From Lingula anatina (lineage: Eukaryota; Animalia; Brachiopoda), in contig CM120642.1 in NCBI GenBank assembly GCA_051362555.1, positions 20,460,001-20,524,000 on the forward strand: DNA of 64,000 nt, given 5' to 3'. Under the pieces are notes generated by a model. It ran no database searches, was not told where the DNA came from, and worked only from the letters and a program-made list of their open reading frames with translations. Both the position numbers and the translations under genes were made by a program. Of this stretch, positions 1 through 64,000 are shown one piece after another; position 1 is the first letter of the stretch; each line of letters begins with the position of its first letter.

Positions 1-709
1 TCACGTCAAAAGATTTTCCTCCTTCAGCCTGCTTTAGTTGTTTCAATTTCCAGGTAGGCTTACGTTTGTTTGTGGCCTGGAAAGAAGGTACGTTCATTTA
101 ACACTACGCCACGATACTCTAAAACCTGAGGTATGGAGTATTTTAGGACTAAGCAGTGGTGAATGCATCTGCCAAAAAGACACTTAAAGTAAATTACAGG
201 GACTGTAAATGGCGATTTAGTGTTTACCAAATATAATTAACGCATTTCCCTAAAACGCCTATAATTTTCTAGTTGGCTGCCGGTGATCAATTGTGTTACA
301 AGTCCATTTTTCTTCATTTGCGTAGGATGGTGACATGTAAAACTTTCTTTTTCATTGGCATAAAAATGCAATTGTTACGCAGGTGTGGTGATTTCATGAC
401 TTGATGAAACGTGCCCTTAAACATGATAGGCCTACATGGTACAGGTTTTCTAAAAGGAAACGTATTGGTATGGTTTCGTGAAAAAGAACCGTTTATGGAG
501 TGTAATGGATGTAATGGAGAGGATATGTATACATAAAAACAAGAAGAAATAGCTATTGTCCTTCGGTGCAGTTTGGAGAATTTTGCAATGACCGCGGGGG
601 AGGGGGGGGGGGCATTGATCACACTTGTCTGTCCCTTTGCTAAAAATATACAGGTAGGCTGAATTCGCCATTTTGGAAAAAGGAGTTGCTTGCATCCTAC
701 TTTCGTTGC

Positions 710-900
710 CTGTGACAACCCGATATGTCCGACAGGCCAGATATGTCGGACACAACTGGCTCTTTTTTGTCGGACATATTTGGCCTGTCGGACACATCTG
801 GCTCTTTTTTTGTCGGACATATCTGGCCTGTCGGACATATCTGGCTTGTTCTCTGGTCGTAGGACATATCTGGCCTATCGGACATATCGGGTCGTCACAG
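710..900. mobile_element. MITE-like element with ~38-bp terminal inverted repeats and internal subrepeats
   Basis: CTGTGACAACCCGATATGTCCGACAGGCCAGATATGTC (710-747) matches the reverse complement of 863-900 with 2 mismatches; interior is copies of TGTCGGACATATCTGGC. Confidence 0.75.
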
Positions 901-994
901 TCGCCTCCTAAAGTAATATATGTATTCTGTCTTAGAGGCATTAAATTATATCAACATGACTTTTCCATATTTTTTCATGTTTTATTTATTTTTC

Positions 995-995
<1 letters not shown>

Positions 996-1036
<41 letters not shown>
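996..1036. repeat. (TAT)n microsatellite just upstream of the start exon
   Basis: ~13 TAT units. Confidence 0.95.
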
Positions 1037-1055
1037 GTGCATCACGCAGACAGCA

Positions 1056-1167
1056 ATGGCAAGCAGAAAAAGCCTCTTAGCTGTGGTCACTGTGCTGTTT
1101 TGGACATCACTGGTCGCAAGCCCTCTGCAGAGTTTTATTCATCATATAAATAAAAGACAGCTTGGTG
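1056..1167 (+). CDS. Exon 1: signal peptide and short propeptide ([37 protein letters not shown])
   Basis: GCAATGG start context; basic n-region plus hydrophobic h-region; donor G|GTAAGT at 1168; phase 1 matches the next exon. Too short for the ORF track. Confidence 0.8.
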
Positions 1168-4100
1168 GTAAGTAAATGCGTTTTTGATAATGAAGCTTGC
1201 CTGATCTTTCTGTGTATGTGTGTGTGGCCCTTGCTGTCAAATTACTCGTCTAGTTTTACTTCACGACGACACCCGCACAAGTTTTGTACTAAAGTAGGCC
1301 TATTTCATGTGAGTTCTCTCTACCTGTGAACTATACAGTATATCTTAATAACTCAGGTTACGTTAAATAATTGGTATGCATCTTTCTTTTCAATACGGGC
1401 ATATTTTTATCCAATGGTTTCATTCAGTTTCTTCTCCCCATGTGAAAGAGAATGCATCACTTTTCTAAAGTCACTAAGTGCAAGTGAAAACCTTCCGCCA
1501 TATTGAGTCTCTTTGGCAAAGAAATTCATGCAGGTGTCTTGTGGGATACGAAACGTTGGAATGGTAGTAACTCTGATATTTAGCTGTTGTTGGAAGAACC
1601 TAACATTATAAGTTTTGGTCTCTGAATTTCAAATGAAAAATAAGCCATCAAATTACAGGTGCGTCCCTGCGTTGCGGTTGCGGGGACGACGCTGCCAAAC
1701 ATCGCTGGGAGCCAGTAAGCGACACATGTCCCATGGGATGTATGACATTTAGGGTCAACGAAGGCTCGGTCAGATCCAGGGAAGGGAGAGACTATCTCAT
1801 CAGCAGAAATGAGGCTCGGTCCTACTGCGCAGAAATAGGTGGCAGACTGGTCGATAACCTCATCTACAGCCTGCAAGACACGCCCCGTTGCTGGTCTGAC
1901 CTGGAGCACTGGATCCAAGGTGCAGGTAAGTGGTGGTCAGCGGTTTCCTGTGGACATTGCCTTTTAGTATAGGGACTCGGTGGGGCTTTACAGGGACCTT
2001 ATACGGGGTTTTCTCCACCAAAAGCGACTTTCCCATGAAAAGAGAGCTTTCTACACAAGAAGCACTACTCCATCCGACCCTGCGCTTGAATGCGACGTTT
2101 AATGTCATAATTACGTAATTAAAATAGTTCTAAAATGTTTGTAGTAGGCCTAACGAAAATATCGCTATGCCCTTTGTACGTTTCATAATAAAAATATCGC
2201 CACCAAGTACTTTAATTTTAGTTCTAACGTATTTTGTGTCTGAAATGGCACATACAGTATGTGCAGCTTAAATTTGCACGATATATGTAGATCTACGAAA
2301 TGGGACAATTTCAAACCCGAATAGATTCAGGGCAGCAGATTATCATTAATGATTTGACAAAACATAAGTGATATATGTATTTTGTATTTTTAATTTGTAT
2401 TTTGATACATGTATTTTTTATACCCATCCCAAACTGATGTATAACTATACGTGTATAAGCATGTACATCTTTTATGTTAACGTATTTCACGAGCCTCTTC
2501 TACGTACTAGTACGACCATAATGAGAGAGAGAGAGAGAGAGAGAGAGCAAAAACAACTGCCAATTTAAATGCCTATCTTCCATTTGTAGGATATGTGGAT
2601 CCTTTTCCTCGATTCACGCAACCCATCACTTTCTGGACAGGAGGGGTTGTAGAACAAGTGTTAAATGGCGGACAAAGAATTCGAGTGAAGTGGAATGGCG
2701 GTACAAACTATTTAGAAAAATTATATACATGCCCTACTCATGCACATACTGTTGATTGGACCATTGGTTATAAGACCTACAAAACGATATTCTTTTATGT
2801 TTAAAGTAATTTTCTAACCATACTTACAAACACTGAAGTTACCAGTATGCAGAATTCAAATATACATCTATGGCCAGGTCATTTTAGTCCCATACTCCAT
2901 TGTTTCCAGTTGGAAATAATGAATACAATATTTGTGTCCGTGATGTGTTTCATTTTAATAGAGCTCAAGATACCCCTATACTGTATGAATGTGAAACAGA
3001 ACAGAAACAAGATAACCAATTCTCTTTCATAGGTCCCGTCGATGTTTTGGACCTTCCTAAAATAAGTGTCGGTACTCCGAAGAAGGGCGATTCTTTAGTG
3101 CTTCGCTACAGCGGCAGCAACAGGGCCGTCAGTGCCACTGATCACAGGCTAGCGTTCCAGTTTACCAACAATGGGAACGATCTTCACTTTCCCCTCTGCA
3201 GCAGAAATTGTTCTGTTGGTAAGACTATAATCAGAAGGTGTATATTTTTTTTTATTTGTTTGTGTGATTAATTATTTTTCATTTGTTAAATTGTCTGTTT
3301 GTATGAATGACGCTTTATCTTCATTATCTTCTTCCTTTTCAGCAACATTAAATATTTTGTTTGTGTTTATTATTCAATCTTGTCCTGTGAACAGTCTTTG
3401 CCACCCCTCTTTTCAGACATATGTGACGACCCAACTGACGTGATGTTTATTCTGGATGCTTCTAGCAGCGTTCTTGACGAAAATTTTGAAAAGATGAAGG
3501 CCTTCGTGAAAGAAGTCATACATGGCTGGGAAATAGGAACAGTTCGCGCCGGAATGATAACGTATGCATTGCCTGCTTCCACAAAACTGGAATTCGATCT
3601 GAAAACATATCTCAACAAGCAAGAACTGCTTGAGGCTGTGGATGAAGTTGTCTACACAAGCTGTCCTCCGGAAGCGGAAGCGTGCACCGCCACCGGGAAT
3701 GCGTTGAGGTTAATGAGGCAGACGATGACCCAAAACAGGGCGGGGATTCGAAATGACGCGCCCAAAATCGCAATTATTCTCACCGATGGAAATACTAATA
3801 TTGGTAATGCTAAATCCTTATTAGCGAAATTTTTGTCTCTGGTAGATGTAATAGCTTAGTTTTCAGCTTTTCTTTTTTTGTGTTTCAGAATTTCAATATA
3901 CGTCAACGAAACAAATTATGTTCGAAAAAAACGCGTTAAAGCAGATTTTGAATACATCTCATACTTTTTAATTGTTTTAATTCTGGTTTTATTATTTGTC
4001 TTTCGTTTGCACTTATATATGGATACCTGCCACGGTATCAGTTCAGCTCAATTTTAACAGTTTTAAAAATGCATTTTAAGGTCTTAACAGCACGGAAGAA

Positions 4101-6204
4101 GCCATCAGGGCCAAAGCAGAGGGGATTGCTATTTACGCCGTTGGTATTGGTCCTGATATCGACTACGAAGAATTGGTTCGGATCTCGGCTTTTGAACCAA
4201 AGAGAGTTGCTCAGACAACATTCGGCTTGTTGCCGACATTGATTAAGTCTGTTTCAAAGAGGGCTTGCAGGGGTAGGTAAAATGTGCTTCTGATGTTGAT
4301 ATATTTGTAAAGTAAATTCTAATTTTAGAGTAGAGCTACACCTCTCATTTTAACCAAAAAAATTTTGCCCGTGCAAAAAAGTCACACAACTTTCTTTCAT
4401 TATAAAGAATGAAAGCATTTTTGAGCGTATTGTGTAGGCCTACAATGTGCGTCGCTGCATGTAAATATTAAAAGTTTGTCGAATAATCCTTAATCTACGG
4501 GACTTAAGAACTTTCTATACCCAATCTGTTGACACATATTTCGATTTCGTTAACACAGTGGGTATACTGATTATTCTTTTTTTATAAGAACAGTTCCGTA
4601 CTGAACTATCGGGGTATGGACAAATTTGTTATTAGATTTGGGTGGAACATGCTATTTCAACACTGTATATTCTTCAGGTGTATCATTTTAATTCTGTTCA
4701 TTTTTATTTTAGCTTCAATGTCTTTAAGTGCGGTAGTCTTCCATTCAAAACTTTTCTCACATTTAATTTGCATTTGACATTTCTATGGATATCGTATTTT
4801 TGTAATTCTAAAACAATTACACGTTTTGCCTACATAGTAATTGCAATGATACTTACATTTAATCTAATGTGAGAGGAAGCTTCACGCGTGCGGTGAAATC
4901 TCAATAGAGCATTACAATCTTGATGTTAATTTTCAAGTTCTTCTTAAAATTCAATACACAGGCAATATGTAGGTTTAATATATCATTTCAGGTGACTGCG
5001 TACCTGTCCCGAGCACCACGTGTTCAAGTAAGTCTCCTGGCGTTTCTGTTATTGCCTTAATTGTCAATAATCATGTAATATTCAAAACTTGATGTGAGTT
5101 GCGGTCGTATCTAGTTATCTAATACGACCTGAGTAAACGTTTTGGCAACATCATTTAGGAAAATGTTATGGCACATGTAATCTTTATCCCGCATATCAAT
5201 TGGTCACAAGAGCCGAAACCCCATAAACAACATCAATTTTGCAGATAAATGCCCATATCTAAGGTTTTACAGTTATTTGCTGTTATTAGTGTAATTTGAA
5301 ATGTGCCTCTCAAACTATGCATATACTTTTGGAAATAGCAATATATCTCTAGTCACAAATACATTCATGGAGCCAAATGTTCACAAGCACAACAAAGCTT
5401 AGTTTTTGCTCAAAATGAAAAAAGAAATAATTCCATATGACTGATATTGTCATTTAATTGATCTGTCATTTCATTTTGAAGAATGTATGCTAAGGTACAA
5501 CTGCGAGGCCAACAAATACAGCATTCCTCTCCAGTGTCCGGATGACTCAAGTATCAATGTGCTGGGCTTCTGTAACGCCGGGGACCTGACGTGCCTGGAT
5601 CACAATCAGAGACATAATCCGCTCCTGGTGTTCGCGCGAACCCAGTGTGATGGCAAGAGCGAGTGTAAACTGGACGTGATACAAGACTGTCTGTCACCGT
5701 CACCGCCTCCGCCTCTCAGAGTGAATTATATGTGCTGCGAGTGTAAGTATCATTATTATTAAATATTATGTTATGAAGCAATGTCTTTATTAAAGCTTTT
5801 TTCGTAGTAAGGGCGATTTTTTACCGCAGTTTTATCTCACTAACACTAATACAGAAATACAAATAAGTAATCACATGATTTATTAACTGGATTTGTGAAC
5901 AGAATTTTTTTGTCCAGTAGATATGAAAAATATACTGTATGCTTGCAATTTAAAGTTCAAGTGTAATATGAACATAATTAGCAGCTGCCACACTGACGGA
6001 TAAATCATAACCTATCGAAATTTCACCGAATGATGGAGCAAAATGGATTGTTTTCAGCGACCATTAGTTTGTGTCCATGTCCCTGCTCTCCTAACCCGTG
6101 TAATAATGGCGGACAATGTACTCCACTCACGGAGCGGAGTTACAAGTGCGCCTGTCGCCCTGGCTTCACCGGACTGAACTGCGAAACACGTAAGTGAAAT
6201 CTTA

Positions 6205-6235
<31 letters not shown>

Positions 6236-8223
6236 CGCGCGCGTGTGTGTGTAAGTGTATGTGTGTAACATGTATCTTGCCCTATACTCATTTAACTGAA
6301 TTTGGCCAATTTTGAGTATTAGGAAGATAAGATAAGCAGCATATGCACCTGCATGCGAAAAAATTGAATGCTTGTTTCTTTGAACGTCGTTATTATCTTT
6401 ACCTTCTTCAACCAGCATTAAAATCTGAACACCAACTGAAACAATATTGTCAATCTACCGGTATATTGCCCACCGTCACTTCCAGATTTATGTGCAAGAA
6501 CAATAACTTGTGGGACCGTCACTTCAGACACTGATTGACTTGCTACATACGTGACTGCTTGTTTATACAACTGCTACTATACATGTATACTGAAGTACAA
6601 TTTAAAATATGTGTCATTTGTCTTAAGACAAAATTGCCGTCGTTTTCAGCACTGTTCTGCGCAGATTCTCCTTGTCTCAATGGCGGCACGTGTCAGGCAC
6701 GTGATGATGGCTGGGGGTACTACTGCGACTGTCCCGTTGGTTACTACGGCTTCAAATGTCAACATGCTCGCACGTGCACATGTGCATGCGCGCCAAATCC
6801 ATGTCAGAATGGCGGCGAATGCAGCGTCGGGGAGAGAGGTGGACCGAGCTGCAAATGTCGGCCTGGGTTCACTGGAGCTCTGTGTCAAACATGTAAGTAT
6901 GGAAAAAAGAAACTCCGCAGTCTGGACTAATCTGATGTTTTTTCATTGCTTAATTTTCTATAGTAATGTAGATATTTACATTAATTAACGAACGGAAAAT
7001 GCATACATTATATTTAGATAGATTCTAGGCTACTTATTTTACTCAATGTTTTAACTGAAATATTCATACCGGTTTAGTTTTTTGAGTTTGAATATTGTTT
7101 TCACTTTTCTGTACACTTCAGTTCTTTATAAAAACTTTCATTATCTCCTGCAATGTGCCGTGATAGTTTTTATAAAACGTTGCAAAATTAAATATCGATA
7201 GATACAGCAACTAAAAACAGGCCAGTAGTTAACACCTATAATTATACCCTATTTCAGCACTAATCTGCAGGGGCAGTAACCCGTGCCAAAATGGGGGCAC
7301 CTGCGTCGTGCGTGACGATGGATTTGGCTATTGGTGTGAATGCCCATTTGGTTACTATGGTTACGCTTGTCAACATAAACAAGCCTGTCTGCCCAATCCT
7401 TGTGTGAATGGCGGTACCTGCATGTCTCTGTCCACGGGGGGATACACCTGCTCCTGTTACCCGTGGTTCACCGGAGAAAACTGTGAAAAATGTAGGTGCT
7501 TTTAGATTTGCTCAGTTTCAGATATCTCATCGGGGGTGTATCCAGTAATTTCAAACAGGGCCTTTTACCGAAAAAGTACATCTTTTTACCTGCTTCGTTG
7601 ACCGAGTTGAGATTAAAACTAAGATCTTTGATGTACAGCGTTCCTTTCCGTCGAAAGAGCGTTTTTTTCCAGATTCTAAGGGCCTGTATTACCATTTTTA
7701 TATACGAAAATAAACTGTGTGTGTGTATTGCTAGATTATATAGTTTTTTATTATATTGATGTGCATTACACAGTTGACTTTGTTTTTAGCTCAGATCTGC
7801 GACCCTAACCCCTGTATAAACGGTGGAACTTGTGTGTCTTCTCACAACGGTCACAATTTCTATTGCGATTGCGAGTTTCCTTTCTTCGGGGAAGTATGCC
7901 AGCTGAGTAAGTTGTTACTTGATCTTTTTACTATAGTGCGATGACAGATGGAGAAAGTGGTTTAAGCTATTAAGTTAAAAGTCTGTATATTTTTTTTCAG
8001 CTTTTACATGCATCAGGTTAATTCTTATTTTGTTCCTGCAAGTTAGTTTATTTCACTGTTGAATATGTAACGATGCCTGGCTGTAATGTTGCATTTCGGT
8101 CATAACTATTCAGTTGCAGTGAGAGATCTCAAAACAGATCGATTATTTGTGTGCGATGTTTGGTTTAATTATCCAAATATGATTTGCCATGTACACATTG
8201 CTACAAAGTTGCCAAAGCACATG

Positions 8224-8289
<66 letters not shown>

Positions 8290-11200
8290 CGTTCGTGCAT
8301 GCGTGTGTTTCGGTAGTAGGGGGATTCTCAAAGTCACTCGATTTTAAAGAAGTGTTCCTATTATCGTTGTATATTATCGTTGTATGTTATCGTCATAGGT
8401 TTCCAGAACTACATTACGACCCTAATGTTAACCAGCCCAGTCGTTTTTGGTGCCACGGGTCCTCCAGGACCAGCTGGCCCTACTGGTCCCACGGGCCCAA
8501 GCGGAAGCGACGGAGAACCAGGAGCTAGTGGCCAGACCGGCTCAACGGGGCGAACAGGGGCCAGAGGTGAAACCGGCCAAGACGGTGACGATGGACCAGT
8601 GGGTCCCGCCGGACCAACAGGGGACCGAGGACCCATTGGAGAGACAGGTACAAGCTATTTGTTGGTTTGTTAGGTGTTAAAACGAGTAAAATGCTGTAAA
8701 AAAGAATAAAGCAAGTATGGGTTTACACACTGAAAAGACACGCATTTAATTGATTTTACGATGACAAACTTCGTTATAATCGTAACAAATTTTCACAAGT
8801 GGTCTGGATAAGTTCCCAAATGATTTAACAACCAAAATAATTTTAACATATGCCTTAAAACTATGCCTTGCAAAAACTTAATATCTTTCTGTATAAAATC
8901 AGAGATCTCCTTGACTTACACTGTACGATACGTCTTTAATGCACCTATACGATATTTCAGGTCCGGCCGGACCTCAGGGCTCCAGAGGTGATCGTGGCCC
9001 AACTGGTGTTTCCGGAGAAACCGGCTCCGCGGGAAGAGACGGCGAACCCGGGCGACCAGGGTCAACTGGCTCCACCGGGCCACAAGGACCAGCTGGGGGT
9101 GCAGGGCCTCAAGGACCCACTGGACCTGCTGGACCCAGAGGCCAGCAGGGTGAAATGGGTGAGAATGTCCGTCTTATTGATCTGAAGCGGTGTTTATTTG
9201 ATGCTATGTTTATACCTGGTCATCAGCTTCAGGTTGTGACAAGAATGGTAGTCCTCTAGGAGCCGTAGTCCATTTCTTGAAACAAGTTGACATTCGTTCC
9301 ATATGCAAACCCCTATAATTCCACTTACCCTAACCCGTACCAATTAAATGGGACCCAGCACTTCCTGTCACACCAACATAGAGGGTGATCCCTCACTTTT
9401 GAGTTCAAAAGTGGGTCATCTTAATCCAAGTTTCCTACATTAAACAATAGATTGATCCATTATTTATTATTTTATCAACAGTTGTGAGAATTGTGCTGTC
9501 TTAACAGAGGTCTGTACTCTCCGGGTGCCTTTCTGGGTTCATATTGCTTTGTTTAAGTCGCGTTGCACTTAACACATTCCTTAGGCCTATACTTGTTTAT
9601 CTTGAAGTCGATGGATGCAAATCTTTCTTATGTTCTTCTATAGGAGAAACAGGTGCGCCCGGTCCTGCAGGCGCAACAGGAGAAGCAGGTCCTAAAGGGG
9701 ACAGCGGAGCACCAGGTGAACCAGGACGCACTGGTGCCCCTGGCCCCACTGGAGCTCAAGGTGTCTCCGGCGCATCTGGAAGTCCTGGGAAAGACGGCAA
9801 CCAGGGGCCTACCGGTCCTGCCGGACCACAAGGTGGGCCACGCTCAGCATGCATATATTATGTATTGTAAAACTTAAAGATATCATTAAGAATACTTCAT
9901 ATTATTTTACAGTCCTCCTTTTATAGTACTTCTGTTCTTCCTACCGAGTAAAAAGTTTTACAGGGTTTAAAATGCAAATAATCGTAGAGTTCTAGATCAA
10001 CTATCACAGACATTAGGTTTTGTATTTTCACAGTAGTTTCTTCATATGAACAGGTCCGAGAGGCCCTACGGGCACAGCAGGTGCAACAGGTGCTCCAGGT
10101 GAACAAGGTGCCCAGGGACGCCCTGGCATGACTGGAGCTCGAGGCGAGACTGGACCTAGGGGTGCTGTAGGTCCACCGGGACCAGCCGGATCAGCCGGAC
10201 CCAGTGGCAGTACAGGCCCCATCGGGCCAAGAGGGCCAACTGGGTTCAGAGGGGAAGCAGGAGAGAGAGGTCCAAAGGGAGATAGTGGACAACCAGGGCC
10301 AACAGGCCAGTCTGGTGTACCAGGCGAACCCGGACGCACAGGAGACGCTGGCCCGGTAGGGCCTAGGGGCCAAACTGGCAGTCCTGGAGTCAGTGGAGGA
10401 ACGGGTGCAGCAGGGCCAGCAGGTGCCCGTGGGCCTACGGGTGATCGTGGACCGACTGGTGCAGGCAGCACTGGACCCACAGGGCCCACGGGACCACAAG
10501 GACCTGCTGGCCGCACTGGTGCTGCAGGCGCTGATGGAGAGGACGGTCGTCCTGGACAAACTGGTGCAAAAGGTGCTGATGGTTCACCAGGCTCCCCAGG
10601 TCCAAGGGGACCTACCGGTGCACAGGGTCCTGCTGGAGATAGAGGCCTACCCGGTGCCAGAGGGTCAACTGGACCTGCAGGCCCTGAGGGTCCCAGAGGA
10701 GCAACGGGCGCACAAGGTAGTTCTGGCACGACTGGACCGCAAGGAACACAAGGGGCGTCAGGAAAGGACGGCAGCCCAGGGCCAACAGGTGCCCAGGGTC
10801 AAGCCGGAGCACCAGGAGCTACCGGACCAGCTGGCCCTGCAGGTCCACGAGGCCCCAGTGGTGCACAAGGCAGACCAGGTGCAACTGGTCCTAGTGGACC
10901 TGCTGGACAGAGTGGCAGAGATGGTTCACCTGGTGCGACTGGTGCGCCAGGTAGGACTGGAGCTAGGGGACAGACCGGTGACCGTGGTGCAGACGGGGAA
11001 CCTGGTGAAGATGGGGCTCCAGGTGCTACTGGACCAGCGGGTGCCCCTGGTAAACCAGGAGCTACCGGGGAAGCAGGTAGACCTGGTTCCACAGGTGCTC
11101 AGGGTCCTCCTGGCCCACAAGGCTTTGCTGGTCCAGCTGGTACACAAGGAGAGACTGGTCCTCCTGGTCCTCCAGGCAGTACCGGCGCTAGGGGCCAGGA

Positions 11201-13633
11201 CGGAAGTGACGGCGCGAAAGGTGATAGCGGTCCACCCGGGCCCACTGGACCCGCGGGAGCACGAGGCCAAACTGGCACTCCCGGCCTTCCTGGTCAGAGT
11301 GGAGAAGATGGAGCTCCCGGTCCCAAAGGGGAAGACGGTGAAGATGGACAACCAGGAGCCCGTGGCCCGCCAGGACCCACGGGGCCCAGTGGGCAACCTG
11401 GACCTAGAGGAGAGGCTGGTGAACCTGGAAGTCCTGGACCGACCGGTCCTGCTGGTCAGCAGGGAGCTGATGGTGAAGATGGACCACCAGGCCCTACAGG
11501 TCCTGCAGGCCCCAGAGGTGAGACAGGAGAAGCGGGAAGTTCGGGTAGTCCAGGTCCACAAGGGCCTACGGGACCGACAGGGGCATCGGGAGATTCAGGA
11601 ATGGTTGACAGTTGCTTTCCAACCTTGCATTGCCCAGTACCTTGCTACAGCGGATATACATCACGTAAGCTTTTTTTCTCGATTTAATCTATTACTTTTT
11701 GGTCCAGTTAAGTGATATTCCAAATTTAATGGAACTGCATTGTTTTTAGAGTAGAACGCGTGCAAATTTTAACAGGTATAGTATTATTGCGGAAGAAATA
11801 AATATATGCATTTGTGTATAATACCATACTTACATCTTAATCGAATTTTCATGCTCTTAGTGTGTAACGGAAATATGTGGCAGAATCCAACAGCGCTGGT
11901 AAGCAGAGCCGTATCTCTCATCGACCAGTGTGGGATATTCCCCCGGAATAACGTTAACTTTCTTTGGCGGTCTTACTGGATGAATCCCTACACCGTCAAT
12001 CTTCCTGGCAGCGGGGGGTGCGGCCCAGGCGGGTGTCTCGGGGGAGGTTTCCCAACTGGTATTCATTATGGCGGCTACCCCGGCCCAAACTCTGGGCCCG
12101 TAGGAGCACCAGCAGGTCTCATGGCTCACTTTCAGCCTCCGGACGGCAGCAACACATCCGTACAGGCGGCGTGGAAAGCAGTCATGAACGTGAACGGCGG
12201 GTCCCCAATGACTGTAGACCCTCAGAAACTTGGGGCGGGCGGACTGTGGCAGGTGAGAAAGAATCTGCTGATATTACACCAATCAGTAGAAGTCGACGAC
12301 AGAACGTTATAATAACGTTACCATAATGTTTTTTTTGTTTTTATCAACGTTATGGTAAAGTTATAATAACGTTATGTGTTTATGGGATAGGAGCGGAGCC
12401 GGTGTGATAGGAATGGTAGTCCTAGGAATGGAAGTGCGGAGTCCCGTATGATTAGTACTAGTTAGGATTAGTCGGATATTGGGGTTAGTATATGGGACGA
12501 TAATGGACCACCTGTACAAATTAATGGGGAACGGAGTACGATTCCCAGCAATCTACCATTCCTGTCACACCGGTAGTGGGGCTTGAGCACTTTTTTCAAC
12601 CAGTTCAGTAATAACCACGAAGGGCAGAGACCTAAGGGAGGGCTGGGTTCCACTGCTTTGAAACTAAATGTAAACTTCAGTGTATCATTAAAATGTTGCG
12701 CCGAGGACTGCGACTTATTTTCTCAACCAGCTTGCAACATCATTTACATCATTTTTTGCCATTTCCCCTTTCTCTGTCGCTAATTGTGTGTCTACTTATG
12801 ATTCCCCCTTGCAGCTTATACTTTTCATCATACGAGCCTGAATAATTTTCATTCGTTAGTAGAATTGTGGATGTTCTACCGCATGTAGCAACGCTTGAAA
12901 TTAAACACATGTTAGATTAAGGGGGTAAGCGACTCAAGCGTTGCAAGTTAATGTATGGCAAGCCAGCAATTTCAAAAAGGGGGGTTCTTTTTCTGAATAT
13001 AGTTTTTCCCATAAAAACTTCATGTACCTAGATCAAATTTTCCCAGAGTGGACCTTTTCCTAGCAAAAAGGGCGGTTCTTCGAACCCCCCGAACCCCCCT
13101 GGCTACGGGCCTGTATGGGTATCTCTGGATAGACTTCAGCCCTTCCTTCAGCTACAAGTGCAAGTGGGTACAAACAAGCCGCCCACTTCCCTTAGCTAGT
13201 ATAGCGTATAGTTATAGGGTTTGGACCTAGGACTATGCGCTACAATGGAGCATCGCAAGATCTCCCCTAAATATTCAAAACTTTGGTATGATTTTCTGCC
13301 TTCCAGGTTCCAGAGAAAATGTTCAACGCCACCAAAAGGGCCGCTGATCGTCGCGCCTTACAGAACTACTACCAACAGATACAACGGCAGTTCTGCGTGG
13401 ATTGGACACAGATGCCGTACGGCTGTTTGCGCAACCCCCTTTACTCCGCCATGGCAACACAGATGTACCTCTTAGTACAGCCCAGGCCAGTGCCCTCGGG
13501 ATGCGCCCAGCAGGCTACGATGTGGTCCAATTTCGTTCAGCAGTCCAATATGCGGCAAGCGTTTGTACAGAACTGTTACTCAGCCCCGAACTATAATCAG
13601 TTGAATCAACAGCTTCAGTATTTTCTTGTGTAA
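1056..13633 (+). CDS. Whole gene model: secreted multidomain collagen (SP-CTLD-like-vWA-SUEL-EGFx6-collagen-lysozyme-like), 18 coding exons, ~1788 aa (1774 aa with the alternative exon 13 acceptor)
   Basis: Hand-joined exons 1056-1167, 1659-1925, 2590-2700, 2910-3218, 3417-3803, 4081-4272, 4992-5027, 5482-5742, 6058-6189, 6650-6892, 7258-7491, 7790-7906, 8399(or 8441)-8647, 8961-9158, 9644-9832, 10054-11664, 11861-12252, 13307-13633. All are GT-AG bounded and frame-compatible without stops. AATAAA follows at 13833. Confidence 0.85.
1659..1925 (+). CDS. Exon 2: N-terminal part of a C-type lectin-like domain
   Basis: TACAG acceptor, GTAAG donor, 267 nt. W..V...C..F...[17 protein letters not shown] matches the CTLD helix-1 pattern (EA..YC...GG.LV). 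Confidence 0.8.
2523..2547. repeat. (GA)n microsatellite
   Basis: Direct observation. Confidence 0.9.
2590..2700 (+). CDS. Exon 3: CTLD-like middle part (FWTGG...VKWNG)
   Basis: TTTGTAG acceptor, GTACAA donor, 111 nt, phase 1-1. FWTG and KWNG resemble the CTLD WIG and W.DG motifs. Confidence 0.7.
2910..3218 (+). CDS. Exon 4: Cys-containing segment ending [11 protein letters not shown] (probable CTLD C-terminal strand with a long insertion)
   Basis: TTTCCAG acceptor, GTAAG donor, 309 nt open frame, phase 1-1. Confidence 0.75.
3417..3803 (+). CDS. Exon 5: von Willebrand factor A domain, first part
   Basis: [12 protein letters not shown] (MIDAS DxSxS), [16 protein letters not shown]; TTTCAG acceptor and GTAATG donor. 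Confidence 0.95.
4081..4272 (+). CDS. Exon 6: vWA domain, second part
   Basis: Translates [37 protein letters not shown]...RACR, the typical vWA C-terminal half. TTTTAAG acceptor, GTAGGT donor, 192 nt. Not in the ORF track. Confidence 0.9.
4992..5027 (+). CDS. Exon 7: 36-nt micro-exon linker ([12 protein letters not shown])
   Basis: Strong TTTCAG acceptor and GTAAGT donor; GC-rich island in an AT-rich intron; phase 1-1. Confidence 0.7.
5482..5742 (+). CDS. Exon 8: SUEL / rhamnose-galactose-binding lectin-like domain (divergent)
   Basis: CE.....LQCP....I.V ... [10 protein letters not shown] ... DC ... LRVNYMC reproduces the SUEL cysteine pattern; GTAAGT donor; 261 nt. Confidence 0.8.
6058..6189 (+). 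CDS. Exon 9: EGF-like domain 1
   Basis: [12 protein letters not shown]...[15 protein letters not shown]; TTTTCAG acceptor and GTAAGT donor; not in the ORF track. Confidence 0.92.
6205..6252. repeat. Compound (CT)n(GT)n(GC)n microsatellite
   Basis: Direct observation. Confidence 0.9.
6650..6892 (+). CDS. Exon 10: EGF-like domains 2 and 3
   Basis: [12 protein letters not shown]...[12 protein letters not shown] and [12 protein letters not shown]...[12 protein letters not shown]; canonical splice sites. Confidence 0.93.
7258..7491 (+). CDS. Exon 11: EGF-like domains 4 and 5
   Basis: [13 protein letters not shown]...[12 protein letters not shown] and [12 protein letters not shown]...[12 protein letters not shown]; canonical splice sites. 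Confidence 0.93.
7790..7906 (+). CDS. Exon 12: EGF-like domain 6
   Basis: [12 protein letters not shown]...[14 protein letters not shown]; TTTTTAG acceptor and GTAAGT donor. Confidence 0.92.
8224..8286. repeat. Compound (CT)n(GT)n microsatellite
   Basis: Direct observation. Confidence 0.95.
8399..8647 (+). CDS. Exon 13: start of the collagen triple helix (Gly-X-Y from 8449); acceptor at 8399 or 8441
   Basis: 22 uninterrupted Gly-X-Y triplets; donor G|GTACAA splits a Gly codon; two frame-compatible acceptors. Confidence 0.88.
8961..9158 (+). CDS. Exon 14: collagen Gly-X-Y (22 triplets, includes one RGD)
   Basis: 198 nt; TTTCAG acceptor and GTGAGA donor; perfect Gly periodicity. Confidence 0.93.
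9232..9374. mobile_element. Degenerate MITE with GGTGTGACAGGAA-type TIR, in intron 14
   Basis: GGTTGTGACAAGAATGGTAGTCCT ... TTCCTGTCACACC; left end is shared with the element at 12399; internal CCCTAACCC. Confidence 0.55.
9505..9539 (+). mobile_element. Possible 3' end of a Helentron-associated (HINE/DINE-like) element
   Basis: CAGAGGTCTGTACTCTCCGGGTGCCTTTCTGGGTT resembles such termini (short hairpin, then TTCT(A/G)GTT). Recognised from memory only. Confidence 0.25.
9644..9832 (+). CDS. Exon 15: collagen Gly-X-Y (21 triplets)
   Basis: 189 nt; CTATAG acceptor and GTGGGC donor; perfect Gly periodicity. Confidence 0.92.
10054..11664 (+). CDS. Exon 16: large collagen exon (~172 triplets, one G-A-G interruption) followed by a Cys-rich neck
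   Basis: 1611 nt open frame; helix ends at GDSGMV and is followed by [19 protein letters not shown]; AACAG acceptor and GTAAGC donor. Confidence 0.95.
11861..12252 (+). CDS. Exon 17: C-terminal non-collagenous domain part 1, with a Gly/Pro-rich insert
   Basis: CTCTTAG acceptor (phase 1), CAG|GTGAGA donor (phase 0); ends ...GAGGLWQ. Confidence 0.85.
12303..12373. repeat. Imperfect 28-bp inverted repeat (hairpin) in intron 17
   Basis: AACGTTATAATAACGTTACCATAATGTT matches the reverse complement of 12346-12373 with 3 mismatches. Confidence 0.7.
12399..12573. mobile_element. MITE with 21-bp TIRs in intron 17
   Basis: CCGGTGTGATAGGAATGGTAG ... CTACCATTCCTGTCACACCGG (1 mismatch); weaker complementarity continues inward. 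Confidence 0.75.
12954..13113. mobile_element. Degenerate non-autonomous DNA transposon with a CAGGCCCGTAGCCAGG-type end
   Basis: Right end GAACCCCCCGAACCCCCCTGGCTACGGGCCTG; eroded left end AGCCAG...AAAAGGGGGGTTC. Confidence 0.45.
13307..13633 (+). CDS. Exon 18: C-terminal domain part 2 and stop codon
   Basis: TTCCAG acceptor, phase 0, gives GGLWQ|VPEKMF...FCVDW...[10 protein letters not shown]...QATMW...; TAA at 13631-13633. Confidence 0.85.
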   Translation, partial: VPEKMFNATKRAADRRALQNYYQQIQRQFCVDWTQMPYGCLRNPLYSAMATQMYLLVQPRPVPSGCAQQATMWSNFVQQSNMRQAFVQNCYSAPNYNQLNQQLQYFLV

Positions 13634-13832
13634 GACATGTGTACCTTCGGCCCAACCGGGCACTGGATTATAACATATTGACATGAGGTGGCGTTGGTTT
13701 AATTGACTTTGATGATAACGGAAATGCAACCCGGTTCCAATTTATGAAAAGCAAGCATTTCTTTATATTTGCTTTAGAATTGGTAATCTGCACTTGAACC
13801 AAACTTTCTGGAGTGTGAAAAATGTATTCTTT

Positions 13833-13838
13833 AATAAA
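13833..13838 (+). promoter_or_regulatory. Probable polyadenylation signal of the collagen gene
   Basis: AATAAA 200 nt after the stop codon. Confidence 0.55.
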
Positions 13839-15530
13839 AAGTTGAATTTGCTGGACTTTAAGATTTAAGATGTGATAGTGCTGAAGTAAAATTGCTGGCT
13901 TCTCAACTATCGCAACGGGGACGTAAACCAGTGTTTAAAATCTCTCTCTCTCTCTCTCAATTATAAACTCTACCACTGCTCCAAGGGATAATTTAATGCC
14001 TTGCAAACAATTATCGAACTACTTATGCAAGATATTCTCGTTTGACAAAAGACATAAAATCAGGGAATTCAATTTTGTTGGACTTAACTATAGATGTATA
14101 GAACTGTTGTTAACACCATGAAAAATTCATCTCCTTACAAGCCATGATCGTTGATTTAAAAAAAATTGATTATCCCTGGAAAGTCTATTAAAATGTTATT
14201 CTGATTAATGAACTACCCCCCCCCCCCCCCATCGTTGTCAGTAAAATAAGTAACTCATAAGGTCAAAGATTATCTGTATTTCTTACAAAAGTATAGAGAA
14301 AAAGAAAGGTTTTGTCTTAAGTTAAAAAATGTAAAAAACGCAAGCTTATATGACAACCATCAAAGTCGGGTTTCATTTAAAACGAAAAAAGTTTGTCCTG
14401 GAGAAGTTCCAAGATGTAAATTAAAACTTCTTAATTCACCAGAAGCGTGACGCGTGTATGTTTCTTTATGTATTAACCGCCGTAACCCTCCTTGCCATGA
14501 CAGATTTAAGACACTCCGGAACTAAAGATTATCTACAAAATGCAAATATGCTGGGAGATAACATACTTAGGGGATAGACTTGACAGCGGAAAAGATTTTT
14601 TAACCGCAAAGTTATTGTGTAGCTAACTGCGAAGTGAACTTATTCACTCAAAATGCATGCATGTAACTCCATAATTTGACACTGAAAGAGGGTTTGTGAA
14701 CTTTTATGAAAATTAGGCTAAATTCATTTGATATTAATTTAGCATGTTTGTTCGTTTTTTTAATTTTTTGTTTATTAATTTTTTTTCAAATCGGTTGAGT
14801 TATTTCATTTTGGTTTACTTAAATAATAGACCCCCACCCCACGTTTAGGACCAATATGAAGACAGTTAAAGCGCAACAATTTAATGATTGTGATTGATTA
14901 TAATATAATATTATCTGCAACGTCTATCTATAATCGTTGTGCCCTCACTATCGTATTTCTCAACGGAAATCTGTAATAACCACGTCAGACCATACCTGTA
15001 AGTGGTCATGCAGTATCTGTTGTTTTTTTTTCTAATATGCAGTGCGTTACCATTTGCCTTGCCTTCAATCAATAAGGTGATGTCGATAAAAATATCATTA
15101 ACAATAAAATAATGAATTAGTAAAAACTCCCTGGACAGATGATTCAAACACGTTATAAATGTCAGTCATAACAGTGCCATTTATTTTCACTAAGTGAACA
15201 GAGCACACGCACCCCCCCCCCCCCCCCCCCCCCGTAAATGTAGCATACGCTGGGATATTTGAAGGTTTAGCTATAATGAGATCTAGAGTTGTGAGTCCTT
15301 ATAAAATGAAGAATATAAAATATAATATAGTGTATTAATAAAAATGACAGTTTTGTAAAAAAAATACTTGTATTAACCTTATCATACTTAGATGTAACCA
15401 GAATTTGTACATGAGTCGAGTCCGTGTTTTTGATAAAACTACTGTTATTTACAGAAAATATATATCTATAGTAGAAAATAACAATTTGTTTCACTGAACA
15501 AGTAATGAATATAATACGATATGGCTCAAA

Positions 15531-16637
15531 TTACTTCTTTTCTCCACAGAGACCACTATTACTCCGCCATGGCGCAAAGCTGTTAATTTGTGACAGAGGC
15601 GTCGGTTGTTTCATCCATTCAATAACCTGGCTACTAGTGACAAAGAAAACGTCATCCATTTTGTTAATGTATCGAATAAAACGCTTTAGTCCATCAAAAG
15701 CTTGGTTATTTTCCAGCCACTTTCCTTGGAAATAAAGCCCGTATGGAGCGCGCTTTCTGTTGTAATATTCCGAGAAAAACTGAGCCAGCAAGACATTGAA
15801 AGTATCGTCTGAGGTGGTCACTTTGCAATCGTCCATCATGGCGCACCCTTGACCGTCTGTGCCGTACATTCGATTAATTGGAATTTCCCAAAGTCCTGGG
15901 TAAGATGCGTTTGGGCAGTTTGAAGGGTAGATATCACAGAGTGTATTATTTGGCGGGATATCTAACGTGAATGGATAGAAAGGTGGGAAAACTGCGTAAT
16001 TGTGTGCCGACGTCGGTCCCGTTACCATGGAGGAATCGTAGGTGAAATTATAGTCTCGCAGCATTCTGTACATGTTATTTCCTCCCGGCTGCAAATATGG
16101 CACTCGCATGCCAGTTATTTTACCCTCGGGTATATCTGTTCCTGTTTCCAAGTTGATTCTCTGTCCGTAGATTTCGTAAACGTAGTCCAAGTAGGAGGCG
16201 CTGTTCCACCACAGAGGAGGCTGTCGTCTGCTCTGGCTGTTACTTGCGATCTCGTGGCCCCGCGCGTATAGCTGCCGGACAGCGTTGTAATCCGTCCTTT
16301 CCTGATCCGGTACGAAAAATGTAGCTGCGATGGGGCATCCGTTGGGATTGATAATGTCGATGGGGAATAATTGTTCGAAGAAGCTGGCAACGTACGCGGT
16401 AACGGCGAGATCAAATGAAACTATGACCATCTGAGGCACAGCGCTGGGGTTTAAATTATTTGGCGGGTTAGGACTCGGGCAGCGACAAGCTGGGGGCTGG
16501 CAGAAGCGCTCCGTACATGGAGCTAGCGGTCCAGATATCAGATCGTAGCACGCCACTGGGCTGAGTTCTCGTAGTAACAAACAGGACGCTGTCAAAATAA
16601 ATAAGATATACCAAGTTCCTGTGTTTTTTCTAGTCAT
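15531..16637 (-). CDS. Secreted chitin deacetylase-like protein (CE4/NodB fold, metazoan CDA type), predicted catalytically inactive, 368 aa, single-exon CDS
   Basis: Signal peptide; C....C..P.CRC...P..L....VPQMV..SFD; NPNGCPI.ATFFV; GHEIAS; GMRVPYLQ.GGN; F.YDSSM; PFTLD; YPGLWEIP; C.M.D.C; RAPYGLYF; DVFFVT.SQVIEWM..P are all motifs of animal CDAs. No CBM14 or LDLa domain. Confidence 0.93.
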   Translation of the reverse strand: MTRKNTGTWYILFILTASCLLLRELSPVACYDLISGPLAPCTERFCQPPACRCPSPNPPNNLNPSAVPQMVIVSFDLAVTAYVASFFEQLFPIDIINPNGCPIAATFFVPDQERTDYNAVRQLYARGHEIASNSQSRRQPPLWWNSASYLDYVYEIYGQRINLETGTDIPEGKITGMRVPYLQPGGNNMYRMLRDYNFTYDSSMVTGPTSAHNYAVFPPFYPFTLDIPPNNTLCDIYPSNCPNASYPGLWEIPINRMYGTDGQGCAMMDDCKVTTSDDTFNVLLAQFFSEYYNRKRAPYGLYFQGKWLENNQAFDGLKRFIRYINKMDDVFFVTSSQVIEWMKQPTPLSQINSFAPWRSNSGLCGEKK

Positions 16638-18358
16638 TGTCTGAGATGCTGTTGATGATGATGATGGTGCTGACGATGAATGAGTACGACCGACCTTCTT
16701 CAGTCACTCATTCAGTCTAACCTTGTATATTTCTTTTCACACACGTGTATACCGTCCTTAAATGAATCTTTTTGAATTTTGGTTGACTTTGCGGTCACTC
16801 TCTTCAAGTGGACTTAGTTGACCTCCAACTTTGACAAGTGTTCTCCACTTGCAGCTTGCCTCCAGTCGATTTATGGGAGGTGCTTCATTAATTCATTTAC
16901 GCTTTCCCTCCTGAAGTGTTTTTTAATTTAAATAAAGTTCACTTCTTGATTTAACCGAAACTTAAGGAATTGGAACCACTATCTATCGTCACACCGAAAT
17001 TGAAACTGAATCAGCTATCCTTCTTCGTTCCTCTCTCTGTCGTGAATGGTAACATTGCTTTTTGAATTATACCACCGAGGAGACAAGGGCCCGTATCTTA
17101 TGGATCTGATCAGATATGAAGGGGTGACGAATTTTGGAAAGGTCGTGAAAATCAGGGAATAGATTTAATGTCTCTTTTGTATCGGTAGAACTTACAAACA
17201 TTAATGTACAAGTTACAATGTAGCTTACTTGATGACAAAAACGCAATTTTTTACTGTACATTTATCTCTGTAGAACTGCCCCTTGAAAACGTTTTATTCA
17301 AGGACCCACTTTGTTTCCCCTTTATGAACTTATGCTAATTTTAACCCTCTGTGCTTTTGCCCGATCGCGCTGATATGGCGTAATTGGTGCACTTGAGTTG
17401 ATAAAGCTTCCTGTAATTAGCCAAGCAAAACAACTGATATGGTAGGTGAGCATGTCGACGTCTTCAGTTTGCAATTTCTATATTAAAAATCTATTTATAC
17501 CAGGTCTTTGTCCAGCCCATAGTTACTTCATTGTTTGCAATATAATAGATACCAGGACTATAATAAAATATATGAACATAGATAATTATCCTTTATTTGA
17601 GGACTGGGCAGTACTGCTACTTAGAATGCAATAAATATTGTGTGATGAATAAGAGCTGGCACGTGAAGGGTTTTCCACTGCATTATAACCGCCCCTTGTC
17701 ATGAGCTATTTCTTTTTGATTTTTCTTTCAAATAAAATTTGAATGATTTTGAATTTATCTAGGGACCACAAATTTAACATTCAGTACATTAGCAATAGAG
17801 GCTCCTACATATAAACTGATGGAATAGACGGGGAGGCAATCTTAACAGACCGCCATTGAGAAATACCAGAAAATTAGCTTAAAAATGTGTATTGTTTATT
17901 TCCTTTTGTAAAACAGTGAGAGTAATGAAAATATAAATGCTTTTCGTAGTAAATAATATTTTGTTATGGTTGAAATTTGTGACTTCAAATGCATACGAGA
18001 TAGCTCTAATTATAGATAAAATTGTATGAATGATAGCGATAGTGATTAGATAAAATCAAAGAAATTGTTTTTGTTTACACCGAACTCCCCATGAGGCGCT
18101 TGTAATTCTTAGTCATATACCGAGTACATATACATGTATGCGTCAAAAGCTTTTCTTAGCGATAGAATCCAAATATTCAGGTTGTGGTCGGGACTTCAGT
18201 CAAAATGCGACAGGTGAGACAAGTAAAACATCAGGCACACCGCAACGCAGATTTTCAGAATAACACAACATGTACAGCTGAAATTGTAAAGTAGAGAGTG
18301 AGTAATCAAGTTTAAAAATCAGTTCTCGATAGTGGGAAACAGTCAGAACTGGCAGTAA

Positions 18359-18400
18359 TTAGACTGAAGTGTTGTTAGACTGAAGTGTTGTTGTCTGAAG
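18359..18400. repeat. Short tandem repeat (TTAGACTGAAGTGTTG, ~2.5 copies)
   Basis: Direct observation. Confidence 0.7.
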
Positions 18401-19714
18401 ATTGTTACAGAGTTTAAACAGTACATCGATAGTACCGCCGTACAAGGTGTACAGAAAGCTGTATCCATCGATAAACAAAATGACACTTTTCGTAAATATT
18501 TATGATATACATGCTGGCATTAAAATGACGAGATTTGACCCGATAAGCTAGTATCCGATGTATCAGATTGCATCGTCGAATCCTTCTTTCTGAAATATAT
18601 CCGCTTTTGTTACCTTCGCTGATACCTTCGCTGAGGGATACCGAACTGAAAGGGGAATCTTATTATTGGGAGTATTCGGGGTATTGTTTATACATAAAAA
18701 GGAGTGTTTCCTTTATTACTGGCCTTTTCCATACACGCGGACGGCTATATATTGTTTGCATTTTCATAAAAACTAAGATTCTACTTTACCCTATTGCCGC
18801 TAATTGTGCATTTTAAAGTGTTCACGATACAAAAATCCCCCGCAAAACTGACAAAATCTCCTGTCTGTATTTACAGAACGACTAGACAAAACCAGGAAAT
18901 ATCAAATATTTGCCTTAGCACTATGTAAAATTCTTCGGCAAATATCGGCTAACATTGGAATATGTTAGCGAGCAGATATACGAGGTATATCAAGCCGTTA
19001 TTACTTGCATCATAGTTCTGTCTTTATTTCGAATTGCAATCAATGCAATCTGAAAACGCGCTCTCTTAAACCTGTTTAAGATTACTGAATAATAAAATTT
19101 TGTTCCATACATCAAGTAATATTGCCGAATATTTGTAGCTTGACATATTGAATTCTGAGCGCGATATTGTACATAGAACCTTGTTAAATCATGTAGAGTA
19201 TATGTTCTAGTCTCCACGCATGTCCAAAGCTACCATGGCCATTGTAAATCATCAATTATTCAATTAACTAATTAACTGCTAACTGTTTGTATCATCGCTC
19301 AAAAAATGATACTATTCTCTGTCAATCATTGCAGTTTTTGGCCCATTGCAACACTGTCAAATGGTCCTTTTTTCCATTTTTAATACTTTGAACGATGCTT
19401 GCGTGGTTTTGATGCTTTTATTTGTTGATTTTATTAAACAAATGTAATTCATCAGCAGTCATAATTCCTCTACACGCGCTCAGTCTATTTCAATCGATAT
19501 TTTCCCGGGCATTGTCACTCTGCAGCGGTTGGTCTTTGGACAATGCAAATTAAAAATAAGGATTTCTTGAACAAACAACTGGGATGGTGTATTGAAACGG
19601 ACTTCTCACAAACCAAGTGGGGGGGGGGGGGAGGTTCGGGATCGTTCAGCATCTTAAATTAACTGCGGTAAAGATCGCGAAATCGCAAACATAAATAATA
19701 AGGGCGTGTCTTGC

Positions 19715-19948
19715 GCTTAGATTACATTTACACGGGTGCCGTGCGATGAAATTGTGAGTACGATTTTTTTAATCGTAAGGAGCTACGGGCTACGCCGAGT
19801 ATGTCTACTTTACATGGCCTTAAATCCGCACGATTCTGTGCGATTTCGTACGGCTACCGTCTACCTCCGCTCAGACGCTGTACGAAAAGGGTATTACGGG
19901 CAGTATGCGTGCACCGTACGGGCATCGCATTTCATATGTAATCTAGGC
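19715..19948. mobile_element. CpG-rich MITE with 13-bp TIRs (Harbinger-like termini)
   Basis: GCTTAGATTACAT ... ATGTAATCTAGGC; interior rich in CGTACG/TACGG motifs, unlike the AT-rich flanks. Confidence 0.6.
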
Positions 19949-21985
19949 TTTATCTCTAATAACGTCCTTCCTCTTATACAAAAAACACGTTATTCTATAC
20001 TTACTATGGCGTTGGAAGCTTATGTAACTTCATCTCTGGTTTGTTGTTAAAACAAAATTTATATGCACCACAACATATATTAAAGAAAACGTTTTGAATG
20101 GATTTTAATAAAAAAAAAAAAAACTGCAGTGCTTCTTAGAGGGATGGGTGGTATTGATTTAGTTGCCGAAGTAAAACAATATAATTTTTGTGAGGGAGAT
20201 ACGTTCCGATAATACCTGAATATTTTTATCAATATTCCCAGCATCCCGGGAATTCAGTTGAAATGTATTTTCAAGGAGTAAGCTTTCCATGAATCAACTA
20301 CATTTATTTTTAATCCATCTGGAAAATTCAGCGAACGGGTCAGACGTGTATAGCATAGGTATGTTTGCGATTGTCACAGGAGTTCTGTTTAGTTTGTTGT
20401 CGGTTGTCGCAGACCAAACAAGGAAATATTCGAGTAGTTGTCAGGAAGGCCCGTGTTGCCGTCTGGCGCCCCGTGCCCTCTCATACATCTCTGTCAGTCA
20501 TAGATGGACAGATTTTCAGTCGACTGATCTAAAGTCTTGTTCCTCTGTGTAAACTTTTGTAGTCGTTATAAATAAATAATCCCCCTTCTGATGTGATGGT
20601 TGTGTTGAGGCAGCCATTTGGAACATTTTGCTTCATTTCATTCTGTGCTTCTTCATTAATGCGATCATCAAACACCTGGATCTTTCGAACGCCATCCGGG
20701 GGGCTGGGCTGGGGTGCGGGTAGAGACTATTTTAGGGCGTCTATCCACTGAAAAAAACTGCGCAAAAAAACATTTCAATATCACACCATAAACAGTGATC
20801 GCAGCTAAATTAAAGCACAATAAATAATCCAGGGTTATATATATATATATATATATTAAATGTATAGTGTAGTTGGAGCCGGGACTTGGGTTTCTCTAGA
20901 ACTTTCTAGAGGCCTATTTGTCCCATTGTCTGCCATACACTGAATACACAGTGTATGAATAATAGGCTCGAGAACTCAACAACCGAACTCCTTTCCTAAA
21001 TGACTGTCATCTGTCATCGATGCCATCTAATTAAGGGACAAATAGTGCTATGAAAAGATTAATAAACAATCTCATATAGTTTCGAGGAGGATGCCTAAAT
21101 GTATTATCTGAGTTGCAAACGGCTTCATTAGAATATTAGTTTATTCCAACAACGGAGAACGAATGCACAATTGAAAGCTCACAGTCAATAGCACATTGTA
21201 CTTGATATTAAACGCATGGCCATTGTTCGTTGTCGAGTGTTTTATTTTCTGGGGGAACAAATATATATCAAAGGAAGGCTCCAAACTGAATAATCTTTAT
21301 CGTAATATCGACAATGAACGGATGGGGCGTGTAAAATTACTTGATCTTGATTGTGCTGTTCACGCTTTTAATGACATCGGCAACTCAATGCACGCAATAG
21401 GTGCATCCTTTGCCCATTGTTTTTAACAAGGCACCTGAGACTTTGCACTCTCTCGTTTAGTGTAACAGGTGCAGTGTTCAATTTCCCGTTTTTTAATCTT
21501 ACCATATGATCTAAATGCAACTACACAATTGAAGTAAAGTGGGCGAGGAGGGGGGGGGGCAGGGACGATGAGTTTGTAATTAGACAAAGCGAGTCTTGAA
21601 AATATCTCAATTTTCCATTTAAAAAACTCATCTTAAATAAACGTGTACTATGGTCAGCGTTGGGTTATTTGTAATACAGACAGGAACTATAGAAGTGAAG
21701 ATAGGCCAGGGGTAAACAATATTTACAATGATATTTTTTTCTTTTACAAATGGTACATTTTTTAAGATATGCTAGTGCCCATTGTCTATAGCCTATCTAA
21801 TTGATGGGTCCTGAGGTCAGTGCTACATGAATTACAGCATGGAGTAAAGAGACACTAAAACTTTATAAAAGTAACAGGTTTTGCCGATCAAATAAGCTTT
21901 ATGTACTAGCGCACTGTGTTGCGAAAAGTGCGAAAATAGGGTTTTGTGACGTACGTGTATACACGAATCAGTAATGTATGTGTGT

Positions 21986-22019
21986 GTTGAAGCAAGGAGT
22001 TATAACTCCTTGGTTGAAG
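21986..22019. mobile_element. 20-bp perfect palindrome flanked by 7-bp direct repeats (minimal transposon or footprint)
   Basis: GTTGAAG-CAAGGAGTTATAACTCCTTG-GTTGAAG. Confidence 0.6.
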
Positions 22020-23128
22020 TATGTTAATGTCAAACCTTGAGCAGATACGCCTCCGTATAAGGGGTCACCAGTTCTAGATGAGAAACAAATCAGTAATTTG
22101 GTTAATGGACTGGGTCGTACATGGATTGTTAGCATCCGTTATGCACAGTATGTAATTTACACATCATGCCAGGACGCGGAAGCGCGACGCGTGTCAGTGT
22201 TGAGTGACCCACCAATTACTCAAACCTGCCTTGGACGCGAGACGGACAAATGCGATCTTGAGAAATGATCGTTTTCATGTTTGTAGACGCAATAGAATTA
22301 CTTGAGTTACGAGCTTGCCCGAACAGCTTGGCACACGGCCTGGACAGGGTCATAAATTGGTCGATGTCGATTGCATTTGGAGGGCGTGGATGAACTCGGA
22401 AAGCTCCATGGCATTTAATATGTCAACATCCTCGCGTGCACAAGCCCACACGCGCAAACGCTTTCCATTTCTTTTGAGATAGAAATGCTTGCAAAAGCAA
22501 ATTATATTAAGCCGTACTGAAATGGGTTTACGAACTCTTACCAATGGGCACAGTTATAAACATTTTACAGCCTATCACGACGCTTTTATACCATGACCTC
22601 TATGCACTTGTTTTTTACCTTGTAATTACAATACAGCTGGCATATAACATGGACGAGCGATGAATATTCTAAAAAAAAAAGAAATTTGAAAAAATGTAAA
22701 AGTCCACAGTAAATAAAACTTGAAAAGAAAGTTGATAGAAAAATTAATCAATTTACCTTTTTATTAAGACAAAAGTCTGGAAATACAGTCATTCTATTTT
22801 TATCAAAATAATTAGAATGAAAACTTAACTAATCATTACATAATATCATATCGAAGACAGTAGATGAAGCCAAACCCATATAAATGAATGGACAAAATCC
22901 TGCAAATCCTGATCTAGAGTAAAATATATTTTCTTCAAGGAAACTGCATAAGCATGTGCGTCCTGGGTTTTCCTAATCCACAATAAGCCCTAACACGACC
23001 TAATATGTAAAATTAGAAAATGTCAGTTTTAAATCACATTTCTACCGGATACTTGGGAAGAAAACCAATAAGAACACCGAAAAGTAAAACCCTTTTTTTT
23101 TTCCTGAGACCCATTAGAACCTCAAATT

Positions 23129-23300
23129 CCCCATTCAGAATAGGGGACCAACTAGTCCATGGGTCAAATATGGCGACCCACTACAAAGTTCGCCGTCTAA
23201 TCCCGCTGATAGACACTGAATAGATATCCCGTGGGGAAGTATTCAAGTGGGACAGCCATATTTGACCCTCAGGCTAGTGAGTCCCCTATTCTGAATGGGG
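23129..23300. mobile_element. Foldback/MITE with ~55-bp imperfect inverted repeats
   Basis: CCCCATTCAGAATAGGGGAC..ACTAG....GGGTCAAATATGGC matches the reverse complement of the right end; the outer 20 bp are perfect. Confidence 0.8.
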
Positions 23301-24053
23301 CTATATTGGCACGTTGCAGGGGGGGGGGGTGTTCTCTGGCTTCTCCGTGTATTTCCTTGGACTCTAGGCGAAATGTAGCAATTATGATCATTATTACTTA
23401 AAAATTAATACAATGTCACATTTGGTATTGGTTTGAAACACGGGGCTTCTTTCTTGTCTTTAAAACGACATGAAGGTCTGTCATGACAAAAGCGAATGGA
23501 AATTTAAAACTATTAGTAAATATTAACTGATTACAGTTATTTATTGGAAAATGTCGCTATGGGCTTCTGTTTAAAAAATCATGATGATCGTTATTTATGC
23601 TAATGTTAATTTTTAATTTATATGAAATTATATGATATTAATGTATATATCTCCAGTAGCTAAATAGATATTCGTGACAATGTTTTATCAGATTGACGAA
23701 CTTATGATTGGAGCACCCAAGGTATTTGTAAATTTGTTTTATTTTGATTCATTGCATCACGTTTTAATAGTTACTCAAAAAACCACTATGATTTCCTAGA
23801 GTTATCTACAACAGGAAGTTGATACAGGAAGTTGATACAAGCCACGATTGTTTCCATGAAGTTTTCAGTTGTTTACATATAATTTTCAAATGTATTAAAT
23901 AAATAAATACAATATACTTAATTTGTACAAAGTTAAAGATATATCATAGTGCTACAAAATGCCATTTAACTATAAAAATGGCTCTGTCTGTTTACCTTTT
24001 AAGAACCATTTCTTCGATAGCCTTGAATTTACTGTTTTATTTATCCATCAGTC

Positions 24054-24092
<39 letters not shown>

Positions 24093-24102
24093 TTCATTTA
24101 TT
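24054..24102. repeat. (TATT)n microsatellite
   Basis: Direct observation. Confidence 0.9.
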
Positions 24103-27100
24103 GTGTTCACCCCCACAGACCTGAGATTACGCCGTCTTTTTACTCAACGTCCAGGTCACAAAAAAAAAACGTACCTTGGTCAAACTTTTTAACCTAACGT
24201 TTCTATATAGAATACATCTGTAAAAGTCTGTACAGGCAGTCTAAAGCATCACATATTTCTTGCTTTTTTGAAACAGGACTGTAATACATATCCTGTTTTT
24301 CTTTGAATCAAAATAGAAAAGCAAAAATGTAAAGCATTATAAGCCATTTTAAACGCATACTCTACGGCCAACTTGCATCTTTTATGACAGCGCACAAGGC
24401 TGGGGCTTTTGGTTTCACTCAAATAACAATAGCAATTGTACTGCTTTCAACGGGGACTACAAAAGAGTAAAATATATTTTGTTCGAGGAAATTGCACAGC
24501 CCTGTGCGTTTTGGCTTTCCTAGACCCTGGGGCTGTTTACCTGAACAATAAACTGACGGGAGAGACGGTATTTTAAGTTATTATTCGCAAACCCTTTCAA
24601 AGTTTGGACTCGAATTTTATGAAACGGAAGTGCAAAAACTGATCAGATCTCACACCCCCACCACAAATTCATGAATTCGAAAACAATTTTGTGTTAATAT
24701 GGCTGTTCTCTGGTTGGTAAAATGTGTTGTCTTGATTGCCAAAAGAGGATGCCATCGTGTCGATCTTGGAAAACGCCGCACCTTTGTGGAACAATTAATC
24801 TAATTTTCTGTTGATCTTGTGCTTCCTCGGTCCGACAAGCACGCTATTTTCCCTAATCCGTGGTTATACATCATACTCAGGGGCTCGCGACAGATATTAA
24901 TTTTGTCAATTTTCTCTCCATCTCGTGCAACAGCGGGTTGTGGCAGGTAAATTGAACGATTTCGCACATTATTTTCACACAGCATGTTCATCAATTGATT
25001 AATCAGGACGGGGTTTTCCCTCGGGTCCGGCAAGGCCGTTAACCAATCACCTCTTCTGAATTGGTTGGATAACAAAATGCAATTCAACTGATGGAGGTAT
25101 AAAGTCTTGTTTGGTTGCTTTCGGGTTTAGTAGATGACGAACATCATTTGCACATTTTACATTCTCACTTTTTACATACTCCATTAAACATTTTACCAAA
25201 CGACACTCATATAATTCGCAGACGACAGGACATTTTTCCGTCAGAATTATTTTTAGAGGTTCTTTGTCGTCAGAGGTAAAGCATTTAGGCCTCAGTCAAA
25301 GTTACCAGAAGTCGTCGTAAATAAGTGGATAAGGACAAAATCTAGACTGGTTTGCTGAAGCAGTGGTCATATGTTGCACTCTACAATGGACAGTATGGGA
25401 CGGAATGTCGGCTCGTACGGGCTTTACTCACACCCCCACCAGGTAAGGTTATTATACACAAGAATAAGGGGCAAATTCTGTATTTTGATTTTAAATTCAA
25501 ATCATATGATTCTTTAACTATGAAAGCAACACAAGAAGCATGGGGCGCTCGGTTGGATACGAAATAGCGTGACGGCTTAGACTAATTTCTAATAAATTAC
25601 CTTTCTGTTGGGGTGCTAATAGGTAAGATTTTAGATATTTCTATTCCTATTTTAAAGATATTTTTGTGTGTATATTTGCATTACATCAAATATCGGCGCT
25701 GGTGGCTTAAAAAGAAATAACATAGCAATCCCTTTTTCGAATATCAATCTGTCGCAGTGAAAAAAGTAGGTAACTTTTCGTTTTGTGTCTAAATTAATCT
25801 TTAACTCAACGAATCTGTTGCATAAATTATTCATTCAATGGTAAAATACTGCTGCGCTGGATGTCAATGAGCGCAGTTAAACTTTCTTGTTTGTGCATTA
25901 AAAGTGCTTTTACATTATTGACTAACCAGATTATATTCAAAACAAATTTTTTCACTAATGAATACCCGAAGTCAGTAGTTTGAAGAGAGATTATGCTACA
26001 TTCTCTTTCCCAAAATGCTGCTCCAATAGCTCCTACTCTGAATATTTAAGACATATAAATATTTGTTTTGCGATAATCATTAATGTGTTCATTACTTTTA
26101 TATTTTTTTCAATTGTTTTTTTTTCCTGTATATTTCTGTTATCGTCCTTACCATTTTGATGGCAAGGAATCATGCCTGTTAATAAGTCAATCAATTAGCA
26201 GTATTTTCACTTTCTTGTTATTCATTTATTAACTTTTCTAATTAATTCATTCTTCTAAATATGTTTAATGTGTAAATTTTAAGCAGTGCTACATGGCACA
26301 TTCGCAGTAAAGCAGCTCTCGGAAGTTGTTTATTTCCAATGGTTCTTGCACTAGTTTGGCGCTCAGCGGCCACTGAGTAGACACGCTTATGTCACCGATT
26401 GTCGCGACAACATATGTTCTTGATGAAATAAGCTCGCAGTAGGTATAAATAATTATGCCCAAAATCCAACCAATTAAGGGAGTTATCCACTGTACTCAGT
26501 AGCTCTCCGACCTCTTTATAGGCGATTTAAGGCCTATTTTGTTTAATGGCGAAAACAGAAGCTTTATTGTATGCGGTCACTTGTGGGCAAAGATACAGCA
26601 ATCCACTTAATTAATGTTCTTAATACCTGTATTTCGTTGTGTGGACGAACGGGCAGGAGGCACCAGTATGTTGCAGTAATATTCCTCGAGTCCTCAAGTT
26701 GTTGGTAGGTCAGCACGGTACTGGACTAATACTCTAAACTTTACTTTTGATAGGAAGAATGGTACTCATGCTGTACACTAAGTCTGGTGTCTAAAAAAAG
26801 CCATGCACCATGAAAGCTACATGTATATTCATATAAACCTGTTTGCATATTTGATAATGTCGCAATTAAGTTATTGTATTAATTAAGCAAATATTTATTA
26901 GACAAACCGTTTACCCATGCCTTCTTTCTATGAACAAATGTAATTATCAAATGGAAAAATGGCGTACACAATGTATACGGACTACATGTCTAGCATTAAA
27001 TGGCGGGACTCGGCAATTATATTAGGTTGCATATGTCGCTTGTACATATTCCAGTATTCAACAATTTTTATCACAAACTTTTTAAGTTCAAAAGAATATT

Positions 27101-27472
27101 ACTTCCTTGTTCCATACCCCCCTCCCCCTCCCCAGTGCCGGTATGTGTTATGAGAGGATTTTTGCTGCTGTTTGCTCTGTCAAATTAATATAAGTTGATG
27201 CGTCTATAAACTGACATAAATGTAGCTAGTTTAGGATGTATATGTTACAGTGTAGTTTATGAATGAGCGAGGGTCATCAAGAATTAGTCGAAACTTCGAA
27301 CAAGCAGTCCAGATACTGTGATGCTGTCTAGAGTATTGTACAGCGTGTATCTCCTCCTATCTACAATAAACATGTAAAAGTTAGTTTTGTTTAATATTCT
27401 AGGGCTGTATATGCTGCTTGTCGATATCTGCCTTATTTTTCTGTCCTCCGAAAGAGGTCGCTTCACTCAGCA

Positions 27473-27481
27473 TCTCTCTCT

Positions 27482-27526
<45 letters not shown>
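27473..27526. repeat. (CT)n microsatellite
   Basis: Direct observation. Confidence 0.95.
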
Positions 27527-27529
<3 letters not shown>

Positions 27530-28206
27530 TATAATATGATAATATGTATAATTTTTGGGACTCGAGTTCAATGCTTTGGAAAGGCCGAGGCAAATATGAT
27601 AAATGCTCATAGTTGTGAAAGCGAATGTTTGACTGGAAACAAGCAAGAACGTCCTATGGGAACGGTAATGGATTGTCAATGCTAGATATTAAGGGGCTGA
27701 AGTTTAATCGCAGAAGAGTACAGAATATTGCAATAATAAATAAATTGTTGGGAAGTAAACTACAGGGAGGTATGGGAAATTATATCAATTTCTCAAATCG
27801 GTTTGAAAGTAAACGCGTACTACTCATAGGCCCGCACTCCCTGATTTGAAGAAATTAAAAGAAATAAACTGTGGTACTTCAAGATTAAATATGATTTTTC
27901 TTTATTTACCTTTTGAAGTGATAACAGCTACAAAGACAGACAGTTAACACAGTGAACATTGACGACACTTGGTCTTAATGACGGACATTTTAACGGCAAG
28001 TTGACATCGTTCACCATACACTTTAGGATGTAGAAGCACATGTATATATGGATCATTTGATCAGAAACACTGTATTCTATTCAGATAACGTCTGCAGATC
28101 CGCGGCTCAGTTCCTCTTACTGGCCGCTATACTACTGACAACTAGCGATACTGTATTACCTCTGTGCATCACGACGTTAATTACTGTGCGTATTCCTTAA
28201 TAATTC

Positions 28207-28217
28207 GTGTGTGCGTG

Positions 28218-28253
<36 letters not shown>

Positions 28254-28263
28254 TGTGTGTTTG
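28207..28263. repeat. (GT)n microsatellite, interrupted
   Basis: Direct observation. Confidence 0.9.
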
Positions 28264-28688
28264 CAAGAAAACAAACAAATAAACACGCTTGTGAAGACAT
28301 TACTTTTTCATTAAACACTTACACAGACAGTACTACAAAGTGAAAACGAAAGGGAAGAAGTTGGGAAAATAACAGATCACCAAGTTGATAATGTTGATGA
28401 AATCTGCCTGATAAAGGACAGCCTTAATCGAGGCACGTACAGAAGATCTGTCGTCTTGTGTCCCCGTTTCATACGCGCAATGTATGGCACCATATGTACA
28501 GATTATCATTTATTCATTTACCAACATCCAGAATCTGGATTTAGTGAACAGGCGATATTGCAGGTTAGAAATAAACCCTTAAAATATACGGGAAAAGGTC
28601 GAGAGATTTTGCAATTTAACAATCCTTGCAGTGTTGTAGACTATTCTGAACTTATTCACAGCTTTTCTGAAATATTTGCTAATAACAT

Positions 28689-28767
28689 ATACTGGTAGAT
28701 TTAAATGTGTGGATTTTCCTTTCCCTTAATACTAGTAGCTCTAAATGTGTGAATTTCCTTTTCCTTT
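28689..28767. repeat. Diverged 40-bp tandem duplication
   Basis: ATACTGGTAGATTTAAATGTGTGGATTTTCCTTTCCCTT versus ATACTAGTAGCTCTAAATGTGTGAATTTCCTTTTCCTTT. Confidence 0.7.
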
Positions 28768-29786
28768 CAAAAGATTCATGGCAAGTAATTAAACGGAATT
28801 TAAAAGGTGTAGCCAGTTCATGATAAAAGTGATTTTTAAGACACAACAAATGACATCTTTTTCAATCTTATTCAAGACAACAGCATTAGTATAGCATATC
28901 GAACCAACAAGTATTTAAAATAATCTGTATCAATATGCGGGTAGATTTACGACACTGGAAAAAAAGGCAAATCTCTTTCATAAGTTCGACCAAGTTATAT
29001 CGTCCTTGGGAAATACCTAAAATAATTCTAGTAACAACAAAATTTTGAAAATAACAAGCCATAGTATCTCGAGGTGTACGAGACGTTCGCAAGTTCCTGT
29101 ACCTAGTTTAAATTTAATCATAGTGTTAATATTCACACATGTTCGTGCTGTACATTAGAATGCAGTCATTCGCCGTGATTGTACTCAAACGTAAGTTCAT
29201 GAGTAATTATTACACATCTGCTTATTATGTAGTCTTGAGAGTCACATTATCATGCTGTTTTACAGTTCATAGTATACAAGGTCAGCATCAGTGGCAGAAT
29301 AATATGTAATGTGAGAAAACTCCCCCCCCCCCCAACCCCCGCCGTAGCCTATCCTCGAGCGTTCCTTAAAGAAAAGAAAATACCACAGATGAGCTTTTTT
29401 GGAGTTTCTTCGACTTATTTTTGTTAAAGGCTGGGTTAGTGCGGGAGGGTCAACCCCTCAATCCAGCCATGTGCCTTAATATTTCATTTCTGTACCATGA
29501 ATATCGTATAACTTTTGGTTAATTGTTTTTAAACTTTGATGCTACTTAAACGTAACATCTAGGCAAATCTTGTTTCAAAACATAATTGCTGAATTATATA
29601 TATTTACATCATCGAATTAGACAGGTATATTTTTTCCATTTCTTAAATAATCACAACTGAGTATTTTTACATCAATTTTTGATTCCCTTATACAGATGAT
29701 CAAGTGTATCAGCATAAATAAGCAATTACACTAGCACTGGTTTGCCTATTTTGAAAATGGAAATCTTACGCAAATGGTAGGCCTAC

Positions 29787-29817
<31 letters not shown>

Positions 29818-32800
29818 GAATAAACAGCTATTGTGAAAACAAATCATTTATAAACACAACATGTAATTTATCATAACGCTTTAATGTTATAATTATAACA
29901 GACGATGTTAATGCAAATTAAATTAATTGTAAGCGATCTTAAACATGTTACTAAATCAGTAATAATTTTTTATCTTTATGCTCGTTCACAGAACGTGTGA
30001 AATATGATCAAGAAGTGCTGGATTCATCAAGAATTGCACTGACTACTACAATGCAAAGTTCCATGGTGAACTTGCCATTATGGAGCTTTCATTGTAGGAA
30101 ATCAGTTTTTTAGTACGATCAAACAGTTTGCAGGAATAAACACACAATTAGAAAATATATACATCTTTTATGCCGAGAATCGAGCTCATTTTTCTCAAGC
30201 TTCTGCCTGTGAGAATATGAAATCGAGTGAAAACTGCCCCCATGTAATTAAATCCAAGACAAACTGTCAATAATGACGTTTATAAATTTTGAATAGTTCT
30301 TGGATTTGACAATCAGAGAAACTGCGCCATCAAAAATGCCGAGGCAGCTGTCACGGATGAGACTTCTACTTTCCATGGTGGTTGGTAAATAAATTATCAA
30401 TTTTCTTCCACGTTGAGGTGTGTCACCAAATATTAATGCGCAAATGACAGCTAAGATAGCGGTCTGACAAATGGAAGAGAAAGGAGCGCACTTCGCCTCC
30501 GCAAAGAGCAGCAGATGTTGACAACACTCCTCACTTTCTGATTTCTGTCTTTGTTCTGCAAGTGTCCAGTACTTATTTTCTCGACACTTTCGATCAAAAT
30601 TAAATCTCTCTTGAAAGAGAAATTCTTCTTCTTGTTTTTTTTGCTTTCATATCAATATCAGTCTGGGAGTGTATATATATATTAGCAAACGCGTTGAGCG
30701 GTTTCTTCTAATACTGCCGGGTGCTATAAAATTGATGTCGTCTGCTTCGTGTTGAAACTTTGCAATTTTCATTCTTCTTCAATGATTTAAGATGTAAGCA
30801 TCTTGAAAAATGCAGGGCCACTAAATGTCTTGAGTGTCCAACCATTCAAAATGCGCGATGCCACATTTAGTATTTATCAAAGTATAGTCAAATAGACACA
30901 TAAAATTGCTCTGTTTCAATTATGCACCACTGGAATTCCATTTGAATACGGAAGCTCGGACGTTAAGAATTTATTTGTACAAATAAATGACAAGCGCATT
31001 AATATGAACTAAAATGTAATAGCAGATAATGTATGTGTTGATCTATTGTTAATTTATTAGGAATAACATCTCTCTAGAATGAAAGAACAGTATGCAAGTG
31101 AGGTCTCTGATTTAGATAGATTATTATTCCAAGTAGTGCAGCTGTTTAGTTTTGGCATTTCATTTTTACTAAACACACCAAACAGCAAATAGGATGATTG
31201 CAAATTATATGCTCATTATGTCATATTCGGTTCCTACTAAGTATTTCAACATGGTTTCAGTTGCGTTAATATTTTTTAATCATCAATTCGCGTGCAGTTT
31301 GATTAAGCGAATAAGTCCGACGATCAGGACACGATATATTTTAAGCAAAGGATCCTAGAAAATGCAACTACATATCAACTACTTTTTTAAAAACTGTTAC
31401 TTGTAATAGTAACAGTTAGTAATTGGATGATTTGTTTCTTCATTTTTAAAAATATCATTTTTTTTGGTTACAGACCGATTAGGATTTTTGATATTATTTT
31501 TAAACACTTGAAGCATGCTTCGACCACTCACATCTTAAAGCTGGTACGTTAAATACGAGTGGAACGAGTACACGTTTTCGTTTGGCACTTTTGCACTATA
31601 CGCCTTTAAAAATAAATCACAAAATGTGTTATTAATTAGTGTCTGATATCACTGCACTTTCTACACCTTATCATCGCTAAACAACATTTTACATGATTCA
31701 TTACTGAAATGAAAGAGGTAACGACAATTAGCGAATTCAATCAATGTTTAAGCGATGGTTAAAAATGAAAATATTTCCAAAAAGTCTTGTAATTATTTCA
31801 TGCACAATGAATTATTTCCAAGGCATACGCATAGAGCGAGTAAAAGTACTTGTGCTTTAGCGAGACATAAGTTTTGATCCGGTCACAGTAAGTTATCCAG
31901 GCTGTTTAGTGAAGTTCTTCTGTTGCACAAAGGAAACGATAACGGGCTCACTGAAGTGATCGCACTTGGCACGCGCCTGATGACCCGCCGTCTTTCTGTA
32001 GTGAAATACAAGGCCAGGGCGGGTCTCAAGGTCTGAAGGGGGCGTCGTTGCAAGTGAACCCTTACCTTTTCTGACAAGGAAATTACATGCTGACACGCCA
32101 AGTAAAGCGAGTTGAAAACATTATTATTTCGACACCATGCCCCCACATGTAGTTTCCATGGCACATAACTAAACCTTGTGTTCACCCTTGAGCGTGACCG
32201 TGAACGTCACATCTAACGTTTAAGAAGGAAATAGGAAAGCAGATACAGTTATCCTGGTTAAGACATCTCATATTTCGATAACAACTGGTTAACAAATACA
32301 CGATAATAGAGTTTTGAAAAAGATTAACTTCGCGTATTAGAATAAGCTTTTGACGATGCGTGATATATGAAGAGGTAACGTGTCCTTATATTTCTATTAT
32401 CTAAAAAAAATTTGAAGAAGAATTGTGAAAACAAATAAGCGAGGTGTTTCTTGGTTGTTACCTCAAAGAGGAACTCTGCCAGAAAATAAAAGAATTAAAG
32501 AGAAAAATAGAATTTGACTTCCTAATGAAAAATACAGGTGGAAGAAACTGTTTCAAGTCAAAGTATTCACGTTTGGCCAGGTAAGAATGAAACATAAACG
32601 AGAAATAAACTTATTCATAATAAAATCAGCCAGCAGCGATACTTTTATTGATGAAGATGTTAGGAGACCGATTTTTCTATAACTTGCCAAATATTAGTAT
32701 GTTTTTTTGTGAAGACGGCCTTGAAAAATGTTTTTTAGGTGATAAAAACAAGATTTGGGACCCTGACAATGCGATCAATGTTTCAGTGATTGTGTGCGCC

Positions 32801-35800
32801 ATTTCAGCCTGAAACTGACACGGGGGATTGAAATCGACTCCGACACAGCTTTTTCTTAAGCAAAGTATCCCAGTGTACATAACAATGTCTGGGCCACGAA
32901 CTCGTTCCACCTGTCGGTTCTCAGGCTATCCTGACACCCGTGTCTTCTCCAGTTGCTGCCCCTGCCCCCGGCCTGTGTGCTTTCTCTATAGAAGAACTAC
33001 TTTTATTGATTGGATAGAGTTTAAACAGACACTTAACGCGAGGAAGTGAACACACTTGCTGGCTACTTGTCTTATTTCTTTGTATTAATTATGCAGGGTT
33101 TTACTTTAACGGGCTGATTACAAGTATAACATAACATCGTGCTCTTTGCAACATGCGGGAGCGGCTGAACTGTTCCCGGCTTGACATTTGACAGTGCCAT
33201 CACAAAGAGTCTATTTGCCTAGACCCCGGTTTTATCTCGACGACCCCGCGAGAAAAGGATCTTAACGTGTGTTTGTAAGGAAATAATGTATGGATTATCC
33301 GACAACAGACCTTTGTTTCCTAACAGAATAATACAAAAACAATTCCCCAATATCCGCACCGCAAAACAAAAAGAGTACAATCAATAACATACTTCAACAT
33401 AGACCCACAAACTGTTGAGACGGTTTGAAAGGTTGTCTTTGCCTTTCCGTTGCATTTGTTCTTAATTGGTTCATAATCTCGATAATTTTATGTAATATTT
33501 TCTTATTTACTGTTCTTATTTATCTATTTATCTATTTTTGTTCTCATAAGTGGATAATTTACCCAAATAATTCATTCTAATGCTGATTGCTCCGGTGACA
33601 CCCGAGACGGTGAAAAATCTCACTCTCAGTTTGAATAATAAAAATGCAATGCAAAACTAGATGTAATGAGTATATAACTAATTTTCAAGAGATAAAAATG
33701 ATAGTGTGTCGCAATGGGAAGTAATTGATAGTTAATAAACATGTAATCTTTAGCACATTTAGAGGTAAAGCGCTCAATTCAACATTCCTATTGCTTTCTA
33801 ACTAATGGCAATGTCTCTCCGAGCAAGGAGTTGTATGCCATAGGAGGAGGAGCTGCTGAAGCTTGCCCATCTTACGAAAAAAAATCCGTAAGAAAACCCA
33901 CCCCACCCAAACAGAGATTTATTTATCATGAAAAATGTCGTTATTTCGTGGGAACATCCAAAACTGGAAAAAAAATCACCTCGGTAAGCGATGCGTGCAA
34001 ACAATGCATAATTTTTCGAATACCATTTTTTTAATAATTTGGAGACAAAATATCCGTCTATTTTGATTTATCTGTGCGTCTTTTTATCTGCATTTTTTAA
34101 AAATCTTTAGAACCCAGTTCGCATTCTTTTCCATGCTCGAACCACAGGTGCCATACTCGTCGTTTCACGTCACTTTTTGCATCAGCCCACACAAAGTATT
34201 GTTGGACGGTATCGGTTTTTATTTTTAAAATCGAACGCTGATCGATAGGACGGCTATTCAACAATTGTTATGTCAACTTTCTCCCTGCTACTTGTTTCAC
34301 CGCTGTTGACACGCGCCACTTTCGGGAACAAATTAACGTCGTCTGTGATGAAAGTAATTGGCGAGGAGATAATACGATAACTAAAATGATACATTTTAAG
34401 AACAATAGTGCGCAGCGGGTGTTTGAGAGCTGGGGGTAAATAAAGACGGTTGTTTCAAAACTTTTACGGTAGAATGTCCCCTAAAAAGGTAGTTAATTAA
34501 GAACAAAACCTTTATACCCCTGTGCAGTGTGTCTTTCTGTGCTCCCAAAACTTGCAAAAAAAAAAAAAAAAGAAAGAAAGAAAGAAAAAAAGCAAGTGTT
34601 CTTGTTTTGCGACAACCGGATCTTCTCTGTCAAAATAATAACCAGTTAATCCATACATTTAGCACGTAACCTTTAACCCTACTTTAATGTCGACTAGACA
34701 AAAATGCACAGTAGATTTAACATAAAATAGACCCATGAGGCACCCAGCAACAAGTTTTACGAATCTCGTTGGTTTCTTATTAACCCTGGCCGGACGTTAT
34801 GGAATACACACCCGGATGGGAAAAGTGAGAGGCTATCAAATTACTATTTGATGGGGCATTTCGAGAATCGAATATCACGAAAAGAGTAAGGCACAATGAC
34901 AGCTCTCCTATTATTACTACAAACGCGTGTCCGCATTTCAAAATTGAGACCCATCGCATGCATGGGAAATGGGGAAACTCTAATGATGCGTTAGTGTGAT
35001 ATGTAAAAGCGTCACGTTGCGTAATGACGTATGGCGTCATATTCCAGCCGCTGCAAAATGTTTAATCACCCTTTAATGCAGAGACACTGTGGGAAAGTTT
35101 CACCCGTAAATCATAGCCATACTTTTGCTGTCACAAATGTCAAAACCCGTCATTCTTTTCAGTGAAATGAATGAGCGAGGAGGGGGAGTATCAATTTAAG
35201 GCATATGCCACTGGGAGAAACTGAAACCTATACTTATGTCTAAAACCTATATTTATGTCAACGGTAGATGTCTTTAAAGAGGAGTCTCATAAAGTAAGAC
35301 CCCCTAACCAGTGAAAGTAGTACAGAATGACTTTCTTTTTTATTGCAGTTCCAAATAAGTGTTCTTTGAAGTAACACTTTTTTGCACAGTAGATAATAAA
35401 AAGATTGCCACAAATTCTCGGAAAAAAATGAGACAAACAAGAGAAAGTTTGCTTCCATATCAATCTCGCGTTGTTGATGCCCCTAGATCCGCCTCATTTT
35501 CATCGTCAACTGAAACAAATCCACGTGCCGTCAACAAGGCTAAGCGGTCTTTAAAAAGTATTTAGCACATCAAACGCACACCTTGAAGCACGTCCACGTT
35601 TCTCTTTCGGATCATTAGTGACAGAAGAGTGCTGGGAGAAGCCCGCAGATCTGTTAAACGACTTAACAATTTGAGTTCCACAATGCCAAGAGACGCTGAT
35701 ACCGGTGTATTGTGGCCTTGCGCGTGAGAATTGTCTGTGCCACCTTCCTTGTCCGGTAATCGCTACGTAAACGGAGCTCTGCATCAGGGCCCGCTCTTCT

Positions 35801-37691
35801 TCTCTGTCTCTCTTCCACGAAAGCTCGGAAGGCTCAAAAGATAATTTGCTTTGTTTGAGCTACTGAAGTTTTTGAATTTGGTCAAAACTCACTCCAAGTC
35901 AAAGGGTCAACCCTTAGAATTTTGCTCGAAAATTAAGTTACAAATGCTGAGTCAACTTCAACCATGCGGGTTGCAGCCAATAGCTAGGTATTACATATCT
36001 GAGGGCAAAGTGAATGAATATAAACCTCCCTGCTCAAGTTATTTTTAACAATGCGTACTATATCGAAATAATCCCTTTCGTTTCATTTCGGTACCTTTGA
36101 AGACAGTAGAATACACAATTTTTTTTTTAGTATTCTGATCTGTGGATAAGCCGGGGTTTTTTTATTCATTTTACTGAGCATCTTCGTGTATTCCAGCACT
36201 GAGATAACTGCCAAGCCGTGGAACATTAGTGACCAGTCACTAGGTATGGCAACTGTTATGCTCACAATCATAAAAGCAAATTTCCGTGGTAAAAGCGACT
36301 GAATACTGTTAATCAGCATTGGTAAAAAGTTTCTGAGTGAATGGTTAGCGTTATGCTCGCACCTTAATATTGGTCTCAAACGGCAAATTAACACACAAAT
36401 GGATAGGCAGCGATGTCGTTCTTTCTCTCTCAATGGGAGGCTGTAACGTGAAAATAACAATTTGTAAGAGCAAACTTATTCGCCTAACAAGACAAAACAA
36501 TCGTCCCACGTCGGGAGATTTCTATGGTCTCGATTATATCATAAAAAGGAAATGTTTTCTTAAACTCGTCAAGTCGAACGGTTGTCATTCAAGTAAATCA
36601 AGACGGTTGGTCTCTACCGTTCGACCAGCAATGAGAATCAATTTTCCGGGCGATTGTCTTCCAATTTTCCAGGCTTTTTTGAGCAATTTTACGGCTTTCC
36701 CTCGCCAAATAATTCGCATAATACTACGACTGTGACTAAATGCAATCAAATTAGTCGTCTCCAGGATAATAGACAAAGTATACATTTTGCACTCAAATGC
36801 GAAGCTTGAAAGACTTATTACTTATTGTGAAGAATGTTTAGCATTTTTTTGGCTTAAAATGGTGTGATTTGTATTATTGTGTCCTCCGCTGTGCAAACTA
36901 TAAAAATAGCAATAAAAACATAAAAAAGCATATCCTTGTATGTAAAAATAAATAAAGAGAAAGTGGGTGATGGTAATGACTCCCACACGTAGCAGAACAT
37001 TATTCAAATTTTCCAAAGTAATGGTTTCTTTCATTGTACAGTGAATACTTCAAGAAAAGAGAAATTGTTTGGTAATATGATTATACCCGAATATAAAGTT
37101 CCTCAAGACAATAAATGGCAACAGAAATGGAATTGAAATGAAATCTGCTGACGACGCAGAGGCGGGGGGCTCCTAGAAGCACGTGTATAGTCAGATGTTT
37201 CCTACATAAATACGTAAACGCCATTGAAAAGCGTATGCTTTCAGACAATGACGACGTTGATAAAACTTATCTGACAACGGCAATTTCTCCAATTTTCCTG
37301 TTATGAAATTAAGCGATTATTTCAATGGGAAAGTATGGTTCTCTTCTATCCTTATCGTTTTTAATCTAGCTAATCATTTCAGGGGAGTGATCTTTTTCTT
37401 TTAATTCTGAACGCATATGGGATTTACCGAGCGTAATTGTACTTATTTGGAAATCGAGGAACACAAGTTCACGTTTTATAAAATTACTATATGGATTCAC
37501 AATGGAAAGAGCTAAAATCTTTTTACGGTTAACACAATTAAAATACGGGAAATTTGAAAATAAAGGGAAGTGTTGAGATAGTCACTTTAGCATTAGGTGC
37601 TAGGTAGCAATCAATAGCGGTCCCATGTGTTGGTTTGCCTATTAGAATAGAAAATGAACTTGAACAGTTCTTTCTGAGGATTGCTTTTTTA

Positions 37692-37693
<2 letters not shown>

Positions 37694-37722
<29 letters not shown>
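37694..37722. repeat. (CT)n microsatellite
   Basis: Direct observation. Confidence 0.9.
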
Positions 37723-37724
<2 letters not shown>

Positions 37725-39337
37725 CTGTTCCTACGAATTCAAAAGCATCTCTGCTATTATAGCATGGAAATTTTATTGTTATTTTCCTTTGGATCAAACA
37801 GTTACATCTGATGTTGTGATTACCGGAAAACATATAAGCAATTGTACATTTGATAACTTATTCATTCATCTGTATGTCAACTCCTGATTACACCTATAAA
37901 GCGCCGCCTTCCTTCCGAGGTGATTTCTCGATTTCTTCCACAAAGCCCGGGCACGTGCGTGTTGCCGTCGTCCCACTCGAAGACAACCGATATTTCCATA
38001 GATATGCTTCATCCTAATACACATTATGATGTGTAATGCGTGCTTTACTTCCTACCGCTAACACATGCTCAATTCTTCTATATTGTTAGTCAATACAAAT
38101 TCGTGTGTATTCAAAGCGATTACCAAGGCGTATTAAGTACTCAGCGCATAAAGGCTACATGAATCGCATAATATTTATCAGACTTAATGACAAGAATGCT
38201 GCTAGTCTGGAGGGACTTTGAAAACCAAGGCAGATCAGAGGGGCAGAGACAATGCATGGCGTTTGTCAGCGGTCGCGGTATCGCTATGTGTTACTTCAAT
38301 ACCAACGAGCGCGTGCCAACGTACGTAAAGAAAATATTTTCCTTCTTGAGGCAAACGCGACAGGTGACTTCTCTCCTCGCATTGTCAACATTGATATTTC
38401 CATTGTACCAGCAACAAGGAAAACACGGTTATTTTTCCTGACACCGTAGTTATTAGGTGCGTCGAAGATATAAAGACACAGGCACTGACTTTGTTACCGA
38501 ATAAAGCGCAGTGTGTGCATGTGCCCTTTAAACCACGCTCGTATATAGTAATATCAACAATGTACTAACATAATGATCCTTACTTTGTTGAGGATGGAGT
38601 TTACATCCAGTTCACGGTATGAACTTGCTCAATATAAAACGCCTACCCAAGTTAGATAATTGTTCCTGTAGCGTTAAAAGGACAAATGGGTTTTATAGCG
38701 CAGACTAATTTTAGCTGGTGAATTCATTAGCTAATTAACAAGATACAATGGTCATCAATGTCATTCAATCGTCAATTAACTTAGGTCTATCTAGAACTGT
38801 TTTATCGGATTTGCACCGTGAATGAATCTCTCCGGTGATTTTGATCATCTAACATTCTGATAATTATTTGCGTATTCAAAATTTCCTGAATGGTTGCAAA
38901 TTTTCATTTTTATGTACTCAGAGGTAGACAAATGGAATGTGAAGGTTCTCTTGTGCTTTAGGTTTTGTGTCCATATTATAAGATGGCTAAACCTATGAAA
39001 CTACTATACCACATGTTTTAACACGATAGATATAACACGTAAACATTTAGTGAATTTATGAATGCACTTCATCATTCCCACACACCCCCTGCTCTACCAA
39101 CGTGGTACAGATATAATCCAATATTTAATACTTACAACAATCTCAGGCTACAGAAGAAATCAAGAATAAAGTCAAAACCTCAAACATTTACAGAAGGTTT
39201 TCTTTCAATATTTTATACTGAACTCGAGGTTTATACCTGCGGTCTAGTTCTTCTTACCACACTGTAGGTTCCCTTTTTATTTACATATGAAGCAGCCTCC
39301 TGGCTTAATATTGTTATTTCTGTTAACCTATTCTATA

Positions 39338-39508
39338 CAGGTGTGGATGTAGGCCGTCTTCTGGGTCTTCCAGAAATGGTCAGAATTTTTCAAGTTTACA
39401 CTGACGTGCATCTAATTTTTTTTCTGTAGGAAGACAGTCAAAAATGAAGGATGGGTCAGCAAAGATAATTTGGAAGACTGTCAGAAAATATCTCTGGATC
39501 CACCCCTG
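39338..39508. mobile_element. Degenerate MITE with CAGGGGTGGATCCAG-type TIR
   Basis: CAGGTGTGGATGTAG ... CTGGATCCACCCCTG; internal GTCTTC/GAAGAC..TCAGAA subrepeats. Confidence 0.5.
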
Positions 39509-42139
39509 CTATGTACACATAAGCATGTATAACATTAGGCCTTGATTATTAAAGAAATTATACAGATGCTTTAATTTCGCTATAATGGCCCCTAAGTACA
39601 GACAGTGCAATCAAGAAATTAATTAGGACGAGCGAAGGCGTCATTAACAATTGTTGTTTGCCTTTATTTCAGACCGACAATCTGTTCATCAGGACGCGAA
39701 ACAAAATTAATTAATTCCCAGTGAAAAAAATCTGCACTAGAAAAAACCAAGGGAAGACTAAGCTCTAGTATTATTTGTTGTCTAGAATCAACAGTTATTA
39801 CCATCAACGCCATCGGCATCTAGCTTGACAAACCTTGGCTGGTATGCTTCTTAGTAATAATTTATGCCCATCACTTTAGTGTATTTAGCTACCTAACAAA
39901 CCCTGTATGGTTAAGCTAAAATAGACGATACTTTAGTTGTTGCAGTTACCCTAACACAATACCCAGGGTCAAAAAGTTACATCTGAAATATAAATAATAG
40001 ATCGGAACAAATAAATCCCCTGAAAAGGGAAAGCTGTCAATTTAGCATCGTGGAGTTTAATAGGGCGGTCATGTTACCGTAGGTGAAATCAGGGAAACGC
40101 TAATTGGTCCTCGCATTTTAATTATTTAATAAAATAACTGATAATTTTCTCCTTGCCTGTCCCGAGTCAATAATCTCGGTGTATAGCTAATATCGCAGTC
40201 ACCTATCGGGTAAACATATTAACATAAAAAATTTACAAGATTAAACACAAGACATTAACTGACACAGTTGCCCTTTTTTCGCTACAATTCCCGCACAGGG
40301 GCTTTGATTGTGGCAGAGAGATGTTGAGACTTCAGGCAATATTATCGAGCCTTAATCACCCCAACGACTCTTCATGAAAGTGTACATGAATAAGACAATC
40401 GCGTGAGGATTTTCACCTTAATTAAGATAAAACTGCATTATCCTCGGTAGCCTTGCGTCAAATAAAGACCAAAACAGTCGATGGCGAGGTTTGGTAGGCG
40501 CACCTGCTGGCCACTGTACCATTTTTATCTATAAAACTTTTTACTTCACATGAAATGTGCTGGGTCACAACATGCTAATTATTTTAGGTCGTCTTCTCTT
40601 CTATGTAGGCTAAAGCGATGAGATTTTACTTTTGTGCATATTTTATAATTGCATAGCACAACTGAGAAATCATTCACGTCTTGAAAACGTGGGTTTGTGC
40701 TGCTGTGTGTTTTTCTTTTTTTTTTTTTCAAAATTAACAAACAAATACCCGAGCAATATATTTTCACCAGCAGTATATAACAGTAAGAAATCACTACAAA
40801 AATCTCAAGTGGTCTTCAAAATGACCGCGTCCAGTGCCACAGGATGCCAAACTCCCGCGTCATTTCAGTGGAGAACGACCCTTTAAATTCTATTCCCTGC
40901 GACTTTCCCCACTTGAGGCCTCTGCGTTTTAATTAGCGTAATATGAAGTGGTGGGCCCACGGAATCTTCCAATCAATAAGACTCCATTTTGTTACTTTAT
41001 TTTTCGGACTGACTCTTACCACTTTCCAGGGAATAAAATACCAGGTCCAGCTATAGATTAGTTGAACGGCGCCCGCGTGAGAAGTGAGGAAATAAATTTT
41101 CACGTCCAAAAATATCGATATTTTCCCGATATGTATTAATTAAGGCAGTAAGGTTTTGCACATAGAATACAGCGTGATATCGGTAGGTAAACAAACGTTG
41201 TACTCCGAGCTTGAGAAACCGACACATTTTCTCGTCATTTCACGGCAAGTGAAAACAAACTGCTGAATAGCACACCTGAAAGGCTATTGTCTTAACAACC
41301 AACTTAGTCATCTTTCATCCCTTTACAATTGATCAAACAATCGGCCGTCAACCCTTCGGATGGATGGATTTTTAAATCGTAATTTGTTGTAGTGTCATTA
41401 CTCCGTTAATACAGGGACCCACCTGCCTATGTTCACAGTAGCGATGAAATTAGAATTATGAAATATTTTTCATCGAGATTACATTAAATTTCATATAAAG
41501 TATATTTATATCGTTTCACGCGAATTCTGTGATATTGTTTTCATTTCAAAGACGATTTTCTCAGTAATGTATAACCAATCTACATATTTTGTTCTTAAAT
41601 ATGCTCTTTTTAAGACGTTATATATTTTGTCGCTGTTTACTTAGTATTAAATAGTGTTTTGATGATCAGGTTTCTTTCTTACAATTTAAAACCGGTAATC
41701 CAAAGTCGATTCCACTAAGTGATTATTTACAAGTGTTCATTATTTATAACAAATATGTGTTTTAAATGCATATTTCATAGAAATCTTTTACAAATCAACA
41801 AACACCACACACCTTTTATCATCTAACAAAATGGAATAAATAAGATTTACAAAATGTAGAGAAATGACGGGGCGGTATCTTTTTTTGGCCTAGTTGAAGC
41901 GGAAGTTTTAATGTTATCAACATTAAGCTGCTCGGACTCACTGTGGGGACTCTTCGTAGTTGCCGGTGAATCAGTCGAGGGTTGTACTTAGCGTTCCCCG
42001 GAGTGGCTCTCTGTTCTCGTCCAAGCCATTACAAGCTCCACACTTGATTAGCCGTACAAGCACAATGCAATCAACCCGGTCCCCAGAGCGCACAATCAAG
42101 CGGTAATGCCTCAATAGGCCTCTGAAGTGAAGGGAGCCC

Positions 42140-42290
42140 TACGCGCGCATGCGCGTTGCACCTTGCGTGACGTTTGCTCTGAACCAGAAGCACCTGCGTT
42201 TATGAACCAATGCAGTAGGAAAGCTAGTCATTTCTCCATGCCTTCCACTTTCCACCAGCATCATCTTGGGTCGTCTGTCATTATAAGAAC
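42140..42290 (+). promoter_or_regulatory. Putative POU4 proximal promoter
   Basis: Motifs clustered 125-270 nt upstream of the ATG: NRF1/EWG-like palindrome GCGCATGCGC (42145), TGACGT (42168), E-box CACCTGC (42191), CCAAT (42207), TATA-like TATAAG (42282). Confidence 0.5.
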
Positions 42291-42412
42291 AAACGACAAC
42301 ATAGAATTCGCACAGTGTTTACATGTTGGTCGAAGGCAGGAGTCGGTTATATTAGAGCTTGGTGACAGAATTCAGTGGGTCTCGGGGAAGTTTTACGAGG
42401 ACGCTCTCCACC

Positions 42413-42532
42413 ATGATGAACACTAAACAGACTTTAGGGCTTCCAAATCATCATCTCAACTCTGGCAGTCTGTCCGGAAGATATTCCCCTCCCTTTCGAC
42501 CGGACACGATGCGACGTTTGCAAAACACATCG
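42413..42532 (+). CDS. POU4: POU class 4 (Brn3/acj6/unc-86) exon 1
   Basis: CCACCATG Kozak context; MMNTKQ...MRR resembles POU4 N-termini (MNSKQ...AMRR); donor TCG|GTAGGT, phase 0. Confidence 0.85.
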
Positions 42533-42850
42533 GTAGGTGACGTCGGCTGCGGTGGCAGGGCGCGTGACGGCAGCGCGACGGCAGCGTCGTGTACATATAA
42601 CCCGAATGCATAATGCAGGGCGAATCGCAGCCACGCTTATCCGACCGTGTATACTATAAGATATTAGCAATCACTAGAAGAAGTGCTTAACACTTTATCT
42701 TTTTCATATTTTATGAAGTGGATATTTTCTGTGTCAACTACGCCGGGGGTGAGGTGAGAAAAGTATGCATCACTTACAGATTGATTACCTTGGCGTGTTT
42801 GTCGTTAATTAATTACTTATATTCACAATCTTTTGTTTTGACTTTTGCAG

Positions 42851-43789
42851 GGAAACATTTTTGGTGGTATTGGAAGTATCGATGACTCCATGCTTGCAAG
42901 AGTGGAGGCGTTGGCCGCGGGAGCAGTGGATATTTCGAAGACTCCCCAGTCACTGATGAAGTCGGATAGTCTGTATGGACACCATGTACAAGATATGAGA
43001 GACATGCGGGACATGAGGGATATGAGAGACATGAGAGACATGAATATGCACGGGCACCCGGGGGGTTCAGGGGGCATGTCCCGTCACCACCAGGTGCCCC
43101 TGCACGGCTTTGGGGCCCCGTCGACAGATTCCATGATGTTAGACCAAATCTCAGCGTCCATGCCTCTCTCGATGGCGGATCACAACAACATGATCACCTC
43201 CCACTCTCACTCACAGGTTTACGCGCAAGCGTACGGGCACACAAACATTATGAATCCCCAGCCTACCCTCCCTGCTCACCACGCCATGCAGCACAGCATG
43301 CACGATCTAGACTGTGACCCCAGGGAGCTGGAGGCGTTTGCTGAACGCTTTAAGCAGCGCCGTATAAAATTAGGCGTTACACAGGCCGACGTCGGAGGGG
43401 CGCTGGCCAAGCTGAAACTCCCTGGGGTAGGAGCGCTCAGTCAGAGCACCATATGTCGGTTTGAAAGTCTAACTCTTAGCCATAATAATATGATTGCATT
43501 AAAACCCATTCTCCAGGCCTGGTTGGAGGAGGCGGAACGACAGGCGAAGGAGAAGAAGGAAGGGGCGGCTCTTTTAGGAAACTTGGAGAAAAAACGTAAA
43601 CGTACCTCAATCGCAGCTCCTGAGAAACGCTCTCTCGAAGCATATTTCGCCGTGCAGCCCAGACCATCGGGAGAAAAAATCGCGCAGATCGCAGAGAAAT
43701 TAGATCTAAAAAAGAATGTGGTCCGTGTGTGGTTCTGCAATCAGAGACAAAAACAGAAGAGAATGAAATTTTCTGCTGTAAACCACTAA
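42851..43789 (+). CDS. POU4: POU class 4 transcription factor exon 2 (POU-IV box, POU-specific domain, POU homeodomain); 352 aa in total
   Basis: GNIFGG..DDSMLARVEALAA..VDI (POU-IV box); DPRELEAFAERFKQRRIKLGVTQADVG...LSQSTICRFESLTLSHNNMIALKP; EKKRKRTSIAAPEKRSLEAYF...WFCNQRQKQKRMK, diagnostic of class IV; TTTTGCAG acceptor. Confidence 0.98.
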   Translation, partial: GNIFGGIGSIDDSMLARVEALAAGAVDISKTPQSLMKSDSLYGHHVQDMRDMRDMRDMRDMRDMNMHGHPGGSGGMSRHHQVPLHGFGAPSTDSMMLDQISASMPLSMADHNNMITSHSHSQVYAQAYGHTNIMNPQPTLPAHHAMQHSMHDLDCDPRELEAFAERFKQRRIKLGVTQADVGGALAKLKLPGVGALSQSTICRFESLTLSHNNMIALKPILQAWLEEAERQAKEKKEGAALLGNLEKKRKRTSIAAPEKRSLEAYFAVQPRPSGEKIAQIAEKLDLKKNVVRVWFCNQRQKQKRMKFSAVNH

Positions 43790-46700
43790 CAATCATCTGT
43801 TGTTCATTTTCACTAATCTGCCCCCTCCTCGTCCCAAGAACTGTCCGTCGCCAAGGTAGAAATGTCAAAATAATTGCGCTGGAGGAAAAGAATCTCTACG
43901 GACTTTGGGATCATTGCCATTTTCATCTTCATCATTTTGGTCTGGGCGGACCGTTCCTCGCTACGCTCCATGAACTCTTTAGAATATTGTATCATCGAAT
44001 TATGTCATTGACTGTAAAATGGTGGGGAAACGACCACAAGTGCAGTGTGGACAAGTGCAATCAGGACTTGACTTTTATTTTATATTTTAATCAATTTATA
44101 TTTCTTTATTGATTGTGATATGTTGTGGTGGTAAGCGTGTTCAGCCTTGCACTCGTTTCTAGATGGATCTTCAGTCCTGTGGCGGTCTAATGGAATGTTC
44201 TCGTTCTTCACTTCAACGTTTTAAATTGAAATTTTAGTCTGAAAGAATTTTGTGTTCTCAGGAGAAATATAGACAGATTCATCTGCTGTATAAATTGATC
44301 ATCAAACGCTGCAAACAATACAAATGTGACAGGAAAAAGACTTCGATTTGTGCGTTGAGAAAAATTTGTAGTTAAAATTCGTTTACTGTGGAAAGAGAAC
44401 GAAAGGACAAATCCATTACAAAGAACAATGGTCGTCTTCATCTGTCCAGTTATTGAGAAAACTGAAGGCGGCAAACCAAGTGGCGGTACTGTACATAGCT
44501 TTCTATATTCATCTTAAATTAAAATTTTTGAGAGGGAACTTGATTTATTATTTATATTAATTTATTCATAGTCTTGTCTTGGAAAGCTCTTAGAGCTCGT
44601 TCGCTGTGTATTTGTAGGTATTTAAGCTTTTAAATAAGATATGTTGATTTTTATACGGACTGTTCCTTTAAAATTATAATTATTAGTACCACGATAAAGC
44701 GGGATCTTGGAATTGAAAAACGTTGTGTGCATGGCGTTGTTTCTATAAGATGTTGGCTTAATAGATCGTTAGAAGAAAATGTGTATAGATTTCGGATTTT
44801 GAAGCACCCGCTGACTTGCGTACCTTCGATGTAATCCTATGGAGTCGAAGAATATCAATCGATCTGCTTTCTGTTCAACCCAATTAATCTCCAAAGTATA
44901 AAGCCAAAATAGCGTCAATAGAATATTTTGGTTCAATAACTTTTCGGTCGAAATTTTATGAACAAATTTGCATTGTTTTAACCACAGTGTGACCTGCATT
45001 GCAGTAGGGTATATGTATTACGCGGGCAGTATTGTCGTGTATTCCATATTGAAATGACCCGCATATGCTCTCTGCCTTCCCCAGAGTTCAATACTAACGC
45101 TACAGCGGCTGGGAATAACGCAGTTGCCAAACGTTTGTCACCAGCTTGGCAATTATTTGTACAATAAATACATACATTGCACCTTTCACATTCCCACTGT
45201 AACGAAGATTGGAGCAATCTGAACAATATGACGCAGAGCAACGTAATTATTTTATTCTAGTAATGACAAGATTCGGTATCACCAAGTATCAGTTAAGTCA
45301 CGCGCTTTCATCGTCTGTTTATATGGATGTGTACAATCAACACGTGCTAGTAGATTATAGAGGTTAGGGGTTTTCCGATCAGCGTATGAAATATTAAGCA
45401 GCTCTCTGTATAGGACCGGCATTAAAATTTTATGGGGGAAATTCCAAATTCCAAAGCGTACTATTGAACGGCGAGTAAACTGCAGTGATTGAATATAATG
45501 AAAATATAGATATTGAGAAGGGGAATTAGCGTATAAATATTTATCATCCGGATGGTGATTTTACACAATCTGGAACAGTTACACTATCAAATTCATTGCC
45601 CTGCCTGCGAAATTCAATAGAACAACCCTCGGTAGCTACGAAAGCCGCGCGTAATGTAATAAAAAGAACTGTTCCTGTAATTAACATTGATGCAAGCCGA
45701 AGATCGTACAGTTACTGAATAGCTGTGCTGGAGCTCGTAAGAATAAGGTTTTTGATATTTATCTATTTACTCTGTAACAGAGCTGCAAACCGACTCCGCT
45801 CCTTCTATTTTTTTTAATTGCCAAGGGATAAGTTTAAGAGAGGAGTGTAAAATTACACAAACTACAAAAAATCTCCAATTTACCAGGAGGAATGGAAATC
45901 CTTGTCAGCAGAATTAAAACAGAGCAGATTAGCGAGAAAACCATTCAGAGTTTTTTTTTTCATATTTTTTCTGTTTTTGCATGTTATTGACTGCCTTGTA
46001 TTGTAGCACGGTTTATTGAGTATTTCGATTGTTTCGTCAAGTCGCGGCTGTTACGGTAGTCTGCCTTCGTAAAGTGTCATTCACTTACCTCAGCGCCCAC
46101 CTTTCACTACAATAGCTACGTATTGTATTTCTGTTTTTGTTCCATTGATAAGAACAGCCTGTAGCTAGCAATTCATAGGTTTTATTATATTGTTGTTGTT
46201 ACTATTGTCAGACCCAGCTGTTCTATCTACGTTGATCTATTTGAAGTGAGCAAATGACACTGGCCATTACCTTTTGATTAGCCGAGGAATCGTAACGTTG
46301 TCGTTTTCCATCAATGCCACCTTTATTTTTTGAGTATTGGATCATTCTCGTGTGAACATTTACGGACAATAATGGCACGCGTTGATACAAACTACCTGCC
46401 ACACTTTTGTAATTGATTCAACTTCAAGGATATCATCTGGGACGAGGAAGTTGATTTGTTTGGAAAATACTCATTCATTTACGAGCTTTCCCTCCAACGT
46501 TTTATGTCACATTACGACAGTTGCGGATCCCTGTCACCGAACCTCTGCTTGTATTCATCATGTTGAGAGGTAGCTGACAACCTACCTCAATTAATCGACT
46601 TAAAGAGATATTTCAACTCTCTGTGCAAGCGCCGTGACTGCTCTAATCAGTTTTACTGGGAAAATGATTGATTCCAGTCATTTCACCCCGTGTTAAATTG

Positions 46701-49700
46701 TGTAACAAGATCTCCAAATCTAGACGCCCGCCATTTTGAAACCTTACTCTACACTCAATATGTATATTTACAAAGACATACAAGACATAATTATGGCTTC
46801 ATCACATTGATCGAAAAAATAATCACCTAATCACTTAATGATTCACTTCCCGTCTGCTAATTAATTTGCTTTGTCGCTTATTCGGTCCAGGTAGAAATTG
46901 ATTGTTTCCGATGGCACACGCCACACGATTAGAAAGGAAAGAAGAGAACGCGTTCAAAGACGTTTTCAATTCTATTGGAATGTTTAAGTTTTACTATAAA
47001 TACAAGTACAAATCCGATTTAGAGAGATCCCCCCAAGGTGAACTCTCTAATTTTTCTACAGAGAAAGAAAAAAACGACTTAATTAAGCTAGTTTCTACAT
47101 GTATTAGAATTTCCAATGCCATGTTTGCTTTGTAGCTATATCCTGAATTGAGATGTTCGGTGTCTAGAAAAATAGAAATGGCACTTCTCAGTACAAGAAA
47201 AAGGACACCTTTTTTGGGGGAGATTCAACACATTAAAAAAGAAGCAAATAAGTCAGTATTATACCTCTGTTGTGAGGCTTCCTTAAAATATGGGCAGTAT
47301 TAAGGTTAATGAGTTGATTGCATTATGACATAGCCATTTATCAATATGATTTCTTAAATTAAGCCGATCAGTCAGCATTCTAAATAAATCATTTTTGGAT
47401 ATAGTCTATATAAACAAGGCATTTTAACTCCAATGTCAATTTTTATTATATAGCGCAATGATCGATCTTTTTGAACCACCGTCCCATTTTTCCTCTCAGA
47501 CAAAATTCAAGCATAGGTTTCCAAGAAAATATCTTAAAATAAAATTTTAGTTAATAATTTTGAACTCTACAAGGGTTAAGTTATTGAGGCGGATTTTAAT
47601 GGATTTACATTCGCGTTTGGAAACAACATACACCGACCGGAATGATAAAATTACATTATTTCTTAGCTCTTTCTCTCTCCCCGTCTTTTCCTATCACGCT
47701 TGATTTGGCAATTAACTGAAGCTGTATTTCTCAGAGGGACAGAACCATCTGTACAGAGTGTTCTTAATGCAAAGCCTTGTCCCAAAACATTCAAAGGGAT
47801 ATTCGGAACATTCTTCTGAAGCGTGAGTGATGCTTCTTATATCTATCTGTTAATTCATGTTCATCTGTCAATTTATTCTTTATTTATCTCTTGACTCGTC
47901 TATTTATTATTTTTTGTTTTTATTTTTTGTTTTTATTTATTATTTTGTTTTCTATTTTTATTGTTTCAAATGTGACCTTACTAACAGAATATAAACGTTA
48001 CCCTTCGCGGGTCAAATATAAAAATGTTTCGATGAGCATGCACTTATGCATCGCGTGTGGATTCACTGCGCCTAGACGGTCTTAGTCTCCGCCAACAAAG
48101 TTCCAGTTGCAAAATAATTAATCCAAAGCGTCACACGCGACACTGGGAATAAGAGGAGGAAAGACTACAGCAAATCGAGAGATCCGGGATTATGACGTGA
48201 TGTCTGTGAATGTTATTGAATGATTAAGATGTTATGATAATTTGTGTATGTTTCGAACTAGTGGTCGACCACGGAACACAGGGTTTTTGTATATATTTTA
48301 GATTTAACCCTGTTTCAGCTCGGTTGATAAAACTCGTGATTGAAAAGAAAAATATTCTCTTAATTTTTCAGGCATGTGAAATTTTTCTTTATCTGCCTAC
48401 TTTCCCCTTTCTAAAACAGCGTACATGTATTGCACTGAAAGAGCCCATATGTTTTACTGTTGTTTAGTAAATTAAATTTTGATCAAAACATATTTTCTCT
48501 GGAGGAGTAATTTCACAGCTGAAGAAGCAGCGGAAATATTCAACACTCTCAGCTGCTTTTAGTAGCTACTTCATATACATGGTCGCTAATACCATTTGAG
48601 TACACATTATTTCATATTACAATACAGATTATATCAACTGATCGCGAAGTACACAATACAATACTCTAGCAAAACTGAAAATAACAAATTAAATGCTTGT
48701 ACAATTGATGTGTTTAGCAGTCGGAGGCGGCCATCGATCATTTTTTTTTTCAAAACACCAATGCCTGGTGTAGCGTGTTATAGTTCTTTTAAAAGGAAAC
48801 CAACGAAATAACTCTTCGGACATTTCGTGGTTGGTTTAAATTGGAATAATATTCCAGCAGCTTAATCTGACATTACCAAAAAAATGTCAAAGTGCAGTTC
48901 AGAAACCTGACAAAATCATCCGCCTTCAGAAATTTAAATGTCGTCAGATAGAAGCAGAATTATGAAGTGAAATATCTTGATTTTATACCTTTTGCCAAAT
49001 AGAGAGGTGCAGATACGAATCCCCCCCCTCCCGCTGCTAAAGTACACGGCCACGTCGCAGTCAGAATAGAACAAGGTAAACTAGAAACTTCAATATTATC
49101 TATAATTACACCAAATTAACCCGAGATCTCCGGGAAAGCCTGCACGTGACGGATAGGCATGAAGGCGCTATAATGTCAGTTTGTAACGAAAGCAACATTG
49201 AAATACAGAGGCTAAATTTCTTGTTTACGTGTCTGCAATATTAATGTGTAAGTATCTCCGTGCCGTTAATGTATAGGATTTTGGAGTCCGAGGTCAAAAG
49301 CAGACGCGCCGCTATACAAATGGGACTTTCAAAACGTGAGAAATGTTTAAGTTGCACGTTCGCTCTATTTGATACACCTCTTCATATTGATATGTATATC
49401 GTTTTGCAGAAAATACAGTAAACCTTCAGTTGTTGCATTTACATGCTAAATTGGTAGTAGCATATACTGCAAAAAAGCTCAGAAAAGTACGTACAAAAAT
49501 ACGACATAGAAGAACCCATTTGATGTTGTATAGAGGTGAGTTTCAATAATGAAAGTACAATCTTTTGAGAAAAAGAAATGAAATGTCTCTCTGGCTAAGA
49601 GCATGTTATCGTTTCCACTTCCTGAATTCATATTTTTGGAATTTATAGGCATATAGGCACAGAACCGGTATATCTGAGAGTACGCTACTCCAAGGTTTGA

Positions 49701-52619
49701 CGACGCGAGTGGTTTTACATGTACACACCAGTTTCAGTTTGCTTGGATTATAAGACAAAAATATCATATCCATATTATTTCATTTAGACAAAACACAAAA
49801 ATGATTTAGTGAAATAATACTTTGTTTTAAATCTACTCGAATAAGGCGCTAACATGGAGCAAGCAAGCCGTGTCTCTCTCTGTGTGTATGTGCAATGAAT
49901 TAAGTACAGCCAGTCTTGCTTGTACCACAATCAGTCATGAGTACTGTACTCGTGCCCCCTTAGGAGGACAAATTCCTGTTTTAGAGTTGTTCTGTGCATA
50001 AAGGAATCGACGGCAACTGCCCTGAGCTGCTATGTGGACGACATGTTAGTGGCAGTGACCGCTGGTTACCGTGACTTTCGGCAACGAGAATCCCCCCCCC
50101 CCTCCCTCCCGTGTAAGTAGCATGGTAGCAGTTGCCCATGAGCACCTCCCTTAATTGGCCTTCCGCTACATTTTCAAAATCAATACAAATAGTCCCAAGT
50201 GTGGAACAACGGACTACGTTACACTGCAGTATAGTGATTCAAAAATAAGAAGACAGTACAATGATTCAAAACAGAAGATCGCCGGCAAAAAGAAAGAATT
50301 AAGGTAGGTTTGTGTAAAGAATTATAAGAGATGGTTCTAAAAATGTTTTCAGATTGCAGCGTCGTTTGTCTAATCTAGTAAGTTTTGTTCAATCATATTT
50401 AAGCAGAAGCTCAATTGGCGAGAAGGACAGGGCTTATTTGGCTTTTACAAACCTCTCGCCCACCTCCCGTCTTTGCTCGCCCAAACATATTTAAATCACT
50501 TATGGTTAATTCTGCACTGAAACAATCGAGATCCGGATTAATATGTCTCTAAATGCATTTTATTTGTTAACGCGTGATTTTGTACGTATACAGAACAGGT
50601 TACCCATAAATAAGTCTACTCCGAAGTGCTTACCAGATGAGACGAAAAATTCGCTAGAGTAAAAAGTATTTTTGTTATAGTCAGATTAAGAGCCCGAGCG
50701 ACTAATGCCTTTATATTGATTTTCAGATTCATCCGGAATTAGCGTCTCTTTTTCATTCAAATTACCTACTAAAATTATAATGTTATTAAAAAATAACCCG
50801 TAAAATTGATTAACAACGTAAAATTGCTCCGATTGTTTGCTCTACGGGCAGTCTGCCGTGACTGTTCTTGCACGGTGATACGTGTACGGAGAAAGCAGAT
50901 GATAAGAAGTATTGCTGGGAAATTGAAGACATTCATTGTTGAATCGTGAAACGAGAGTGCAACATTTTGATTAGCAGATTGTAGGTTGGAAATTATTAAA
51001 CAGGGACACGGAAATGTGGAAAAGAAAAAAAAACGAGAAATTATCAATAAATTAGAAAAGTTATTTTAATGGTACATGGGGACTTTTTGTGTGTGTTTTT
51101 ATGTATCATGCGATTTTTCTTTTGTTATAGCTGTCAAAAGGTTATTCATTATTTCAATCATTTATTCATTTACTAATGCCGGCATAAATATGTGTTTTTG
51201 ACATCAGAATAATCACACGCCATGCCGTCCTATTTGAATGACACAGAATGTGAAGTGTGAGAAATTATAGTCTAAAAGAAATATGATTGTGAGAATTTAA
51301 TGTCACCGCTAGAATGGGGATGAATTTAATTGTCATGAAAAAACATTGAGGTCTTAATATAATTTGACTGGCATGCACCCGCTTTTTGTCCGACCTAATG
51401 CGAAACGCCCCCGGCCGTCACCGAGGGCATGGCAGGTACGATGAGGGAAACAATTTGACAAGATGACAAACCGCTGGCGTCCAAGTGGCGGGCCTTGTTC
51501 TTCCACCTGATTTAGGGGGCAACAGATAACTATTGATAATTGACGGAATGATATATGAAGCATATTTGTAATCCAATCTACTACCAGCTGAGGGCGACAA
51601 GTCGGGAATCTGCGTGTTGTGAAGGCGCTTATATAGATAAAATGGAATGTGATTCAATATTTTTTCCCTGGCTTTTTTTTTTCAGTTCACACTTTGCTAA
51701 GTTTGTTTAATTTATCATAAACACTTAATCTCTCTTTCTCTTTTTCTTTGAGTTCGTATTTACTTTTTACCCACGTTCTTAGCCATTGTTCTTTTCCTCC
51801 ACGTGCTTCATGCGAACGTGCCGCAAGTGCGGGTATAGAGACAACTTGCAATTAAACCTGAGCTTAAAGATACCCCCTTTCACTAAAACAGCCCTTATGA
51901 GCAGATGTGCCGTCGATGAAACATCTCATTTTCCTGTCTGTCCCTCCCCTCCTAGCGTGGATAGTGCACCCTCTCACCAGCACAATGAGTTTTTCGGGGG
52001 GGTAAAAAACCAAGGTTTCATTGCAGTCAGGCTTCAGTATATTTAGTATACAGAACGCATGCAGTTAAATACATAGGGGCGAAATATTAGCTCAAATTAC
52101 TCAATTAAAAGAGATTTTGATAGCGTTTTCGATATTTTTTTAAATGTCCTATTCAATTTTGCCTGTTTTTTTTTTTTTTTTTGTTTCTTTTTTATTTAAA
52201 GCACTGGGTACAATTGAGTTCTCTGTATGTTGTGTCAGATCACTCAAGAATAACTGCGCAGGGAAGGCTGGGAACGCTCACTCACTCCTTAAACATTGAG
52301 AGACAGACTTATAGTAACTGGCTCGCGCTGCCAGTAATTACGCAGCGGGATATTAAGGGCACAGACCGTGATCATAAGACATACCGCGAATAGAAAATAG
52401 AATTTAGAAAATAGACATTGCATGTGAACGAAGCCAAAGTTTCATGCAAAAGAAAAAAACTGTCTCGTCTGTGGTTACCCACTGGAAGACGAAAAAACAA
52501 TTCATATCCCACTGTCAAAATATTAAAAGGAATGCTAGATATAAGATAAACCGTAAGTCGTTTTCCACCCAGATCAACAGGAAATAAACTCTTCAGATAA
52601 ATTTTGTAGAATACTAAGG

Positions 52620-52737
52620 TGTAAAGAGACATAAGTCATCCTAAACACAAGCAAATTTGTACAAACGTTTTTTTAAATAAGAATGTAAAGATGTAAAGAG
52701 ACATAAGTCATCCTAAACACAAGCAAATTTGTACAAA
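52620..52737. repeat. 46-bp direct duplication with a 72-bp period
   Basis: TGTAAAGAGACATAAGTCATCCTAAACACAAGCAAATTTGTACAAA at 52620 and 52692. Confidence 0.9.
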
Positions 52738-55196
52738 GTTGTTTTTTTTAATCAGGATTGGATGTCTGCCTGCATTGGATGTTATAGTCTATATTATGCA
52801 TATATTTATTTTCTCCCTGGTCAGTGTGTACTTACAAGAGATAAGAGGGAAAAGTAGAAAAAGCCTGGCAGTTTACAATATTTATGATGAAAAGATAAAT
52901 AAGATGTTGTAATATAGACGTGTGTTAGTATAACACGAATTACACTAATAAGTACAAGTGATATTGCAAAGACATGGAGGAACATAATAAGATAAACAAG
53001 TGTAATTAGAACACAAATAGTACTCATTGTAAATAAGTTAACACACTTAATATATTGTAAATATACCTGATCATCGCTATATATAGTGTTGTATTTGTTA
53101 TAATAAATCTTTAATATTTTTTTCTGAACAAGGACAATATTACTGCACCTCTCCAGCATAGCTCTATGCGAACTTGTCTTTCAGTGATTTTATATGTAGA
53201 TATTAAATGTACCAAAGAAAAATAATTGCGCAAAATGGAAAGTTTAAAAAAGTTCTGTCTGATAGGCCAAATTGTGAAACGATATTAGCGGTTGATAGAA
53301 TAACATCAGTCATTTACGTGGTATTTGACGTCTTGTAATCCTCGTGAATCTTTATTTGTTTACTCCCTGTAAAATGTCAACAGGTGGCAGACGGCTGAAG
53401 ACGCCACAGTATACCATCTTTTACTTTTACCTTTTTGGAACATATCATATTTAGTTTCAAATGGCTGTAAAAATGCCAGTAGGCTGTGTGTAGCTTTCCT
53501 GTGATTTTTGGTGGCGTGGTAAGATTCTCAGCAAAACTGTGCGTGACACCATCATTGTAGTAAGCAGAGTAAAAAATAATTATAAACACACATTTCTTGA
53601 GTGAGGTTAAATACCCGTAAGTCCCCCAAGTTTACATTGCCGTTACTACACATCCAAGCGCCCGGATAAGGAAGAAAGGAGATTCTGATCCGGTCATTTT
53701 ACACTTTTCCATTCACTTATCAAATTACACCCCTATCCCATCTGTATATATGTCCAGTCCGTGAAGTTCGCCGCACGTGCCTGCTGTCTCAACGCGCCGC
53801 GCGCGTGCTTATAATGGCCGTGATTACGTACCTGTCAACGAGGAAAACACAAGGCAGCTGTCGCTCACTTTGTCATGACGGTTTCCCCACATATAAAGTG
53901 ACATTACGCCACCATTATTGGTCATCGACAGCGTTTTCTGTTCGCTTACAAAAAAACATTTAGTGCAATGTTTTCGAAATTCCGTTTTCAAAAATTGAAA
54001 AAATAAGGGCGATGTCAAGACTGAATAAAACGAGGTTGAAAAGTAATTCCTAATTTTACCTGGTATGAAATATAGAATAAATACTCGTACACCAACCATA
54101 AAAATGTACTCAAAAACAAGGAAACACTTTTATTAGAACCAGATAGAGGTGTAGAGACAAAAAAAGCGTTTGCCTAAAAGACATTTCTCATATCCGATAT
54201 CTTGTCTCAGAATTTTTTTTTTTCGAGTTGAGCCTAATGCCCGTAGTAAATATGGCATGCGTTCAAATATTTTTCTTATACAATTAATGTATACTTATAT
54301 TTCTTCTACTTCAGTATTTGAACCTATTTTTCAAATTAGTGTCTACATTCCCTGCACATATGCATCTTGGTTATACTTCAAAAACGACCAAATAGGACCT
54401 ATGTGTCTGTGCGTTATCATTCAACTGTTACGTCTAATGTGTGACTCTCACTCAAACATCTGATCATTTTCCGGGTTTCAACTAAGTAGCTACAAAACAG
54501 ACTCGGTAGTAGTATTTACCAATCTACTTCTTAAGCCGATAGACCTGACATTTCTATGAATAATATATCATCAAAACACTTTAGCAGTTTCAACGTGGTC
54601 GACTCTTGGTATGTGATAATTTATTCATCAACCTTAGCAATCAGTTGAGCAGTTAAGAGCAAAAAACAAAAAATTGAATTAGGATGAAGCTCTATCGACC
54701 GGCCCCATTAAGTCAAACGCATATTAGCCGCCTGCGTTTACTCTCGCTCGCCGCGAAAGACTTTATCAGATTACGGAATTAAACCGCAGTTTATAATTCC
54801 GCCATCTAAGGCTCTTAATGACTGAAGAAAAGATCTGATAGCGACAAATTAAATGACAGCCATCTATCTATGCCTACCCCGCAGAATCTCCCCTAGGACC
54901 GCACAAACACTCTGTAGGCAGCAGCCGAGGATTAGAGCTTGGGGACCGGGGTTGTTCCTTGATTAACCTAATGGCGATTTAAATGCAGTTAATGTGGAGG
55001 GAATTTGACGTGGCCCAGCTGTTCATAATGACGACGGGGCTACGACACGACTAGAAAACACTTCAAGAGCTCGCTCCTATCTGTATGGCCTTTTGGTAGA
55101 GAGAACTCAAAGTAACAGCTCATTCCAGGTTACTGAGAAAATTATGAAGAATTGGAAGCTAGCGACGCCTATGGCCTGCTCTGGGAAATCAAGAAG

Positions 55197-55481
55197 ATGG
55201 TACGATTTGTCTTTCTTTGGCTCTTGACAAGCTGTACAATCTCTAGGAGTCAGAATACGCAACATCAGCTTGAGCAGCGGACCATGAATACGCCTCGGCT
55301 TCCAGTAGCGCAGTCCGTGGTGCGCAGTGTGTTTGATGTTCCAGCTCGCCTTGGCATGGCTGCTGGGCGCATTGGTGGTGGCATATCCCGTAAAATACAC
55401 AGCTTTGATCGGAAAAGATCTCACCTTTTTTTCTATAGTATAAGGAATAGAGAAGCATTCCCGTTGGGACTTAATGTTTAA
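55197..55481 (+). CDS. Candidate small secreted basic protein / peptide precursor (94 aa), unknown family
   Basis: AAGATGG context; MVRFVFLWLLTSCTISRS is signal-like; locally raised GC; upstream TTCCAG acceptor at ~55128; AATAAA at 55576. No recognisable homology. Confidence 0.35.
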   Translation: MVRFVFLWLLTSCTISRSQNTQHQLEQRTMNTPRLPVAQSVVRSVFDVPARLGMAAGRIGGGISRKIHSFDRKRSHLFFYSIRNREAFPLGLNV

Positions 55482-58400
55482 TGAATTTCTTGTGTATTGC
55501 AAAATGTGTCAAAAATTAATTTTATTATATCGACTCGTTTAAATGCCACGGGAGATTTAATTATATTTTTAAAGCAATAAATGTCACATTTGTAAAGGAA
55601 CAGGTGCTATACGCCACAATGAATGCAGCGTTAAACGCTGAAAAAGATCTGTAGCATAGAACAAAAGAAATGATAAAGATAAATTCTCATTGTCCTCGAT
55701 TGGTCCAGGTTTGTACGAGTACATGTATTTTATTGAACCACCTCTATTAATATGCGGGCAATGTCACAATACAATATTACGGTACGCACAGTGACAGCTT
55801 GTAAATTAAATGAGGATAAGAAGAGAGTCAAGTGTCCGTGTATAAACAGACCAAATATATACAATACACTTGTGAATGTATGTGGGTATGCACGTGTCTT
55901 GTGATAGTCTTAGAAGTTTACGCATTCAGTAAGTACACAACCTGCGTAATGTTTGATTATCTCATTAACTCCTGTGTTATGATATCCTACCAATTCTTAA
56001 TAAAATACAGAACGGATGGCAAGAAGTATTAAGGTTAATGACCATCTACATGTGCGCGTGTTCATGTGTGTGTGCGTGTGCTTCTGCGTGCTTGACGAAT
56101 GTTGAAATTGAGAAGTGAGTTGGGTGATCCTTGTAGAGCTGAATAGTGTCTTGAATGATCAAAATTATTTTCAGAGCTTTGATGATTTATGTCATTATGA
56201 AGTTGCCCTACTATATTTTTTGTAAAAAGCAAAGTGGCCGTGTACGGTAAACGATAATGCAATTAAAGATATTGCTTTTACTAAGAACGGTATTCTAGTA
56301 TTGTTTTTTGAAATGCATACACATTTTTTGGATATTCCATTTTGATTAATCTCATCTACAACGTACTCGAACCTCACGACGTGAGATATTTCAGACAGTG
56401 TATGAATTTTGCTTCCCTTACATTAATTTTTTGTGAGAAATTTTTTTGTCAGGATTATCAAATTTCAGTCATTATCATTGTCATTTTTCAATGTTGAATT
56501 AGTTGAATTGCCATCCAGGTATCCTTCCATTCTTTCCAGTGCAGCGTTCACCTAGTCCTGCCCTGGCGAATTACCCCCAAGACGACATAGGCCATTACGG
56601 AACAAAAGACTAAGGAAACCTTCCTCTCTCGACATATTTTATGTATGAGTACCATTCTATCGAGTCCAAATACTAATAACTGAATTGCTGTTATTTTCCT
56701 TTGTTTTGGATAAATCTCTGCTTCCTTATTCAAATTTCGTGATGAACTGGGAATGGAATGAACACAGGGAAGTGAAGTTTTTTCTTTGTCCTTAATCTTA
56801 CCTGTAGGGTTCGTGTACGACCTCAGGCAAATCTCTTTTAACCTAAAAAAATATTAACACGCATATATTTTTCATGAAAATGCACGAACTCGTCACAAAT
56901 TTTATCAGTTTTTATTAGGACATCCTATCAGAAGAGAACTGAAAGGGTCGGAAATGCTCCTACTTGTGTAGATTTTCACCAGTGATTGTTCACAAACTAC
57001 CTTTTGGTCAGTATTTGGTGTTAATAATAAGAAACGTTTAAAGCACAGTAAAATTTCAAGACAATTTTTTTTTTTTTTTTTTGAAAAAGCATACTGCAAA
57101 ATATGCATTGCTTATTTTTCATTAAATGCAATTTCAGTTGTCTAGAGCCTGCCAAGATGTCGGAAAAAAAGAATATTGAGTCGCAAGTAACCTTAGGTTC
57201 CTGTTGCAAGACATGCTGGTATGATTTGGGGTAATTAATGAATTCTTCAATACTTTATCCACTTTATTTTACGCGTTTTTAATTCGCCTTTTGTTGGGTC
57301 CTCTGAAACTTGGAACAAAAACGAAATTGCCCTCTTGAGCGGGAAGGTTTTGTCGGTGAAGAGATTGCAGACAAGACGAATAGCCGTCCAGGGATTTGCA
57401 TCGTCTCGGACTGATCATTTTGCACCTGACTTTTATCTCTCCTCGGAGTTTTCTGACTGAGTGATTTGCCCCAAAGGAAGGGCCTGAGCAACAGGCGCAT
57501 CAATACTTAACTATTCTGGTCTTAGTTCCTTCACGCATTTCCACGTGCACCTGTACTAAAACGCCAGTACTTGTCTTTGTTTTGTTTTGTTTTGTTTTGT
57601 TTTAACCTTTGTCATTGTACGCAGATAAGATATCGAGACGGTCAAGTTTGAGGGGATATTCCATAAATCCCTCTTTGCCGATTCAGCACTCACTGCCATA
57701 TCTAACAGGAAAAGGCCCTAGTACATGTACATGGCGTATAACTTAGTTTATTGACAATGTCCGCGTAAGCCGCTAGTCATTGTTTCTGGAAAAATCCCAT
57801 TAACCTCTGTTGCTTTTTCAAAAATTCTCAGCAAATTTCTCCTTAAACTGCATTATACAACTTACTGTGTCTAATAATGTCTGACAGAATATTTTCCACC
57901 ATTTAATATCCGCTTTTGCATTAATGGGCACGAGAATTTTAAGTATTCTTTAAATTGTTTATGTAAATCTCCGACTTTGAACTTTCAACTTCTCCATTTA
58001 CTTATTGGTGTAATCTGTGCTGTACTATACGCATGTCTATATTAAAACATCTTATTCAGCTTTTCATATTAAATGGTTTAAACCAACCGTGTGTCTTGAG
58101 TTTTCCCTCTTTTCATCTCTACCTAGTAACTATTTTTTTTTTTATTATATAAATTCAACGTCCCCCATCAAGCCGGAAATTTATAATTTTCTGTATTGAC
58201 GTATTCGAGTAAGATGTGGATCTAGTTTCGCCCCATATTTTTAATAATATTTAACGTTACCATCAAAACATATTACAGTAAATTTATACTTATTTAATTC
58301 TCAAAAAGTCAATATTTTCAGTTTAGCGGAATCCAACCAACGAGTTGGCAATTTAGGCACTGACAAATACGAGTTATTTTCATAATTGTAGACTGACGAT

Positions 58401-59073
58401 AACTTGATATAATCTGTTTGGCTTTCAACTGCATGTTTCACCCACTAGTAAAGCAATATAATATCTGTTTTTCTTTTACTAAAAATGTACACTATTCTAA
58501 TTTACATCGATGTTTAATTATTTAACCTATTTGTATTTTAATCTGATCATTTCTTTTCCTCAAAATCAATCTAGTTTTGTAATTATATAGCTAATGAACA
58601 TTTTTGCTCATTTAGTTTTGTAATTGTTCACCACATTTATTTATTATACATGTATAGCGTATCTACATATCAAGAAAAGCGAAACTTATTATTATTTATT
58701 ATTATTGTTATTACTCATTTATTTATTTATTTGTTAATAGGTTTCTCTCTCTGCTGAAAGTGCGTATTTAAAAGACACTCTTATCTTTCAATAGTGCTCA
58801 CTTTTTTCTTTTATTCATGTTCATCAAAAGGTTTTGTCCGATTGTGTCGCCAGTCATTTCTTTAATAATTTTAATAACTTACAAACCAATCTGCTAATTA
58901 CACATTTCCAATGCAACGGAGCTTCTTTGTTTCTTTTTCTTCAAAATATTATCTCAGTAAGAAAGGCCAAAACCACAGAAAACCACAGACTGAAATTCGA
59001 GCTTCTTGAATTGTACAGTAGATATATTCAAACAATGCTTTAAATCGAGAACAATAGTATACAGAATGCATAC

Positions 59074-59593
59074 ACCCTATTTATCAAATCAATCATCAGC
59101 ACCTGTTACACATACGAATGAAGAAGATTTCGATAAAATTAAAGTCTGAATTAAAAAACCAGGAACTTATTTTGTTGGCACTCGTCCTTCTTCATCTGGT
59201 ACATGTAATTAATTTAACCCATATCACTATTACTACCTGAATAAATGACATATTGGCGGAACAAACGCCTGATTGGCTACGACGTGATTAAACTGAAAAA
59301 AAGGTCGAGTAAAACAACAAAAGGGAGGATATTACCCAATTTATATAATCAATCTCCAGCACCTGTTACACATACGAATGAAGAAGTGTTAGATAAGGTC
59401 TGTATTAAAAAACCAGGAACTTATTTTGCTGGCACTCGTGCCTCTTCATCTGGTAGATGTGATTAATTTAACCCATATCACTATTACTACCTGAATAAAT
59501 GACATATTGTCGGAACAAACGCCTGATTGGCTGCGACGTGATTAAACTGAAGAAATGAGATCGAGTAAAACAACAAAAGGAAGGATATTACCC
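59074..59593. repeat. Two-copy tandem duplication with a ~260-bp unit
   Basis: CAGCACCTGTTACACATACGAATGAAGAAG at 59097 and 59357; similarity extends to GAGTAAAACAACAAAAGG.AGGATATTACCC in both copies. Confidence 0.92.
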
Positions 59594-60169
59594 GTAGTTT
59601 TATGCATGTTCTAACAGCCAAGAATACAAGGTTCTCTTTTACGATGTTACACATCGATTTGTAATCAAAAACTTCCTTCGCGGACCCTTTCATCGGTGTT
59701 TACATACTACGAAATCACATCGGGGCAGCTTTTATAGCTTTTCTTTGATTCTGAAATAGATATGGTGGTCTTTTAACGCATTTTTTTTCTGCGCCATGGC
59801 TAAAAACACTGGCAATTAAATTGAAAATCACGATATCATTGTTCTTGACTAAATAACACTTTTAGACCTTATGAGTCTAAAGCTACCATGATATATTAAT
59901 TTACATTAGTCTAGCGCTGTTTTTTTATTTTGATTATCTTACTAAGTTGAATTACTACCACCAGCGAATTAAGATGGGGACTCGAAGTGTTCGGTGGTGA
60001 AAGATGGCGCATTTACACAGCGCGAACAAGTTTTTCTTTCATGTCGCAGTCAGGGGCGAAATAAAAATCTTGTTACAAAGCTTATTCGAACAAGTAACGT
60101 CTTTAAAAATTTAAGTTCGAAATGTAAGTGATCGTTCTGAGTTTACATGACCCTGGGTTGATTATTATA

Positions 60170-60173
<4 letters not shown>

Positions 60174-60205
<32 letters not shown>
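60174..60205. repeat. (TA)n microsatellite
   Basis: Direct observation; others occur at ~20836 and ~29793. Confidence 0.9.
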
Positions 60206-60210
<5 letters not shown>

Positions 60211-61854
60211 GTTCTAAAATATAGCTCCTTATCATCACCACCTCAATAACAAACAGTTTTATTTATCTTTTTATCTTGGTTCAAGTTCAAGATGGGAAAA
60301 TGTGAAATTACTTTGTAGAAGGAACGGAAAAGGTGTACATTGAATTCATTGCTTACTGCGAAAATACTAGAGTTGGTTCAAGACACACTGGTTCTAATAT
60401 ATATATATATATTTTTTTTTCGTAAGTTCACTTTTGAAATAAGGTCTAAATCAGGATTTTTGAATAGCCTTAACGTTGAAATTATCTATTTTTTAAAAAT
60501 TTCCTCGCCTTTCACCAAACACGAAAAGTCTAACCTACCTTTCAAGCTATTTGGCGGTTTTTACTTTCATACAGCCTATTTATTGTACAGTTTAGCTGTG
60601 GCCTACAGTTAAATGATTTATTGGCCCTTGCATGAATCGCGCCACTTTTATAAAATCTTGTAACTATTTCTAATATATAATTTACGCACGTTCTGGCGTC
60701 CTTATGACTTCACTGTGAACCAATACCAGTTAGACTTTTCCATAGGTTGTATGTATTATATTACCATCGGCTTTCAAACTGATTTATTTTAGACAGTACT
60801 GGTTCATACATTATTTCGTTATCTGCGAGGCAACTATGGCGGTGCGTATGTCAGACCTTTTTAGCCATCAATTATCCATTATAGCGTAAGGAAAAGCATC
60901 GCTGAATACAGACTCCGATGTAAAGATAAATGACTGTATTGTTTTCAGTTAAATGATAGTCGTAAGGGCTTTCAAGCATAAAACGTGGGGCTCTTGAAAT
61001 TGTTGTCAAATGTTGACGTATACTGCATTGTTTCCAAGTGATGCAGCTTGTTTGTCACTCGTGTGTGCGTGGAAACAAGACCTTACGACTTATTTGTTTT
61101 CACCATTTATATTTTTACTTGGCGTCGAGGAAAACTACGTAATACCGTATGTCATTCTCTAAAGAACCATTTGATTATCAGCAAGACGCTCCTGAAGCAA
61201 AAACCATCATACATTAAGCCAAAGCTTCAACAAAATGTCCACCATTGCACTCTGTGACCGGTTAATACTTTGTTTTGATATCATGTGGTGAGTATATAAA
61301 TGTAAAATATAACTGCGATTTTTAATTCATAATAATATTTTACTAAAAGCTACACCCCTACGTAAACGCTAGAAGTGCCATTAGTTACGTTGCCACTTCA
61401 TTTAGCTAAATAAGAAATAAGAAATAAAACGAAATTTACACAGTTGAGATAGCCTATGGAATTAATTATTTTGGGCATCTTTTCATTTTATTGAGAAGCG
61501 TGCAATAAACAATGGCATTGCTTAGCAATTTGCATTTTTGCCCTTCATGTTGAAACCTTGAATATGCTCATAAATATCTAAACTTTCATGAACAATATTT
61601 TTATTCCTTTTTTATTGTATCTAAAATTTTGATGAATTTGTTTTGTTTTCTGCCTAGTGCATGGTGAAACGACCATCATGTTCTTACTCCGTTGTTAATT
61701 AACGTTTTCATGTGCTTGATTCTGCTATGCTGCATTTTATTCAGAAAAAAAGGTGAAACAGAAAACAGAGACGGAAGTGGAGCATTCCACTTCTAAAAGA
61801 AGTGTAATTTTCATCAACAAAAAGTGTACTATATAGCCGTCTAACCCCCTTTTT

Positions 61855-61968
61855 GTTGGACCTCACATGGGGACAGGCCCAGCACAAAGCCAGAGATAGG
61901 GCCAAGTGGAAAGAAGTGACTGTGGCCTTATGTCCCACACGGGACGAAGAGGAATGATGATGATGATG
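61855..61968 (+). mobile_element. 5'-truncated RTE-like LINE 3' end with (TGA)n tail and target-site duplication
   Basis: Encodes LTWGQAQHKARDRAKWKEVTVALCPTRDEEE*, typical of RTE-clade ORF C-termini; TGATGATGATGATGA tail; flanked by AACCCCCTTTTT / AACCCCTTTTT. Confidence 0.75.
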
Positions 61969-62632
61969 AACCCCTTTTTAGACCCAAAGCCAGTGTTACG
62001 CTGTTTTACGGACTAAAATATGGAATTATGGTTTCGCGTCTAAAATCGGTCTGAGCCAAAAACTTCTTGCGTATGTTTTAACTTTTGTCTTCTGACATGT
62101 GCAGTCTGCTTGTTATAATTTCTTGCTACAAGGCAAAGACATGCGTAAAGAAACCTTGTTTGAAGTGTCGCTCAGTTCTTTGCGAAACAAATTATCCATG
62201 GCCAATATGCTGCTATGTTTATACATTTTAGCATGTTTGTGTTAAAAGATTTAAATCAAGTCTTCGTACAACAAACACCAGGTACATAAAATTCGGTCTT
62301 TCCAACACTGGGATTAAACTGAGGGAGGGTGCGTAATTCTGCTTTTTATTCGTATTTTCATCTACCAAAGCAGTTCGTCTCCAATGCACTGACCCCACTT
62401 GCGCTTTATTATTTTTTTCATCCGCTATCACTCACCATTTCGTTATCTTTTTTCAACCACATCAAAGTAAATGGCGTCGGCGTCCATGACCATTGCGACA
62501 GGTGAGACTGGTCTCAACTTGAACACATTTCGCGGCTTGCTGAGGCTTTGAATATATCCTTTAGACTGGGTTCCCATCCCTAGATCAGGAACGGTCCATC
62601 TCTACTAGGTTTTTTGCTAAATTGATTTCGAT

Positions 62633-62733
62633 TTAAGTGGCTTAGATGTCTGGGACGTCTACTAAAACTGCTAAACGATAGTTAATTACCCCTATCAGCC
62701 TCAGTAGGCGTGACAGACATCTAAGCCGCTTAA
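62633..62733. repeat. 31-bp imperfect inverted repeat, probably the core of a foldback element spanning ~62560-62813
   Basis: TTAAGTGGCTTAGATGTCTGGGACGTCTACT versus reverse complement TTAAGCGGCTTAGATGTCTGTCACGCCTACT; weaker outer arms GTTCCCA..CCCTA / TAGGG..TGGGAAC. Confidence 0.7.
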
Positions 62734-64000
62734 GTTAATTGCATTAATCGAGAATCCCCTTGAAGATAGTTCGATCCAAAGTTAGTTCGATAGGGTCTGG
62801 GAACGGTCTCTTAGATGTAGGGACAGCTAACCACAAAACTTCTTCCCTCGAAAAAATTAGGCGAGGCGGGGGGGGGGGGTATTTAGAAATTTAACAGATA
62901 AAGTGTTAAACTGAAGTAGTAAGAGTTTATCTATTAAAATAATAAAAAATCAACATTGGACTAGTAAAAAGATTTGAACTACTTTATCAAAAGAGAGTTT
63001 ATTCACAAGCAACGGAGGCAAACCGCATGGAAGCATGAAATACAGGATATACATGTCACAGCTTTTAAAAATAAACATTTTTATTGATGAATTTGAACTA
63101 CATTGTTCATTATTGCTACAAGTTCATGACTGGGTACAGTAAAACGAGGCAGTTCGGTATAAAAGTGTTTATATATCGTTATTTGGATCAAAATAATTAT
63201 CTTTGATAGGGCTATTTTCCAAAAGATGGTTAATCTCTGCAGGCTTGTAGACCGCAGAGGGTTATAAAATATAGTCTGGAAAGCAGTTGGCACATTTTTT
63301 TCTTTTTCCTGTCTTTCAGTACACAAATAGTCTTTTACTGAATGCTGAAATGTAGAATGCATGTTTTTTATGCTTACTGAAATTCTTTTGAAAAACGTAA
63401 CAGGACTAGTTAAGATAAATGTTTAATATTTGTTATTGTCTTAACGCTTGATCGTAATAAACAAATAATTCATTCTAAACAACAAAGGACCGTTTTGCTT
63501 ATTTTGGTGAATGAAAGCTCTAACAACTTCAGCATAATAAATTTGATCAGAGATTAGAAATGACAGAAATATTCAGCATGTCGCTATAAAGGCCTGACCA
63601 TAATAGGTTCTCGCTCTACGCCTTTCACTACCGAACGAACATTCCCGTAATTAGCAAAGGAAATGCATGCAGCGGAGTAAATTTTAACAATACAAATAGA
63701 ATATACAGGTCAAGGAACAGAATTTGAAATGTCAGCGGGATGGGTAAAGCAGGTTACCGCTTTTCTTGTGAGAAAATAATTATTGAGATCTATTCATTTT
63801 CCTATAGAAAAAGAAAATTCAGCCGTTGGTGCAGGTGATGTAGTTGATATCAACCGTAATAATTCAATTCAATTATTATTTATTATTCAATTTATGTCTC
63901 TGCTGGTACATAGATTATCATGACCTTGTTCAATATAATATAATATAGGCCTTATAACAACAATGCAACTGATGCATCACCCATTTGCATTTGGTATTTG

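What the first reader, a model, noticed from the sequence alone, without database searches (positions are those of the whole stretch)
1056..16637. Candidate matrix-building module: lectin/vWA/EGF collagen paired tail-to-tail with a dead chitin deacetylase
Seen in sequence: two secreted-protein genes converge with stop codons ~1.9 kb apart. Every carbohydrate-related fold they encode looks deactivated or re-tuned. The CE4 protein lacks its Asp-His-His metal triad. The collagen's C-terminal lysozyme-like domain lacks the Glu-Ser motif. The CTLD lacks EPN/QPD and WND. The SUEL lacks YGR, DPC and KYL. Established knowledge: CE4 deacetylases and lysozyme-fold proteins both act on beta-1,4-GlcNAc polymers, and inactive glycosidase homologues (e.g. 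GH18 chi-lectins) often persist as binders. Inference: the two products may be co-secreted to tether a collagen rod to chitin/chitosan in a shell, tube, chaeta or cuticle, or to capture microbial glycans. Adjacency alone is weak evidence in animal genomes.
Basis: partly seen in the sequence, partly recalled or inferred. Interest (0 to 1): 0.85.

Follow-up and report, generated by a model that had tools for sequence, protein, structure and literature searches.

The report
Collagen capped by disarmed phage-type lysozyme
In the brachiopod Lingula, a transcribed collagen gene ends in a domain related to a phage protein family predicted to cut cell walls but lacking its conserved glutamate, so it likely serves as a non-cutting cap; the neighbouring deacetylase-like gene, which has lost its metal-binding residues, is likely an unrelated neighbour rather than a partner.

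Summary
Both genes are real (Lingula anatina, named), and the motif losses are confirmed. The 'module' is not supported. In 4 RNA runs laid (of 9 listed), one holds about 800 collagen reads and no deacetylase read; two hold about 9-10 deacetylase reads and no collagen read. EGF-collagens of Lingula are published. What is new lies in the collagen itself. Reads join it to a C-terminal domain that RefSeq splits off after a frameshift in its model. That domain belongs to an animal family without a Pfam entry, seen beside vWA, CBM14 and EGF domains. The family matches phage family phrog_3108, which lies next to holin genes in some phages, and a homologue's model matches lysozyme-fold structures. 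The family keeps a helix-end Glu in 53 of 58 covering domains. The Lingula copy has none and carries an 83-residue spacer where relatives have about 14. The CE4 protein lost 4 of 5 catalytic or metal residues but only 3 of 52 other invariant positions: a conserved pseudoenzyme. Binding by either protein is untested.

The parts
1056..13633 (+). Secreted EGF-collagen gene, 18 coding exons: 1056-1167, 1659-1925, 2590-2700, 3033-3218, 3417-3803, 4081-4272, 4992-5027, 5482-5742, 6058-6189, 6650-6892, 7258-7491, 7790-7906, 8399-8647, 8961-9158, 9644-9832, 10054-11664, 11861-12252, 13307-13633; 1747 aa
   Evidence: One open frame. 12 of 17 introns appear among the joints shown (14 further joints not shown). 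Exons 1-15 agree with RefSeq LOC106160501.
1056..1121 (+). Signal-peptide-like hydrophobic N-terminus
   Evidence: Read from the sequence; no predictor was run.
1659..3218 (+). Degenerate C-type-lectin-like domain (aa ~38-225), no EPN/QPD/WND
   Evidence: Atlas features 27 of 30 hits Lectin_C at 0.90-0.91; no Pfam hit; single-sequence fold failed.
3417..4272 (+). vWA domain with MIDAS residues present (DASSS...T...D)
   Evidence: PF00092 E 1.1e-22 for exon 5, 4.1e-29 in P0109.
5482..5742 (+). Degenerate SUEL-like domain, no YGR/DPC/KYL
   Evidence: PF02140 E 0.023, below cut-off; acceptor 5482 from reads.
6058..7906 (+). Six EGF-like repeats
   Evidence: PF00008, 6 stretches.
8449..11606 (+). 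Collagen rod: 111 + 126 Gly-X-Y triplets with one short interruption; Thr is the commonest Y residue
   Evidence: Y position: Thr 58, Pro 44 of 241 triplets counted (the 241 include 4 Gly triplets outside the rod).
11613..11664 (+). Cysteine-rich linker directly after the rod (three Cys here, a fourth at the start of the next exon)
   Evidence: Translation; role in chain registration is inferred.
11861..13633 (+). C-terminal lysozyme-like domain of the phrog_3108-related family; no Glu at the end of the catalytic-type helix (11959-11988); 83-aa Gly/Pro-rich spacer before GGLWQ
   Evidence: Family HMM E 1.5e-30 for the C-terminal half, weak match (E 0.01) for the first helix. Joints 11664>11861 (52 reads) and 12252>13307 (60 + 77 reads in X4)..
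15531..16637 (-). Single-coding-exon CE4 (chitin-deacetylase-like) pseudoenzyme, 368 aa; RefSeq LOC106160500
   Evidence: E 1.8e-56 to Bombyx chitin deacetylase 5zns; D77L, H133N, H137R, H304Q; low-level reads in X1, X2.

Best explanation
These are two separately expressed neighbours: a transcribed Lingula EGF-collagen whose C-terminal domain is related to a phage lysozyme-like family and lacks that family's conserved glutamate, so it likely acts as a non-catalytic cap, and a chitin-deacetylase-like protein that has lost its metal ligands and is likely inactive. Shown: gene structure, the read-supported fusion, homology, residue losses, and opposite read distribution in three runs. Inferred mechanism for the collagen: three chains are registered at the cysteine linker and C-terminal domain and fold into a rod of about 200 nm. 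The rod is possibly stabilised by O-glycosylated Thr in the Y position, as reported for Riftia cuticle collagen. The N-terminal vWA (MIDAS intact), EGF and degenerate lectin domains would link it to other matrix proteins. The disarmed lysozyme-fold cap would serve as a structural end domain and may also hold a GlcNAc polymer. Inferred for CE4: a folded, secreted chitin-associated pseudoenzyme used in another tissue or stage.
For: Expression: X4 about 800 collagen reads and 0 CE4; X1 and X2 0 collagen and about 10 and 9 CE4; X7 about 34 and 2 (estimates from depth). Chance of 0 CE4 reads in X4 at the X1/X2 rate is 7e-4. Fusion: spliced reads across both last introns; RefSeq splits the gene after a frameshift at aa ~1023 of its model. 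Family: 76 hits at E<=0.001. Of 40 scanned, 8 carry vWA, 3 CBM14, 1 EGF, 1 trypsin, 0 collagen. All 8 intact members scanned match phrog_3108 at E 4e-33 to 9e-10. A homologue model (pLDDT 88.9) has lysozyme-fold chains as top hits (MltE Z 8.3, MltC 8.1, phiKZ gp144 8.1). Glu in 53 of 58 covering domains, none in Lingula. CE4: 4 of 5 catalytic or metal sites lost against 3 of 52 other invariant sites, Fisher p 4e-4. Collagen coding differences in reads: 26 of 34 listed are at third codon positions and 8 change a residue.
Against: Only 4 of 9 listed runs were laid, at about 6% (X1, X2, X4) or 25% (X7) of each. CE4 counts are about 10 reads, tissues are unknown, the runs come from three studies, and X7 has a little of both genes. 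The Lingula domain itself matches phrog_3108 only at E 0.075 and was not folded whole. Foldseek gave no hit at E<=0.001 for the homologue, and Z near 8 is middling by the tool's own note. The 83-aa spacer may block the cleft, which argues against glycan binding. No binding, trimerisation or Thr glycosylation was shown.
Confidence: 0.65

Rival explanations
1. Co-secreted matrix module: both products are made together and tether a collagen rod to chitin or chitosan in shell, chaetae or pedicle cuticle.
For: Adjacency is the same in RefSeq: all three models lie on one 70,353-bp contig. Both proteins have signal-like N-termini and disarmed GlcNAc-polymer folds. 3 of 40 family members scanned carry CBM14. 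The Lingula shell is a collagen-chitin composite (PMC13425148, passages). X7 has traces of both genes.
Against: Opposite read distribution in X1, X2 and X4. Convergent genes share no promoter. No row of matching length and domains in the 2015 shell proteome Table 25. No accession starting XP_0133925 in the 2026 proteome supplement. A second CE4 copy lies on another contig without a second collagen found.
Confidence: 0.1
2. Pattern-recognition or glycan-anchoring collagen: as in ficolins and collectins, the rod displays a trimeric head, here a disarmed lysozyme fold that binds peptidoglycan or chitin without cutting it.
For: C-terminal globular domain on a collagen stalk. The family is lysozyme-fold and its phage members sit beside holin and spanin genes. 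The downstream conserved blocks ([18 protein letters not shown]) are kept.
Against: The rod (237 triplets) and the 776-aa N-terminal region are far larger than in collectins or ficolins (recalled). The 83-aa spacer sits where the family has about 14 residues. No binding data.
Confidence: 0.2
3. The CE4 gene is a decaying retrocopy with no function, and the C-terminal domain is a relic under little constraint.
For: Single coding exon, low expression, and a near-identical second copy.
Against: Full-length open frame; 49 of 52 non-catalytic invariant positions kept at only 51% identity to the closest relative; the collagen's last exon is its most deeply covered part in X4.
Confidence: 0.05

Closest known systems
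Lingula EGF-domain collagens (Luo et al. 2015, PMC4595640; 17 genes, 4 in the shell proteome)
   Same: EGF repeats plus a long Gly-X-Y rod, no COLFI domain, same species.
   Different: The four shell members listed are 774-1548 aa, basic (pI 9.4-11.3) and carry only Collagen and EGF. This one is 1747 aa, pI about 5.6, and adds lectin-like, vWA, SUEL-like and lysozyme-like domains. Fig. 6b, which may show this gene, could not be seen.
Phage family phrog_3108 (e.g. phiKO2 gp54) and the lysozyme superfamily (MltE, MltC, phiKZ gp144, GH23/GH73)
   Same: Shared motifs AxxE...G..QvD...L..P..A....RL......IP.....A.YWK; a homologue's model has the lysozyme fold.
   Different: The Lingula copy has no helix-end Glu, has a long Gly/Pro spacer and is fused to a collagen. 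The family has no Pfam or NCBIfam entry and no solved member. Endolysin activity is inferred from gene neighbourhood only.
Bivalve phage-type lysozymes (PMC5303276, abstract)
   Same: An animal gene related to a phage lysozyme, with intron gain and gene fusions.
   Different: Those were reported as antibacterial and confined to two bivalve subclasses. This family is named in echinoderms, an annelid, molluscs, a mite and a brachiopod. That they are different lysozyme families rests on recall (GH24 type) and was not tested.
Insect and lophotrochozoan chitin deacetylases (BmCDA1 5zns, BmCDA8 5z34; inactive BmCDA6 in PMC7953033)
   Same: Alignable over about 320 residues, E 1.8e-56; motifs 3 (RVPY) and YDSS kept.
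   Different: Metal triad Asp-His-His replaced by Leu-Asn-Arg; motif 5 His replaced by Gln.
Riftia cuticle collagen (glycosylated Thr in Y; cited within PMC6953826, passages)
   Same: Thr is the commonest Y residue (24%), ahead of Pro (18%).
   Different: No sequence comparison was made; glycosylation is untested.
Collectins and ficolins (recalled)
   Same: Collagen stalk with a C-terminal globular head of a carbohydrate-related fold.
   Different: The head is neither a C-type lectin nor fibrinogen-like; the stalk is much longer; binding is unshown.

Membership tests
Lingula EGF-collagens | EGF and collagen domains in one protein, no COLFI | tested here: met
Lingula shell-matrix collagens | Peptides in the shell proteome | tested here: inconclusive
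   No matching row in Table 25 and no XP_0133925* in the 2026 supplement, but gene IDs could not be mapped and the public model is frameshifted.
Fibrillar collagens | C-terminal COLFI domain | tested here: not met
   No COLFI hit in the last two exons.
Active CE4 chitin deacetylase | Sequence homology to the NodB/CE4 barrel | tested here: met
   (E 1.8e-56); PF01522 only E 0.038.
Active CE4 chitin deacetylase | Asp-His-His metal triad (motifs 1, 2) | tested here: not met
   L77, N133, R137; motifs as in PMC7953033.
Active CE4 chitin deacetylase | Motif 5 His | tested here: not met
   Q304; His in 11 of 12 aligned relatives.
phrog_3108-related animal family | Sequence homology to the family profile | tested here: met
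   E 1.5e-30 to a profile of 14 members; Atlas 0.95-0.96 to unnamed phage and bacterial clusters.
Lysozyme superfamily | Lysozyme fold | tested here: inconclusive
   Seen for homologue P0048 (Z up to 8.3; no Foldseek hit at E<=0.001); the Lingula domain was not folded whole.
Active lytic transglycosylase / GH23-type enzyme | Catalytic Glu at the end of the helix | tested here: not met
   No Glu in that part of the domain. That the family's Glu is the catalytic one is inferred from its helix-end position.
C-type lectin domain | CTLD fold | tested here: inconclusive
   Atlas lead; no Pfam hit; fold failed.
C-type lectin domain | EPN/QPD and WND sugar-binding motifs | tested here: not met
   Absent in aa 38-225.
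SUEL lectin | Pfam gathering score | tested here: not met
   15.5 vs 31.4 bits; YGR, DPC, KYL absent.
Co-regulated two-gene module | Co-expression | tested here: not met
   (4 of 9 runs, low counts).
Co-regulated two-gene module | Conserved linkage in relatives | not testable with these tools
   No animal genomes are held.
Collectin/ficolin-like pattern receptor | Glycan binding by a trimeric head | not testable with these tools
   Needs a binding assay.

The most novel reading that the evidence does not exclude
A widespread but unnamed animal protein family descends from, or shares ancestry with, a phage endolysin family (phrog_3108). Lingula has disarmed one copy and mounted it as the trimeric head of a collagen, giving a ficolin-like or chitin-anchoring collagen whose binding head is a dead lysozyme.
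Probability: 0.2. Interest if true: 0.8.

Novelty: new variant of a known kind. Interest (0 to 1): 0.5.

Why it matters
It corrects a split public gene model and gives a collagen C-terminal domain of a kind not found in the literature searches run here. It also ties an animal family without a Pfam entry, most of whose members keep the putative catalytic Glu, to a likely phage lysis enzyme. That makes a new class of animal lysozyme or chitin-active enzyme directly testable. The two-gene module itself would matter for brachiopod shell and chaeta assembly, but the evidence is against it.

Tried and rejected
No whole genome was available, so no genome-wide paralogue or synteny test; tblastn of the window found no second CE4 copy. 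No RNA holder was listed by the index; the runs came by species label. The word-index search with the last exon found nothing among longer proteins, weak evidence. Exon-7/8 junction 5027>5495 was rejected (frameshift) in favour of 5027>5482. My first exon-4 acceptor (2964) was dropped for RefSeq's 3033; no read joint for it was visible. Single-sequence fold of the N-terminal domain failed and was not searched. PDB sequence search with the family profile: nothing meaningful. NCBIfam: nothing relevant. Foldseek: no hit at E<=0.001. P0065 was left out of the family count as a likely false hit (1 of 75 non-self hits); 21 of 79 domain hits do not cover the Glu column. Phage context is not uniform: of 6 loci read, 3 closely related ones have a holin next door, phiKO2 has a 3-TM 101-aa gene upstream, and 2 marine phages show no lysis annotation. 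Complex prediction was not used: adjacency alone does not justify it, and the whole C-terminal domain is not available as one stored protein. Literature searches for the family and for inactive lophotrochozoan deacetylases found nothing on point. Earlier scan notes: none.
Full report
Identity and gene structure. The CE4 protein is RefSeq LOC106160500 of Lingula anatina. It is one coding exon on the minus strand (16637..15531, 368 aa), and its stop lies 1898 bp from the stop of the plus-strand gene. The plus-strand gene has 18 coding exons and one open frame of 1747 aa. RNA reads show 12 of its 17 introns among the joints displayed; 14 further joints were not shown. The first 15 exons agree with RefSeq LOC106160501, from which I took the exon-4 acceptor. 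Order of domains: signal-like N-terminus, degenerate C-type-lectin-like domain, vWA, SUEL-like, six EGF, 111+126 Gly-X-Y triplets, a cysteine linker and a C-terminal globular domain.

The public model is wrong at the 3' end. LOC106160501 goes out of frame at about aa 1023, inside the large collagen exon, and the last 131 aa are filed as a separate gene, LOC106160506. In the window the frame is open. Run X4 has 52 reads joining 11664 to 11861, and 60 plus 77 reads joining 12252 to the last exon (two alleles). The fusion of collagen and C-terminal domain is therefore transcribed.

The C-terminal domain. A full profile search with the last exon gave 76 proteins at E<=0.001. Of 40 scanned against Pfam, none has a family for this domain apart from a sub-threshold SLT trace in one. 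Eight carry vWA, 3 CBM14, 1 EGF, 1 trypsin and none collagen. All 8 intact members scanned match phage family phrog_3108 (E 4e-33 to 9e-10); the Lingula half-domain matches only at E 0.075 but matches the animal profile at E 1.5e-30.

Phage context and fold. In phage PSA28 the phrog_3108 gene is followed by a holin and an Rz-like spanin, and two close relatives have an annotated holin there. In phiKO2 it follows a small three-TM gene. Two marine phages give no lysis annotation. A model of homologue P0048 (pLDDT 88.9) gave no Foldseek hit at E<=0.001. In the wide structural search nearly all of the 50 rows shown are lysozyme-fold chains, led by MltE (Z 8.3, rmsd 3.8, 126 aligned), MltC and phiKZ gp144. 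The conserved Glu sits at the end of helix 54-63, where such enzymes carry the catalytic Glu (established knowledge). It is present in 53 of 58 domains that cover the column (79 domain hits, 21 not covering) and in the three phage proteins. The Lingula copy has no Glu in this part and has an 83-residue Gly/Pro-rich spacer where relatives have about 14. It is most likely inactive. Whether it binds glycan is open, and the spacer may close the cleft.

The CE4 protein. It aligns with Bombyx chitin deacetylases over about 320 residues. The metal ligands are L77, N133 and R137 and the motif-5 His is Q304; D76, RVPY and YDSS remain (motifs as in PMC7953033, passages). Against 10 relatives it lost 3 of 52 other invariant positions but 4 of 5 catalytic or metal sites (Fisher p 4e-4). 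That fits a folded pseudoenzyme under constraint. Its closest relative (P0002, 51%) has the triad intact. A second copy, 99% identical, lies on another RefSeq contig and may be an allele.

The module test. Four of nine listed runs were laid. Estimated from depth: X4 about 800 collagen reads in bins 10078-12213 and 0 CE4 reads; X1 and X2 0 collagen and about 10 and 9 CE4 reads on the expected strand; X7 about 34 and 2. Zero CE4 reads in X4 has probability 7e-4 at the X1/X2 rate. Putative poly(A) signals (13833 on +; 15180 and 14771 on -) do not overlap. Neither protein could be matched in the two shell proteomes, though the frameshifted public model weakens that check. Synteny could not be tested.

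Other features. The vWA MIDAS residues are present, so not every adhesive domain is degenerate. Thr is the commonest Y residue (58 of 241 triplets, Pro 44). This recalls Riftia cuticle collagen, where glycosylated Thr stabilises the helix (cited in PMC6953826, passages); glycosylation here is untested. The C-type lectin label is a lead only.

Relation to what is known. Lingula EGF-collagens are published: 17 genes, 4 in the shell (PMC4595640; passages, supplement parts 9 and 19 read, figures not held, and Fig. 6b may include this gene). PMC13425148 (passages and supplement searches) repeats this. Phage-derived lysozymes in bivalves are known (PMC5303276, abstract). PMC6139136 (passages) lists phiKO2 among phages with two-component spanins, without gene numbers. 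Searches for this animal family or for a collagen with such a cap found nothing on point; the library lacks most subscription papers, and bioRxiv supplements were not available.

Verdict. Observation confirmed; module unlikely (about 0.1). The collagen is a new variant of a known class, with a C-terminal domain architecture missed by the public annotation. The unnamed, mostly Glu-intact animal family with phage relatives is the more valuable lead. Interest 0.5.

Noticed in passing
window 42842-43789 (+): Exon encoding a POU domain plus homeodomain (PF00157 E 1e-30, PF00046 E 2e-18); looks like POU4/Brn3 (label recalled). It is the only other clear gene seen in the window.
   Followed up: partly
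proteins P0028-P0102: A widespread animal family without a Pfam entry, homologous to phage phrog_3108, mostly with the putative catalytic Glu, alone, in tandem repeats or fused to vWA, CBM14, EGF or trypsin. Three members have Met at the Glu position.
   Followed up: partly
L001 2962-3453, L002 2827-3324, L005 2327-2824, L006 1165-1662: phrog_3108 ('unknown function') lies beside holin and spanin genes and is likely an unannotated endolysin family; phiKO2 gp54 is a member.
   Followed up: partly
LR756504.1 441777-442232 (hit H1): A 636-kb uncultured phage record holds three matches to an unnamed member of the family (best 39% identity), closer than any cultured phage.
   Followed up: no
window 744-888: 43-bp tandem repeat (3.3 copies) about 170 bp upstream of the collagen ATG.
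   Followed up: no
window 9235-9271, 12403-12500 and 12961-13113: Intronic dispersed repeats that draw many partial reads in all four runs; reads join 9265-9270 and 12500 on opposite strands.
   Followed up: no
RefSeq LOC106179801 (P0026): Second CE4 pseudoenzyme copy, 5 residues different, on a 240-kb contig; allele or recent duplicate.
   Followed up: partly
window 2964-3032: An in-frame 23-codon extension upstream of the RefSeq exon-4 acceptor reads ...ILYECE, resembling a C-type lectin end; possible alternative acceptor, no read support seen.
   Followed up: partly
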